DNA from: Hydrolagus colliei
Taxonomy: Eukaryota
Length of the DNA stretch: 64,000 bases
NCBI GenBank assembly: GCA_035084275.1
Contig: CM068742.1
Coordinates: 93,124,001 to 93,188,000, forward strand
Direction of reading: 5' to 3'
The notes under the pieces are model-generated. The model was not told where the DNA came from, did no database searches, and was given only the letters and a program-made list of their open reading frames with translations. Both the position numbers and the translations under genes were made by a program. Below, one piece after another: positions 1-64,000 of this stretch. Positions within the stretch are counted from its first letter, which is position 1, and each line of letters begins with the position of its first letter.

Positions 1-20
1 ATGTGTGATGTCTTAGCTGT

Positions 21-204
21 TTATTTTCTCTCCTGTATCCAGTCCTTGCCACAGAAATGACCAAGAAGTTCGTGCAGGTCGTGTTTCAGGTCATCATGCT
101 GTAGTGCTTCAGGCACATTCTCTAGCTGTTCCTCGTGTATGTGCTTCCCCTCCTGATCCATCACCACAGTCCTCTTCTGTGTGTTAGCTTTACTCATGGT
201 CGTC
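21..204 (-). CDS. ANK2: ANK2 terminal coding exon (long frame RTTMSKANTQKR...WIQERK*; short frame DDHE* at 190-204)
   Basis: Acceptor ttttaag|GACGACCATGAGTAAA after a ~200-nt pyrimidine tract; TAA at 21-23. Confidence 0.9.
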
Positions 205-653
205 CTTAAAAGAGAGGGAGAGAAAGGGGGAAAACCAAGAAGAGAGGGGTAAAGTAAGTAGTAATAACTAGCAAAAAGAGAGTGAAAGAGAAAAACAAGA
301 GCAAAAAAAAGGTAGTAAAATGAAAGATAGAGAGCAAGAACACAGGGAAGGAATGAGAAAGCACAGGAGGGAGGGAGGCTGGGAGGGAAAGAAAAGAAAA
401 AAGAGCACACTCCACCGTTGCAACAGTTTTGTGCTTCAGCAGTTAAAAAAAGATACAAACCCTCGCAGTAAACTCAAGATAGCTCCACATGTTTGTTGTA
501 GAGTTACCCTATTAATGGTTAGTGTGCACTGATCACATCAATTACATAACATGACTACTGTTCAAACACTACCTGTTCACACGTCACTTAGTGTTAGCTG
601 GTCAGTGATACTCCTTTGCAGGAGAAACAAGAATGCTGCAAGCCAACCCAAAC

Positions 654-745
654 CTTTTAATAACTGATCCATCCTCTTTTACAATCTCTTTCTGAACTAC
701 ATTTGGGATGTAGTCTTTTCCGTGGATCCCTGCAAAACTTAAAGC
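654..745 (-). CDS. ANK2: ANK2 alternative C-terminal exon, 92 nt (ALSFAGIHGKDYIPNVVQKEIVKEDGSVIK R)
   Basis: cacccag|GCT...AAAAG|gtttgg; phase 0 to 2 fits the long frame of the terminal exon. Not in the ORF track. Confidence 0.85.
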
Positions 746-939
746 CTGGGTGAAATGGAAAACAATGCAAATTTAAAGGAGGGGTGAATATTACTGCAAT
801 GACAGTGTGTGCAATCCTTCTCAGTGAAGTCAATCAAAAAGGCAAGCTTGGGCTATATTGCTAAATCTATCAAGTTTTGAGCACAGGCACCACATTCAGA
901 CTGTTTAGTGCTCCAGTCAGACTGAACCGAGTGCAGTAG

Positions 940-1170
940 AAAGCTATGAGGTTGATCGTCAGGAATGAGTTTAGACAAGCAAGGTTTATTCAGTCTTGAG
1001 AGAAGATTAACTCAGAGTGAACCTCACAGAGGTGTGTAGAATTTTAAATGGGATAAAGAAGGTAAGACCAGAGCAATGCTTAAAATGCACCAAGACATTA
1101 GAACAGGACATAGGTTTAGAGTTGCAAAGGGCAATTTTAGGATGGAGAGCAGGAAGTTTTCCTTTACTCA
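940..1170 (+). mobile_element. Degraded CR1-type LINE ORF2 3' fragment
   Basis: ttattcagtcttgagagaaga...agaacaggacataggtttagagttgcaaagggcaattttagg...tttactcag resembles the CR1 LFSLEKRRL/TRGH/FFTQR tail. Confidence 0.6.
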
Positions 1171-1540
1171 GCTTGGCTCAGTGATCGCCTCTGAGTCAGA
1201 AAGTTGTGGGTTCAAATCCCACATTGGGTCTTGAACTCACATAGTCTAAGGTGCCACTCCAATGTAGTGCTGGACGGGTGCTGAATTGTCAGAAGTGCTG
1301 TCCTTCAGATAAGATGTTAAACTGAGGTAATCTGCCTGTTGAGGTGGACATTTAAGATTCCAAGGCACTATTTGAAAAGAGAAGGGAGTTGTCCCTGGTG
1401 TCCTGACCAATAAATAAATCACCTAAATAAAATTGGTCACTCACTCCATGGCTGTTTGTGGAACACGCTGTGTGCAACTTGCTGCCACATTCACCCACAA
1501 AATACAGTCACTCCACTTTACAGAATATCCTGTGAAGTGC
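1171..1540 (+). mobile_element. DeuSINE (SacSINE1/AmnSINE-like), near full length
   Basis: tRNA-like head (ggctcagtg...ggttcaaatcc), Deu-like core gatgttaaactgagg...ggcactatttgaa...ggtgtcctgaccaa, then gctgtttgtgg...gctgcc. Confidence 0.7.
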
Positions 1541-1554
1541 CTCAACAAGGTAAG

Positions 1555-1870
1555 TTCTGTAGTTTGGGTTCTGTAACCCAAGCAAGAGAGCTGGGTTCAA
1601 TTCCAGGCAGAGTGAAACCTTGGGCAAGTTTCCTTACTCCACACGACAAAAATAATAATCCCTCAAAACCCCTTCAATAATAAATTGATCATTTCAATTC
1701 ATGACTGCTTGTGGGAGACTGGCTGCCGTGTTTCACCCACAAATATAGTCAATTCAGTTCATAGTCTATTCTGAGAAGCGGTATGAGACGTCTAGAAGAT
1801 GTGAAAAGTGCTACATCAAGGTATATTATTATAAGGCTCTATATCAAATGCGAGGATTATTATTATTATT
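1555..1870 (+). mobile_element. tRNA-derived SINE (window's dominant family)
   Basis: B-box ggttcaattcc, aaaccttgggcaagtttccttactcc, tgtggga...ggctgccg, (tta)n tail. Confidence 0.8.
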
Positions 1871-2605
1871 TCTTAGAGAGTAAATAATAACAAGTTGCCA
1901 GGAAAGGTGTTTGAAGCACTATGTATGGACTCATTTAAAAAGCCGCTTGATAGGATGTGATGAAAAGGCAATAGGGTGGGTGGGTATTATCAAGCGGTGC
2001 GATCAGATAGGTTGAAGAACCTTTCTCATACAAACTAATCTGGTGAAAAAAAATTGGTGCAATGACCATATCTTTCCACCACAAAGTGGAGGTGTTGAGT
2101 TATTGTGATCAGAATAGGATCTCAGACTGCGTGAAAACCTTTAACGCTGCTTATGTCAATCATTAGCCATATCAGTTTCCATCTCACACAGATGTTACTT
2201 TTTTACATCTAATTTAAACACTTGAAATTTGAGATATCTGAGGCAAAATATTTTGAGGTTTTGTGCACAATATCCAGCAGATGGCGACATGGAGTGTCTG
2301 GAAATGATTCAGGTGAAGTGCTGCAATGCAGGGATTTCACTTCCATCAGTCAGTTTTTTCTATTTATGGTTTTGTTATTTTATCGTGCCTCTGATGGTTC
2401 ACACTGTAACTCACTAATCTAACCAATAACCTGATCTACAGGCGATCATTTAGAGCAAAGGGGACGTATTCCTCAAGATCCACTTTATAACAATTTCATT
2501 CACAAAATACGCTACACAGAATTTTACTCTGGAGTTACATTTCACAGCATAAACAACGCAGGGCGAGAAATCGACCATTGCTATGAGTTTCTAAATCTTT
2601 CGTAC

Positions 2606-2785
2606 CATATTGAAATCATCTTTGGCTGTTGGAAGGTCAGAGGATAATTTGGGGTCTCCCAGGTGTTTCTCCATTCTATCTCCATGGACCACGGTTGTCT
2701 TGACAACTTTGCTCACTTTGCGACCCGTAACGTGCTCTGACTGGAATTCAGAGCCAAAGGCCACTTGTGGTTCTGAGAAAGTCAC
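2606..2785 (-). CDS. ANK2: ANK2 alternative C-terminal exon, 180 nt (VTFSEPQ...GRKVSKVVKTTVV...AKDDFNM)
   Basis: cctccag|GTG...ATG|gtacga; phase 0/0; matches ankyrin-B alternative C-terminal sequence. Confidence 0.9.
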
Positions 2786-2857
2786 CTGGAGGTACAATAC
2801 AGACGTTTGTAATATCAGTGCAGAATACAAGCCAGTCGATTGGCTGATCCAGTGATA

Positions 2858-3305
2858 CAAATCCCTTAAAAAATAAATAATAATTTGGTCACTCAATCCA
2901 TCACTGTTTGTGGGACACTGGCACAATTGGCTGCCATGTTTCGCCCACAAAATATAAAATCAATTCATTTTACAGTACACTTATTCCTCGCTTAATGTCG
3001 CAATTGTGTTTGTGAAAAGTGTGACTTTAAGCAAAACGTCATTAAGCGAACCCGCGCAAGAACACCGGACGTTCAGTGTCTATGTACACCTGCCCTACCC
3101 AAAGTAGTTTGTTTCCACCCACACGAACAATGTAATAGCAAACGTCACTACGTTAGATGAATATACATTCCCCTATGTAACGTAGTCCCCTACGTTCAGC
3201 AATGTAATAATGAATCAAAGTTGTCTGAAGCAACGTTAAGCAAGGTCTACCTGTATATTCTGTGAAGCACTTTGAGATGTATCAAATGCCAGGATTATTA
3301 TTATA
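2858..3305 (+). mobile_element. tRNA-SINE 3' part, interrupted by a MITE
   Basis: SINE motif tttacagta|tattctgtgaagc is split by the 2978-3253 insertion. Confidence 0.75.
2978..3253. mobile_element. Tigger/TcMar-like MITE
   Basis: Imperfect TIRs cacttattcctcgcttaatg / cgttaagcaaggtctacctg; TA on both sides. Confidence 0.7.
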
Positions 3306-3916
3306 GAACGATAAGCAAAATCACTCATTCCTAGAAATACAAATAGACGCTACTCGTAAATAAATAGCTCTGATGGCTCAGTTGCTAAAGATAAGGTCCA
3401 TGTGACCTGAACGTACCAATTAGGAAGGTTTCAGATTCTGTGACTGGTTTTGTGGTCATCTAGTTGCTTAAAACTGGGGTCGCAGTTGGTCACTATAATT
3501 GACCTCTGGATTTCTAGACTAGGGAGTGGAAAGAAATAAAGATTTCCTCCTCCTGTTCACTGTATAGTGACATCTGCTGGAATGTATAGATATAATTGAG
3601 ATTGCTGACAAGAACATGATTGAGCGTGGCTATGATGTTGCCAACACTCGCTGCTTTAGTTATCCACTTGAAGAATGGTTACTGAGGTAATGTCGGATCA
3701 AATGGCATCAAGAGAGGCAATCCAACCCAAGGCATTTAAGAACAAATATTTGTATAATCTGCAATCTGTAATTACTCTGTAATGTTGAGAATCAAGGTAG
3801 AATTAGCTCTAGTTTTGTATCAAATTAACAGGAACACAGAGTATGAATAGGGTGTTAATTGAAGGAAACAAATGGTCAAATCTCAACTGAGTTATGAGTG
3901 GAGGGGTAAAGCTAAC

Positions 3917-4081
3917 CTCACTCTGCTCACTGTCACTTTTCAGGACAGTTCTCTTTAAGACTTTTGAATACTCATCGCCATCTTCAATTGTGATCGGTTT
4001 CTGCTCTTCCCCTTGCATTACCATCTCCTCCGTTTCAATACCATCAGGTGAAACTATGCGTCTGATGATCTTCCTGGTAAT
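3917..4081 (-). CDS. ANK2: ANK2 exon, 165 nt ([14 protein letters not shown]...KSDSEQSE), obscurin-binding region
   Basis: tgtcag|ATT...GAG|gttagc; phase 0/0. Confidence 0.95.
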
Positions 4082-4820
4082 CTGACAAAATAAAAAAGGA
4101 AACAAGTGGTGTATACATGTACAACATTTTTACAGTAACTTTGCACGTTGAATAGTTTCACATGCAATTCCTGTCAAATTTACTGTTTTCTGGAGGAAAC
4201 CTGGCCGTTGCAGCAACACGGTGCTAAATACACATAAGGTGAATGGCTAAAGGGCATGAGCAGAAACACGTTCTCTTATTGACTGGTATCAGGGGATCTT
4301 TGGTACCCACAAGATCACTAGACTGGTTTAAATAAAGGCGGATCCAGTCTCATCCTCCTTGAACAAGCGCTCCAAGACGCCGTCTGACATGGAGGGCGTT
4401 ATATAAATTGAAGTTGTTGTTGTTGAACACCCAACGTCCCATCCTGCCATCAGAGCATCAAGCTTTTTTTCTAAAATAAGTCCAGTGTCCTGGCCGCAAC
4501 CACACTACTTGGCAACTTGTTCCATTTGTTCATTATCCGCCAAGTGAAGGAAAACTGGTAAACTGCCCTGAAATTTGCCTTTACATATCTAATCCCAAGT
4601 TCTCCAGTTCTACTATCTTAATGCAGACTAAATTATTGATCTGGGCTTAGCTCTCCAATCTCATTTAACATTTTCTACATCCCTATGAGGTTGCTTCTGA
4701 GTCACCTTCTCCACTTGAAACACAAAAAACAGACCACGGTTTGATGTCTATCTGAACAATGGCACATCTGATAATACAGCACTAGCTCAGCATTGCATTG
4801 CTGTGTGATCTTGTAGAGTC

Positions 4821-5118
4821 CTGTAGCTCAGCGCTTAGCGCACTCGCCTTGCAAGCGAGAAACATGGGTTCAATTCCAGGCAGGGCAAAACTTTGGCAAG
4901 TATCCCTATTCCAAATGCCTAATAACAATCCCTCAAAAAATTAATAAATTGGTCAATTCAATCAATGACGGTTTGTGGGACACTGCTGTGTGCAATTGAC
5001 TGCCGCGTTCATCCACAAACATATGATCAATTCACTTTACAGTATATTCTGTGAAGGGCTTTGAGACGTCTGGAAGATATGAAAAAAGCTATATCAAATG
5101 GAAGGATTATTATTATTA
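4821..5118 (+). mobile_element. Full-length tRNA-derived SINE
   Basis: A-box tagctcagcg, B-box ggttcaattcc, Deu-like 3' core, L2-like tail with (tta)n. Confidence 0.85.
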
Positions 5119-5534
5119 TCATCTTAGACTATGTGCTCAAGTCCCAATGTGGGTCATAATCCATACTGTACAAACACACACTCTTACATAAGGGGAATAC
5201 TCAGTAATTTGGTTTGGACACTTAACAATGGTGATAGGTTTCTATTAGACACCTGGCTAGCTGACCAAAATAAGACAACCCACAACCCCTCTGACCAACA
5301 ACAACAACAAATTTACATTTCAAGAGCGCCTTTCACTTCTGGAGGACCAGAGCCAATAGTGCTATAAATGGCACCACCACACATTCTCTTCATCTATTTA
5401 TTTGACAGCACCAATAAGCATCACTTTGCTTTTTAATCATCAAGTCAAAAGGTAGATTGCCTCCTTGTCCCTGCCTAGGTATAATTAAAGAAAAGAAGGA
5501 TATACAGATTTTATTCGCCTCACTAATGCAATAC

Positions 5535-5618
5535 CTTTTTCACAACAATATTTCCATGTTCATCTGTATATTGTTCTTCTGTTACTGTCTCTGGTAGAAG
5601 ATCAGGCATGTCATCAGC
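5535..5618 (-). CDS. ANK2: ANK2 exon, 84 nt ([28 protein letters not shown])
   Basis: cctag|GCT...AAG|gtattg; phase 0/0; conserved ankyrin VTEEQ.TDE.GNIV.KK motif. Confidence 0.95.
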
Positions 5619-7106
5619 CTAGGAAGTGAATTGCATTATTAATACTTTTACTTGGATAACCTAGAATGTATACTATATTTTTAAAAAGTTCTATGGGGCC
5701 AGAAATGCAAGCTATAACAGGATTGAAAAGTAATTTGTAAATGCTGAATATTTCTAGTAATCAGGTGTGCCTCTCACCAAGCCACAGAAATTCTTCTCTG
5801 AATCAAATTGCTTCCAAATCCTTTACAAACTCTGCTGTGAAATCCGCATTTTTTGACCACCTTGTAACGATTTTATTGGGAAGAAGGGAATTCATGCTGG
5901 TTTTCACTTTATCCACTTTAACCTCTAAATACCAATATTGCTTGCATTTGTTTGATAGTGCCTTGTCACACTGAAACAAGTTACAGGGCTTTACACAACG
6001 ACTTGAATGAACTAAAGTGATTGTTGCTTTGTAGGCAAATGTAGCTACTAATTTGTAGCGTAAATACCTCACAACATGGCTCATAAACATTTGTAATCTT
6101 TTTGTGAATTTGGATGAAAGAAGATTATTTGCAGGGGATATTGACCACATCTTATTCAAAATAAATCAATGGGAGCTTTAACACCAGAATAGATGGGAAG
6201 AACCTTGAGTTGATCTCTCTTCTAAAAGACAGCACTTCCGACACTTCCCTTAGACTCCCATAGGACTGTCATTTGCAAAATGTCTTAACTCTGACCATTT
6301 ACGTTAAATGGGATTTTTCAGCCTAACGTTGTGATCAGTCGATGTCCAATGCGTGGCTTCTTAGCTCAACCATTAAAAAAAAGTCATGAAATCAATGGCT
6401 GAACTCTCACTAAGTTGCATTTTTCCAACACGTTTTAATTACCATCACCAGTGTTAATTCACACATCACACACTGCAAGTTTCACCCAAAGACACTAAAG
6501 GAAGATTTGAAGCTTGGAACACTCTGTAAACAAAAAAACGCAACTCTCAACAAGCTGTTGTTGTTTTTTCAAAGAGAGTGGAGCTCTTACCACCTGGTGT
6601 CTGCATTAGCTGAAAAACAGAAGCCTAGTATGGTCTCTGCACATGTAATTTCCTTTCTTGTTTCTAATCTTTAGGGCTCTTTGTGTCAAGAGCCACGGAA
6701 AGGTAGACTTACTGACTGAGGTCCATTCTTCTTTTATGGTTACACACAACGTTTTGATTAAATTTATGTCAAGACATTCAGGAAAATCACAAGAGACTTC
6801 ATGGGTATGCTCCATAGGAATGGGCACTCTGCATACTAAGGCACAACAAAATAAATCTCAAGCGTAGGCAAGAATTACGTCCTATGACTTTAAACTGTAA
6901 AATTTATCAAAGTAAAAATTCCAACCAGTGGCAAGAGCTACAGCCACACACAACATGCCACACACAATCCTAACATGCATTATTGAATAAGCGTGGGTAT
7001 TTAAATGTATTTAAGGCAACTACGGTCTAAATCCAGAACTGGTGCAATCCATCGTTACTTTTGTGTTGATTTAAAGGCAGAATCCAGCATTCCTCCCACT
7101 GGGTAC

Positions 7107-7196
7107 CTGAATGATAACCCGTCGCCGGATGACCCGAGTAGTTACAGTCTCCTCATCTGAACTGGTCTCCACTTCCCCCAGTTCTTCTGCTATCTC
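7107..7196 (-). CDS. ANK2: ANK2 alternative exon, 90 nt, obscurin-binding-type (EIAEELGEVETSSDEETVTTRVIRRRVIIQ)
   Basis: caccag|GAG...CAG|gtaccc; phase 0/0; TTRV.RRRV motif shared with muscle ankyrin isoforms. Confidence 0.9.
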
Positions 7197-7514
7197 CTGG
7201 TGAAGGCAGGTAAGCAGACAGGATTGCAAAAGCTGACAGACTTGAACCCCTCCCCACATTATTAATCGCCATAGGTTTATTTGTTTTAGGTCTGCAATTT
7301 GTTATAATCTATTTTCGAGTGAAAGGTTATTTTATATCATCTGTAGATTGATTCAAAATGCTGGATTCTTGGTCCAGCCTTCAAAATCTGCATCTTCTGT
7401 CACCTGAGCTCCGTTTCAGTCATTTTCTGTGATTTTCTTGTGAAGAGCAAACATTTCTGCTAATAGTATCTTTGCCACAAGATAACAATAGCAACCTGAC
7501 TGCAAAATACTGCT

Positions 7515-7815
7515 GGAAATCTGACGAACGGTCAAGGACCCAAAACTTTGACTCACTTTCCTTTCTCCATAGATGCTGTCTGACCTGCTGAGTGTTCCCA
7601 GCGATTTCAGATTTGGTTTCAGATTTCCAGCATCTGCAGTATTTTGCATTTTTGTTTACTTTTGATTCACTACCACTTCTCTTGTAGGAATGCTTACCTT
7701 GAAGAAGTTTTGCACTTCTGACGAAGGGTCATGAACCCAAAATGTTCACTCACTTTCTTTTCTCCATAGATGCTGCTTGACCTGCCGAGTGTTCCCAGTG
7801 ATTTCTGTTTTTGCT
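7515..7815 (+). mobile_element. Penelope-like terminal repeat, two direct copies
   Basis: Two copies of ctgacgaa.ggtc...cccaaaa...actcactttc.tttctccatagatgctg..tgacctgc.gagtgttcccag starting at 7521 and 7718. Confidence 0.55.
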
Positions 7816-7962
7816 TTTTAAATGATTGTTTCCTGGATTTACAGGCAAGTTTATCTCCTATTCTTGGTCACACCAAGACCCAAGTACAGTCAACCTGCTC
7901 ATAGGCTTCCTTAATTATTGCTATGAACTGGTCACTAGAATCGAGCCCACAACTTGTTCCTA

Positions 7963-8363
7963 CAGTAAAAGCTTGGTTATCTAGCACCCTCAGGACATGA
8001 CCAGTGCCATTTAATCAAATATTCCGGATATTCGAATGGCAAGTTGCTGAAAATCCTACGCAAAAAATTTACTTATTTTAAAACATATCATATTAATAAT
8101 AGACTAAGTAATAACAGAATATTGTATGGATACTTACCAACAAAGCATTCCAGCAACTCAGTAAAAGGATTGGTAGAATAAAAATTCCAGCGATCGTTAA
8201 GTTTAAGAAGTGCGCATGCGCATGCATGCGCAAAGTGAGCAAAGTGAGTGTTCCGGATGGCTCCAGTATGAGATCCGTTTGCTGGAATGGTAAATTGTAT
8301 TGGGAAATATCGGTTGGTTGAGAGTTCCGGTTGGTTGGGTGCCAGATAAACAACGTTTTACTG
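7963..8363. mobile_element. Tigger-like MITE
   Basis: TIRs cagtaaaagcttggttatctagcacc / ggtgccagataaacaacgttttactg; TA flanks at 7961-62 and 8364-65. Confidence 0.85.
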
Positions 8364-8812
8364 TATTATGCACCACAGCTTGGACTGTCCACAGTCAGCC
8401 TGCTCTAAATAAAAACCAAGCTTTCCTTCCACACTCTTGATGGTAATTTTTCTCATGCTTTGCTGAGTAAGAGAACACCAGAAAATAATGCCACAAAACC
8501 TAGTCAGAGATATGTTTTTTTCTTTAAGAAGTATCATTCTACTGAGAAGATAGCTCCGAGCCACAACTACGGTTGGGAGAGGAACATCCAATGCTTTTTG
8601 TGGTGGAGATAAGACCTGCTTCTGTCTGGCTTGCTCTCCTGAGAAGAATCTCTGCATCAGTTAAAAACCAAATGCCTGATGCATGAATAGAATTGGCATC
8701 CATTGGCAGAAAATCAAATTACGATGGCCTTTGCCTGGTACAAATAGACAAACTAAACCATCATGTGCTGTGTTACTCTTCCTATTTCATAAGGGTCTTA
8801 CCACTCTATTAC

Positions 8813-9032
8813 CTTTTCAAGTGAATCCTCAATGATTCTCTCAGAGACCTGTGGATGTTCCTCTGTTGTTTCCATTATACTGGGACCAGCTGCTTGTGGA
8901 GCTTGCACTCTCTCTAACATCCGAATTTCCTCAGGCTCCTGGATAATTGGGCTTGATTCCTCTATCCTCAGTTTTATTTCTGCAGCGTCCGTCTTCTCTG
9001 GCTCCTCTTCTTCAGCCTCAGGGCTAGTCACT
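8813..9032 (-). CDS. ANK2: ANK2 C-terminal regulatory exon, 220 nt (VTSPEAEEEE...ESSPIIQEPEE...EDSLEK)
   Basis: ttcacag|AGTG...AAG|gtaata; phase 2 to 0; SPIIQEPEE motif. Confidence 0.88.
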
Positions 9033-9658
9033 CTGTGAAATAGAATTTCACAACATTGGAATATTACAATTATTTGGACATTACTGACTACAGTGGAGAT
9101 TAATGTTTAGCTTTTGGAACTCTTTCACTCCTTCTTATCCTACACCCCTGCAGTACCCGCTGGCCTCATTTAGATTCAGCCTAAACTTTAAAAACTGGTT
9201 TCCCTGCAGTTGTTAAAGAGATCTGGCTTCCAAATTAAGACAAAACTTTCCAACCTTCTGCATGATTCCATAATCTTACATTTTAAAACAATGGTCTTTA
9301 AGGCTAAGACCGTATGAAATTTTGAGCATCAACTTCCATGTCTCTAACATACTGCCGTGATGTTAAAGGCAGGAATGTTGGAGAGGCACATAATATATGC
9401 TATCCCATTAATTTCTCACTCCTTGACTGGACCCTCAGGAATTTGAATTGAGTGTTGACAGCTACCACACGAAGAACTGAAATCTCTACACACCAGGCAG
9501 GAATAGTGTTGCAATATCCCAAAACACAAGTGGAGCTATTTAATATCATAGTTCAAAGGTCATATTTACTAAACTGACTACTACAATTTGAAATAATAGC
9601 TGAAAAATGATTCAGTTCCTTTACCTAACTGTGAACCGGATGAAAGACCAAAGCTTAC

Positions 9659-9983
9659 TTGGATCCTTTAGTTTGATTGTCCGGTATTGGCTTCTGTTCC
9701 ACCTCGACCTCTCGTTCCTTTTGAGTCTGTTTCACGAGCTCTGAGGTTGATAGTTCTTCCCCTGATTCTTCAAATTCCTCTTGTAGCTTTGCCCTGATTT
9801 TGGGGCTGGCTTCCTGAGATCTACAGTAACTGATAGATATATCTTCCTCAGAGACTAGTGGTGGTTGTGCTTGAAAGCTGTCGGCTTGTTGATCATGTCC
9901 TACTCTGGCTGAATCTTTAGCTTTTGTGTGCCCAAACCTCATTGCCTTTGGACTATAAAGATCTTCAGACAGAGCAGAGAAAC
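9659..9983 (-). CDS. ANK2: ANK2 C-terminal regulatory exon, 325 nt (GFSALSEDL...PPLVSEEDIS...QTKGS)
   Basis: ttctag|GTTTC...TCCAA|gtaagc; phase 1 to 2. Confidence 0.88.
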
Positions 9984-10589
9984 CTAGAATAGAAAAACAT
10001 CAGCCGGTTTTGAAAGTGTCTAAAGTAAGCATTGCAATAATAATGAGCTACATTCTGTTCCCAGGGATAAGCACCGTCTGCCATTCTCTGTGAGCTTGGT
10101 TAAACAACTTTAAATGATATTTTATATTGATAAATGTAATTTTATTATTAGAATTTTTATTAGTTATTTATAAACAAGTACACAGCAACAAATTCAGGCA
10201 ATTAACACTCACAAACTAAATAGTTATTCCTACACTGCATGCGATTAAAAAACTAAATTATTCATTGAAATACTTCAATAGATTGAAGTCTATTCCAATC
10301 CATTTTGAAGTTACAATAAATCAAAATATTAGTCTTACAAGCATACTCACTGTCCATTCATTTGGGGTCTGTATGCCTGGGTTTCAGTCACAGACACAAT
10401 CATATCCCATTAACAGATGATATGATATTATCAACAATGTAACCAAAAGTATTCTTCATAAAAATAATAGGAAACAATACACACCTACCTACTTTCACTC
10501 TGTGAAAGACCAGTTGGATTTTTTTTAAGGCACTTGTTTTCATACAGGTGCTTACATACAGGTGCTTTTATACTGCAGTATATGTTTAC

Positions 10590-10736
10590 CTTCACTGTGG
10601 TCCAACGCTATGGTCTGTTCAATCTCTGCGTAAGTGCGAGAGAGATGTTCTTTGCTAGGTGAAGACTGTGCGGTTTCCAGCAAGTTGATAATATCCATGC
10701 GGTTAATTTTGGTAAGTGTCTGCAGTAACCTTTCAT
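10590..10736 (-). CDS. ANK2: ANK2 death-domain end exon, 147 nt ([17 protein letters not shown]...[14 protein letters not shown])
   Basis: ttcaag|ATG...GAAG|gtaaac; phase 1/1. Confidence 0.95.
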
Positions 10737-11499
10737 CTTGAAATTAATGGGAGAAAATAGTAAATGGGGAAATAGCTTCACAAAAATTATAGCTTCACAC
10801 CACACCAGTTAAGCAACTGAAGAAATCTACAGATTTGGAAAATTGTGGATTTATTTAAGGCAATGTGTAACAGGAGATAAACTATTAGCGTAGAATCTGG
10901 CGCTAACCAGAAGTCTATTATAATGATCCAAGCAAACTCAAAGTTATCCCAGGCACATTAAAGTAGGCTTGCCATGGGTCGGAGACACATTTTCAGATCT
11001 AACCTGAAATTGCAACTTGAAGTTGATATTAGCATTTTCTGTTATGAAAGCAAATTAGATTCCTTTATTTCATTTTTTTTAAATCCACTTAACTTGCATT
11101 AGTGATAATATTACACATGATGTTGCTTCTTAAACATATGCTTTCTGGAAAAGGTGAAGTAGGTTTATTCAAAAAATCAATGGCAGAATGGATGCATCTT
11201 GTGAGGAACATTATGCTCTCTGCACCTATATCAATTCAATTTATTGAGTTTATTCTTGAACTCAATAATTCTATTGCAGACCACTCTGAAGACTGTTTCT
11301 CCAGTATAACAGCGCTTCTTATTCTCAGTGTAAAATAAACGCTTCCTTGTATCTGTCTTAAAATCAACTTTTACAACTGTGAGTCTGTGATCTTTGAATG
11401 CAACATTCATGTTTAACAGGTAATGACTGTTAACGATTATGACTGTTCTTGCAGACAAATGTGGCAACTTATTTGCAATTGGTCCAACATACAGCCAGA

Positions 11500-11790
11500 A
11501 GTAATCTATTTAATCTAGAGGATTATTGAATAATGAGCAGCTATTTTCTCTGGCAAGAGAATTGAAGACTAGAAGCCATAGTATCCAAACATGAGGCTAA
11601 ACAGTTTAAAAATGAAACATTTAAGGAAACATTTTTTTTATGCAGCGGGTTTTCCAAAATTTAAAAGGCAAATAGATAAATACTTGATAGACAGGTAGTA
11701 AGGTAGAGAGGGCTAGGAGGTGGAATGAGTTGCAGATCTGCCGTGATCTAGGGAAATGGTTGGACAGGCTCGTTGGGCCGAATGGATCTT
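11500..11790 (+). mobile_element. Degraded CR1 LINE 3' end
   Basis: agactagaagccatagt...tttaaggaaacatttttttta...aaatagataaatacttg...gggccgaatgg. Confidence 0.55.
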
Positions 11791-12002
11791 TTGTTCCTGT
11801 TTTGTCCAGGACACCACAAAAAACTCCCTCCTCTTTGAATAATGAATGGGATCAACAACATTATGATTAACAAACCTTATCATGATACAATATATGGATG
11901 AAATTAAACATGAGTCCATCGCAGTACTGTGTAAATATTGTTCAAACTTATTACTTTTCATATTTGTTCCAGTGAAGATGGTTCCAACAAAGGACAGCTT
12001 AC

Positions 12003-12134
12003 CTGAAGCATATTTGCCATCTCTCTCCATCCAATATTTTAAAAGAGCATGACTCTGGTCCACTAAAGAATTGGGATTTTCAATTCTGATCTGATGGATC
12101 TGCTCCTCAGTAAAATCTAGTTCCCTGGCCAGCT
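12003..12134 (-). CDS. ANK2: ANK2 death-domain exon, 132 nt ([44 protein letters not shown])
   Basis: tttcag|AG...CAG|gtaagc; phase 1/1. Confidence 0.97.
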
Positions 12135-12419
12135 CTGAAAACAACAGGAAATATATTTGCAAACATTATTTACAAATATATCACTTTTTTTTCCCTTTCC
12201 CTGAGCTTCATCAAGGCTATTTTAACAAAATATGGCAAGTTGTTTGAATAAACGCTTACAGAGAATGACACTCTCTCTACCTAGTGTAATGGATCATTAT
12301 AACAATGACAACAACCACAAAATTATATTTATAGAGCGCCTTTCACATTGGGAGGACGTCCTAATTATAAAACCACACTCTACAGCATGATCATCATGAA
12401 ACATCAAAGGCCTAAAATA

Positions 12420-13030
12420 AATAAATCTTGCATTTGATATAGCGCCATATCAACAACAAAATTACATTTATAGAGTGCCTTTCAAGTCGGGAGTGTCATC
12501 AAAATACCTCAAAATAACCTCCCAGTGTTACTGTAAAATAAAGTGACTGTGTATTTTATAAGATGAACATGACAGCTAATTTGTACAGGGCAACTTCCTA
12601 TAGCTAGCCATGAAATTAATGATCAATTCAATCTGGTAGAATGTTGGCCAAGACATTATAAGAAACTCCCTCCTCTTTTCAAATAGTGCCTCGCAGTCAT
12701 ATTGCTATGGCAATAGTCTTAAGATTTAATGTTAAATTGAGATACTATCTATTTGTCCAGGTGGATATTAAAGATACCATGGTACTCTTCAGAAAGAAAG
12801 AGGGTTTATCTCGGTGTCCTAGCGAACACCCCCTCCCTCCCTCCCTCCCTCCCTCCCTCCCTCCCTCCCTCCCCCAGTAATATTGGTCATTCATTTCATA
12901 ACTATTTGTGAGACATTGCTGGTGTGTAAATTCATTGCCAGGTTCACTCACAAAAATACATGACTACACTTTAAAACAAAGCCTATGGAGCATATTGAGA
13001 CGTCCTCCTGCTGTGAAAGTTATTATTCAA
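12420..13030. mobile_element. Two degraded DeuSINE copies in opposite orientation, with a (ccct)n microsatellite at 12830-12875
   Basis: Minus copy ...tgttggccaagaca...aaatagtgcc; plus copy ataccatggtactcttcagaaag...tttgtgagacattgctggtgtgtaaatt. Confidence 0.55.
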
Positions 13031-14695
13031 TGTGAGAAATATTTTCCTTACTCGACAAGTTTCCTTACTCGACAAGCCTAATAATAATCCCTCAAAAAAA
13101 TTAAGCCCAAGAGTAGTTTTTAAACTTATCTGGTTAAGCTTCCTTGGTTGTTTAATATCTCTTTTCCAGTGTTGATCTGTTGGGGAGGGGCAAATATTAC
13201 ACTATCTGGCCAAAAATGACTATTTCAGCAATTGAGCAGTTTATGCCAGAAGTCTCTCGATCGCTTGCTAAAGTGGGCTAGGAATCACTCCTCGTCACCT
13301 GATCTGTTAAAAATGACACATGATTTGGAAAACCTTAAATGCAAATGGTGTTATCTGGAGAATTTTCTGTTCCATTAGTTTCTGATCATGGAGATCAATG
13401 TTTGTTTCAATGCAGCTAAAAATACAATATTGACTTAACTGCGTTGGTAGCCTATGTAGCAGCACTCAATGTTTGCCTAAATAATTTTTTAAAGATTTGT
13501 CCTGCTTAATAATATCAGCGCTTTTTGCTTTGAGGCATTCCTCCCAATGTGAAAGGCGCTCTATAAATGTAATTTTGTTGTTGTTGTAATATCCAAGTTA
13601 GTGAAGGAATTTCTGATCTTATCCCTCAAGTAAAAAACAAAATAATAAATTGGTCAATCTGCAACTATTTGTGGTACCTCGCTGTGCACAATTGGCTGCA
13701 GCTTTTAACCCACAAAGATATTGTACAATCAATTCACTTTACAGTATATTCTGTGAAGCACTTTGAGATGTCTAGAAGATGTGAAATAAATACAATCAAT
13801 TCACTTTACAGTATATTCTAGAAGATGTGACATCTGGACCCGTGAGATTGAGCCTTACAAAGGAAACAATAAAACATCAGGTTAACTTTCATAAAGCGTT
13901 CAGTTAATTAAAATATACAAAATGTGTTCATTTTCAAAACCAATTTGTTTAAGTGATTTAAAAAAAAATAGGTCTGATGAATGTGTGGTGATGTGACTAA
14001 TCGCTAAAGATAAGTCTTTAATAATGGAATTTCCAAGTTAAAAACCTGCGGGAAAGATATTGTTTGTGTTAATGATCAGCATAAAATGGATCCGACTACA
14101 ATATTGCAACAATCATTTACATTTATATGGCTCTTTCATTTTGGCAGAATGTCGCAAAGGGCTTCACATAGCTGACTGGGAGCCCATGCTGGGGGGAGGT
14201 GATGGGAGGGAAAGGTGGCTGAAAGCACAATTGAGAGATAGGTCTTCAAGTGGGTGTTTCAGATGGAGAGGAGTGAGGCGGAGGAACACTGGCAAGGAGT
14301 TCCTGATTATTGGCCAGGATATTTGGAGAAACTCCTTTCACTACATTGCATTTTGGCAAAATGTGTAACATTGGGATGAACTGCAGCAATGAAATGAGGT
14401 AGTCCTTCAACATGTGAATGGAATGCAATATATGTCACAGTTTTAAGTTTCATTGCACGCTGACATTGCCCAGACTAAATGTTAGGCTTTGCCCTGCAGG
14501 GAGGGAAGAAGAACAAATAAAGACAAATAAAGTGAAACAGAGACATCTGTTCTCTTTCGAGTAAAGTTTTAAACAAAGAGAATGTCTATAGAATGGAGAA
14601 ATCTGTTTATGCGGCCAACATTTAGTGGTAGATTTCCTGATGTTTTTGTTCCAGAAGTAAACGTAAAGCATGCTTATCATCTTGCAAGGAGTTAC

Positions 14696-14770
14696 CTGTC
14701 CAGCTGAATCCAAGGTGGTCGGCAATAAGGTATAGTCTCTGTTCAGCTCGTTCAGAATCCTCCTGAGCAT
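14696..14770 (-). CDS. ANK2: ANK2 death-domain start exon, 75 nt ([25 protein letters not shown])
   Basis: ctctag|AT...ACAG|gtaact; phase 1/1; [11 protein letters not shown] motif. Confidence 0.96.
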
Positions 14771-15579
14771 CTAGAGCTTAAATTAAGAGAGAATAGCAAC
14801 AACCATTTATAACAATTACAGCAAAACAATGTACAGTACTCAGCATCTAAACTTGGAAAACAGTCTACCTACTTGTGTTACTAACAATGTCTAATATCAA
14901 ATATGTCCTTATTTCCTCTGGTTTACAGTTGATCAGCTGTATTACACTGACTGGCCAGTTTGGAGTGAAAGTAGCTGACTGCTGAATGAAATACTTCCAT
15001 CAAAAAGGTTACTTTTTTCCTGTCATTGAATCACAATGTTCAATGTATGATCATTTGCTTTATTAAACAGAAAGGTAATGGAATGGAATCCTTACCTGCT
15101 CTTCAAAATTCTCCACTGTTGAATTTCAAATCATTTATGAAGATAGTGTTAGTATAATACATCCTCAACAACTGAGGTTGTATGTTAGTGTTAGGTTAAA
15201 TGACATTCCTACGTCAAGATTGATGCCAAGGTAAATACATTGCTCTGATAACAAATTGGTGAGGATTAAGATCATATAACTGTTCTTCCCAATATTCTCA
15301 ATTTTAAAGTTGAATGTGTTTTTATAGTAATTTGATGTTAGCAACAAGAAATAGAAAGAGATCATAAGTCTGTAGAAATTAAGGCATAGGCTATTCAGGC
15401 CACTAACTATTGTATAAAGTGATGCTCACTCAACCACTGAAGCTAACTAAGCTGATCCCTGTTCAATAGTCTTTCCTTGTAAAATAAATTTGTACCATCC
15501 CCCAACTGACTGACCTGTTTGTCTATATAAATCACTAGTCTATATTATAGATTTCATCTAACTACTAATTTAGGCATGA

Positions 15580-17820
15580 AATCCATTAAAAGACCCATAA
15601 GCTTGACCTCAAAAAGTGGAAAACAATGCAGTCAATTACATATATCAGGAAAAAAAAGATTTCTTGCACAAAATGAATCTAATAAATTACAGTATGTATG
15701 GATTCAGAAGTGGTAGATCTTATCTGAACAACCTCATTGACCCTTTTCAAATGACAGCTAAATTTGTTTGTGGGAAAGCATATGATAAACAACAACAAAA
15801 TTACATTTATAATTGAGACCGGCCTTGAAGGAGGCAAGACAGGAAGCAAGGTAAAGAGACTATGGGATGGAGTTCCAGTGTAAGGGCAGAGAGGCTGAAA
15901 GGCTGTCCACTGATGGTAGGGCAGGTCAGGTGGGGATATGGAGTAGACTGGAACCTGCTGAACGGAGGAGGCAGACATGTGCATAGGGGAACAGCAAGAC
16001 AGAGAGATAGGAGGAGGCAAAGCTGTGAATACAGTGTATCTAGACTTCCAAAAATAAGTGGAAAAGCTACCACAAAAGACTCTTTCACAAACCAAGATCA
16101 CTGGGTTTCAAAGACAAAATATAGCCAACGATTCAAAACAACGACAACAACTTCGATTTATATAGCGCCCTCCACGCTGGACGGTGTCTCAGAGCGCTTC
16201 ACAATAGTGGATCCCAGGACCGAGCCAGGGGCAGGGGTTGAAAGGTGACCAAAGGCGCGGTCGAAGAGAAAGGTCTTTAGCTGGGACCTGAAGCTGAGAA
16301 AAGAGGGGGCAAGGTGAAGGGAGTGAGGAAGGGAATTCCAGAGCCTCGGGGCATAGTGGATGAAGGCATGGCCGCTGAGGGTGGAGCGGAGGATTCGGGG
16401 GACATGGAGGAGGCCAGACCCGGTGAAGGAAAGGCAACAGGTGGTTTGAGGAGAGAGGAGGTCAGAGAGGTAGGGGGTGCAGAGGAGCGGAGGGATTTCA
16501 AAACTGGATCAAGGAACAGAAACAGAAGGTCTTTTTAGGGGAGCTAGGTTACAATGATAGATTGGATTAAGTGGGGTGTCTCAGGAATCTGTATTGGTAC
16601 CCTCCTGTTCCTTGTAATCATAATGACCTGGATTTATAGATTCAAAGTAAGGTTTCCATTTGCAAATCATACCAAACTGGTGGTGGGGGGGGGGGGGGGA
16701 GAGGGGGAGGAACTGTGGAAACAGGAGGCAATACAGGTCTTACAAAGAAAGTTTAACGGAGAATGCACATGGGCTGATGACTGGTAAATAAATAACAACA
16801 AAATGCATTTATATAGCTCCCTTCACGAGGGTAGTGTCTTATTGTGCTTAACAGTGTGTAACCGAGCTGTAAAGGCAGAGGAGGTGATTGAATGTATGGT
16901 TAAAGAGCAAAGTCTTTGGGTGTGATTTGAAAAGGAGCAAAGGGGCATGGCAGAGGGATTTAAGGCAAGAAGTTCCAGAGATTTGAGGCACAGTTAAGTA
17001 CAATATGTTAAATGTGAGGTGCCTCAAATAGGAAATAAGAATAGGAAGCCCAAATAGTATGGGATAGAACTTGCCAAGTGGGAAAGCTGAAAGAGTTCTA
17101 GGGATGTAATTGACTCATGTTCTGGTGTTTACAACACAAGAAGACTACCCATGCACAGTGCAGAGAGGAGCAATAACAGACATCCCCAATGTTTGAAGAA
17201 TGATCTATGTGTAATGATTAGGCAAGCTGGGTAAGATGTCTTGAAACGAGACATCTTAGAGGAGACTTTTATAGAAGTGCAGAAGATTTTAAATGAGCTT
17301 GGAACAGTAAACTTAGAACAATACTTCCAGATGTAGAGGGTAATAATGACTGGAACAAGTTCCCAGGATGGTGGATGAGGCCAAGACACTGGGACTAGTG
17401 CTTCATTTAATCCTTTTTATTTTTAAAATTCTGCTTGCGCATGCATGCACACTCATGCTGTGTACACACACATAGAATCCGCAGGCATGCACAAGAGGAT
17501 GTAAAAAAATAAACCGAGATATCGCACTATAAACAGCACAACTTCACTCAGTCTACCTGCCCAGATTTGAGTGTGCAGCATACAGGCCCCACCTTAAACA
17601 TAGTCTTAGACAACGATGTTCATAGACACATATGCTGCAAAGCTGTATCCCTTCACATTTTCAAGATGGAGGTAGATAAATATTTGTTAGCTCAGGATAT
17701 TAAGCGATATGGGGCAAGTGAGGATAATTGGACTTGAGGTATAGATCAGCCATGATCTATACAGATTGGCGGAGCAAGCATGAGGGGCTGAATAGCATAC
17801 TCCTGTTTCTATGCATCTAT
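15580..17820 (+). mobile_element. Fragmented CR1 LINE ORF2 relic, interrupted by L2 and other insertions
   Basis: Decayed RT motifs: YGFRSGRS.L.NL..F, SGV.QG...G.LLF, FA..TKL, ..W..., F.Q..LDK..; stops and frameshifts throughout. Confidence 0.6.
15787..16515 (-). mobile_element. Two L2 LINE 3' fragments (15787-16025, 16135-16515)
   Basis: (caa)n tails plus atttatatagcgcc; purine-rich L2-type body (ttccagagc, atggtagggc). Confidence 0.7.
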
Positions 17821-19197
17821 GTATTCCCAGCAGACTTGGAGCACAATTTAAACTTAGATCAGCACTACTTCACTGTGTATCACACGTGTCACCTTGGGTC
17901 TTGCGATGCCTTGGGGCATCCTCCCGATGTGAAAGGCTTACTATAAATGTAATTTTGTTGTTGCTGTTTGTCACGTGTGAAATGGATTAAAATACCAAAG
18001 CTATCATTATAATCAGTGGTATTAGTCATGAATGGCTAGAGACAGTAACAGCAATCCTCCACGTTGTATTCCACAGCATAAAAACATTGAAATTAATCAG
18101 TGTTAGGTTTTGTTTTCAGGGCCTTTTGTTTTAGAAAGATTGATCACATGTTAAAATTTATCTCCTTCCTAGACAGAGTATCATATAACAATCCCAACAA
18201 TATATAAAGTAAGGTTTATGGGGCTTCCGGTGTTGACTACTCGCAGATTGAACTTGTAAACCATATACTTCAAATCCCCTCAATGCGTGTTTGTGATGGT
18301 CTTACAACTTTGGTAAAATGATTTTTTTTTGGCACTAAACTATACTAAAGAAACTATACTAAACATTTTGTATAGAGCAGCAAAACCACAATAAACCTCA
18401 ACTACGAGAAACGTATCTTAGGTTTATTGAAGAGATACAATAGAAATGTGTTTACTCCCACTCCAGACTGGTAATATCAGTATAATTAAAGCTTTGGTCC
18501 CTGTAATTTATCAACAAGGCTGGCTTTGAAGAGGCAGGATTTTTGAGTTTAAATTTTCCCAGTCTAAACGATTTTCATAAATTTACTTTGGGTTGGTCTT
18601 GACTGGAAATATTGAATTATATAAAATAAAGTAAGTAGATTGTTAAATGTATTGAAACTAGTGGTTTCAAAATGTTGTCTTTTTTTTCTGTTTCCAAAAT
18701 GATAAATTGCTCTTAGCCTTGTTTTTCAAAGTAGAAATTGAAACCTTCCTGTTGATATAGCTGGACATACGAGTTTTTATTTAAAAACTTAAGTTTTTAA
18801 GTAATTCTCACGTTTTACAACTTAACATAGAATTTTAGATTTGACAACTTCTTGTCAACAGTTTCGCTGGTTGATTGTCTTATTCCCTGCAGAAACGGGA
18901 AATCAAAACTCAAAAATGTGCGCAAGGTTGACTCCCTATGAAATATATGTGCTCCCTGATTATAGAGTTAATATTTCTTTGTCACTGTTATCATTCTGAT
19001 TGCCCATTTTTGCCTTTCCAGCTTGCCAATCTTGAGATCGGTCCAGCAGCACATCACAAAACATGAAAATCACAATGCCACAGCACAGACACTCACAAGA
19101 CCACATGATTGCAAAAGCATTAACTCAATGAACTGCAAAGCTAACTACAAGTTCTGATGTGCTAGGCCACAGAGAACTCCAGGAGATCGGCTGGTAC

Positions 19198-22100
19198 CTT
19201 CAAAGTGATCATTGCCATTTTCTTCAGGAAATCTTTCAATTTGAGTCTCAACAGACTCATCCCATATAGGCCTCATGTCAAATAAGTCTTCAGGAAGAGG
19301 TTGCTGTATTTCAGTGGGTTGCTCATTTTCAATAACAGAGCTATCTATAGTGCTACTTTCATCATCTGATAGTGCTTCATGATCTTGCTCTTCCAGTGTC
19401 AAACGTTCAACCAATTTTGAGGCCTCATCACTTATCTCTTCAAAAAATTCAATGGAATGCTTATAAAGTTCAAAAAATTTATCTGTATTGCCTTTGGCAG
19501 AAGTAGATATTGCTTGTGAACTTTGGCTAGTTTTGGTCTTGACTGGAAGTCTTGATTGGAATGGTTTTGGTTTTGTACTTTCTGGTGTTTCTGATCCAGT
19601 GTGAGTGTGGTCTGCCTGCTCTTTTACCTCTGGTTCGGTGTCACATCTCTTCCCTTTAACAGGAAGCTTGGATTTCGTCTCTGTAGAAGCAACAGTGTCA
19701 GATTCAGATTTGCTCCTGGGCTCCAGCCTTACTGGCAGTCTAGACCTGACTGACTCAGCAATCTTTTTTGTTTCAGTTTCTGCAGATGTAAAAGAGTGGT
19801 AGTCTACTTTGTGTGTACCAGCCTTAACAGGAATTCGGGATTTTGATTTGATAGTATCGTCTGCCTCACCTTCCTGTGGACTTGCTGGAGATAAGCGAGG
19901 AGGTGACTCTGCCCTCTCCTTTGAAGTCAGTGGTGCTCGAGGTACTGCTGTTACAATAGCAGTGTGTCTGACAGGAAGCTTCGATTTTGACTCTGTAACA
20001 GGAACTTGTTGGGCGACAGCAGGAGGAATTTCAATCACCGATCGTTGTTCTTCAGGAGACGAGTCTGATGAGTCGTCATCACTCTTTGCAGTTTGCTCTG
20101 AATAAATCGTCCTAGTGACTATAGAAAAATCTAACTGGACTTGAGTCATAGGTGACTCAAGGGAGGTAGGAGACTCCACATCACCATCATAAGTGAAGGG
20201 CTTTACTTCAGCCACTTCAGGCAGAACAGAATCTTTTCTTAAGGACTTGGCTGATGCAGATATGCCCATTTTGATTGGAATTCGTGACTTTTGCTCCATT
20301 TTTGTAGCTATTTGTTCATTTGAGGCATTTGACCCAATGAAAGGCTCACTGCTTGAGGCACCTGGAAGTGTTACATCTGGTACCGAGTATTGATAATGCT
20401 CGGATTCAGTCTGAGCAGCGGGAACAAGCTCAGCAAATGTCATCTCGTCCTCAGCCCCTTCCATTTGTGATGCATAAGGAAAAGAGTCATCAGCCTGGTT
20501 TTCTCCAATTTGGAAAAAATGGTAGTTTTCATCTGTGTAGTTCCTTTTGCTCATGTCAATCGCACCACTTCGGGTCATTTCAAATAGTTTCCCTTCCTGA
20601 AACAGGAAAGGATTTTGTTCATTGGTGGGTGTACCATCCTCAGTGGGGGTTCTTACAGGTGTAATATCCGGAGTTGTTCCATGGGACCGTTTATCATTCA
20701 TTGGACCAAATATTTTCTGCTCTTCCTCTTTAAGACGAGCTGCAAATGCTTCATCATCCTCTCTCAAGGTGCTCCATGTGTCTACATCGGGCTCGGCCTT
20801 AGTTATTATTATTTTGCAAAGTTCCTCTTCAGCTGTTTCTTCTGAGGGCATATCCCCTAATGTAGGCTCACTTTGGCTCAGCTGCATTTCCATGTCTGTA
20901 TTAACTTGAAGTCCTTGACGTTTGCTTTCCAACCACAATGCAGCTTTCTGTTCTGCCGTTTGCTCAAGGTGGGGAATGTCTTCCGTGGCTAGACTCGCTT
21001 CCATTTCCATCTCTGGAGCAAAAGGGGACATGTCTGAAGATTCAGTGTCTTTGGTGGAGTCACCAGTGGCTCTAAAAGAGAAGACTGCAGCAGAATCATC
21101 CAATGAACCATCAGTTTCATTACCTTCATGAGTAACAACTTTAGGCACTGATGGACACAACTCTGAGTCAGCTAGTATATTGCCTTCTGAATTCAGGTTT
21201 CTGCCTTCTTCTTTTGGGATTATATCATCTCCATCATCGGACATTTCTTCACTTGTAATTGCTTTTGTCTCCTTTTCATCTATAATCTTAAATGTATATT
21301 TTTTGTTAACTATTGGATGAAACTCAGGGTCTTCAGGGCTAGAATTACCATCACCTCCTGGTGGGATTGGAGAAGGAGGTTCCACCCGAATAACTGGATC
21401 CATAAGAAGCCCAGATTCAGCCTCTCTGCTAAGCTGGGTCAGTTCTGGTTCGCTTTCTGAAGAAGAGGAACTCTTTCTACATTCAGTATGAGATCTGAAT
21501 ATTATCTCTGCTTCATCAGCATAAGTGAGAGAAGAGGCGAAGGGCATTTCAGATTGTTTGGTTTCCTTTTTGAATTCACGCTTTATTCTCGCTTCCTCTT
21601 CCAACATATCAAATGTTTTAATTTTAGCTGCCATTTTAAACATTTCCTCTTCAGGTGTGAATCTCTTCTTTGACTCACTCTCTGTGAAATCATCGTCAAT
21701 TTCTTCTTGGATCTCTGGAATAGCAATTGGCTTTGCAGCGGCTGATAACACATGCATATCAGGGCTTTGTGGGGTAACTTCATAACTGACCTCCTCGGAG
21801 CTGGGTGTTTCAGGTGAAAGGGGGCTTTTTCCTGAACTTTCCATCTGTGATATTTGATCCAAGCTATCTTCCTCAGTACTTTCTTCTGGAGACATAACCT
21901 TCCTTGGTTCTCTACTTGGGGATCCATCTCCTTTTATGTCTCTGAAAACTCTACTCCTCACCGATACAGGATCCAAAGTAATGTCCATTCTTCCACTAGG
22001 TTTTTCAGGGAGCATTGCAGGAACTGACTTCTCTTTCTGTTGTGCCATGAAAATAGCTGCACTTAGCTTGTGTTCCACGGGACTACTTTCAAGAGAGTCT

Positions 22101-25014
22101 GGGCATGGCGATTCTTTAATGGGGCTTGGTTCAAGTGAATCTGGGGATTTGTGTGAAAATGTGTCAACATCATCTTGCATGGGACTAGCCTCAAGGGAAT
22201 CTTTATGACTGATGGTCAGAGATTCATCTCCCATTGGACTTAGACTGTCAGTGTCAAGAGACACTCCAGTAAGAGAAAGTTCCATTCCGTGATTTCTTGC
22301 TGTGGATTCTGGTACAACTGGAGGTTTAACTGATGAAACCTTTTCTCTATGGTTTTCTTCTTTCGACTCTGGAGAGGTCTGATCATTCAACATTTTTTCA
22401 GTACCAGATTCTCTCACCATTCTTCTTGGCATAGGAACAGGGAATTTGGAGTCTTTGTCTTTGGACTTGCTATCTGGTGAAATGTCATGCCTGTCAAGTG
22501 GTTCTGCTTGCATAACAGTGTCTGAAGGCGTACAGGTAGTTTCACCACTGATATAATCTACATGTAAAACATTGTCTGTTTTAAGGACAGAGACTGATTC
22601 ACTTGTGGTCTGTTCGTCCACATCATCTTGAGTCATTTCCATTGATTGTAATTCATCAAATACTACGCAGCCAGAATCTACAGTAAGGTCATTATCGGTG
22701 GTATCAAAGGACTCTTGCGTTGCTACTGGTTCAGTTGAGCCAACATTGTGAGTTTCTGATAATACATCTGCTTCCTTCTGAGATCCTATGGCAGTCACTG
22801 CAAGATTATCATTTATGCTAGATTTAATTTTATTGGAAGAAACATCATTTTTCAGACTTGCAGAATTGTCGATCGGTGGTGTTGAAGATTCATTAATCGT
22901 AATCGGTTGATCCTCACTCACTATTTTAGCAACATTTGCAGTATTGTTTTTGTCCAGAACTGGCTCTTCAGTTTTCTTGGGTGAAAGGGACAAACTTTCA
23001 GGGCTTGTTTCTGGAGTCTCAGCAAGACCTTCATGTTTATAACTCTCCTCTGAGCTGATTTGAGGTGTCCCATCACCTAAGCTAAAACTGGGAGAGTCAG
23101 CGATGCCTTCATGTTTTAGGCTTTCTGAGCTGTCATCAAGAGCACCATTTGACAAACCTGTGTCTGACAGAAATGCATCCTTCACATATTCCTGTGGGAA
23201 ACTAATGTTTAGCTCATGTTGAATAGGACTTGTTGCAACTTGCTCCAAGTAAACTTCTGTTTCTTGAGTATCTAACGTTTTCTTAAACTCTTGATATTTG
23301 TCATTATCTTCCAACTCCTCCTTTATGACATCACTAAAATCAGTGGAAGTCTTTCTGTCTGGACTGATCTGTAAATCACTATCATGATGGTCTTCACTAC
23401 TCACAAACATTTTGCTTTGCCTTTCAAGATCTTCAGCAAAGACTAATTTAGAATTATCCACTTTAGAACACACATCATGTTTGTCAACAGATATTATGAT
23501 GGCTTGTGTATCTTTGGTTGAAGGTATTTGGATTTTTTCTTGAGATTGAACTGAACAGATCATTTCTGTGGTTGTTTCATCCACATCAAGTGGAATTTGG
23601 GTAATCTCAATTTTTCCGCTGTGGTCTCTGTGCATCTCTGACTGATGTACTTCTGATGAAAGTTCTACCACATCTGCTTGCGCTCCTCCAGCAACTTTGT
23701 CTGTGGGCAAATACGTTCCTTTACGGTCATTGTAAGACACTTTAGACTTATTTGATTCCTCCAAATCTTGGCTCTCTGGTAGTGAAGTAACAGATAAGTG
23801 CTGAAAGAGTCGATTCATTTTCTTGGACGGATCTTGTCCTGACTGAAAAGCTTTCATGAGTTCGCGCACTGACATAGTCTCTTCCAGTCTTTCTGTCACG
23901 GTGGGGGGAACCAGGGGTTCTTCATTGTGTGGCACATGTTTACTCGTTGTTATTGAAATCTCTTCCTTTCCAGAAACTTTTGTTTGTTTGCGCTGGCCTT
24001 CCTCTGCTTCTACACGTTTCTGAAGAGCCTTCACCTTCTCTTTTATGGAACCTATGGGAGTTTCTTCCACCAAAGGTGAGGTAGCATCTGAAATAGGTGG
24101 AGGTGCTAATGTGGTTTGTTTCAATGACTCACTGACATCAGATCTAATGGTAACTTCATGCTGCATTTTTCTAACCTCTGTCCTCGTTTCAATAGCTGAG
24201 CCTTCAAGTAGAGGATCTTTAAAAGATATTGCCAGGCTTCCTTCCATGAATCTCTGAAGCACTGGTTTTGTTTTACTGGGTTCTGATATAGTTTGGTCTT
24301 TTGTCTTCTGTGGCACCTCCAGTTCTTTCTTTGCCACTGAGCCTACAGACTCTGAGATAACCTTATAAGTTCCACTGTTAACATCCTTTGTAACAATAAC
24401 AGCATCAAACCTCTCTTGAACAATATCTGCTTGGCAGACAGTTGCAGGTGCATTGTCTTTATGCTGTTTTAGATACACCCCTAGGTCCTCGGACAAATAA
24501 TTCAACATTCCACTTATGTCTTTCTCTTTCTTTACTGTCTTTGACAGTGTTCCCCGGTCAACTTTACACTCTACAAATGGAGGTTCAAAGACATCTGCTG
24601 GCACATTTTTCTTAACTTCTTCGATTTCTTCATCGCTAAGAATAACCCAGTCTTCACTTGGTTCTTCACATCTTCCACCACCAGCTGCTGCTTTCCTAGA
24701 TTTTTCACCTTCGTACCTTCCACTTCTTAAGATTTCACTCACTATCTCCAAATCTTCCTTCACTTTTTCTACAATTTCAAATGGTTCTCCTGGTTCGTCT
24801 TCATTTTCCTTTCCTACCTCCTTTACCTCTACTGGGCTTCCTTTACCTGTTGCCGTCGAGTCTGTTTTTAAGAGCTTAGTCACCTTGATCAAATCTTGTT
24901 TCATGTCAGACACATCTGAAAGCAAATCTGGGCTTGCTAGTACGGGGATATCATGAACCAGATGAGATTTTATTGCTGCAGAAATCTCAATGGATTCGGT
25001 CCCCTCTTCTTCAT
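19198..25014 (-). CDS. ANK2: ANK2 giant neuronal exon, 5817 nt (1939 codons; giant ankyrin-B insert)
   Basis: Open frame in register with the 1926-aa ORF; acceptor atgaag|ATGAAGAAG, donor GAAG|gtacca; phase 1/1. Conserved blocks: [74 protein letters not shown]. Confidence 0.95.
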
Positions 25015-27671
25015 CTTCATTTTTAACAAAAACATTTAAATAAAAAAATGGGATTCAAAAAACAGAGATTGGAAAATGTAATCAGGGATGACACAATACA
25101 GAGTCTTTAGCTGAAATGGTGGGTCAAAAATAAAACATGGATTTGGATGGTAGGTCGGGTCCACATGGTCTGAGAATGGATACAATTGCAAAGCGAAGCC
25201 AACTCATAAACAGGAAAAGAAACAGGCAGGAAATAACTTGCTTTATTTTCACCAGAACACATCCACACCACGGACAACACCAAAGCAATAAACAAACTGA
25301 ATTAACCAGGATACCAACAGATCAATAAGCAGAAATAAATAAGAGCAGTGGGTTTACACAGAGATAGGCATCTCAAGATTGTTCAGATGTAACAGATTCA
25401 TGTCTAAAGAAAAAGATCAGAAACGACTGAAAGCTGATTTCCTCTTAAAGAAAGCCTGTACTAGCAAACTGTCAGAACAACATTTGTAGCTCTCTTTATT
25501 TCTACAAAATTGTAAGTAATAGGCTTATATTATTTTTAGGAGCTGGAGCTAAGAAAACCCTACAATGACATGTCGTACTATCTGAACCAGCTGCAAACCG
25601 GCATTTCAACAAGAAGAATTTCAAACCTAAATGCATAGAATAAAGAAAAAGCTATTTAAAGAAAGTAAGATTCTTTCCTTGGAACATCCTAGTTGTTCTG
25701 ACAACTAAAAAAGCTAACATTATTGCAAATAAATTAATCAAAATGGATCAACGAAAAAAGATCTATACCGAGAAGAGTTAAAAATGTAACCAATAAATGA
25801 ATTCAGAGAAAAATAATGCGGTGGATATAGCAAAATCAAAATTTTTTGCAACACTCACGCAAACACACATAACGCTTAAGCAAAGTTATTTCCATGCAAA
25901 ACTAAAGTGTTGGCAGCACTGGGCATGCAGCCTGATGTAAACGCTGGAAAATAGACATTTAACATTGTGTGGCATTGCAGTGAAGTACAGTGTTGGTTTG
26001 ATGCAGGATATTTAAAAGTGAATTCGCAGCTTTCATTAAAATTTTATTTCTATCAGAATTGGAAAGAACACTTTAAAAATAAAACAGACTTTGTCATTGC
26101 ATTGAAATAAATAAAATCTGAAGGACTGATGATTTTAAAGGTTGACATGGGATCTGTGGGTATTTTTTTGTGAAGTAAGGTGTGATTATAAACAACTATC
26201 ATTTTTATGAAAGATTTATTTATTTTATCCAAATGAAATTAACTACCTGGCATCAAGATCCTTGATTAATTTTTAATATTGTCGTTATTCGTCAATATAT
26301 TGCAAAATATTGCTATATGTACATTTACCTAAAATGGCTAGCTTTACATATCTGCATACCAATTTTGCTTAGACTTGTAAAAGGAACTCATGTACAAATT
26401 ATGTGTGAAAACAATTTACTTTTAAAAGGTAATATTTTATATTTAGAGTATCAATGCAGTTTAGAGCAAGCAAAACATTCCTCATGAATATATGAGGATC
26501 ATGCAGAGAATAGCAGAGTAATAGTAATCTTAAAAATTAAGGGGCACTGACTGAATCTTGTGTTAACTTTTACAATAAATATTATTTTGAATATTCTCAA
26601 TATTGTACCAGGATCTTCACCAAAATATATGAATGAGAAGATCCAATTCTTTTGAAATAAACGGCAATAAATCCATTCTGCTTTCTGGTATTTATTTTTC
26701 TGCAAATTCAATACATCCTTATATATTGAACATGCCAACAGAATAATTTTGCTTGCAAACTACCACTGATGATAGGGTCTTCAACAGACTCAAGGGGCAT
26801 TTGGTGGATAGACTAGCGATTATCAATACTAACGATAATTTCAACGCTAATCGATTTTCAGGAATATTAATAGGTTAATTAGGTTAATTTAAGCACTCTG
26901 ATACACTACCGTGTGTGGAGGTGCTGTATAAGTGTAAGTTGTTGTTGTAATTATATTTAAGGACAAAACTGAGCTGGGCACCAAAGACTGTAAAATAATT
27001 CTCATAATTCTTGCATTTGATGCAACACCTTCCATGGTGAGTGAATGTCACTGGAATTACAGTTGCAATGACTGTGTAATTTGTGGGTGAAGTCAGAATA
27101 GTTTTTGATAACTTCTGTAATGTAATGTAAGTAATGTAAAAATGCCCAAATAATGGAATAACCCACCAAATGCTCCTGTCCTACTATCATTTTACTTTTG
27201 TAATTGTGCACAGGTTTGGGTTTGTGTTTTTAAATGTAAAAGAGACCAAACTGTACTTCACGACAGCAGCAGTTGCCATTGTGATATTTAAACATTCATT
27301 TGAACTAAATGGAGATAAATGTCAAGTGAGACATGGGAATAGCCATGTCTTCTACTCATCAAAGAGTAAGAAAGTTAACAAGACAAACATGAAGAACTGA
27401 AAGGATTTCATAATGAGTGCAACAGGCACAGCAGGACTATAAGGGATGTCAAAGGAAAATGAATACTTAGATGATAAAATTCAATTCAGTATTAATACTC
27501 TATAAATACTATAACAAACCATTATGTGGTTAGAAATTTAACAGTTGTTAATTTGAATTACTGTTACTTCTAAAAGCATTAATAACAAATTGTTAAATTG
27601 GTTTAAATCTTTCACACACTTATGCTGATCCTCATAATTTTTTTTAATATAAGGATAGAAAAGGTTCTTAC

Positions 27672-27693
27672 ATTTTTCTTGCATTCCGGTTGT
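27672..27693 (-). CDS. ANK2: ANK2 22-nt microexon (TTGMQEK + T)
   Basis: tgtttcacag|ACAACCGGAATGCAAGAAAAAT|gtaaga; supplies the phase 0 to 1 shift needed before the giant or death-domain exon. Confidence 0.88.
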
Positions 27694-29664
27694 CTGTGAA
27701 ACAACAGATTCAAAATTAGTGTGGGTAGCATGACATCATTTTGAGCTGGTTAAACATTTCTAAACTTGGGTAGTAGGTTTGGAACCAACAATGGTGGGAA
27801 GTGAGTTTATGCTTCTATCCACCCTCCCCTTGCCACTGAGTTCCTATTCTCAAAGAGTTTGTTTCGAAGAAGGGAGGAACACTGGAACATTCTTGTTGTC
27901 TTAATTTGGAGATAGGCTTTCCACTGAAGGTTTTTTGCAAATTTGGGACCATTCATTTCCTAATTCAAATTCCAAGAGGGTGAAATAATTGGGTAGTCAT
28001 CCCTTAATCTCTCATACCAGCTCCAGCCTACTTTTCTTGGCAGAGCCCTAATCTGCTTGTTCTCCCAGCCTCTCAGAGGTGATGAGTACGGCTTCAGTCA
28101 ACAATAATAATAATCCTTATTTGATATAGCGTCTTAACATATCTACGAGACGTCTCAAAGCACTTCACAGAATATCCTGTGAAGTGAATTGACTGTATAT
28201 TTTGTGGGTGTATATGGTTGCCAATTGCTTATAGCGGTGTCCCACAAACAGTCATGAAGTAAGTTGAATAATTTCCCAGATGAACGTTTAGTTGAACAAT
28301 TTCTCTGCCATAGTCAGTTTTGGGGGGCCGTAACCATGTGCACATTCAAAAATATACTGGACACACGGTTGAGAGAGAATAAAGTTGTGGAATATGGGGA
28401 AAAGGCTGGGATATGAGACTAGGGATAAGATATAGGAATAGGCACTTGTGTGGTATAAACACCAGCTGGACTGGATGGGACAAATGGTCTGTTTCTGACC
28501 AGTACAATCTATTGATAATCAGCACAGAAATTCAGTGAATGCTTCACTGGCTTACAGTGAAAGAAGCAAGCAATTTCACTCTGGCAGTCAGTGATAACTA
28601 TGTCTAGTTATAATTCATGCCTGTTAACCTTAATGCCTGTTTTGGGTCAACGTCATAATTATCACCATTGTCACCATATCATCCTTCTGTCATATTTATT
28701 ATATTAAACACCTTGAGAATGCTGCACATGAGAAATAACAGATGTAAAATCTTACGTCAACAGTAGGAAACACATGTATTCACTGAATGAAATGAGATGT
28801 AGCAGCAGTAATGCAGTAAGCAGTAAAATTAGTAACAAACTTATATTTAAGTACGTAATCATACTGAAGCATCACAAAATCTTCACAGCAATTACTGTCA
28901 CGCATAGTAAATGTTTAAGAATGAGCAACATGGAAGAGCTAATGCAAGGCTTTCAGGTGTTGGTTTTATGTCATTACTATGATCAGTTGAGGACATAATA
29001 ATAATAGTAATCCTTGCATTTGTGGGATGCCCTAGCTTGCCATCATTACAGCATGTCTGCACTACACCAATTCCCTGAAATGGACCTTTGCACTGCTCAC
29101 AGAGGGGTCTTGCAAAAAGATTATTAAAAACTTAGGCGGGGTGAAAAATCCCTGGGAAACAAAAGAAACTATTGACATAACTATTTAGCTATAACAGTAT
29201 CAGTGGCAGTATAATGACTACAGTATTTACTTTGAGACTAAATGTTTGCCACAATTTGTGAAATTCTTCTTTACTGCTAAATGCAGCACAACTTCACAGC
29301 TATAAATCCATAGGGAAAACAAGAACACCGTGTATTAAGGTTGGAGCTCCTAATTCAATTACAATAGAAATTCAGATGGAACCAAGAAAATGAATGGAAC
29401 TCTTGCAGGAATAATGTCACTTGTTACCATAGGTCACCAAATTGTTAAATAGTCACTCAACTTGCATGTGTGATGCGTTTTGTCTCATTTCAATATTTCA
29501 ATATGACAGAAGGCTATCAAAATCATGTTCTTCCTTTCTTCTTTCTTTTACAAAGTCTGATTTGAATACCCCCTCAACATCACTTTTGTGCTTTGGAAGT
29601 TCTGGGCCTAGTTGGGATGTTAGGAATGATGTAACTAGGACTGGATTACAAGTGCTAAAATTAC

Positions 29665-29697
29665 CTCTTCCTCTTGCTCTTGATCTGATTCGGACTC
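29665..29697 (-). CDS. ANK2: ANK2 33-nt exon (ESESDQEQEEE)
   Basis: gaaaag|GAG...GAG|gtaatt; matches the ankyrin-B peptide. Confidence 0.95.
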
Positions 29698-30880
29698 CTT
29701 TTCCATCCAAAGGCGGTTACAGGGGGGAAAAAAACACAAGAATTGGCAGAAGGTGGATTAGTCAGAAAATAGATAAAAACAGAAATAAAAGAGCAACAAA
29801 ATAACACACACACTAACATTACTAGTTGCTCAGCAAGAATGTTCTGCAGTAAAACACATATTTTAGTACAGTACAAAGTTTCGGAAGAATGATATAGGTT
29901 TAATCAAACCAACATCTATAGAGCTGGCATTTTTTTAGTAATCAATCCACAGTCTAAAGCAACATGTTTCTGCTTTAATGGGTTGATTAGTAACAGCATG
30001 GATTGTTCTGCCAACTGTGGGAGAAAAACAGAAATATATCTGATTCTCTTCAGAAACTGGATAAAGCTGAAATAAATTTCAGGTATTAAGTGATAAATAA
30101 TGGATTAGTAATTTGCACATCTGAATAGTTTTACATCCACAAATAACTACTGTTAAATTAAATGTTATAAATGTCCCACAATTGTTATCATTTTCTTTGC
30201 TTTTGTTAGTGCTTTTCTTTGCTTTGTTTTAAGTGTTCTGCATCAATTCAAAGTCTCTACTTGTATTCTGTAGTAACTGCTACAGAAGAGTTAAACCATA
30301 TAAATAATATAAATGATCCTTATGTTTTATATAGCACTTAAATGCGTCATTGAAATATCTCAATGCGCTTCACAGGATTTTTACTGTAAAGTGTAATGAC
30401 TCTGTATTTGTACTTGAATTCAGCAGCTAATTTGCACACAGTCCCTCACCCAGCCAAGAGAATGAGGGCAGAAAAGCCTGAAGGCCCAACAGCCAATGGT
30501 TGGGTGGACAGGACGGGGGATGTTGAGCGGGTCAGTGCCTGGTGAATGGCAGGACTAGTCAGCATGGTAGGGTTCTAGAAGGTTATCGAGGTAGGGTAAG
30601 GTAAGACTGTGGAAGGATTTAAGAGTAAGGACAAGGGTCTTGAAATTGATCTTGAACTTGATACTCTGGGGAGTTCAAACAAAAATTAGCCATTTTATAG
30701 CATGAAAAGCTGTCTGGTTAGAATTAAAAGGGCACAGTGCACTTCTGGTTAGTGCAAGTCCATATTAGACACATGCTGTAAGTGTCCAGCCCTGATTTAA
30801 TTGACAATAATGTGAGTCTGGAGTTCTGTATAGTGATGATACATGAACAAGATGTAGAGTAATATAGCATTTTGTTTTAC

Positions 30881-31003
30881 CTTGGTGTAAGAGGGAAGTA
30901 TGATATTTAGGTTGCAGATAGCATGGTGTGCAAGACCTCTTGTGGACTTTGGCTCTCTTATGAAGGATAGGCGTCCACAAGGTTCCTGAGTAGTATCTCG
31001 TAT
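30881..31003 (-). CDS. ANK2: ANK2 UPA exon, 123 nt ([41 protein letters not shown])
   Basis: taacag|ATA...AAG|gtaaaa; phase 0/0. Confidence 0.96.
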
Positions 31004-31534
31004 CTGTTAACATAAAGAATTTGTGTTGTTAGATGAAACGGCAATTAAAAAGGCACTCTTTCCACAACAATATAATAATTATAACCCATGGTATTGATCC
31101 AGCTACCTTGGATCATCGTACCTGTTAAATCACTGGGTCAAAGGGTTCATCTACATCTATGTCTACATTTCCAAGCATCATTGTTCAGAAAGGCATGTTT
31201 GTCAACTACCAACAATACCCAAGACTATTAAGTACCTGTTAGCTTTGCCTGTAGTGTCTCCTGATGTAATTTTAGCCATTACATCTAAACAAATATTGAT
31301 AATTTTATCAATGCTGAAAGAATGAATTGCTGAGTGTATCCATCTTCCTCTGACAAAGTTTTGCCACTTTCATGAAGAGAGGGTCCATTTAAGATAGTGA
31401 CATATCCAATAATGTCTCAAAGCACCCATCTTGTGCCCTCCGCAATTCATATAGTGCTTTGAGACGTCTAAATGACGTTAAATCTTACAGAATATACTGT
31501 AAAGCGAATTGACTATATTTTGTGGATCACTACA

Positions 31535-32060
31535 ACAACAACAAAATTACATTTATAGAGTACCTTTCACCTTGGGAGGACTTCGCTAGGCGCTGAACAG
31601 TCAGGTTGGAACCCGAGTAAGGGCGAGGGGCAGGGTAGGGAGGAGGGGAGGGAGGGAGGGAGAGAGTTGGGAGGAGAGGGAGAGATTTGGTAGAGCAGCA
31701 GAAGGCACGGTCAAAGAGGAGGTTCTTGGGACCGACCTTGAAGGAGGCAAGGGAGGGAGCGAGGTGAAGGGACTGTGGGATGGAGCTCCAGAGTGTGGGG
31801 GCAGACAGGCGAAAGCCTGTCCACCGATGGTAGGGCGAATTGGGCGGGGGACTTGGAGCAGGCAGGAGCCCACTAAATGGAAGCGGCGGGGAGATTCATA
31901 GAGGGACAGCAGGTCAGAGAGATGGATGGGGGGTGGGGGCAAGGCCATGAATGGCCTTGAAAGTGAGGACGAGGATCTTGAATTTGATTCTCTAGAGGAT
32001 GAGGAGCCAAGAGAGCTGGGCGAGGGTGGGAGTGATGTGGTCGTGGAGCCTGGTGCGGGA
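31535..32060 (-). mobile_element. L2 LINE 3' fragment
   Basis: (caa)n tail; ORF2 end HWLP...FKIL-like (ttgaaagtgaggac...ttgaatttgat); GC-rich. Confidence 0.8.
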
Positions 32061-32584
32061 GAGAATATAGAGCTTTCTTTTGGAACACAGGGAGATCAAT
32101 GCTCCTCCCTGAACCCATAAATGTGTCTCCACTGCCACCCTACAATATAGTCTTTGATACAAAAAGCATTAACCTAAGATATCCACTAATAGGAGACGCC
32201 AGAAGGTTGCCTCTTTGCATGCAGCAGGATTACAGAAGGATATTTTAAAATCTTACATGAAAAGGTATTTAACTCCACTCAAACTTTTTCAATACCAGCC
32301 TGCCCTAACTGGAGAACTCAGACAGAATTGTGCACAAACTGGCAGATGATTACACATTCTGGTATGTCCTTCACTCCAGCCGTTGGAATCCATTTGAATT
32401 CTCACTAGACCTGATAAGCACAATGTGTATAAGAACTACACACAGTCATTCATACATCTAAGCCCAAGTAACATTTTAGTTTACCGACTATGAAAAATAA
32501 AGGGTTAGTGTAATCACGAGCTTCATGTCTCAATGTTTTGCTATATTTATACAACAAGCACATTACATCATTAAGTTACTTTAC

Positions 32585-32710
32585 CTTGACAAACAATGCA
32601 AGTCGGTTTTCTTTGAAAGCGTAGAAGCTGAAGAGATGGTGCTGGCCGCTCTTTGTGAGAGGTACAAGGTTACCAAAGCAGTCAGCGTAAATAGGCTTGC
32701 CTTCCAAAAC
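32585..32710 (-). CDS. ANK2: ANK2 UPA exon, 126 nt ([42 protein letters not shown])
   Basis: caacag|GTT...AAG|gtaaaa; phase 0/0. Confidence 0.97.
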
Positions 32711-33990
32711 CTGTTGAGTCATAAACAATTCATGATGGAAAACTGTACTTCTGATTTATCATTTTCCTTCTTTGATGTATTACTGTGCTAGAGCCACTGC
32801 AAAAAATCGTAAAGCTCTACATGACACCATTGCAAAAAAAAGTAATGCGATCAAGTACAATAGGATCTTAATATGAAACACTGCAGTGAACCTCCTCCTA
32901 ATTTTCCCTAACATTACAATTTATCCTCAAAATAATACATTTACTGAAAGCTCATTGAAGGGTATTCTGTCCTCATAGCTATGACTATTTTCTAATATTT
33001 GAACATTCGTTTTCATAGTATCACATGACACCACCAAAGTTGGTAAATTCACCAGTGAGATGGTATGCCTTTGAAAGTCTACTTTGACTTAAGGATACAG
33101 TCCAAAACAATTCTGTTCAGCATTTTGTCCATCGTATTTAGTGAGCCATTAAAGGGATTTTCCATTATAGCATAATGCTGTATAGAATTTTTTCACTGAT
33201 GTTTCTTTTCAGTACAATATCTTCCAGCAGCAGAGAGGTTCAGCCCAGAAGACCTGATTTATATCTACCTATTTCCTATTGTTTTTGCTATGGGGCTGAG
33301 CACAGCTCTGCTCTCTACAGCAAATCTCTTTAGTAGCATAATAAATTGTCCACTTAAACTGTTGAGAAACATATTTTTGAGCAAGGGCCGAATCGAGTTG
33401 CATTACTCTAATGGTCTCAGCAGCTGGATTTCAGAGTAAATCACTGCAGTATATACAGCATACTGTGATCTTTGGTGGCAATTTGGCACAAGTTTTGCAG
33501 AAAACCATTATGAAAAGTATGTACAGTTTTGCTATTAAAGACTCCATATGATTTTTATCCTCAGCTAATTTTTTCTTCTCAATTTTCTCTTTCTCTTCTC
33601 CTGAAGGCTTCTGCCTTCTTTTCTCTTCTATTGCCTTATAGTTCCCCTGGAACTTGCCATCTTTTGATGACAAATATTCTTATGTGAGCTTTAACAGTAA
33701 ATCTTGGCAGACTGTTTGACCCCAATAGCCATCACAGCAGTCCACACAAATACGCTTTGCATTGGGTGTCTCTCTTCAGCAATTAGGAGGGTAACTGTGT
33801 CTATTTTTCCCCTTCATAAATTGTGGAGTCTTAAGTCAAATGTAGTACCCCATCAATTGTAGTATCCCAGCTAGAGAATCAGTTTACTCAGTACTGACAA
33901 TTGCTAACTGGTCTGTGCCATTATTCACTTGGCCATGAGGACAGCAAGGATATCATATTTGCCAAACCCATTGAATATTCTTTCCATTAC

Positions 33991-34219
33991 CTCAACATCT
34001 CTGCTCCTCGCAACTTCTGTGAAGTTTTCCTGTTGTTCCAGTGTTTTGTCCACTTTGTCATCTGTCATACAGAAGCATCTCAAACGAGCCTCAATGGGAT
34101 CAAGTGATTTGGCAAACACCACAAATTTGGCCATGTATGGTACACAGATAATCTCTCTGTACACTTGTGTGGCAAAGTTAACAGATTCCTGGATCTGTCG
34201 GCAGTCTATGAGCCAGAAT
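33991..34219 (-). CDS. ANK2: ANK2 exon, 229 nt ([13 protein letters not shown]...ARSRDVE)
   Basis: ttttcag|ATTC...GAG|gtaatg; phase 2 to 0. Confidence 0.97.
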
Positions 34220-34975
34220 CTGAAAAAAAAAGGTTCATTTTCTGAGCTGTGTACATTTTAATGCTCTCAATTTTTTTTAATGCATGAGACTGAACACATA
34301 ATACTAAAGCACCTGAATTTTCTTGTTGATCACTTTGGTAAGAGCAACAAGTCTTCAATAAGACATTTGTCCTCTGGAATAGAACCTTATTGTTAATGCT
34401 CGGTTTGCGAAAATCAATTCTGTCACCATGAGACTACAACAGAACATTGAAGTGAAAATTGTGCTAAATGATGTGATAATTTGCAATGTGATAACCCCTT
34501 TACAGTACATCATCTTGACGTGAAAATGCTATTCGAAATGCAAGGATTATTTTTATAATAGTGATCAAACTTGTCCTGAACTATCAATATGTTTGGGAGT
34601 GAACATCCTACATCCATATATATCACTGCCTTTTGAAAGGAACACAGTGAAGGCTAATCAGATTTGACTGATATTCTGTACAGCGGGAATGAAAGTGGTG
34701 GCTGCAAAGGTGGCAACACACAGTAAACTCCACCAACTTCTGGTCAAACCATAATTATCATCAGTGATAATTATCACCATATATTTCACTCCAATCCCAA
34801 AGGAGTTATCCAAAGGGTTGTTGGTCAGGATCCTAGAAGATACGGATACCATCTGAATAGGCAGATGGGATCTTGGTTTAGCATCTCAGCTGATGGACAA
34901 GTGCAAGTTGCTTGCTCATGCTGTAACTTGTTTACAATTGCAAGCTTGAATGAATTTCTTCTTGAAAATCCTTAC

Positions 34976-35072
34976 CTGGCTGATACATTTGTTGTGAAAG
35001 AAACACATTCATTGACAAATGATAAAGGTGTAGTTCCTGTTATATCTTCCCATTGGGCTGGGGTTGTTCCAC
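34976..35072 (-). CDS. ANK2: ANK2 ZU5-2 exon, 97 nt ([32 protein letters not shown])
   Basis: ttccag|GT...CAG|gtaagg; phase 1 to 2. Confidence 0.97.
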
Positions 35073-36220
35073 CTGGAAAGAAAAACAATACCTGAAATCA
35101 TGAAATTATTATTACAAATACAACAGTAACTTGTATTCCTATACAATAAAGCCTCAATAATCCAAAAGCCGGCAACTCCCTAAACTGGCAAGATTTAAAA
35201 ATACAACAGTGTTAGATTTTTTTTCGATGTCTGGCAAATTTGCCATTTTGTATTCAACAACTAGACTTAAAAAGCAGCATGGCTTAACTTTCTAATTAAA
35301 TCATTTACACTCCTTGTCTTAGTTTTGTTTGGGATGTCCCCCTGATGTGAAAGGTACTATATAAATATAAATTTGTACTGTGTATTTTATTGTGGTTTTC
35401 ATTGCTGGTCCTTACAATATCATGGCTGTGGTCTCGTATTGTCAATTTAGCTCTTGTGAGTTGTAGTTTCCTACCGTTGAAATTAGCAGAGCGATTTCCC
35501 CAGAGTTTGGGCTTTTATTAACCAGGCTTATCTGCTCTGGATATCATTTTATTTACAGACAGTACTTTAATTTGTATAAATCTATGTACTCTTACCATCC
35601 ATTAGGAATGATAAGGGTTTCCCATGTTACTGTTTAATTGTAATTGAAGATAAATCACACAATGTGGACACATAACAATATCCTCAACCAGAAAGTAATG
35701 GCTACTTGTAACTCAAGTTAGATTGCACATTTGGCAGTGAATCACTGTGGCTTTGACAGAGATTTATCATTAAATATTCAATATAAATGAGGTCTCGGGC
35801 AGTGTGAATTGTGCTGGTGAATGGTTCTGTTCTCGTTTCAAAGCTCTTGCGACTATCCCTTGCACAACCTGGTGACTTTCAACAAAGTTCATTTTACTAC
35901 TCTAAAGAGGCAAATATGTGACCAACTCTTAGTAATGTTAAAAAAACCAAAAAGACAATTTTTGGGATTGCTTTTTGTCTTTGCAATCTGATCAGAAATA
36001 ACATATAAGCAAGCTACATCAATCCAGATTCCTGTAACACACGAGATTACCCATCTTAATTTCCTCAGACAGTAATTCCCATTTGTAAAGATAATGCAGG
36101 TTCTTGTTGGGAGTGTACATTTAACTACGGTTGACTCAATTTTTCTTCAAGACCATGACCTTAGTGTGTATCTCTACTATCTCTACTATTTAAAACCAAG
36201 TACTGTACCCAAAATCGTAC

Positions 36221-36425
36221 CTGTTATACTACAAAGTAACCTGAGAGTTGGAGTATCTCCACCATAACCATTCATCAGTCCATCGGGAGAAGATTTGGGA
36301 ATAGGAATCGTCATAGTAATAGGTTTATGGAACTTCCTTCTTCTAGGCTCCAAGGTGACAATTGGGCTGAAGGTTGCCTTGTTGCCCAGAATCTTCTTGA
36401 CTAGTTCAATGTGCATAGGCTGGGC
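36221..36425 (-). CDS. ANK2: ANK2 ZU5-2 exon, 205 nt ([35 protein letters not shown]...LLCSIT)
   Basis: atcaag|GCC...ACAG|gtacga; phase 0 to 1. Confidence 0.97.
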
Positions 36426-36593
36426 CTTGATATTAAAAACACAGCAGTAATGAATATGCAATAGTGTCTGCAAATTACACTACATTATTAATATTCCCCA
36501 TTCACATTTATGAATTATAAATCAAATAGAATGTGTGTTTAATAAGTTATACCAAACCTTATACATTTTTAAACTTTGAGAAGCTGCACTTAC

Positions 36594-36805
36594 CTGAAGT
36601 CCAACTCGAATCCTTTTGGTTAAGGCTCCTTCAGGGAATACAGCCTGAACCTGTGGTACTACAGTACTGCTCAGTATACCTCCTTCAGGTCCAATCAGGT
36701 TGCTGTCCTGTCTGATCCTGGACACCACTGCAAAGTACTGTGGAAAGTCTCTGGTGATGATGCGGCAAATACGCTTTCTATCAAGTTCTTCTGGACTGTC
36801 AAGCA
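36594..36805 (-). CDS. ANK2: ANK2 ZU5 exon, 212 nt ([30 protein letters not shown]...RVGLQ)
   Basis: ctatag|TG...CAG|gtaagt; phase 1 to 0. Confidence 0.97.
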
Positions 36806-36899
36806 CTATAGCAGGAACAAAACAAGGCAACCCAAATGCTATTTCTGTTGAGGTGCAGGGCTTGGACTCAATTTTAGTACCTAATAGACAACTATTAGA

Positions 36900-37080
36900 C
36901 CATGTCTTCTACTCCCCTCCTAACTCTTTCCCCTCTCCTACTCACCTTCTCCTGCCCACTACTCTGCCGCCAAACCGCCCCCCCCCCCCCCACCGCTCAG
37001 ATCCCGACCTAACAGTTCAGAGCCTTGGGATGTCCTCCCGACATGAAAGGCGCTCTATAAATGTAATTTTATTGTTGTTG
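36900..37080 (+). mobile_element. L2 LINE 3' tail
   Basis: cccgacctaacagttcagagccttgggatgtcctcccgacatgaaaggcgctctataaatg...(ttg)n. Confidence 0.75.
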
Positions 37081-37466
37081 TCTAATTCAAAAGCATAAAT
37101 TTGCACTAATCATGGAGATAGGTATTTAGACTTGATACACAATATTTAATACTATTGAAAGACGTTTTCCTTGCAGCACAGATCCAACTTGTCAACCCAT
37201 GGATCAGTGAGTGGAGCAACACAGGAGTGACACTGAAAACCTTTACTCTTGAGAAAACACTTGTTTTAAAATCCAAGTCTGTTATAGCTTGGTAATATTC
37301 AGAGTGTTGTGTACTAGGCAACAGAATAGTCATATGATTTTTCAAAATACAAAATGGATCAAGTATGCTGGACCCATAACTGAGCAGCTATGAGTCAAGA
37401 TCATTCGATGTATCCTTTGTTGATTCATAGCTTCATTATTTGTGCCTATCTCCAAGCAGCAGTTAC

Positions 37467-37621
37467 CTTCGTCCATTCCATTCAATATTTCATTCAGTTC
37501 TTCCTCAGTGTATTCACACTGGTGCTCTTTCCAGATCTCTCCAGTCTCACTGCGTAGCACCACCAGCTCTCGTTCTTTCCCACGCACTGCAGCAAAATGT
37601 GGGATCTCCACAATCACTGGC
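37467..37621 (-). CDS. ANK2: ANK2 ZU5-1 exon, 155 nt ([25 protein letters not shown]...LNGMDE)
   Basis: tgacag|GCC...GAAG|gtaact; phase 2 to 1. Confidence 0.97.
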
Positions 37622-39769
37622 CTGTCACACCAGACATCAGAAAAGTGAGCAAGGGATTTGCAAAAAGAAATCTGGAATTTCTCAATTCTACTCTCTACCA
37701 TTTTTAATGCATAGTCTGTAACAAAGTGAGCTGGCGTTCATCGTTCAATATAATTAGATAGAAGTTATAGAACAGAAAATTTTGCCTTAGTGTCTAACTT
37801 TCATCTCAAATTATGTGGAATATGAAGGCTGTGATATCACTGAAGCAGCATTTTTAAACTCAAAACTAGTTAAAAGAAATTGTGCGTTTGGCTTTCTTTT
37901 TACATGTTTTATTTTCTTCCCGTTTGCAACTCAATTCTAGGAAACCTCATTCCACTAGGTCCGAGAGTGGGACCTATTCACCATTCATCCTGATTGCTGC
38001 TAATGGTACTTCTTTGTCAGGCAGTTTATATTGAGATTAGAAAAAGCTTAATTCATTTTAGTTGTTGCATCTGATTGAGTAAGAGTTTTAGGTGACTGCA
38101 ACCATCCAGCTATGACCATCCACCTAATGATCCCTAGAACTTAAACACTTGGGAGTCGAATGACAATCAGCAGAGTTAAATTGATTCACAACACATAAAA
38201 CACTTAATCATCTGATATTTTATGCCACAGAAATAAAATCAGAGTACTTATTAATTCAGTCAGTGTTTGCTTACATTATAAAAGTGTTAATATGCACTTT
38301 CTGTTGTCATTGCACTAGAATCAGAAGCAACCCTGAACCCTGGTAAACTGGCACTAATTTACAGTTTCCATAAATATAAGAATACACTCGACAACACGAA
38401 AACTAATGAATAAATACAATAGGATTTCCCAGTTATTTCTTGATTAAGATGAGGAACAGAAACAAAATATGGATTGAGAAGGGAATTTTGTCTATCAAGG
38501 TTCCTCGTTCCACAAACTGTACAAATCCTATCCTATTATGGACTTTAGACAATTCACTAAATATCCTGGGGAAAAGTTCTGCATGAATTCCCCATTTCCC
38601 TATGTTGATCAAGGTAAAATTCCAGAATTTCCATCAATAACCTTTGCCACAAATTCACTATTCAACCCTAAATCCTACTGCTCCCGAACAAGCCTATAAC
38701 TTCCAGTGCCATACTTTGGCAGGTAATTAATTTTCCAGGTTTTTTAAATTTAAAAAGAGTTACGCATTGTAATGTTAATTGGCTTTGCTGGCTGTCTGTT
38801 TAATACATCCACTAACCTGTGGGCAAAAAGGTCCTTCTAATCTCTAGTTTTACTTGAATCTTATTCAATGTAAAACTATATTGCATAGTTCTATATTCAC
38901 AGTGCAAATGATGCAGTCTGAGTTTGTTTTACATTAACTTTGTAAGGTTTTAAAGATCCAGATCTTGTAATGTAATGAAGAACTATATCCTCCTTAACTA
39001 ACATTTAAAATTTATTTTAATTAGAACCGCCCTTGTGATTTGTCCAAGTACTACAAGGTGTTTTTTTTTCCAAGTCACTATTTATATTGCAAAATACCTA
39101 GTGAAAATATTCTTCAGTAAAATCACTCTCCAGTTGATTTGGTACTGAAAGGTTCAGTTTGAAGCATGTGAGTCGAATCAGTCCTTCGCTATTCTGAGGT
39201 TCATAAAATCAATACCTTATCTGAACAAATGTTCCTCACGAAGGGAGAGTAACATGAGGTTGAACTGACTACAAGGAGGAATGATTGACAAAGCCAGGCA
39301 AATCTACATTAATCCAAGGCAAACTCAGAAGTGCAAATGTTTTCAACTCTGCAAGTTAAGGTGCTATGGTGATACATAAATTCCAAAATAAAATGTTACC
39401 CCTGTGTTTTCTGACTAGCATTTAGCACAATATCTCTTGGTGATGCTCTGCACAAATAATAACAATTCTGGATCACTAATTCAGTACTGAGGCTGAGCAG
39501 TCTGTTAATGTTCTTTCCAGTCTGTTTGTTGACTATAAAAACTACAAGGTTTGCAAGTTCAAATCAACAAAGAGTCCAGTGGACATGGGGTTTCACTGAA
39601 GGCTAAGTAGAAAGGCATCTGAACCTTGCAATTACTCACAAACCTATGGATAATTGGTGAAACAGCATCAGATGTGGAATGATATAAAAAGCAATGCCAC
39701 AAAAGTTGAACGTGAAACAAAGTAAAGTCAGAATCAAATGCAGAAAAAGCATGAATCTATGAGACAAAT

Positions 39770-40440
39770 AACAACAACAAAATGGCATTTATAGAGCACC
39801 TTTCACGTCAGGAGGACATCCCAAGGCACTGAACAGTTAGGTCGGGACCCAAGCGGGGGGGGGGGGCCTTGAAGGAGGAAAGAGAGGAAGCGAGGCGAAG
39901 GGATTGCGGGATGGAGTTCCAGAGTGTGGGGGCACAGAGTGGCTGAAAGCACGGCCACCGATCGTAGGGCGGTTGGAAGGGCAACATGGAGCAAGCCAGA
40001 GCCGGCTGAACGGAGGGGGCGGGCAGGCTGATAGGGAGACAGCAGGTTGGAGAGATAGGTGGGGCCAAGGCCGTGAATGGCCTTGAAAGTGAGGACATGT
40101 TTTAATTCTTGAATTCGATCCTCTGGGGTATGGGTAGCCAGTGGAAACGGGCGAGGGTGGGAGTTATGTGGTCGCGGAGCCTAGTGCAGGAGAGTACATG
40201 AGCTGCAGAATTCTGAATAATCTGCAGCTTGTGAAGGGAGGAGCTGGGAAGGCTGATAAGCAGAGAGTTCCCGTAGTTGAGCCTTGACATGATGAATGCA
40301 TGAACAAATGTTTCGGCAGCAGGAGGGTGAGGCAATGGCAGAGTCTGGCAATGTTGCGGAGGTGGTGGAAGGCAGTACAGGTCATGGTGCGGATATGGGG
40401 GAGGAAGGACAGTTCAGTGTCAAACAAGACGCCCAGATTC
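39770..40440 (-). mobile_element. L2 LINE 3' ~670 bp with frameshifted ORF2 C-terminus
   Basis: ORF pieces AFHHLRNIAR, ETFVHAFIMSRLNYGNSLL, QNSAA, HITPTLARFHWLPI.QRIEFK; (caa)n tail. Confidence 0.9.
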
Positions 40441-41439
40441 CTTGGATGAGAAAGGAATTAATTAGGTAAACATTTTTGTCCACCTAGTGCAATCAAGGTA
40501 GGTCCAAATTAATAAATGAATCGGGCAGCAAAATAGAGTAGCAAAATATATCAGAAGATAATGAACAGTAAAAGATATTAAAGAAAATATCAACAAAAGT
40601 AATGTAAATTAGATTGAAAAAGACAATATTGATTGTATTATTATTCGTGCATATATTTTGTTACTTTTCCTCCTTCACTCTTGATTCCTTCCCAAGTGTC
40701 TCATGTTAACTGCTAATGTATTGTGACTTCATGTTAAAATAAAATTAATGAAAAGACACCGAACAATTAAGATAAAAAAATTATATTACAGGACAGAAAT
40801 AGACAAAGGGAAAACAGAGACAATAGTTGCACATTGTATATGAATAGGCAAGATACTGGTTTGGACTTAACCTTTGGGGTTTAAAAAGTTAAGTCATATT
40901 AAGTCCCAGGACTTAACTGTTTTAAATCCTAACAGAATCATGGCCTATAAGCAGGAAACAAGACATAAACTGTATCACATTTGAATTATATCGTTCACAA
41001 CAGCACTTCAATCTCTTTCCAGTTCATTTTGTTACAGACTACAGTTTAATACACTGTTTAACATGGAGAGGGGAAAAAACAAAATAAAGCGGAAACGGCT
41101 TGCAACAAACACATGAGGAATTAACAAAAGGAGGGCAAGGGATAGAGAACTGGGGAGTAGGCTCCTTGCTGGATTTAAATACACACATTCCCAACTATGG
41201 CAACGATCACGACACAAAGCCACATAACATCACAATGACAAGATACATCTGGCAAATGTGCTCAAACGTGCCAACATTTAAATTATACATATACAATATT
41301 AAAAAAAACACAAGGGATAAAGTCAGGAAAAAAAGATCTTCTTAAACAAATTTTTAAAAAATATCGTGAAAGGTGCGGGGAATATAGCGAGGCTGCATCC
41401 AATAAATTCTTCTCTGAACATTTTGTTAATCTCTCCTAC

Positions 41440-41538
41440 CCAAGGAATTTGGTTCCTGAAGGCCCAAGCTGCAGGATTCGGCTAACCAAGCTTTCTCCCT
41501 CATTTAGAGGGGGAGGAGAGTTAGGAAGATGCAGCTTA
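41440..41538 (-). CDS. ANK2: ANK2 99-nt alternative ZU5 exon (KLHLPNSPPPLNEGESLVSRILQLGPSGTKFLG)
   Basis: actcag|TAAG...TGG|gtagga; phase 2/2. Confidence 0.93.
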
Positions 41539-42639
41539 CTGAGTACATCCAAGCAGCAATGGAAGAGAGAAGGTGAAGATATCAAACCACACTGGATTTT
41601 ATTACAGAAAACATTCATTTGTTTTTCCTCCTTTATTTTGCTATCGAAGTGTTTGAAGGTCTGGTCTTCCACTGGTAATATCAAAATGCAATCAGTACCT
41701 TCTCTGTTGTTTCCCTGGGATGATTTGCTTAATCAACTTTAATATTTGGAATTCAAATACCACTGAGGTCAAGCCTTTCATTGCTGACAATAATTGGCAA
41801 TGAATAATGTATTCAATTATTTGGTATTGTGTTTCAGGAGTGGACAAATTTATCTTTGAGAAATTGTTTTCATAAAAGTCAGCAAAACATGTTAACATAT
41901 GCTTTAATACTCTCCTGATTTCCCTCCTTGTTCTCCACACTCTTTTGAGCCACTTGGTGAAGCCCTGGCCTCACTGTAGCAGATGTGGGTAGCTCAGTGA
42001 TCACTATCGTGTCATTGAAGCTCAGCTCACAGAGATGTCTACTGTCGACATCTTCAACAATTAACAAGTCCTTCTTACCTGCATAATTGAAGCCACTGAG
42101 CAGAGAAAAAGCTGATGGGCAGAATGTGGGGGAAGGAATGGCAGGATGGTATGAAGCACAACACACTTCTGCCACCATGTGTAGTATATTTCTAAACAAA
42201 TACCAGGGCAGGTTATCTGGGCATTTTCATTTTTATACAGGTTTTCAGGCATTACTGTTGCTGAACCTTTCATTACCAGCTGCACTACAGAAGATTTATT
42301 TCTGCTTTGGATTTATTCCACCTTATACTATACCAACAAGATATTTCACAGGATTTGCCATAATTATTATTATTATTATAAAACTAATTGAATCGTTTAC
42401 TTTATCATGTTGCGAAATCTTCGCTAAGAACCCGCCTTCTCTCCCAGGTGAGTGAAGAGAAAGTAGAAGTATCCTTTTAATACACTTCATGTCCTGAGCA
42501 TATATTGTAAGAAGAATGCAGTATTTTATATTATTTATAAAGTACCACCATATCTAGTAGCAGAATGTTACAGTGCAGCCCTGTTTGTGACACAGTAGTT
42601 TGCGGTCTACAAAGTCTCAATCTACTTGATAACTAAGTA

Positions 42640-43616
42640 CTGGGACTCCTCAATTAACGTCAGGGATGTGTTCTTGAAAAGTGTGATTTTAAGTGAAACA
42701 ATATATAGCAAAACCTAAATTACCATAGGTCCTAATGCTATCAATAGGGATTACGTTCCTTCAGCACATTTCTGTATGGAATGGTTGTGATGAGTGGGAG
42801 GGGGCGGAGTCATTCAGATAAAGGAGCGTGATTACCTGTCTCTTGTACGGATCCCCAGAGGGACCTCCCTCACGCTGCATCCCCAAACAACTGATCGCTG
42901 GCATGGGTTTGCACCTTCGTACATTTTTTCTAAAGTTGTCGAAATGTACGAAGGCGCAAACGCGTGCCAGCGATCAGCTGTTTAGGGACGCCGGGTGACG
43001 GAGGCCCCTCTGGGGATATAATATAATAATCCTTGCATTTGATATAGTGCTTTTCACATCTTATCGACGTCCCAAAGCGCTTCACAGGCTATACTGTAAA
43101 GTTAATTGACTTTATATATTTGTGTGCGAATCGTGGCAGCCAATTGCGCACAGCAGTGTCCCACAAACAGTCGTGGATTGAAATGACCAATTTTATTATT
43201 GTGGTTTTTTTTGAGGGATTATTATTTGTCGTGTGGAGTAATGAAACTTGCCCATGGTTTCGCCCTGACCAGCCTGGATTCGAACACAGGCCTCCCCAGC
43301 TTTCAAGACAAGTGCTCTAACCACTGAACCACAGGAGCTCCACGGGATCCGTACAAGTGGCAAGTAATCCAACCCCTTCATCTGAATGACTCCGTCCCCT
43401 CCCACTGACCACATCAATCATCTCCAGTAAGCGTTTTCTTAATTGTATTTATTATCTTATTTATATATTTACTAAACAACTAATATAAAATGTAATCAGC
43501 TAATATTCCTTCAATTAATCCAATTTTCTAATTTTTTTTCTAACTATTTATGAATTCATCAACAATATATAATCAAAACAACGTATATTGGGATGACGTA
43601 TAGAGAGGAGTTTCAG
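42640..43616. mobile_element. Tigger-like non-autonomous DNA element with an internal palindrome and a nested SINE
   Basis: TIRs ctgggactcctcaattaacgtc / gacgtatagagaggagtttcag with TA flanks; 5' part resembles the 2978 MITE (tgaaaagtgtga.tttaag). Confidence 0.6.
43018..43343 (-). mobile_element. Full-length tRNA-derived SINE with GGGAT target-site duplication
   Basis: Head gtggagctcctgtggttcagtggttagagc, B-box gttcgaatcc; gggat at 43013-17 and 43344-48. Confidence 0.88.
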
Positions 43617-44344
43617 TACGGTCATCAGTCTGCATTCACTGGGCATATGCGTAGAAAGCTGTCTGTTCAAAGCCCTAACTTACTTCTCACGCTAAAAAAT
43701 GTCTGATTTCTGTCCTGATGACTGAAAGCCGGTCATTCTCTTGTGGATTTTTTGAGTGGTTTGAAACAAGTCAGCCACAGTAAATGTCCATAAATAAATG
43801 TCAAGATCAACCACATATTCACATTTTAAGCAATCACAGATAAATGTACTTAATTGTACAAGTATTGTACAATGCAAATGTTATAATGAAGCACAGGGTT
43901 CTGCTGTGGAAATGAGTGAACTCATTATGGAGATTAATATTAAACGATATCTCATTGAGGCTTCATTCCTTGCCAAATTGAAATTTACATTGGAGGCATA
44001 AACTGCCTATTACACAACATTTGCTGTACTTCCAATTTCATACATTTAAACCCAATGCTGCTGTGACTACATTGTACTGACAAACTGATTCTCACGGAAG
44101 GAACTTTTGTTTTGGAAAATGCTAAATTGCAGGCAAATGTCATCCATATTTCATCTGTTCTGAAACCGCACATTTTACACTCGCTGTTTCTTCCACTTTC
44201 TACAAAAATGTGTTGTCAAACTGAAAATGTATTATCGACCTTTGAAATCTAAGATCAGGTCATGATGAGTTTAGCATTACTGTTTGAATGACAGGCAAGA
44301 CAGCTGGGATTCGATTGCAATTATTTGCACATTTAAACACTTAC

Positions 44345-44569
44345 CCAAGGAACTGGGCACCGGATGGTCCTACTTCAATCAGTCTACTAGTGAGACCCTC
44401 TCCTTCCACCATGGGAGGCATTGTGGCCAGTCTATGACGTTTAACCAGGCGGCAGGTCACACGGGTTGGAGCCGTGCATTTCCGGGGTGGAATGATAATC
44501 CGAAGCCCATTGTGACGGCAGCCCCGCATGGATCCTCCACGAGCGTCCACCATAAAACTAACCAGGAAC
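44345..44569 (-). CDS. ANK2: ANK2 ZU5-1 exon, 225 nt ([23 protein letters not shown]...GPSGAQFLG), spectrin-binding
   Basis: ttgcag|GTTC...TGG|gtaagt; phase 2/2; DAR motif. Confidence 0.98.
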
Positions 44570-47500
44570 CTGCAAATGAATGGAGAGGGTTCATCCATTA
44601 GCACTTATTTCCAATCACTGATTAGTTGTCTCTCAGGGAGAGGAAGACAGTTGGCGGCTGTTCAGATGAGGGAGAATATGGAATAACAGAATGCTCATGC
44701 AATCTTCGACAGCACTGAATACTCCTAGGTCAAGTGTGGTACACAAATGAAGGATTGAGGCTGAGTTCCCACACTTCACCTAGATGATGCAACCTCAGCT
44801 AAAATCAATTTCAATCTCTGCTAGACTAGGTGACATTGGCACTCCTAGATTGAGTAAGATAGCTCATTTAAGCACAAGCTTCTGATCTATGTGATCAATT
44901 CGGGGTTTATTGTACTGTGGTATTAGGAACACAAAAGAGTCTCCTCTTTTCAAATCCAAGACACATCCGATCTTCTTTCCAACTGTTCAATTCAGTAGTA
45001 AAGACTTGTTTTTGATCCAAGGTTTTACTTCTGCCATTAAAACTATAACCTTTAAAGATTTAGCACAACCAAGGTCACTGAAGAGTAAACTCTGATAGGA
45101 AACGTCTTTCACTTCATTTATAATCCAAACACTGGATTAAATCTTCAAACATCAGAAGCAGTTATTCAGCCGACCGCTGTGACCAACATTGTCACCTAGT
45201 CCTCTGCAAAAAGTTAGCAAAAAGTATAAATGGATAACATGCAGGAAATAGTTTCCTTATGTAAAATGTTCTTTACTTTTGCTCCATGGACAAAGTCCAC
45301 AAAGTTGGATTGTTTTTCAAGTTAATGTGGATGCAATGGTCTTCAACATTCTTCATTTAGATAAGTTTCCAAACATTGCATGATTATTGCTTATCAGCAA
45401 TTCAGTTTCATAGAGAAATTGGGCCTGGCACAAAGTCTCTCTAAGAAAGCATTCATTTTTGTAAATGTTAGGGAGCTTCTGAAAGTATCATCTTCACATC
45501 ATGCAGGTACAGCAGCTAGTTTAGAAGAAACTCTGAGAACACCATGCCATCCTACATAGAACAAGGTCCAACACCACTGGAAATGGCCCTTTGCTTTACA
45601 TGAGCATCAGATTAATTAGAACGTATTGCCATTGTTATTCCTTGATTTAATTTTCCTCCAAGAACTGAGCCATTATGTAAACCAGCTTGGAAACTAAAAT
45701 GCTTACAGTTTTCTCTCTGACGTCCAGACTTGAGGTCTCCTATTGTAGCTTTGGTTCTCGATATCCCAGCAAAGTGATAATTACTATTTCAAATTATTTC
45801 AGTAACCTCCCAACAATTTCCCAACCTGCACCTCACATTCCTCTAAATTAGTTGCATAAACTCTTAGAACTAACAGTTCAGTTTTAGTAACAGTTAAAAA
45901 AAGTAAGAACATTAAGGTTAAAAATTCCTTTCAGTGTTACTTCAATCGACATTCAACATGTAGGCTTTTGATAGGACTTGTCAAAAGACTGAGCAGAATT
46001 TTTACCAAATTATTAGGGAGAAATTCCACCTGGATTGGATTTACTTTATGAACAGCCTTAACTTTCAAGATGGTTTTCTACAGTTATGAAAAGAACTGAC
46101 AGAAAAATTGGCTTCAATATTATCTATATTTAAGAATTCATAATATTTTGGCTGTTCTAAAATGTCACATTCATAAAGAAAATCTAGACACAGATGGAAT
46201 TTCTCTCCCTATATCTACACCAATTGGATTACGGATCAACATAAATTGTGAAGGAAATTTCACTTAAGCCATTACTCTCCCTACTCCTCCAATTATTTGC
46301 ATGTATCTTTACTTCAAAGATTATTTTATCACAAACATACAGCATACATTCAATCATGACTGATTTCAGTCATGCTTTGGAAAACCAAGATTTTATACTC
46401 CAAACACAGGTCAAATTACTGTCTGTGTAAAACATTTCCAAGATATAAGATATACAGTTATTTCTTTGTTAATTGGTGCACACTGCACACCTATGGGAAA
46501 AATAACATTGCAAATTTTAAGTGTTAATACAAAGTTATGAAGAGGATACAGAATGGGAGTAGCGGAATACCCAGTTTATTTCTTTATCAAGGAGGAAGTG
46601 AGTTATACAGTTTACCATCGCAGAGGAATAAACCAGATATTTTGCTAATCCTTACTGATTTTCTTGATAAAACAGGTGAGGAGATGGTTCATGTTGCATC
46701 AATTTTTATTTGATTTATTTCTCTTCCATTTTAAATGGTGATTGTTACCAGTGACAAACCTGTCATGTGAACAAATTGTAGCCTCAGCTGTTAGACACAG
46801 TGGGCTGCAATTTTGAAAAGCCACTTAACCATGGTTTAACTTAACCAAGAAACATTAAAGTCACCAGCTTTTTCAGCTTCAAATATTATTCCCCTCATGA
46901 GTCAGTCATAATCATGACAAAATGTGAGTCATCGAGCGAAGTTGAATACCCAATGGCTCTCAAAACAGAATATATATATATTTAACTTCTGAGGCCAAAA
47001 TGAGGAAGAAAGATTGCTGTTCAATTTATGACCAGCCATAAATATGATCCTCTCGATAGTTGGGAAAAGCAGATTTATGGGAGAAATCTGAGAGAGAATA
47101 TTTATGTCTCACTAAAGTAGGATAACAACAGTGTTTTTCCCGCAGTTCACTTATCTCAGCACCAGTTGTATAAAGAGAGAAATTAGAATCAGAGAGATGG
47201 CTTCAAAATGGGTCAGTGCTCTGCGTTATTGATGTCCATAAATCCACCAATCTAATCCTTGCTATCGGAAAGCATAAGCATTTTAAGTACACAAAAGGTA
47301 CAAGTGAAACAGGTTCGTTGATTCAGAAATGTTATATTGCAATAACTCAAGCAAAATGTAAGAAAATTGTGAACCACATTGATATGATTATTATTACTAT
47401 AATTATTATTATTATGCTGCTAACCAGTCATCATAGATCTCTATGTGGTAATGTGATTTTTCCTCTTTGTATTCTACTCTGCTTTTCTTTAAAAAACACA

Positions 47501-47717
47501 TTTGTCCATTCAAAGTAACTGATGGAATAATTATAAAGCCATCTCCATTCTGGATGACTTGACTTGAGTTACATGGCTGTACAGACACCTGTTTGGAGGG
47601 TGGGAGACCCATCAATGTATGTCAAAGCACTGAAGAATTTTGAGGCTGGGTTACGTAGAGCTGAGAAAACAAAGAAAGCCAAATGGAAGCACATGAAGGC
47701 ACAGTGCAAATCTTCAC

Positions 47718-47750
47718 CTCGATTCATTTTCAGGGACTAGCGAGGAGCGG
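47718..47750 (-). CDS. ANK2: ANK2 33-nt alternative exon (RSSLVPENES)
   Basis: tgcatcttctgtttcag|CCGCTCC...TCGAG|gtgaag; phase 2/2, open frame, same position as small ANK2/ANK3 cassette exons before ZU5. Confidence 0.8.
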
Positions 47751-47989
47751 CTGAAACAGAAGATGCATATGAGCACGAGAAAAGCATGGTGCCAGGATGA
47801 CAGCAGAGTTAATTCACAGAAAAGCCACATGGCAGTGATATTGGTGCTAGGCAACAACAGTCAAACCGCAGCATGTAAAGGGTTCTTAGAAATCATTCAT
47901 TATCCTAATGCCCAAGGGTAAAATATAGCTTTGCCCTCATAATGTCAATCATAAGTTTGCATTCTGCTCTACTACCATGTTCAACTTTC

Positions 47990-48250
47990 TCTTTCAATTC
48001 CAGGCAGGTCAGGGCAAAACCTTGGGCAATTTTCCTTACTCCACAAACATAATAATCCTTCAAAAAAAAACAGAATAATAATTTTGGTCATTTCAATCCT
48101 GTTTGTGGGATACTGCTGTGCGCAAATGGCTACCACATTTCGCCCACAAATATACAGTAAATTCATTCACTTTACAGTATATTTTGTGAAGCACTTTGAG
48201 ACGTCTGGTGAAAAGCACTATGTTAAATGCAAGGATTATTATTATTATTA
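47990..48250 (+). mobile_element. tRNA-derived SINE, 5'-truncated
   Basis: ttcaattccaggcagg...tttgtgggatactgctgtgcgcaaatggct...(att)n. Confidence 0.8.
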
Positions 48251-50282
48251 TAATTAAGTAATCAAGAAAATGTAGTGATTCCACACGGCCACCAACCAAC
48301 AGGAGTCTGCAACTAGCAATAATTATAATAATCAATATAATCCTTATGTTCGCTACAGTGCCTTTCACGTCAGGAAGACTTCTCAAAGAGTTCACAGCAT
48401 ATACTATGAAGTGTAGTGGCTGCATTCTTATCTGCAAGCAATGAAACTAATTCACAGTCCAGAGTTTAATCTTCTAGTATGCTGATCTAGAAAAATGTCA
48501 TACTCTGAATCTTCCTTTTGTTTCTTTCTTGTTACATTTTCTCCTACATGGTGAGTTTGTGCATATAAATGCAGTATTCCATTCGGCATAAATGCCTGGA
48601 AGACATCAACAAAATTAAAGCGGCATATATTTCTCATTCGAGTCTTTACACCACCACATTTTAGAGTTGTTTCCAACTGGCAGATACAGTGACTAACATT
48701 CAAATTGATTTTACTGCTGGAAATAATGTTGGGAGTAATGCTTTATTGACCAAATGCTAAGCAGGATAATTAGGGGATACTATGGTGGGGGTATCAATTA
48801 ATCTCTGTTGTTTAGTATCAATTCTACAAAACTTCAAAAGGAATCTGGGATAGTTAATAAGACATAGATCTGCCTATTACCTACCATACCGTACATATTA
48901 TTGAATATCACAAATTCCTATTGAAGATTTTCAGTATTGACAGTAAACAGTAAATATTAAATAGATCTACCTATGGCAAGTATGGGGAAGGATCTTTTCC
49001 AACACCTAGAACAACTCACATAGTGATTTCAAAACCAGCCAACCCATTGAGTTTAATATATCCTCCCTGTTCTGCCGGTACAATTATTTGGGGCAATTTC
49101 AATCCTGATCACAGCCAGCCTTGCGGTCACAGTGAGCCCTAGAGTCACAGGGAGACCGGGATCATAGCCAGCCCTGGGGTCACAGGGATACCTGACCTCA
49201 TTATATTTAGCACTGAAATTTTTTAAAAAATTTTAGAAAGGTCACAGGCAGCTGGTGTGGGAGGTAGAAGGATATATACTGTGCACCTTTTGATGTTTGG
49301 GGACGGACACAGTTGGACAAGAGAAGATGGAGAGAGTGAAGATAAGGAAGTTGATTGACGAATCTTTCCACATACATTTCACTAGTCAATCCCAACTGGA
49401 GATGCGGGAAACAACACTCACTTCAGTCTTGTTTTGGTAACTTAAGAATGAGGCATGTCTGTGTGTGGTGTGAGGGATAATACGTATTTCTAAAGATCTT
49501 TGAAAGTAGCTGTGTTCCTTCCATTTAAGAAAAATGAGTACTCTGTCCTTACTGAAGCTATTAACCTATCAACAAAATTTTTCCCTGGATTTATCTCTTT
49601 TTTTTTGCACCACAGTTACTGTTGATTTGCTGTCACCAGCCGCTCTACTGTGAATGTGATTGCTTTTGAAGCCATGCTGAATGATGAACATGAAAAGTTG
49701 AAAAGGCAGCCATCTGCTCCTCCTTTAAAAGTCCTACTCAGCCTTTAAATCATCTAAGTGGACACCTAAATTGGTGACACTGTCAAAATGGTTCATTCGC
49801 AGAAAAATTGCATCTGGGATGAATTGAATGATCAGGTCCTTGAAATCTGGTACATCATTACTGCATGCTATATATTATTTGTTGAAACTTGGGTGTGAAT
49901 CTTCCAGCCACCCATTTCAAATCAATATTTTCTTTAACCGAAGAGCAGCAAAATACTGTACATCTTTACTTATAGTTTACAAAGGTAAGACTCTTTTGAG
50001 CACATTTTTGAAATGAGCAGAGCTTTCATTCCAGAAAATGTTTGGCTTCCAATTCCTGGTGTCCCGATTTTTTCCCAAAGGGAAATGTTAAGTGGTCTGT
50101 ATGTTCTATAAAACATAGGAACTTTATTGGTCTGGGAACCGTTCCAAACAACACTAATAGGAGGGCATGGTGCTGCAGTATGTTACTGTACCAATCCACT
50201 GTGCAATAGAGTGGTAGGGAACAAATTCGCCCCACACAGTTCCCCATGCCATGAAGAGGAGGTGGTGAAGCCACATACTTAC

Positions 50283-50462
50283 CCATAGGGAGGGACAGTA
50301 AAATCAGAGGGAGAGGCATCCAGGGCCACTGTGGTGTACCTCCTAATAGGTGACTCAAGAGTGTCACCATCAGAGCCCTGGAAGTAGGTTGTCTGCCCAC
50401 TCTCTTGGCATTGGAGCACCAATGGCCCACGCCACCGTCCAGCCTTGATTTTCTGAAAATTT
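50283..50462 (-). CDS. ANK2: Candidate ANK2 cassette exon, 180 nt
   Basis: ctaac branch point, atctttag| acceptor, TGG|gtaagta donor, phase 2/2, open frame, GC-rich relative to the intron. Confidence 0.5.
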
Positions 50463-52057
50463 CTAAAGATAAGTATCATGAAGCAGGTTAGAGAAATGCA
50501 CAGAACCTAAAAATACTGATTCATTCAAAATGTTCTTGGAAATAACTCAATCGTGATCTTGAATTGGTTGATTTTGTTCAGTCCTTGAATATCCACACAA
50601 ACTGCTATTTGATGGTCCTCATATGTTTATGCAGCCAATAACTGAGCACTAGATCAACAGCTATGTGCGACAAAATACTATACTGGTACAAGATATTTTT
50701 TAAAGATAAAAACGTCAAATGAGTGTTCATTAATCACTCTGATAGTCAATACAAAACCCAGCAGCGGAGGAAATAAACACTGAAGTCAGAAAATAACTGC
50801 CTAGATTCACACAATTCTATAATGCAATTTTGAAAGTACTGTAGAACTGTACTGACAAACAAGGTGATATAAACATTGTCCATACTATTTTTTCTCCAAA
50901 CAGCAACTGCAAATAAAAGAAAGGGATTCATGAACTGATACTTCCAGTGCAGAGTTCACACAGTTTACTGAGACTATCCTTGAGCTTGATTACACTATTT
51001 GTTGGATCAATCGAATGTCTAACATATGTAAAAAGAGAATCTAAACCAGAGTTGCACATATCTTTACCATCTGTGCAAGGAAATTTCCCTGGTCTGGAAT
51101 GGAATGTGCACTCTCTCCCTGGTGGAATGGATCCTGTTTTCCTAGTGCTGGAGAGTACTAGATGTAGATTGTCAAGAGCTAAGATTTAGAAACCTCAGAC
51201 TATGCATTGAGAGTCCTGTTAGAATTCAACCAACCCAAACCACACATTTTCCTATTGTCAATTACTGCTTGGCAAGCTTCCAAACTATAGCCACCATATC
51301 CACTAGGGCTTCAGTTTGCGGGACTAAAAGGAGCCAAGTGAGAAAAATCCTCGTCTCCAGTGACTGGTATGTACCTCCAATTCCTGCTGACGTTAGGATG
51401 ATCTATCATCAACAGGGTCCTGGAGTAGGCCTACTGCAGACTTATTTGGTTCAGGAACCAGATTACCAAGGCAACCGCAGAGGATTGACTCAATCTTGAA
51501 ATTCAGTTGCCAAGCACGTCACGTTGGAGCCAGCTCAGCCCCCAGAGTCCCCTGCTTCCCTCCTCCCTCTACCCCAAGAGAGGACAGTAACTAATTAGTC
51601 ACTTGCCATCCATTCTTCGACAAAAGTGATTTAAAAAATGTAGGCTTCTTGCTTATTGAGAGGGCAGCAGACAGGAGATGACTGTGAGCTGCAATATTCT
51701 GGAAACTGCAACAAAGGGCCACCTCTAAAAAGTCTGTTTTTGGCAGCATTGTAATTTGTAGTAGTCGCCATAATATGTATAAAACCTCTGTAGCATCTCT
51801 GAACAGGAATAGAATGCCGGCCTAACAAGATCACAGTTTCCCATGTTTTCTTTTTGTTGTATTTTCGGTTAGCAATATAAAACTAAAATAATCTGTAAAT
51901 ACTATGATGAGAGGAAACATATCCTGCTAATACAGGACAGGATAACATGTACTCTTTGTACCTCTCTCCATCTCCTCACACCTCCTTTCCCCCATTCTCG
52001 TGCCTCATCAGGTTCCACGCACAAGCTTATATATAGATTTTCTTATTTGTTGCTTAC

Positions 52058-52161
52058 CCTGAATGGATCGGGCTGGAGGAAAGAGCCACATTGTCCAGGT
52101 TCTCTTGTTCCCAACTTAAGCGGTAGGTGGAATCCTTATCTGGGCCTTTGGCCAGAAGTAC
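52058..52161 (-). CDS. ANK2: ANK2 exon, 104 nt ([35 protein letters not shown])
   Basis: atacag|GTA...AGG|gtaagc; phase 0 to 2. Confidence 0.96.
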
Positions 52162-52539
52162 CTGTATGCACAGAGTTAATTTCTTTGAGGCAACAGGTTG
52201 TCTATGTAAATATTAATCGCTAATTAAAAAGTTTAATTATATCTAGAAATAGTAATGATTCATGTGCACAGACGTAAGAGCATTTAATTCTACATTTGTA
52301 AAAGAAAACAATTACAATTTAATATTACTCCACACAATAACTACGCAAATATCATGCTGCAGCACATTTAAACTTTTCACCAAGAAAAGTGTTCAGTAAC
52401 TAATTTGATTTTTTATATCCCACATAAACAGATCATTTTGTAAAATTGTCTTCATAATTACACTGAATTATATCATGAAGAACATTAAGGTGTTTATGCA
52501 AGAGAATATTTCTCACTGAACTGAAAAGGAACAAGCCTT

Positions 52540-52888
52540 ACACTCGTGTTCAAATCCCTTCCTGCCCTGGCACCTCTCTACCTCTTCAATTTCCACCACC
52601 CAGCACCTCCAATTGACTGGCACCAGCCTCCTGCTTATCCCTCGCATCCTCCGCTCTGCCATTGAACATTGTGCCACCATGCCCCAAAACTCTGGAACAC
52701 TTTCCGTCAATCCCTCTGCCTTGTCCCCTCTCTCCCCTTTTTCAAATCCCAGCAGAAAAAACCTTTCTTCTCAACCGGGCTTACGGTCACCGCCTCCCTT
52801 CCCCTCCAGCTCGGAGTCTAGCCCTACCATTGTTACGCTCTCTGAGACGCATGGAGGGTGCTGTATAAGTGCAAGGTGCTGTTGTTGT
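52540..52888 (+). mobile_element. L2 LINE 3' fragment
   Basis: ctctggaacacttt...ttcaaatcc...ggtgctgtataagtgcaagg(tgt)n. Confidence 0.7.
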
Positions 52889-53100
52889 AGCAAGATGCAA
52901 ACGAAACAAGCTACATAAATAATCACTAAAACATCACAGAAAAGCATTCAACAGAAATTTGTAATTTATAATCATTTATAATCATTATCACATCACAATG
53001 ATACTCCGTATCTTGCAAACACAATAGTATTCCATCAAAACAAAACACAAAATATTACAGATGCTGGAAATCTGAAACAAAAAACCATAGTATTCCATAC

Positions 53101-53203
53101 CTGGCTGTTGGTAGCAGTGACAAACTCCTCGATCATGGCACTGTCCCTTTGGCATGGGCCATGGCTTGGTGTGTTGGACCTGTCTGAACTGAAGGATCGC
53201 AGG
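53101..53203 (-). CDS. ANK2: ANK2 exon, 103 nt (LRSFSSDRSNTPSHGPCQRDSAMIEEFVTATNSQ)
   Basis: cattag|CCTG...CAG|gtatgg; phase 2 to 0. Confidence 0.95.
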
Positions 53204-54601
53204 CTAATGGATGGGTGGGCAGGTTGCCATGGAAATGGAGCAGCACGATGATGATGGGATGGGTGGGGGAGTGAAGAAAGCATGTTGTTAGCATATTATG
53301 CAACTTCCAGGGGGCTGGGAATTAGAATAAGGAAAAGAAAGTGAACCCACTGACAGTGCTCATCAGATCCAGCACTAAATAGACAGAATATTCAACCATC
53401 ACTAACCACTGGATGAACCAAATTGAGGTGGAGGTAGTATTGGTTGTGGTTGGAAACCAATCAATAGTTTAACGAATTAAACAACCAATTGTTTGAATAT
53501 ACGATACATAAAAGAACCTAGGGTGAAATTTTTGGCATCTTAATAGCACGATCTTTGTGATGATTATCACAAGGAATGTCTTGTGAAATGGCGCAAATTT
53601 CACCCAGTGTAGAAATGACAAGATATTTTGCTCAAACCTATGTTGCTCCACTCTCCAGGCTAAAGTGATTCTGAAAATAGGAATTGAAGTGGCTTTCAGA
53701 GCCACTCTATTTTTTCTGCTGGGTAAGTGACCCAATACACAAACAAATCACTGTGCAGAAAAGAGCACCAAGTATCTCATGCAATTAAAATAATGAAATA
53801 ACATTGTATTAATTCAAACTACAGTATCACCAATCTAAGAGGATAAACTATCACACAAAAAATCTCAAAATAGAAATTTGATTCGATAATTTTCACCTCA
53901 ATACTTAAAAATCTGCTCCTTTTAGGGGTGATCAGCAGGCTCATTTTAATTCTGTGTGGACTGATTAGGCACCTAGACACTGAGCACACCCTCTTGTCCA
54001 AACCCTTGGAAGATACAACGACTTGCAAAGTGTCTCAAAGTGTTTCAGAAAAATGGTTCTGGAGACCAAGTGGAGAGGTAACTGTGGGCAAAATCGAAGA
54101 GGTAGCATTTCAGTAGGATTTTAAAGACTGTTAGGAAGGGGTAGAGGCCAGAAAGGGTGATCCACAAGATCAAGGCATAATGAATGAAAGCTTGGTCACT
54201 AATGGTAGGGCAAAGGAGGCAACGTTATTTTCCTTATAACAATTTGTTCAAATTGTACAGTGATAATTTTGCAGGTGTGATAGCCCACTGGGTGAGGAGG
54301 TTGCAAATCTCGAGGGCTCTGTTGCAATGAGACTGGAAATGTCACAGAGGTAAGAAAAACAATCAATAGCAAGTGGTTCTAAAGTCAACCTCTTTTTTTT
54401 CCCTTTTTTGGTGAAATTTTTCCAAGTGGGCTTGGGTTTTAAGCTGAGGTTCAATGATCTGGTTATTTTTGCCCTGCATGACTCAGCTAGAAATGTGCTC
54501 CTAAAGAGTTAAGTGCTGGTGAATGTGAAGGCAGCGAGTATAGCGATGGAGATGGGAGGCAGGCAGAGAGCTGCAGCCGCTCATTCGGTGCTCTGTGTTA
54601 C

Positions 54602-54696
54602 CTTAATGTGGCAGCCAAGTAAGCCAGCTCCACGCAATCTATATGGATGGAGTCAGTGCGGAATCTTTGCAACATGGCAATGATTATTAATGGCAT
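54602..54696 (-). CDS. ANK2: Candidate alternative first coding exon (MPLIIIAMLQRFRTDSIHIDCVELAYLAATL S)
   Basis: In-frame ATGs at 54696 and 54675 (gccATG), in-frame stop upstream, donor AAG|gtaaca in phase 2 matching exon 53203. Confidence 0.55.
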
Positions 54697-55426
54697 AAAA
54701 ATCAAGATTTAGTCATCTCCACAGTTAAAACCTTCACATCAAATAAGAAAGCTGCCACGCCTGCAAAATAAGGAATATCACTGCACCATGCTTTGTTTAA
54801 TACTTAACAGCCAAATACTGCATCAGAAACAGAGAGAGAGAGAGGGATAGCACTAACTCTCAGTATGAACAGTAAATAGGTGTTGACAGTAAATACCAAA
54901 CAGAGGAGACTGACAGCAAAATCAAAATCAATCTATATATATATACACTGTATATATTTTCCACATAAAATACCTGAACGTTGAAATATTTTGTCTCTGA
55001 AGCCAGAACGTGTGTCTTTAAAACATAAATCCAGCAATCGAATGGTGGTGGTGGTGTGGTGGGGAGGAAACAATTATAAAATAATAATTGAGCTTCCACA
55101 GCTCCCTTTGGTCAATCAGTGGTAGAATCCAGCTGAATAATCCAAGCTGCCGAATATCAGACAAGTCACAAGCAGAAGGCAATAATGATAGCTCTAGCAG
55201 CATTATCAGTCTCACGTCGATCCAACCCAGCCCAAAGTGTGCAGCTTAGCAGTGAACACAAGAATGTGATGCAGCCATGAAAATTGCTTTAGTGCATAGG
55301 GTGAGCATCCACACCCCACATCCCATTTTCCTCCCACACCCAAGCAGCATTATCTCAACTAAAGAGTGGGTTGCAGACAGAGCCATCATTGCACTGTGAG
55401 ATTTCTCTGTATCAGAGACCACCTAC

Positions 55427-55438
55427 CTGTGAACGGCA
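55427..55438 (-). CDS. ANK2: ANK2 12-nt microexon (S-AVH-S)
   Basis: Long pyrimidine tract, tgctttcatacag|TGCCGTTCACAG|gtaggt; phase 2/2. Confidence 0.8.
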
Positions 55439-56155
55439 CTGTATGAAAGCATATGAAAAGGAGAGGGAAAACAGCAACAATGAAGGGAAAATGGTTGAAC
55501 AATGGTAAAACTATTCTCAATCTCTCACACACATATGCATGTGCACAAGTATAGAAAGACAAGATTAAGGTACATATAAAAAACGAGACCTTAGACTTCA
55601 TGGTTGACTGAAGCTGACCAACACACCTTATTTCACAACAATACTCCATTTACTTTGATAATTTGAAGGGATAGATTTGTTTTTGATTAAACACATAAAA
55701 TCTCACAGTACACTTTGTTTCATGCCAGAGAGAGAGAGAGAAACTAATAATTATGTTTCCTAGTGGTATTCTGGAGCAATAATTACTCAAAGACCAGCGT
55801 TTGGGTAAGATAAAGTAAAATAATGTTAGTTATAGCTGGAAATTGTAAAACTTGGAATCTTAACATTTGGGCCGTGGCCCCTTTGCAAATAGTAAGCCTC
55901 GACTCTTGCCAACTGGTGCCTAATACTCTCTGGAGTTAGCAGGATTTGTCCCTTCAGAGAGAGAGTCCATACTGCATTTCAATTAATATCTCTGGAATTT
56001 CCATGTATAAATGGGAATGCATGGAACTGTTTGGTTTGGATACCCTTAAGCATGGTGATGGGTTCTGGAATGAAGCAGACACTTGGCAAGTTGCAAATAG
56101 TAAATTCAATGTATCTTTCAGCCTTTTGTCCTTTTCCATCACAGTTTTCAAAATA

Positions 56156-56367
56156 CAGTAAAAGCCCATTTATCTGGCACCCTCGGGACCTGGGCAATGC
56201 CGGTTAAAGCACCTGCCGGATATTCGGGCGAAAATGCAAAACAAAATGTTTTTTTCAATGTATTTTTCTGGATAAATTCCGGTTAATTGAATGTGCACAT
56301 TTATTTTGCGATGCCGGTTATCCGGAAGTTACGGTTGATCAGCTGCCGGATAAACGGGCTTTTACTG
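56156..56367. mobile_element. Tigger-like MITE, 212 bp, related to the 7963 element
   Basis: TIRs cagtaaaagcccatttatctggca / tgccggataaacgggcttttactg; TA flanks. Confidence 0.88.
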
Positions 56368-59366
56368 TATGTTGTTGGTTGTTATAAAATATGTGGTTGG
56401 TTATGCTATTTTCCCCCCATCTTTCCCCATTTTTTCTACTGGTTGGGTGTATATTTTGGGTCAAAAAAGGTGAATCTGTGTCTATTTTTTTGCCAGTACA
56501 ACTCAGCTCCTTGTAACTAGAAGGAGTTACTTCCTTCCTTATGGGAAACTGGCTCCTTGAAAGCAAGGATGAAATTGCGAACTGTATTCCTCTCTACGAA
56601 ATGGTGTTGCAGGAGCTTATTATTTTGTGCACAATCCCCAATGTGCTACCCATACTATGGAAGTATACTGGAGCCAACGTACCATGTGAAACGGTTATAT
56701 TCACCAGTGCTGAAGGGTACCACGACCGGCAATAAGATTATAGGGCACACCACATTTCTATTAAATTTGTGCTCGGTCTGTGTTTTGCAACTAAAATGTA
56801 TGTGCAAATGCATGAGTTTGGCCTTGTCACACATATCTAACTCATCAGTTTTGCTGGGTTAGTTGTGGCACAAAAGTAATATACAGGTGATGGCAAGAAG
56901 CCCTTGCATCAAAGCCTTGGGATGTCCTCCTGACGTAAAAGGCGCTCTATAAATGTAATTTTGTTGTTGTTGTTGGGCTGGAGCAACTCCAGCAGGACAT
57001 CACACAATACCTGTGCTAAATGCACAAGAGAGATTGAGAAAAACGAGAGATAAATAAAGAAAGGAGAGGATAACCAGGTTAGAAATGAAATAGGTAAATA
57101 GAAATGAGAGAGAGAGGGAAATTAGAGTGGGGAAATGAGAGAGGGAGAGTTAAGAGAAAATAAGATAAATATAGGGTGAGAGATACAAGAGAGTGTATGT
57201 GCTTGTAATAAAGAACGAATATGGGAAACATTAAAAAAGATAGAGTAAAAAGAGTGTAAATTTTAAAAACACAGAGAGAGTGTGGGTGGAGAAAAACAAG
57301 AGAGAGTGTGGGTGAGAAAAATGAGAGCAGGCGGAAAAATGAGAGAGTGGGTGAAGAAATTAAACTTCTGTAGTCATGAGAGGCAGTGTGTGACATGGGA
57401 TTTCAGGGAATTCATAATGATTAAACAAGACTTAGGGAGGAAAAGGCTATTGCTGAAAGTTGTCAACATTGGAGAAGTCACGTCTCTGGGCTCTATTGGA
57501 TTGAATAAGAATGGACAGATCAAAGATGGGATAAGATCAGTTTGGTTGTTGGTGAAGTGTACCCCTTTCTATAAAATGGTGGAGGAGGAGCTCATAATGT
57601 TGTCAATTAAGCCCACAAATATACAGTCAATTCACTTTACAGTATATTCTGTGAAGTATTTTGAGAAGTCGATAAGATGTGAAAAGTGCTAATTCAAATG
57701 CAAGGATTATTATCAATATGATTTTTTTGTTGCAAATTTGCCAGGTTATCCAATGGCAAACTACCGGCAGACAGGAACCTTTTACTTTGGAAACACCTGT
57801 ACCCTTTGTCCTGCTAAATTAATAACAGCTGTTCAAAGTATGAAGCTGAGCTGGACCGTTCAGCAAAGGTACTGGGGTTTCCAGACTGCTGCAAGCACAG
57901 ATGCTATCAGGAAACAACCCCAGGAGCTTTCTCTTGTTAACACACCGGCAATGCTTTGTATAATACTGTGCAGTTATCATGTGAGAGTTGCACTAAGGTT
58001 TTGAATACGAGGCAACTAATCAGAAATCACAGTTTTCTGCAGCTATAGATACAGCATTTTAGAGTACAGTAATACTGTATGTTTATATTACTACTGTATT
58101 TTGCAGTTGCATGAAGAATATCTTCTTGAACTGTATATCTAAAGTTCGGAACAATCTGAAGACATTACCGTTTTCACTCCATTTAATCTCCAGCTATTGT
58201 GTAACCTATTCTTATTTACCCTAAGTAAATGATTGACCAAAACACTGACTGTCTGGCACCTTGGAATGCTGCCCTGATGTGAAAGGTGCTCTACAAATGT
58301 CATTTTGTTGTTGTTGTAAATATATGAAACATGATCAAAATTTCAGAAAGATATATAGGGGAACCTATACAATGTGGCTTCTGAACAATCAGATGTAGAG
58401 AGCTAAAGGATTATAACAAGGTTCCCTGTAATTGTCAGCCCCACACGACCCCACTGTCTCCACCATGTGTCTACCTGGGCGGGGCGGTGGGGTGGGGGGT
58501 GGAGTAGCATTTCCAAGCTGGCAAATGTGCCTATGGTCGGCCTTCTTCTCTCTTCTGTAAGCAACTGTCTAGCCTTTGTCCCTGAGCACCTACAGGTGTC
58601 CAGCACTCAGCAAAGCTTATAGAGTCTCATATAAAATTAGCTTCACTGAGACATTTTGTGAATTCTATGTGACTGTTATGAAAAGAAATAAGAATATTGA
58701 TTTTTTTTAAATCCTTGAATTTGAAGATGATTCTAGCATTTTGAAAAGGAAAACATTTTCTGGTAAATTCTTCCCAGATCTTTTGGATTCACTGAAGTGA
58801 CATTAAGCTGTAACACACACACAGTGATTTGTATTGAATCGCTTTCACTTATTAATTTACTAGTTTTATCCTGATTCAGTTCAAAGGTTTGAATTGATAT
58901 AGTTTAAGCTGATACTCCAATGCAGTTTGGGCGTGAGGGGGGCTGTTGCATTGTTGGGGGTTCTATCCTTCAGTTGTGACATTAAATCAAGACTCCTTTT
59001 GTCTTTTGAAGTGGGTGTTAAAAGATCACATTGAATATTCAAGAAGAGAAGGGTGTTTCTCTCAGACTCCAGGCAAATATCCCCATATAAAATTGGTCAT
59101 TAACGTTATGGTTGTTTGTGGGGACATTACTGTGCCATAAATTAGTTGCTTCATTTGCCTCTAAAATACATTCACTCAATTTTTCAGTAAAAAATGGGGA
59201 TGACGGGTTTGCAAGGTTATGGGGAGAGAGCTGAGGAGTGGGATTAAATTGCTCTTTTTAAAGAGCCAGCAAAGACTCGATGGGCCGAATGGTCCCCTTT
59301 TGTGCCGTAAGATTCTATGATTCTATGAAAACCTGTAAAGCACTTTAAGATAATAGTAACGATAAT

Positions 59367-59686
59367 TAATAATAATCCTTGCATTTGATGTAGTGCTATT
59401 CACATTTTATTGACGTCTCAAAGCGCTTCACAGGATATGATGTCAAGTGAATTGATCGTATATTTGTGGGCGAAATAAGGCAGCCAATTGCGCACAGCAG
59501 TGTCCCACAAACAGTCATGGATTGAAATGACCAATTTTTATTATTGTGGGGTTTTTTGGACAGATTATTATTAGGTATGTGGAGTAGGAAACTTGCCCAA
59601 AGTTTCGCCCTGACCTGCCTGGATTCGAACACAGGTCTCACACTTGTAAGGCGAGTGCTTTAACCACTGAGCTCCAGGAGCTCCAC
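59367..59686 (-). mobile_element. Full-length tRNA-derived SINE
   Basis: Head gtggagctcctggagctcagtggttaaagcactcgcc...gttcgaatcc; same body and tail as the 43018 copy. Confidence 0.88.
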
Positions 59687-61444
59687 TAAAGGCATTATAT
59701 CAAATGTATTTTCATTGTTATATTTTGACTGATTCAGTGGAATGTCAGTGAAAACAATTCTTAATTCTCAAAGTGTGGCCCACTATTGCTGACAAAATGC
59801 CACACTCTCATAGGCTGCTCTCTGCCGAACAGCAAACTTTTGGGTTTCGTTTGCATACTTTCAAATCAGACAGAAAACTCAAATTGTTTCAACAGGATTA
59901 ATGGATTATACCATGTAAAAAGGATTGACTATGGGCAAACAAGACAGCCGGCTGTGCACAGCAATGTCCCACAACCTTCTGTCTCAGGTGAGAGTGCTTG
60001 CTACTGTGCCAGGCTAGCTCTCTTTTCTGTGAGATTCACAAAATTACAGTTTTAACAGAAAAATATGCTGGTAAGGAAACTGCAAAACATTATCTTCTCC
60101 AGGTATTTTTGTAACAATGTGGCAGCTTTCAGAACTCACATTTTACTGCAAATTCGAAAGTAAAAGAGAAGTCACTTAGCAACTATCTTGAAAAAACTGG
60201 AAATGATTGTCTTTGTGGCTGCTAACCTAATAGCATCATTAGACCTCCATTTATGAATAGGGCTTTCAATACATTATTGCAAAGCACATACGAGGAGTTG
60301 TTATAAACCTTGACTCCTTTCAGAGTAGGGGTATCAGACTAAAATAATATGAATTGGGTCTTAAGTGTGAGAGCGCTCAAATGATCACACGTTTGTTTAA
60401 GTGGAAACAGTGAGTACAAAAGTGAACAGTTTGCCACATGTTTGTTTGAATAGACTACAGTACCATGAATATTTGAAAGTGTAATGCACAATCTAGTGTA
60501 AAGTTAGACTGGTGTTTTTATACCAAGCAGATTGATAAATAGTATTTAGATGTGGACATAGTTGTAGTCAGTATGTATAAGAAATTTGAACACAAGCATT
60601 TCTCCCTTTGGTACAATTTTCTCATTAAAGATTGCCTTGGTTGACCCTACTAATTGTTACTCTGCTACTGTTTATTGGCTGGTAAATAGCTGGTTGACAG
60701 CTAATGACAGTCAATTTCTTGTGGGGGGAAAAATACAACTTCCAAAATGAGTGGTGGAAACAGGAAAAAAGAAAAGGAAATTATGGGTTTTATTTAAATG
60801 TAGACTAGCTGGAAAATATTGAGGATAAGGTTGAATGAAAAAAAAGGTAAGAGAAAGATTAGAGAAGAGGACAACACGTAAGGAAAAAAGGCAACAGGAC
60901 AAACACAGGTAAATGTTTTAGAAAGTTTTCCATTTCAAATTGATTCCTGAATTGACATCAGCAGAACAGGGTTAATGTTATTTTGCTAATGCTGTTGGTA
61001 CGTTTATTGCGTTAATATTATTGTGTGTGTGTTGTGGGGTGGGGGGGGGGGGGGGGGGTGAGGGAGTAGAACATGACAGGACATGAGCTGAAAAACATAC
61101 AGGGACAGGTGTCTCCCCACTGTCAGTTGTCAAAGGGTTAATCAGAATTACAGATACAATGATACAAAACACAGGACAGTAAGATGCTGTGGACCACTGA
61201 ATCCTTTCAGACAGCACAAAAACAAACATCACCAGTTGACATGAGAACATTTAGCGAAGGCCTTTTGCTGCTGGATTACATATTCTTATGAAATGTGTTA
61301 GTTTCCTCTGGAATTGAACTTGCATAGTGGATAATGCATTTGTATTCATCCAGTGAGGGAACAATACTGTGTTTCAAACATCCATGATCTAACATTGCGT
61401 TCTAATCAAGCCCCACCCTCTCCAATAAAAACAAACAAGACTAC

Positions 61445-61589
61445 CTGTCTGAGCGCTCTCCTAAACGCCCTAATCCTCTGTACATCATATTGTCCAGATA
61501 GCGACTGCTGGGTAGAGAGTCATCTCCAAGCTCTTTTAGGTCCTCTGCTCTAAGATACTCTCCTCCATCTCCAGTCATTGTATCATCTC
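61445..61589 (-). CDS. ANK2: ANK2 linker exon, 145 nt ([48 protein letters not shown])
   Basis: cccaag|GA...ACAG|gtagtc; phase 1 to 2. Confidence 0.96.
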
Positions 61590-62039
61590 CTTGGGAGCAA
61601 GAAAGAGTTTGATCAGTCAGGAGACGTGCGTTGGTTGCTATGCAATTCCAGAGTAAAACCACGCAGCTGGAAACTAGCCACTCATGGCAATGCGATAATG
61701 AAGCAGGAAGTGCTCGTCACTAAAGGCTTAAGGGAATGTATAAACAGAACCTACTGGCTGCAATACATCACAACAATCAAACACACAGCAACTGCGGTAA
61801 GTCGGATTCTCTCTTACATAGCACTGGAGGACAGGTAACTAAAATACAAGGTAGGAATCAGAGTGACACTGTATAAATCCTGGCAAGATGTCGAGCAAGA
61901 AAGGAAATCTACTTGACCACAAACAATCAAACGTTAAAACGGTCTCAATGTACGTGTAGCATTTTAGCAATTGTAAGGTTTTAGTAAGATTTTTATACAT
62001 TAGGAAGACTAGTCTGTTTCATAATGTGCAATTTATGAA

Positions 62040-62760
62040 ACAAGCGAGAGGTACTGGGCTTGAGCTCCCGGCAGGGCGAAAAATTGGACAAGTTTCCTTA
62101 TTTCACACACCTATGTTCATTTAATAGGAAGAAGGATCCTGGTTGTTAGTCAATTGGCAGATCACTTTTCCGGGGTAATAATCCCATTAAAATGAAAAAT
62201 GATATGATAATACTGGTCACTCAATCCATAATTGTTTGTGGGACACTGCTGTGCGTGATTGGCTGCTGTGTTTCCCCTCAAAATATATAGTCAATTAACT
62301 TTACAGTATATTCTGTGAAACGCTTTGAGACGTCTCAAAGTTGTGATAACAACAATAACAAACAAAATTATATTTCTAGAGTGCCTTTCTCGTCGAGAGG
62401 ATGTCCCATATCACGCTATATCAAATGCAGGGAAATGTAAATGCAAACATTATGTAGCATTGATAATAACAATAATAATCCTTGCACTTGATATGGCGTT
62501 TCTAGATGTCTCAAAGCATTTCAAAGAATACACTGTAAAGAGAATTCACTGTATATTTGTGGGAGAAATGCAGCAACCAATTGTGCACAGCAGAGTCCCA
62601 CAAACAGTTGTGGATTGAAGTGACCAATTTTTTTTTTTTTTTTCGTGAGGGATTATTGTGAATTAAAAAAGCTTGCCCAAGGTTTTGCCCTGCCTGGAAT
62701 TGAACCCAGGTATCTTGCTTGTGAGGTGAATGCTCTAACTACTGCTCTAAAGGACTCTAC
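62040..62760. mobile_element. Tail-to-tail pair of tRNA-SINEs (plus 62040-62430, minus 62465-62760) with an L2 tail inserted at ~62349-62407
   Basis: Same SINE core in both orientations; aacaaaatta.atttctagagtgccttt...ggatgtccc L2 tail splits the plus copy. Confidence 0.75.
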
Positions 62761-63761
62761 GTTCAATGCAGCCAATTGTTTAAATTGAGAGGAACCTAGA
62801 ATCTCAAGATTCAACCACTTTTCCTGATAACCTGTTTTACTCATTAATTACCCTCTGGGTAATGAAAGCAAGTTTATGTCAAGGAAATAATTTGGCAGGA
62901 AATGTAAACGATGCTAGTCTTCACACCAAATGATTGACAGTGTTCCCACTCCTGATCAACAACTCTGACATTGTTGACGTAAATGTACCAATTAATACCT
63001 AATTTGCAGCGGATTAAGAATCAACTTTTACTACAATCAGAACGTAAATTTCACAATAATATTTCTTTGATATACAAAAATAACTTGAAAAACATTTATA
63101 CAACACAAATTTATATTTATATCACATCTTTTATACAGCGTTTCATCCACAAATATAGTCAATTTACTTTACAGTATATTCTGTGAAGTGCTTTGAGATG
63201 TCTAGAGGATGTGAAAACCGTTATATCAAAAATGCAAGGATTATTTACATCAGGATGATGTCCTAAAGCTCCTAATAGTATTGACTGAGGGCATCCAAGC
63301 TGAGGGTTAGAGCTGAGAAAGATGAGCGAAAGCATGGTCAAAGTGGGAGGTCTTGAGATAAACATTGAACAAACTGAGGGAGAGAGTTGGAAGCCCTCTG
63401 GGGTGGATTTCCAGAGATTCTAGTAGAACAGCTAAAAGTCTGCCCACTAATGGTATGGCTGGGAAAGCAATGGACTTAAAACAGATCAGTGCTTATTGGA
63501 GCAAAGTGATGTTTTATGATAGTGTTTTGATTTAACCGGGGTTTAGAACTTCCCTTATTAGAAAATAGTGTTGTTAGAAAAGATTATACCTCGTATCATG
63601 TAATTTAACCAAATCATCCTTATTTTGATTTGAAATGGATGTGCAAAAGGCTTAATTCACATCATTTTGATCATCTTTTCATTTTCATCACAACATGAGA
63701 GGAAGAAAATCCTATTTAACAAAATGATCAACTTACATTTTAATAACCAATTACTTTTTTT

Positions 63762-64000
63762 TAGGGTCCGTCGATAATGGAAATTTTCCAATTTAGATAT
63801 ATCGATGGGCTCATATCGAGATATACCAAAATATCGATATTTTCGGGGTTTTCGTACTGCACATGCGCGCGCATTCGGATCCTATCTCCTCAGGAGGTAA
63901 ATATCTTTCTCTCTCTGTGTCTCTCACACTCACTCTCTCCATCTCTGTGTTTTTCTGTCTGTGTCTCTGTGTCTCTCTCCTCTCTCACATCCCCCCCTTC
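63762..64000. mobile_element. Probable hAT-like DNA element end, runs off the window
   Basis: TAGGG terminus followed by CpG-rich repeated atatcga motifs; the other end is not visible. Confidence 0.4.

Follow-up and report, generated by a model that had tools for sequence, protein, structure and literature searches.

The window analysed here, a 64,000-nucleotide stretch of Hydrolagus colliei DNA, contains on its minus strand an ankyrin gene, represented by its 3' half, and the frame of one of its obscurin-binding exons stays open upstream as far as an ATG at 7259. A sequence-only reading had proposed that this ATG begins a small ankyrin-2, made from an internal start in the manner of the sAnk1.5 product of ANK1, and the question is whether the 21 codons between the ATG and the exon are such a leader or the end of an intron. 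On the best reading, the site shows no more than that sharks and amniotes have in common the ANK2 obscurin-binding cassette exon, its regulated inclusion and its acceptor sequence. The real feature here is this already known cassette exon, and the small-isoform reading of the leader is weakly supported.

The exons of Heterodontus ankyrin-2b isoform X9 (P0002) align collinearly with the window by tblastn, most of them at 53-98% identity, and Callorhinchus ankyrin-1 (P0202) matches the window exons at 41-74%. By this similarity, in a comparison of ANK2 with ANK1, the gene is a cartilaginous-fish (chondrichthyan) ANK2. The earlier assignment to ANK2 with an obscurin-binding exon agrees with the tblastn result and with the internal position of that exon in horn-shark and bird ANK2. 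Of the exons on the minus strand, the upstream ANK2 exon of 220 nt (8813-9032) splices to the acceptor at 7196 or to that at 5618. The first of these opens the 90-nt, phase 0 cassette exon (7107-7196, CAG/GT ends), which encodes the first obscurin-binding module (EIAEELG...TTRVIRRRVIIQ), and the second opens an 84-nt exon (5535-5618, AG/GT ends) encoding a portion of the obscurin-binding region. A 165-nt exon follows (3917-4081, AG/GT ends), with the second obscurin-binding module, by similarity, at its start, and then a 180-nt exon (2606-2785), a 92-nt exon (654-745) that puts the last exon into the long frame, and the last coding exon itself (21-204, acceptor at 204), which reads DDHE-stop in phase 0 or a tail of about 60 residues. 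This last exon is used in two frames: the ~60-residue tail after the 92-nt exon is the C-terminus of Heterodontus X9, and both the DDHE-stop and the long-tail endings are also present among the mammal-like proteins fetched. A 1969-codon stop-to-stop frame at 19145-25054, also on the minus strand, lies between the UPA-region and death-domain exons; it is missing from the 1992-aa Heterodontus isoform and is likely the giant ankyrin-B exon.

The T-R-V-[IV]-R-R-R-V module is present in the internal, in-frame 90-nt exon, which is likewise internal in Heterodontus ankyrin-2b X9 and in bird and turtle ANK2. When longer proteins were searched with the 51-aa query, all of the matches (16/16) were long ANK2 proteins in which the exon is internal and follows directly after the upstream exon. 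Four of the seven runs listed were aligned to 3800-9100 at 80% likeness, in tables dominated by repeats: X1, X2 and X3 are contig sets, presumed to be RNA, from one relative (organism A) whose introns are about 89% alike, and X5 is a raw single-cell run that agrees with the window at most listed positions. Record 13 of X3 has exactly 174 nt between the 8813-9032 exon and the exon that starts at 4081; this spacing equals the 90-nt plus the 84-nt exon, and the acceptor at 7196 is therefore used. Partial inclusion is implied in X2 by a depth of about 11-12 over the exon versus 21-27. In X1 the flanking exons stand at depth 731-741 and both cassette-exon bins are accounted for by a single unspliced, intron-spanning contig (17.9), which indicates skipping of the exon in that run; expression level is poorly gauged by contig depth, and contigs lose rare forms. 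The exon is alternatively spliced, with inclusion and skipping both represented in the relative's transcript contigs and, by extension, presumably in this species. Two studies (PMC3575540, PMC12812942) describe splice variants of ankyrin-B that have either one obscurin-binding domain or two, and a requirement for both domains in M-band targeting of mammalian ankyrin-B. Extrapolating from mouse (PMC3575540), inclusion of the exon would give a long ankyrin-B with two obscurin-binding modules that is targeted to the M-band, and by analogy 7196-7107 is predicted to bind obscurin and to direct ankyrin-B there.

The leader is positioned immediately upstream of this exon, on the minus strand at 7197-7259, and is most likely intron. 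Its basic description was accurate: the ATG at 7259-7257 (context ttaataATGt) has A at -3, 7259-7107 reads 51 residues without a stop, and the frame is open from a TAA at 7304-7302 down to 7071. The downstream arithmetic also holds, leader and exon joined to the 84-nt, 165-nt and last (DDHE-stop) exons giving 138 aa in total. Two of the caveats raised at the outset apply to this same stretch. The first is that 13 nt before the leader ATG another ATG, at 7272, lies out of frame, with C at -3 and G at +4; it opens a 39-codon ORF (7153-7272, minus strand) that overlaps the leader ATG and ends at the TGA at 7155-7153 within the exon. The second is the overlap with the 3' splice-site region (7197-7232, minus strand), a 34-nt AG-free zone plus the AG that is 72% pyrimidine over its 36 nt and includes YGCY motifs at 7216 and 7208 and a branch-like CTTAC at 7214, all with putative splicing roles.

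The last 12 leader codons, including two of the three cysteines, fall inside this AG-free pyrimidine tract, and their richness in Leu, Ser, Cys and Thr would follow from the tract itself. Conservation of the acceptor sequence would likewise make the last 6-7 codons look conserved. Of the read-through ORFs of ANK2 that are mammal- or bird-like, 15/15 reach the acceptor as L-[APT]-C-F-H-Q and 0/15 open with MW, with taxa assigned by likeness to named proteins, many near-duplicates in the set, and 6/15 reaching fewer than 21 residues upstream where the gene caller cut them. The upstream frames of three teleost ANK2 models are also without MW, so that the leader is missing from 18/18 bony-vertebrate ANK2 upstream frames fetched (15 amniote-like and 3 teleost, some short or near-duplicate). 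Because the L-x-C-[FL]-H-Q end recurs in amniote-like frames that have no MW, the C-terminal likeness of the leader to small ankyrin-1 (sAnk1) is explained by the splice site; the splice site does not account for the N-terminal likeness. The 63 nt before the exon are thus probably an intron end with a chance resemblance at a conserved acceptor and no separate small-protein start, and the ATG-TGG further upstream would be a chance event with odds of roughly 1 in 50-100. A second CAG lies in frame at 7234-7233 (minus strand), 36 nt upstream of the acceptor, and its use would add 12 residues; no read evidence for it was seen. Several mammal-like ANK2 read-through frames (P0174, P0178, P0179, P0181, P0184 and P0203-P0207) contain a Met in frame at 7-8 codons from the acceptor on its upstream side and a further Met inside the exon.

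The leading alternative is a real small ankyrin-2, in which an internal promoter (E-boxes and the TATA at 7336) would start transcripts near 7305 and leaky scanning past 7272 would yield a protein of 138-198 aa; we judge this unlikely. The companion proposal, that its 21-residue, three-cysteine N-terminus would hold the membrane by acylation or as an amphipathic helix rather than by spanning it, with a tail that binds obscurin like that of sAnk1.5, is doubtful to a similar degree. In favour of the small ankyrin-2 stands the likeness to sAnk1. Proteins of the sAnk1 type were found by profile search in mandrill, turkey, alligator lizard, paddlefish and a mammal-like record (among the best 150 of 271 matches), and three from sturgeons were added through clusters of similar proteins; the start of the mandrill protein matches the ank1.5 primer printed in PMC2172649. 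A lizard record named 'secreted frizzled-related protein 1 isoform X6' (P0120, XP_062994956.1) opens with the full sAnk1 N-terminus, and its name misleads. From H-Q onward the window sequence is identical to the lizard sAnk1-type protein at 23/38 residues, in keeping with the proposed paralogy of the exon with that of ANK1. Callorhinchus long ankyrin-1 (P0202) uses the homologous acceptor, joining straight to ELDKELG; long ANK1 thus splices into an acceptor that the short forms have within their first exon, so the dual-use design that had been invoked for ANK1 is real and offers the small ankyrin-2 a precedent.

The leader itself has MW, V-x-Q-L-L and a final H-Q in common with sAnk1 leaders, such that both of its ends align (MW..QLL and L/I-H-Q) and the hydrophobic middle is absent. 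In simulations that held the acceptor fixed and drew the upstream sequence from the window, the N-terminal sAnk1-like score was reached by 0.6-1.5% of acceptors (127-295 of 20,000 per setting), either of two scores by 344-565 of 20,000 (1.7-2.8%), and an in-frame MW occurred in 0.7-0.9%; among intronic ATG frames 14/1066 attain the leader's N-terminal score, all of these resemblance scores having been picked after the likeness had been seen. The N-terminal likeness occurs at precisely the exon that has a leader of this kind in the paralogue, which is a modest argument against chance. Against it, an Oryzias ank2 gene model, T-rich upstream and without MW, scores 15.0/19.2 versus 15.0/15.5 for the leader, and a score that is equally high without MW is therefore not specific. 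The BLASTP alignment with the lizard sAnk1-type protein runs only from residue 15 on and excludes the first 14 residues.

The leader is also short and polar for a membrane anchor, as had been cautioned. The sAnk1 leader is 42 residues long in 8/8 proteins fetched, from sturgeons to primates, and by simple hydropathy scales the five of these leaders that were scored reach a best 19-residue Kyte-Doolittle mean of 2.3-3.0 and an insertion-scale sum of -0.6 to -3.2. The corresponding values for the 21-aa window leader are 1.22 and +6.4, and with a hydrophobic moment of at most 0.37 it has no transmembrane-grade stretch, which speaks against a small ankyrin-2 as do its halved length and the overlapping ORF from 7272. 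The Cys/Leu richness of the proposed shorter anchor is mostly the acceptor pyrimidine tract. In favour of a small ankyrin-2, sAnk1.5 without its transmembrane part still gets to the M line (PMC2172649).

The TATAAAA reported for the putative promoter is present (7330-7336, minus strand), 77 nt from the leader ATG and thus at a plausible spacing, although the probability of a TATAWAW in 130 nt is about 12%. Minus-strand E-box hexamers occur at 7343-7338 (CAGATG) and 7406-7401 (CAGGTG); as PMC12776320 describes two MYOD sites in the human sANK1 promoter, this pair counts for a small ankyrin-2, but E-boxes are not enriched over the window background (3 observed versus 2.2 expected in 420 nt). No match to a MEF2 or CArG consensus was found in the putative promoter region. 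An ATG lies upstream and in frame at 44 of the window's 153 pseudo-acceptors, opening at least 15 codons at 27 of them and with a -3 purine as well at 16, and when a TATAWAW 20-150 nt upstream is added 1/153 remains, which is probably the tested site itself, since that site has all of these features. An open frame, a Kozak purine and a TATA are each common by chance; their combination at 1/153 weighs modestly against the chance reading.

Comparison with the relative bears on the same region. An unspliced contig is about 89% alike over 5591-7279 and resumes at 7826, and its 250 intervening letters equal the length of the window stretch minus the stretch at 7520-7816, just upstream of the putative promoter, where an interspersed repeat is present as two copies of 100 nt that are 85% alike. 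No more than about 40 nt of 7340-7516 lies at the relative's contig depth (at 80% likeness, short pieces possibly dropped), which leaves the promoter region mostly unaligned; a core promoter that functions should presumably align no worse than bulk intron, and this argues against a small ankyrin-2. The contig is also 2-3 nt shorter somewhere within 7163-7279. Read depth is very high at 7517-7870, and 8048-8401 has high X5 depth with almost none in the relative's contigs, which suggests that 7520-7816 and 8048-8401 are lineage-specific insertions.

The runs showed no leader-specific contig and no listed start pile-up near 7300 in X1, X2, X3 or X5, at low depth and with tissue unrecorded, and this includes X3, where the exon is included. 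In X3 the bin 7163-7339 has a depth of 7.55, where the exon together with two ambiguous letters would by itself give 7.53, and in X2 no depth is left beyond the exon. X5 has an implied depth of 3.3-4.8 over 7197-7339. Eleven intron bins average 1.5, so this is a 2-3-fold excess and speaks slightly against the chance reading; the intron immediately preceding the 84-nt exon, for which no start is proposed, has 4.2-6.1 implied and 4-7 read directly. Among the positions listed for X5, begins or ends pile up at 4026 only. These RNA blanks lower the likelihood of a small transcript.

Protein searches were similarly blank, with no leader-bearing ANK2 protein found (among the best 150 of 271 in the profile search). 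The 173-aa ANK2 tail gave 21 matches among proteins of 95-303 aa, none with the MW leader, and a 62-aa read-through ORF gave no candidate among proteins of 34-109 aa, a weak negative given that similar short amniote ORFs exist. Metagenome scans found nothing, Pfam held no family for the 51-mer, the PDB held one ankyrin-1 sequence that matches profile positions 26-64 only, and the best ESM Atlas score, 0.75, was uninformative. In the open-licence PMC and bioRxiv literature no small ANK2 isoform and no shark ankyrin-obscurin paper was found, and one bioRxiv entry holds 'sankb' twice. As for the proposed isoform of ~138 aa, a modest MW/QLL resemblance, with a chance of about 1-3%, speaks for it, but neither transcript, protein nor conservation support came from the searches.

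Several records that might have passed for small ANK2 proteins were set aside. The sterlet 'ankyrin-2-like isoform X10' (P0193, XP_058864400.1) is of ANK1 type despite its misleading database name, since its identity to bichir ANK1 is 74% over 121 residues and that to sterlet ANK2 49% over 70. The upstream parts of the short teleost models P0052, P0098 and P0111 are mutually discordant and without MW, and these models would be products of homology-based gene building. P0019-P0021 (162 aa, with the start Met inside the exon) are gene-caller products, and one of them clusters with a 642-aa form in which the same exon is internal.

In weighing these explanations, where probabilities are judgements rather than computed posteriors, an unreported small ANK2 begins from a low prior; its odds rise about tenfold with the likeness to sAnk1, and fall again with a leader that is half as long and not hydrophobic, an ORF that overlaps it, the negative RNA results and the lack of alignment at the promoter. 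It is correspondingly improbable that cartilaginous fishes keep a second small ankyrin from ANK2, with an internal promoter and, where sAnk1 has its transmembrane helix, an anchor of half the length that is acylated at cysteines. If they do, the exon that tethers the sarcoplasmic reticulum to obscurin would be older than the ANK1/ANK2 duplication and bony vertebrates would have lost it from ANK2, the sAnk-type first exon would be dated before the vertebrate genome duplications, and the locus would provide the first small ankyrin from ANK2 within the open-licence PMC/bioRxiv literature and a natural test of the need for a membrane-spanning anchor in the tether. Less probable still is a decayed relic of a dual-use first exon older than the ANK1/ANK2 duplication and kept a while in cartilaginous-fish ANK2, and no more credible is the subsequent loss of its promoter and of the middle of its hydrophobic segment; both leader ends do align to sAnk1 with that middle gone, and the acceptor position is identical in ANK1 and ANK2, but a sequence free of selection would hardly remain recognisable for as long as jawed vertebrates have existed, so that recent function must be assumed, no trace occurs in the amniote-like or teleost ANK2 frames fetched, and internal use is all that appears in the proteins fetched from hagfish and lamprey (P0070, P0080).

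Among the known ankyrin systems, exons 47-49 of ANK3 make up the 76-aa obscurin-binding insert (AnkG107); according to PMC4449188 the mouse Ank3 exons measure 87+84+57 nt, versus 90+84+165 nt here, and exon 47 is internal and provides no start, whereas the short forms of AnkG begin far upstream at exon 25. The sAnk1.5 first exon of ANK1 is homologous to the window exon and has a homologous internal acceptor and a leader with MW, QLL and HQ, but the window leader belongs to a different paralogue, is 21 rather than 42 residues long, has neither the hydrophobic membrane anchor nor the FFL-V-S-C-Q block, is overlapped by an upstream ORF, and has no transcript in the runs examined. The closest counterpart is the ANK2 OBD1 cassette exon of ankyrin-B, called exon 43'. 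The sole difference from it is the in-frame ATG-TGG upstream, which is missing in the other ANK2 frames fetched; the window exon comes from the same gene and place, has the same 30 codons and phase 0, and shares 80% identity with Heterodontus ankyrin-2b X9 across 35 residues.
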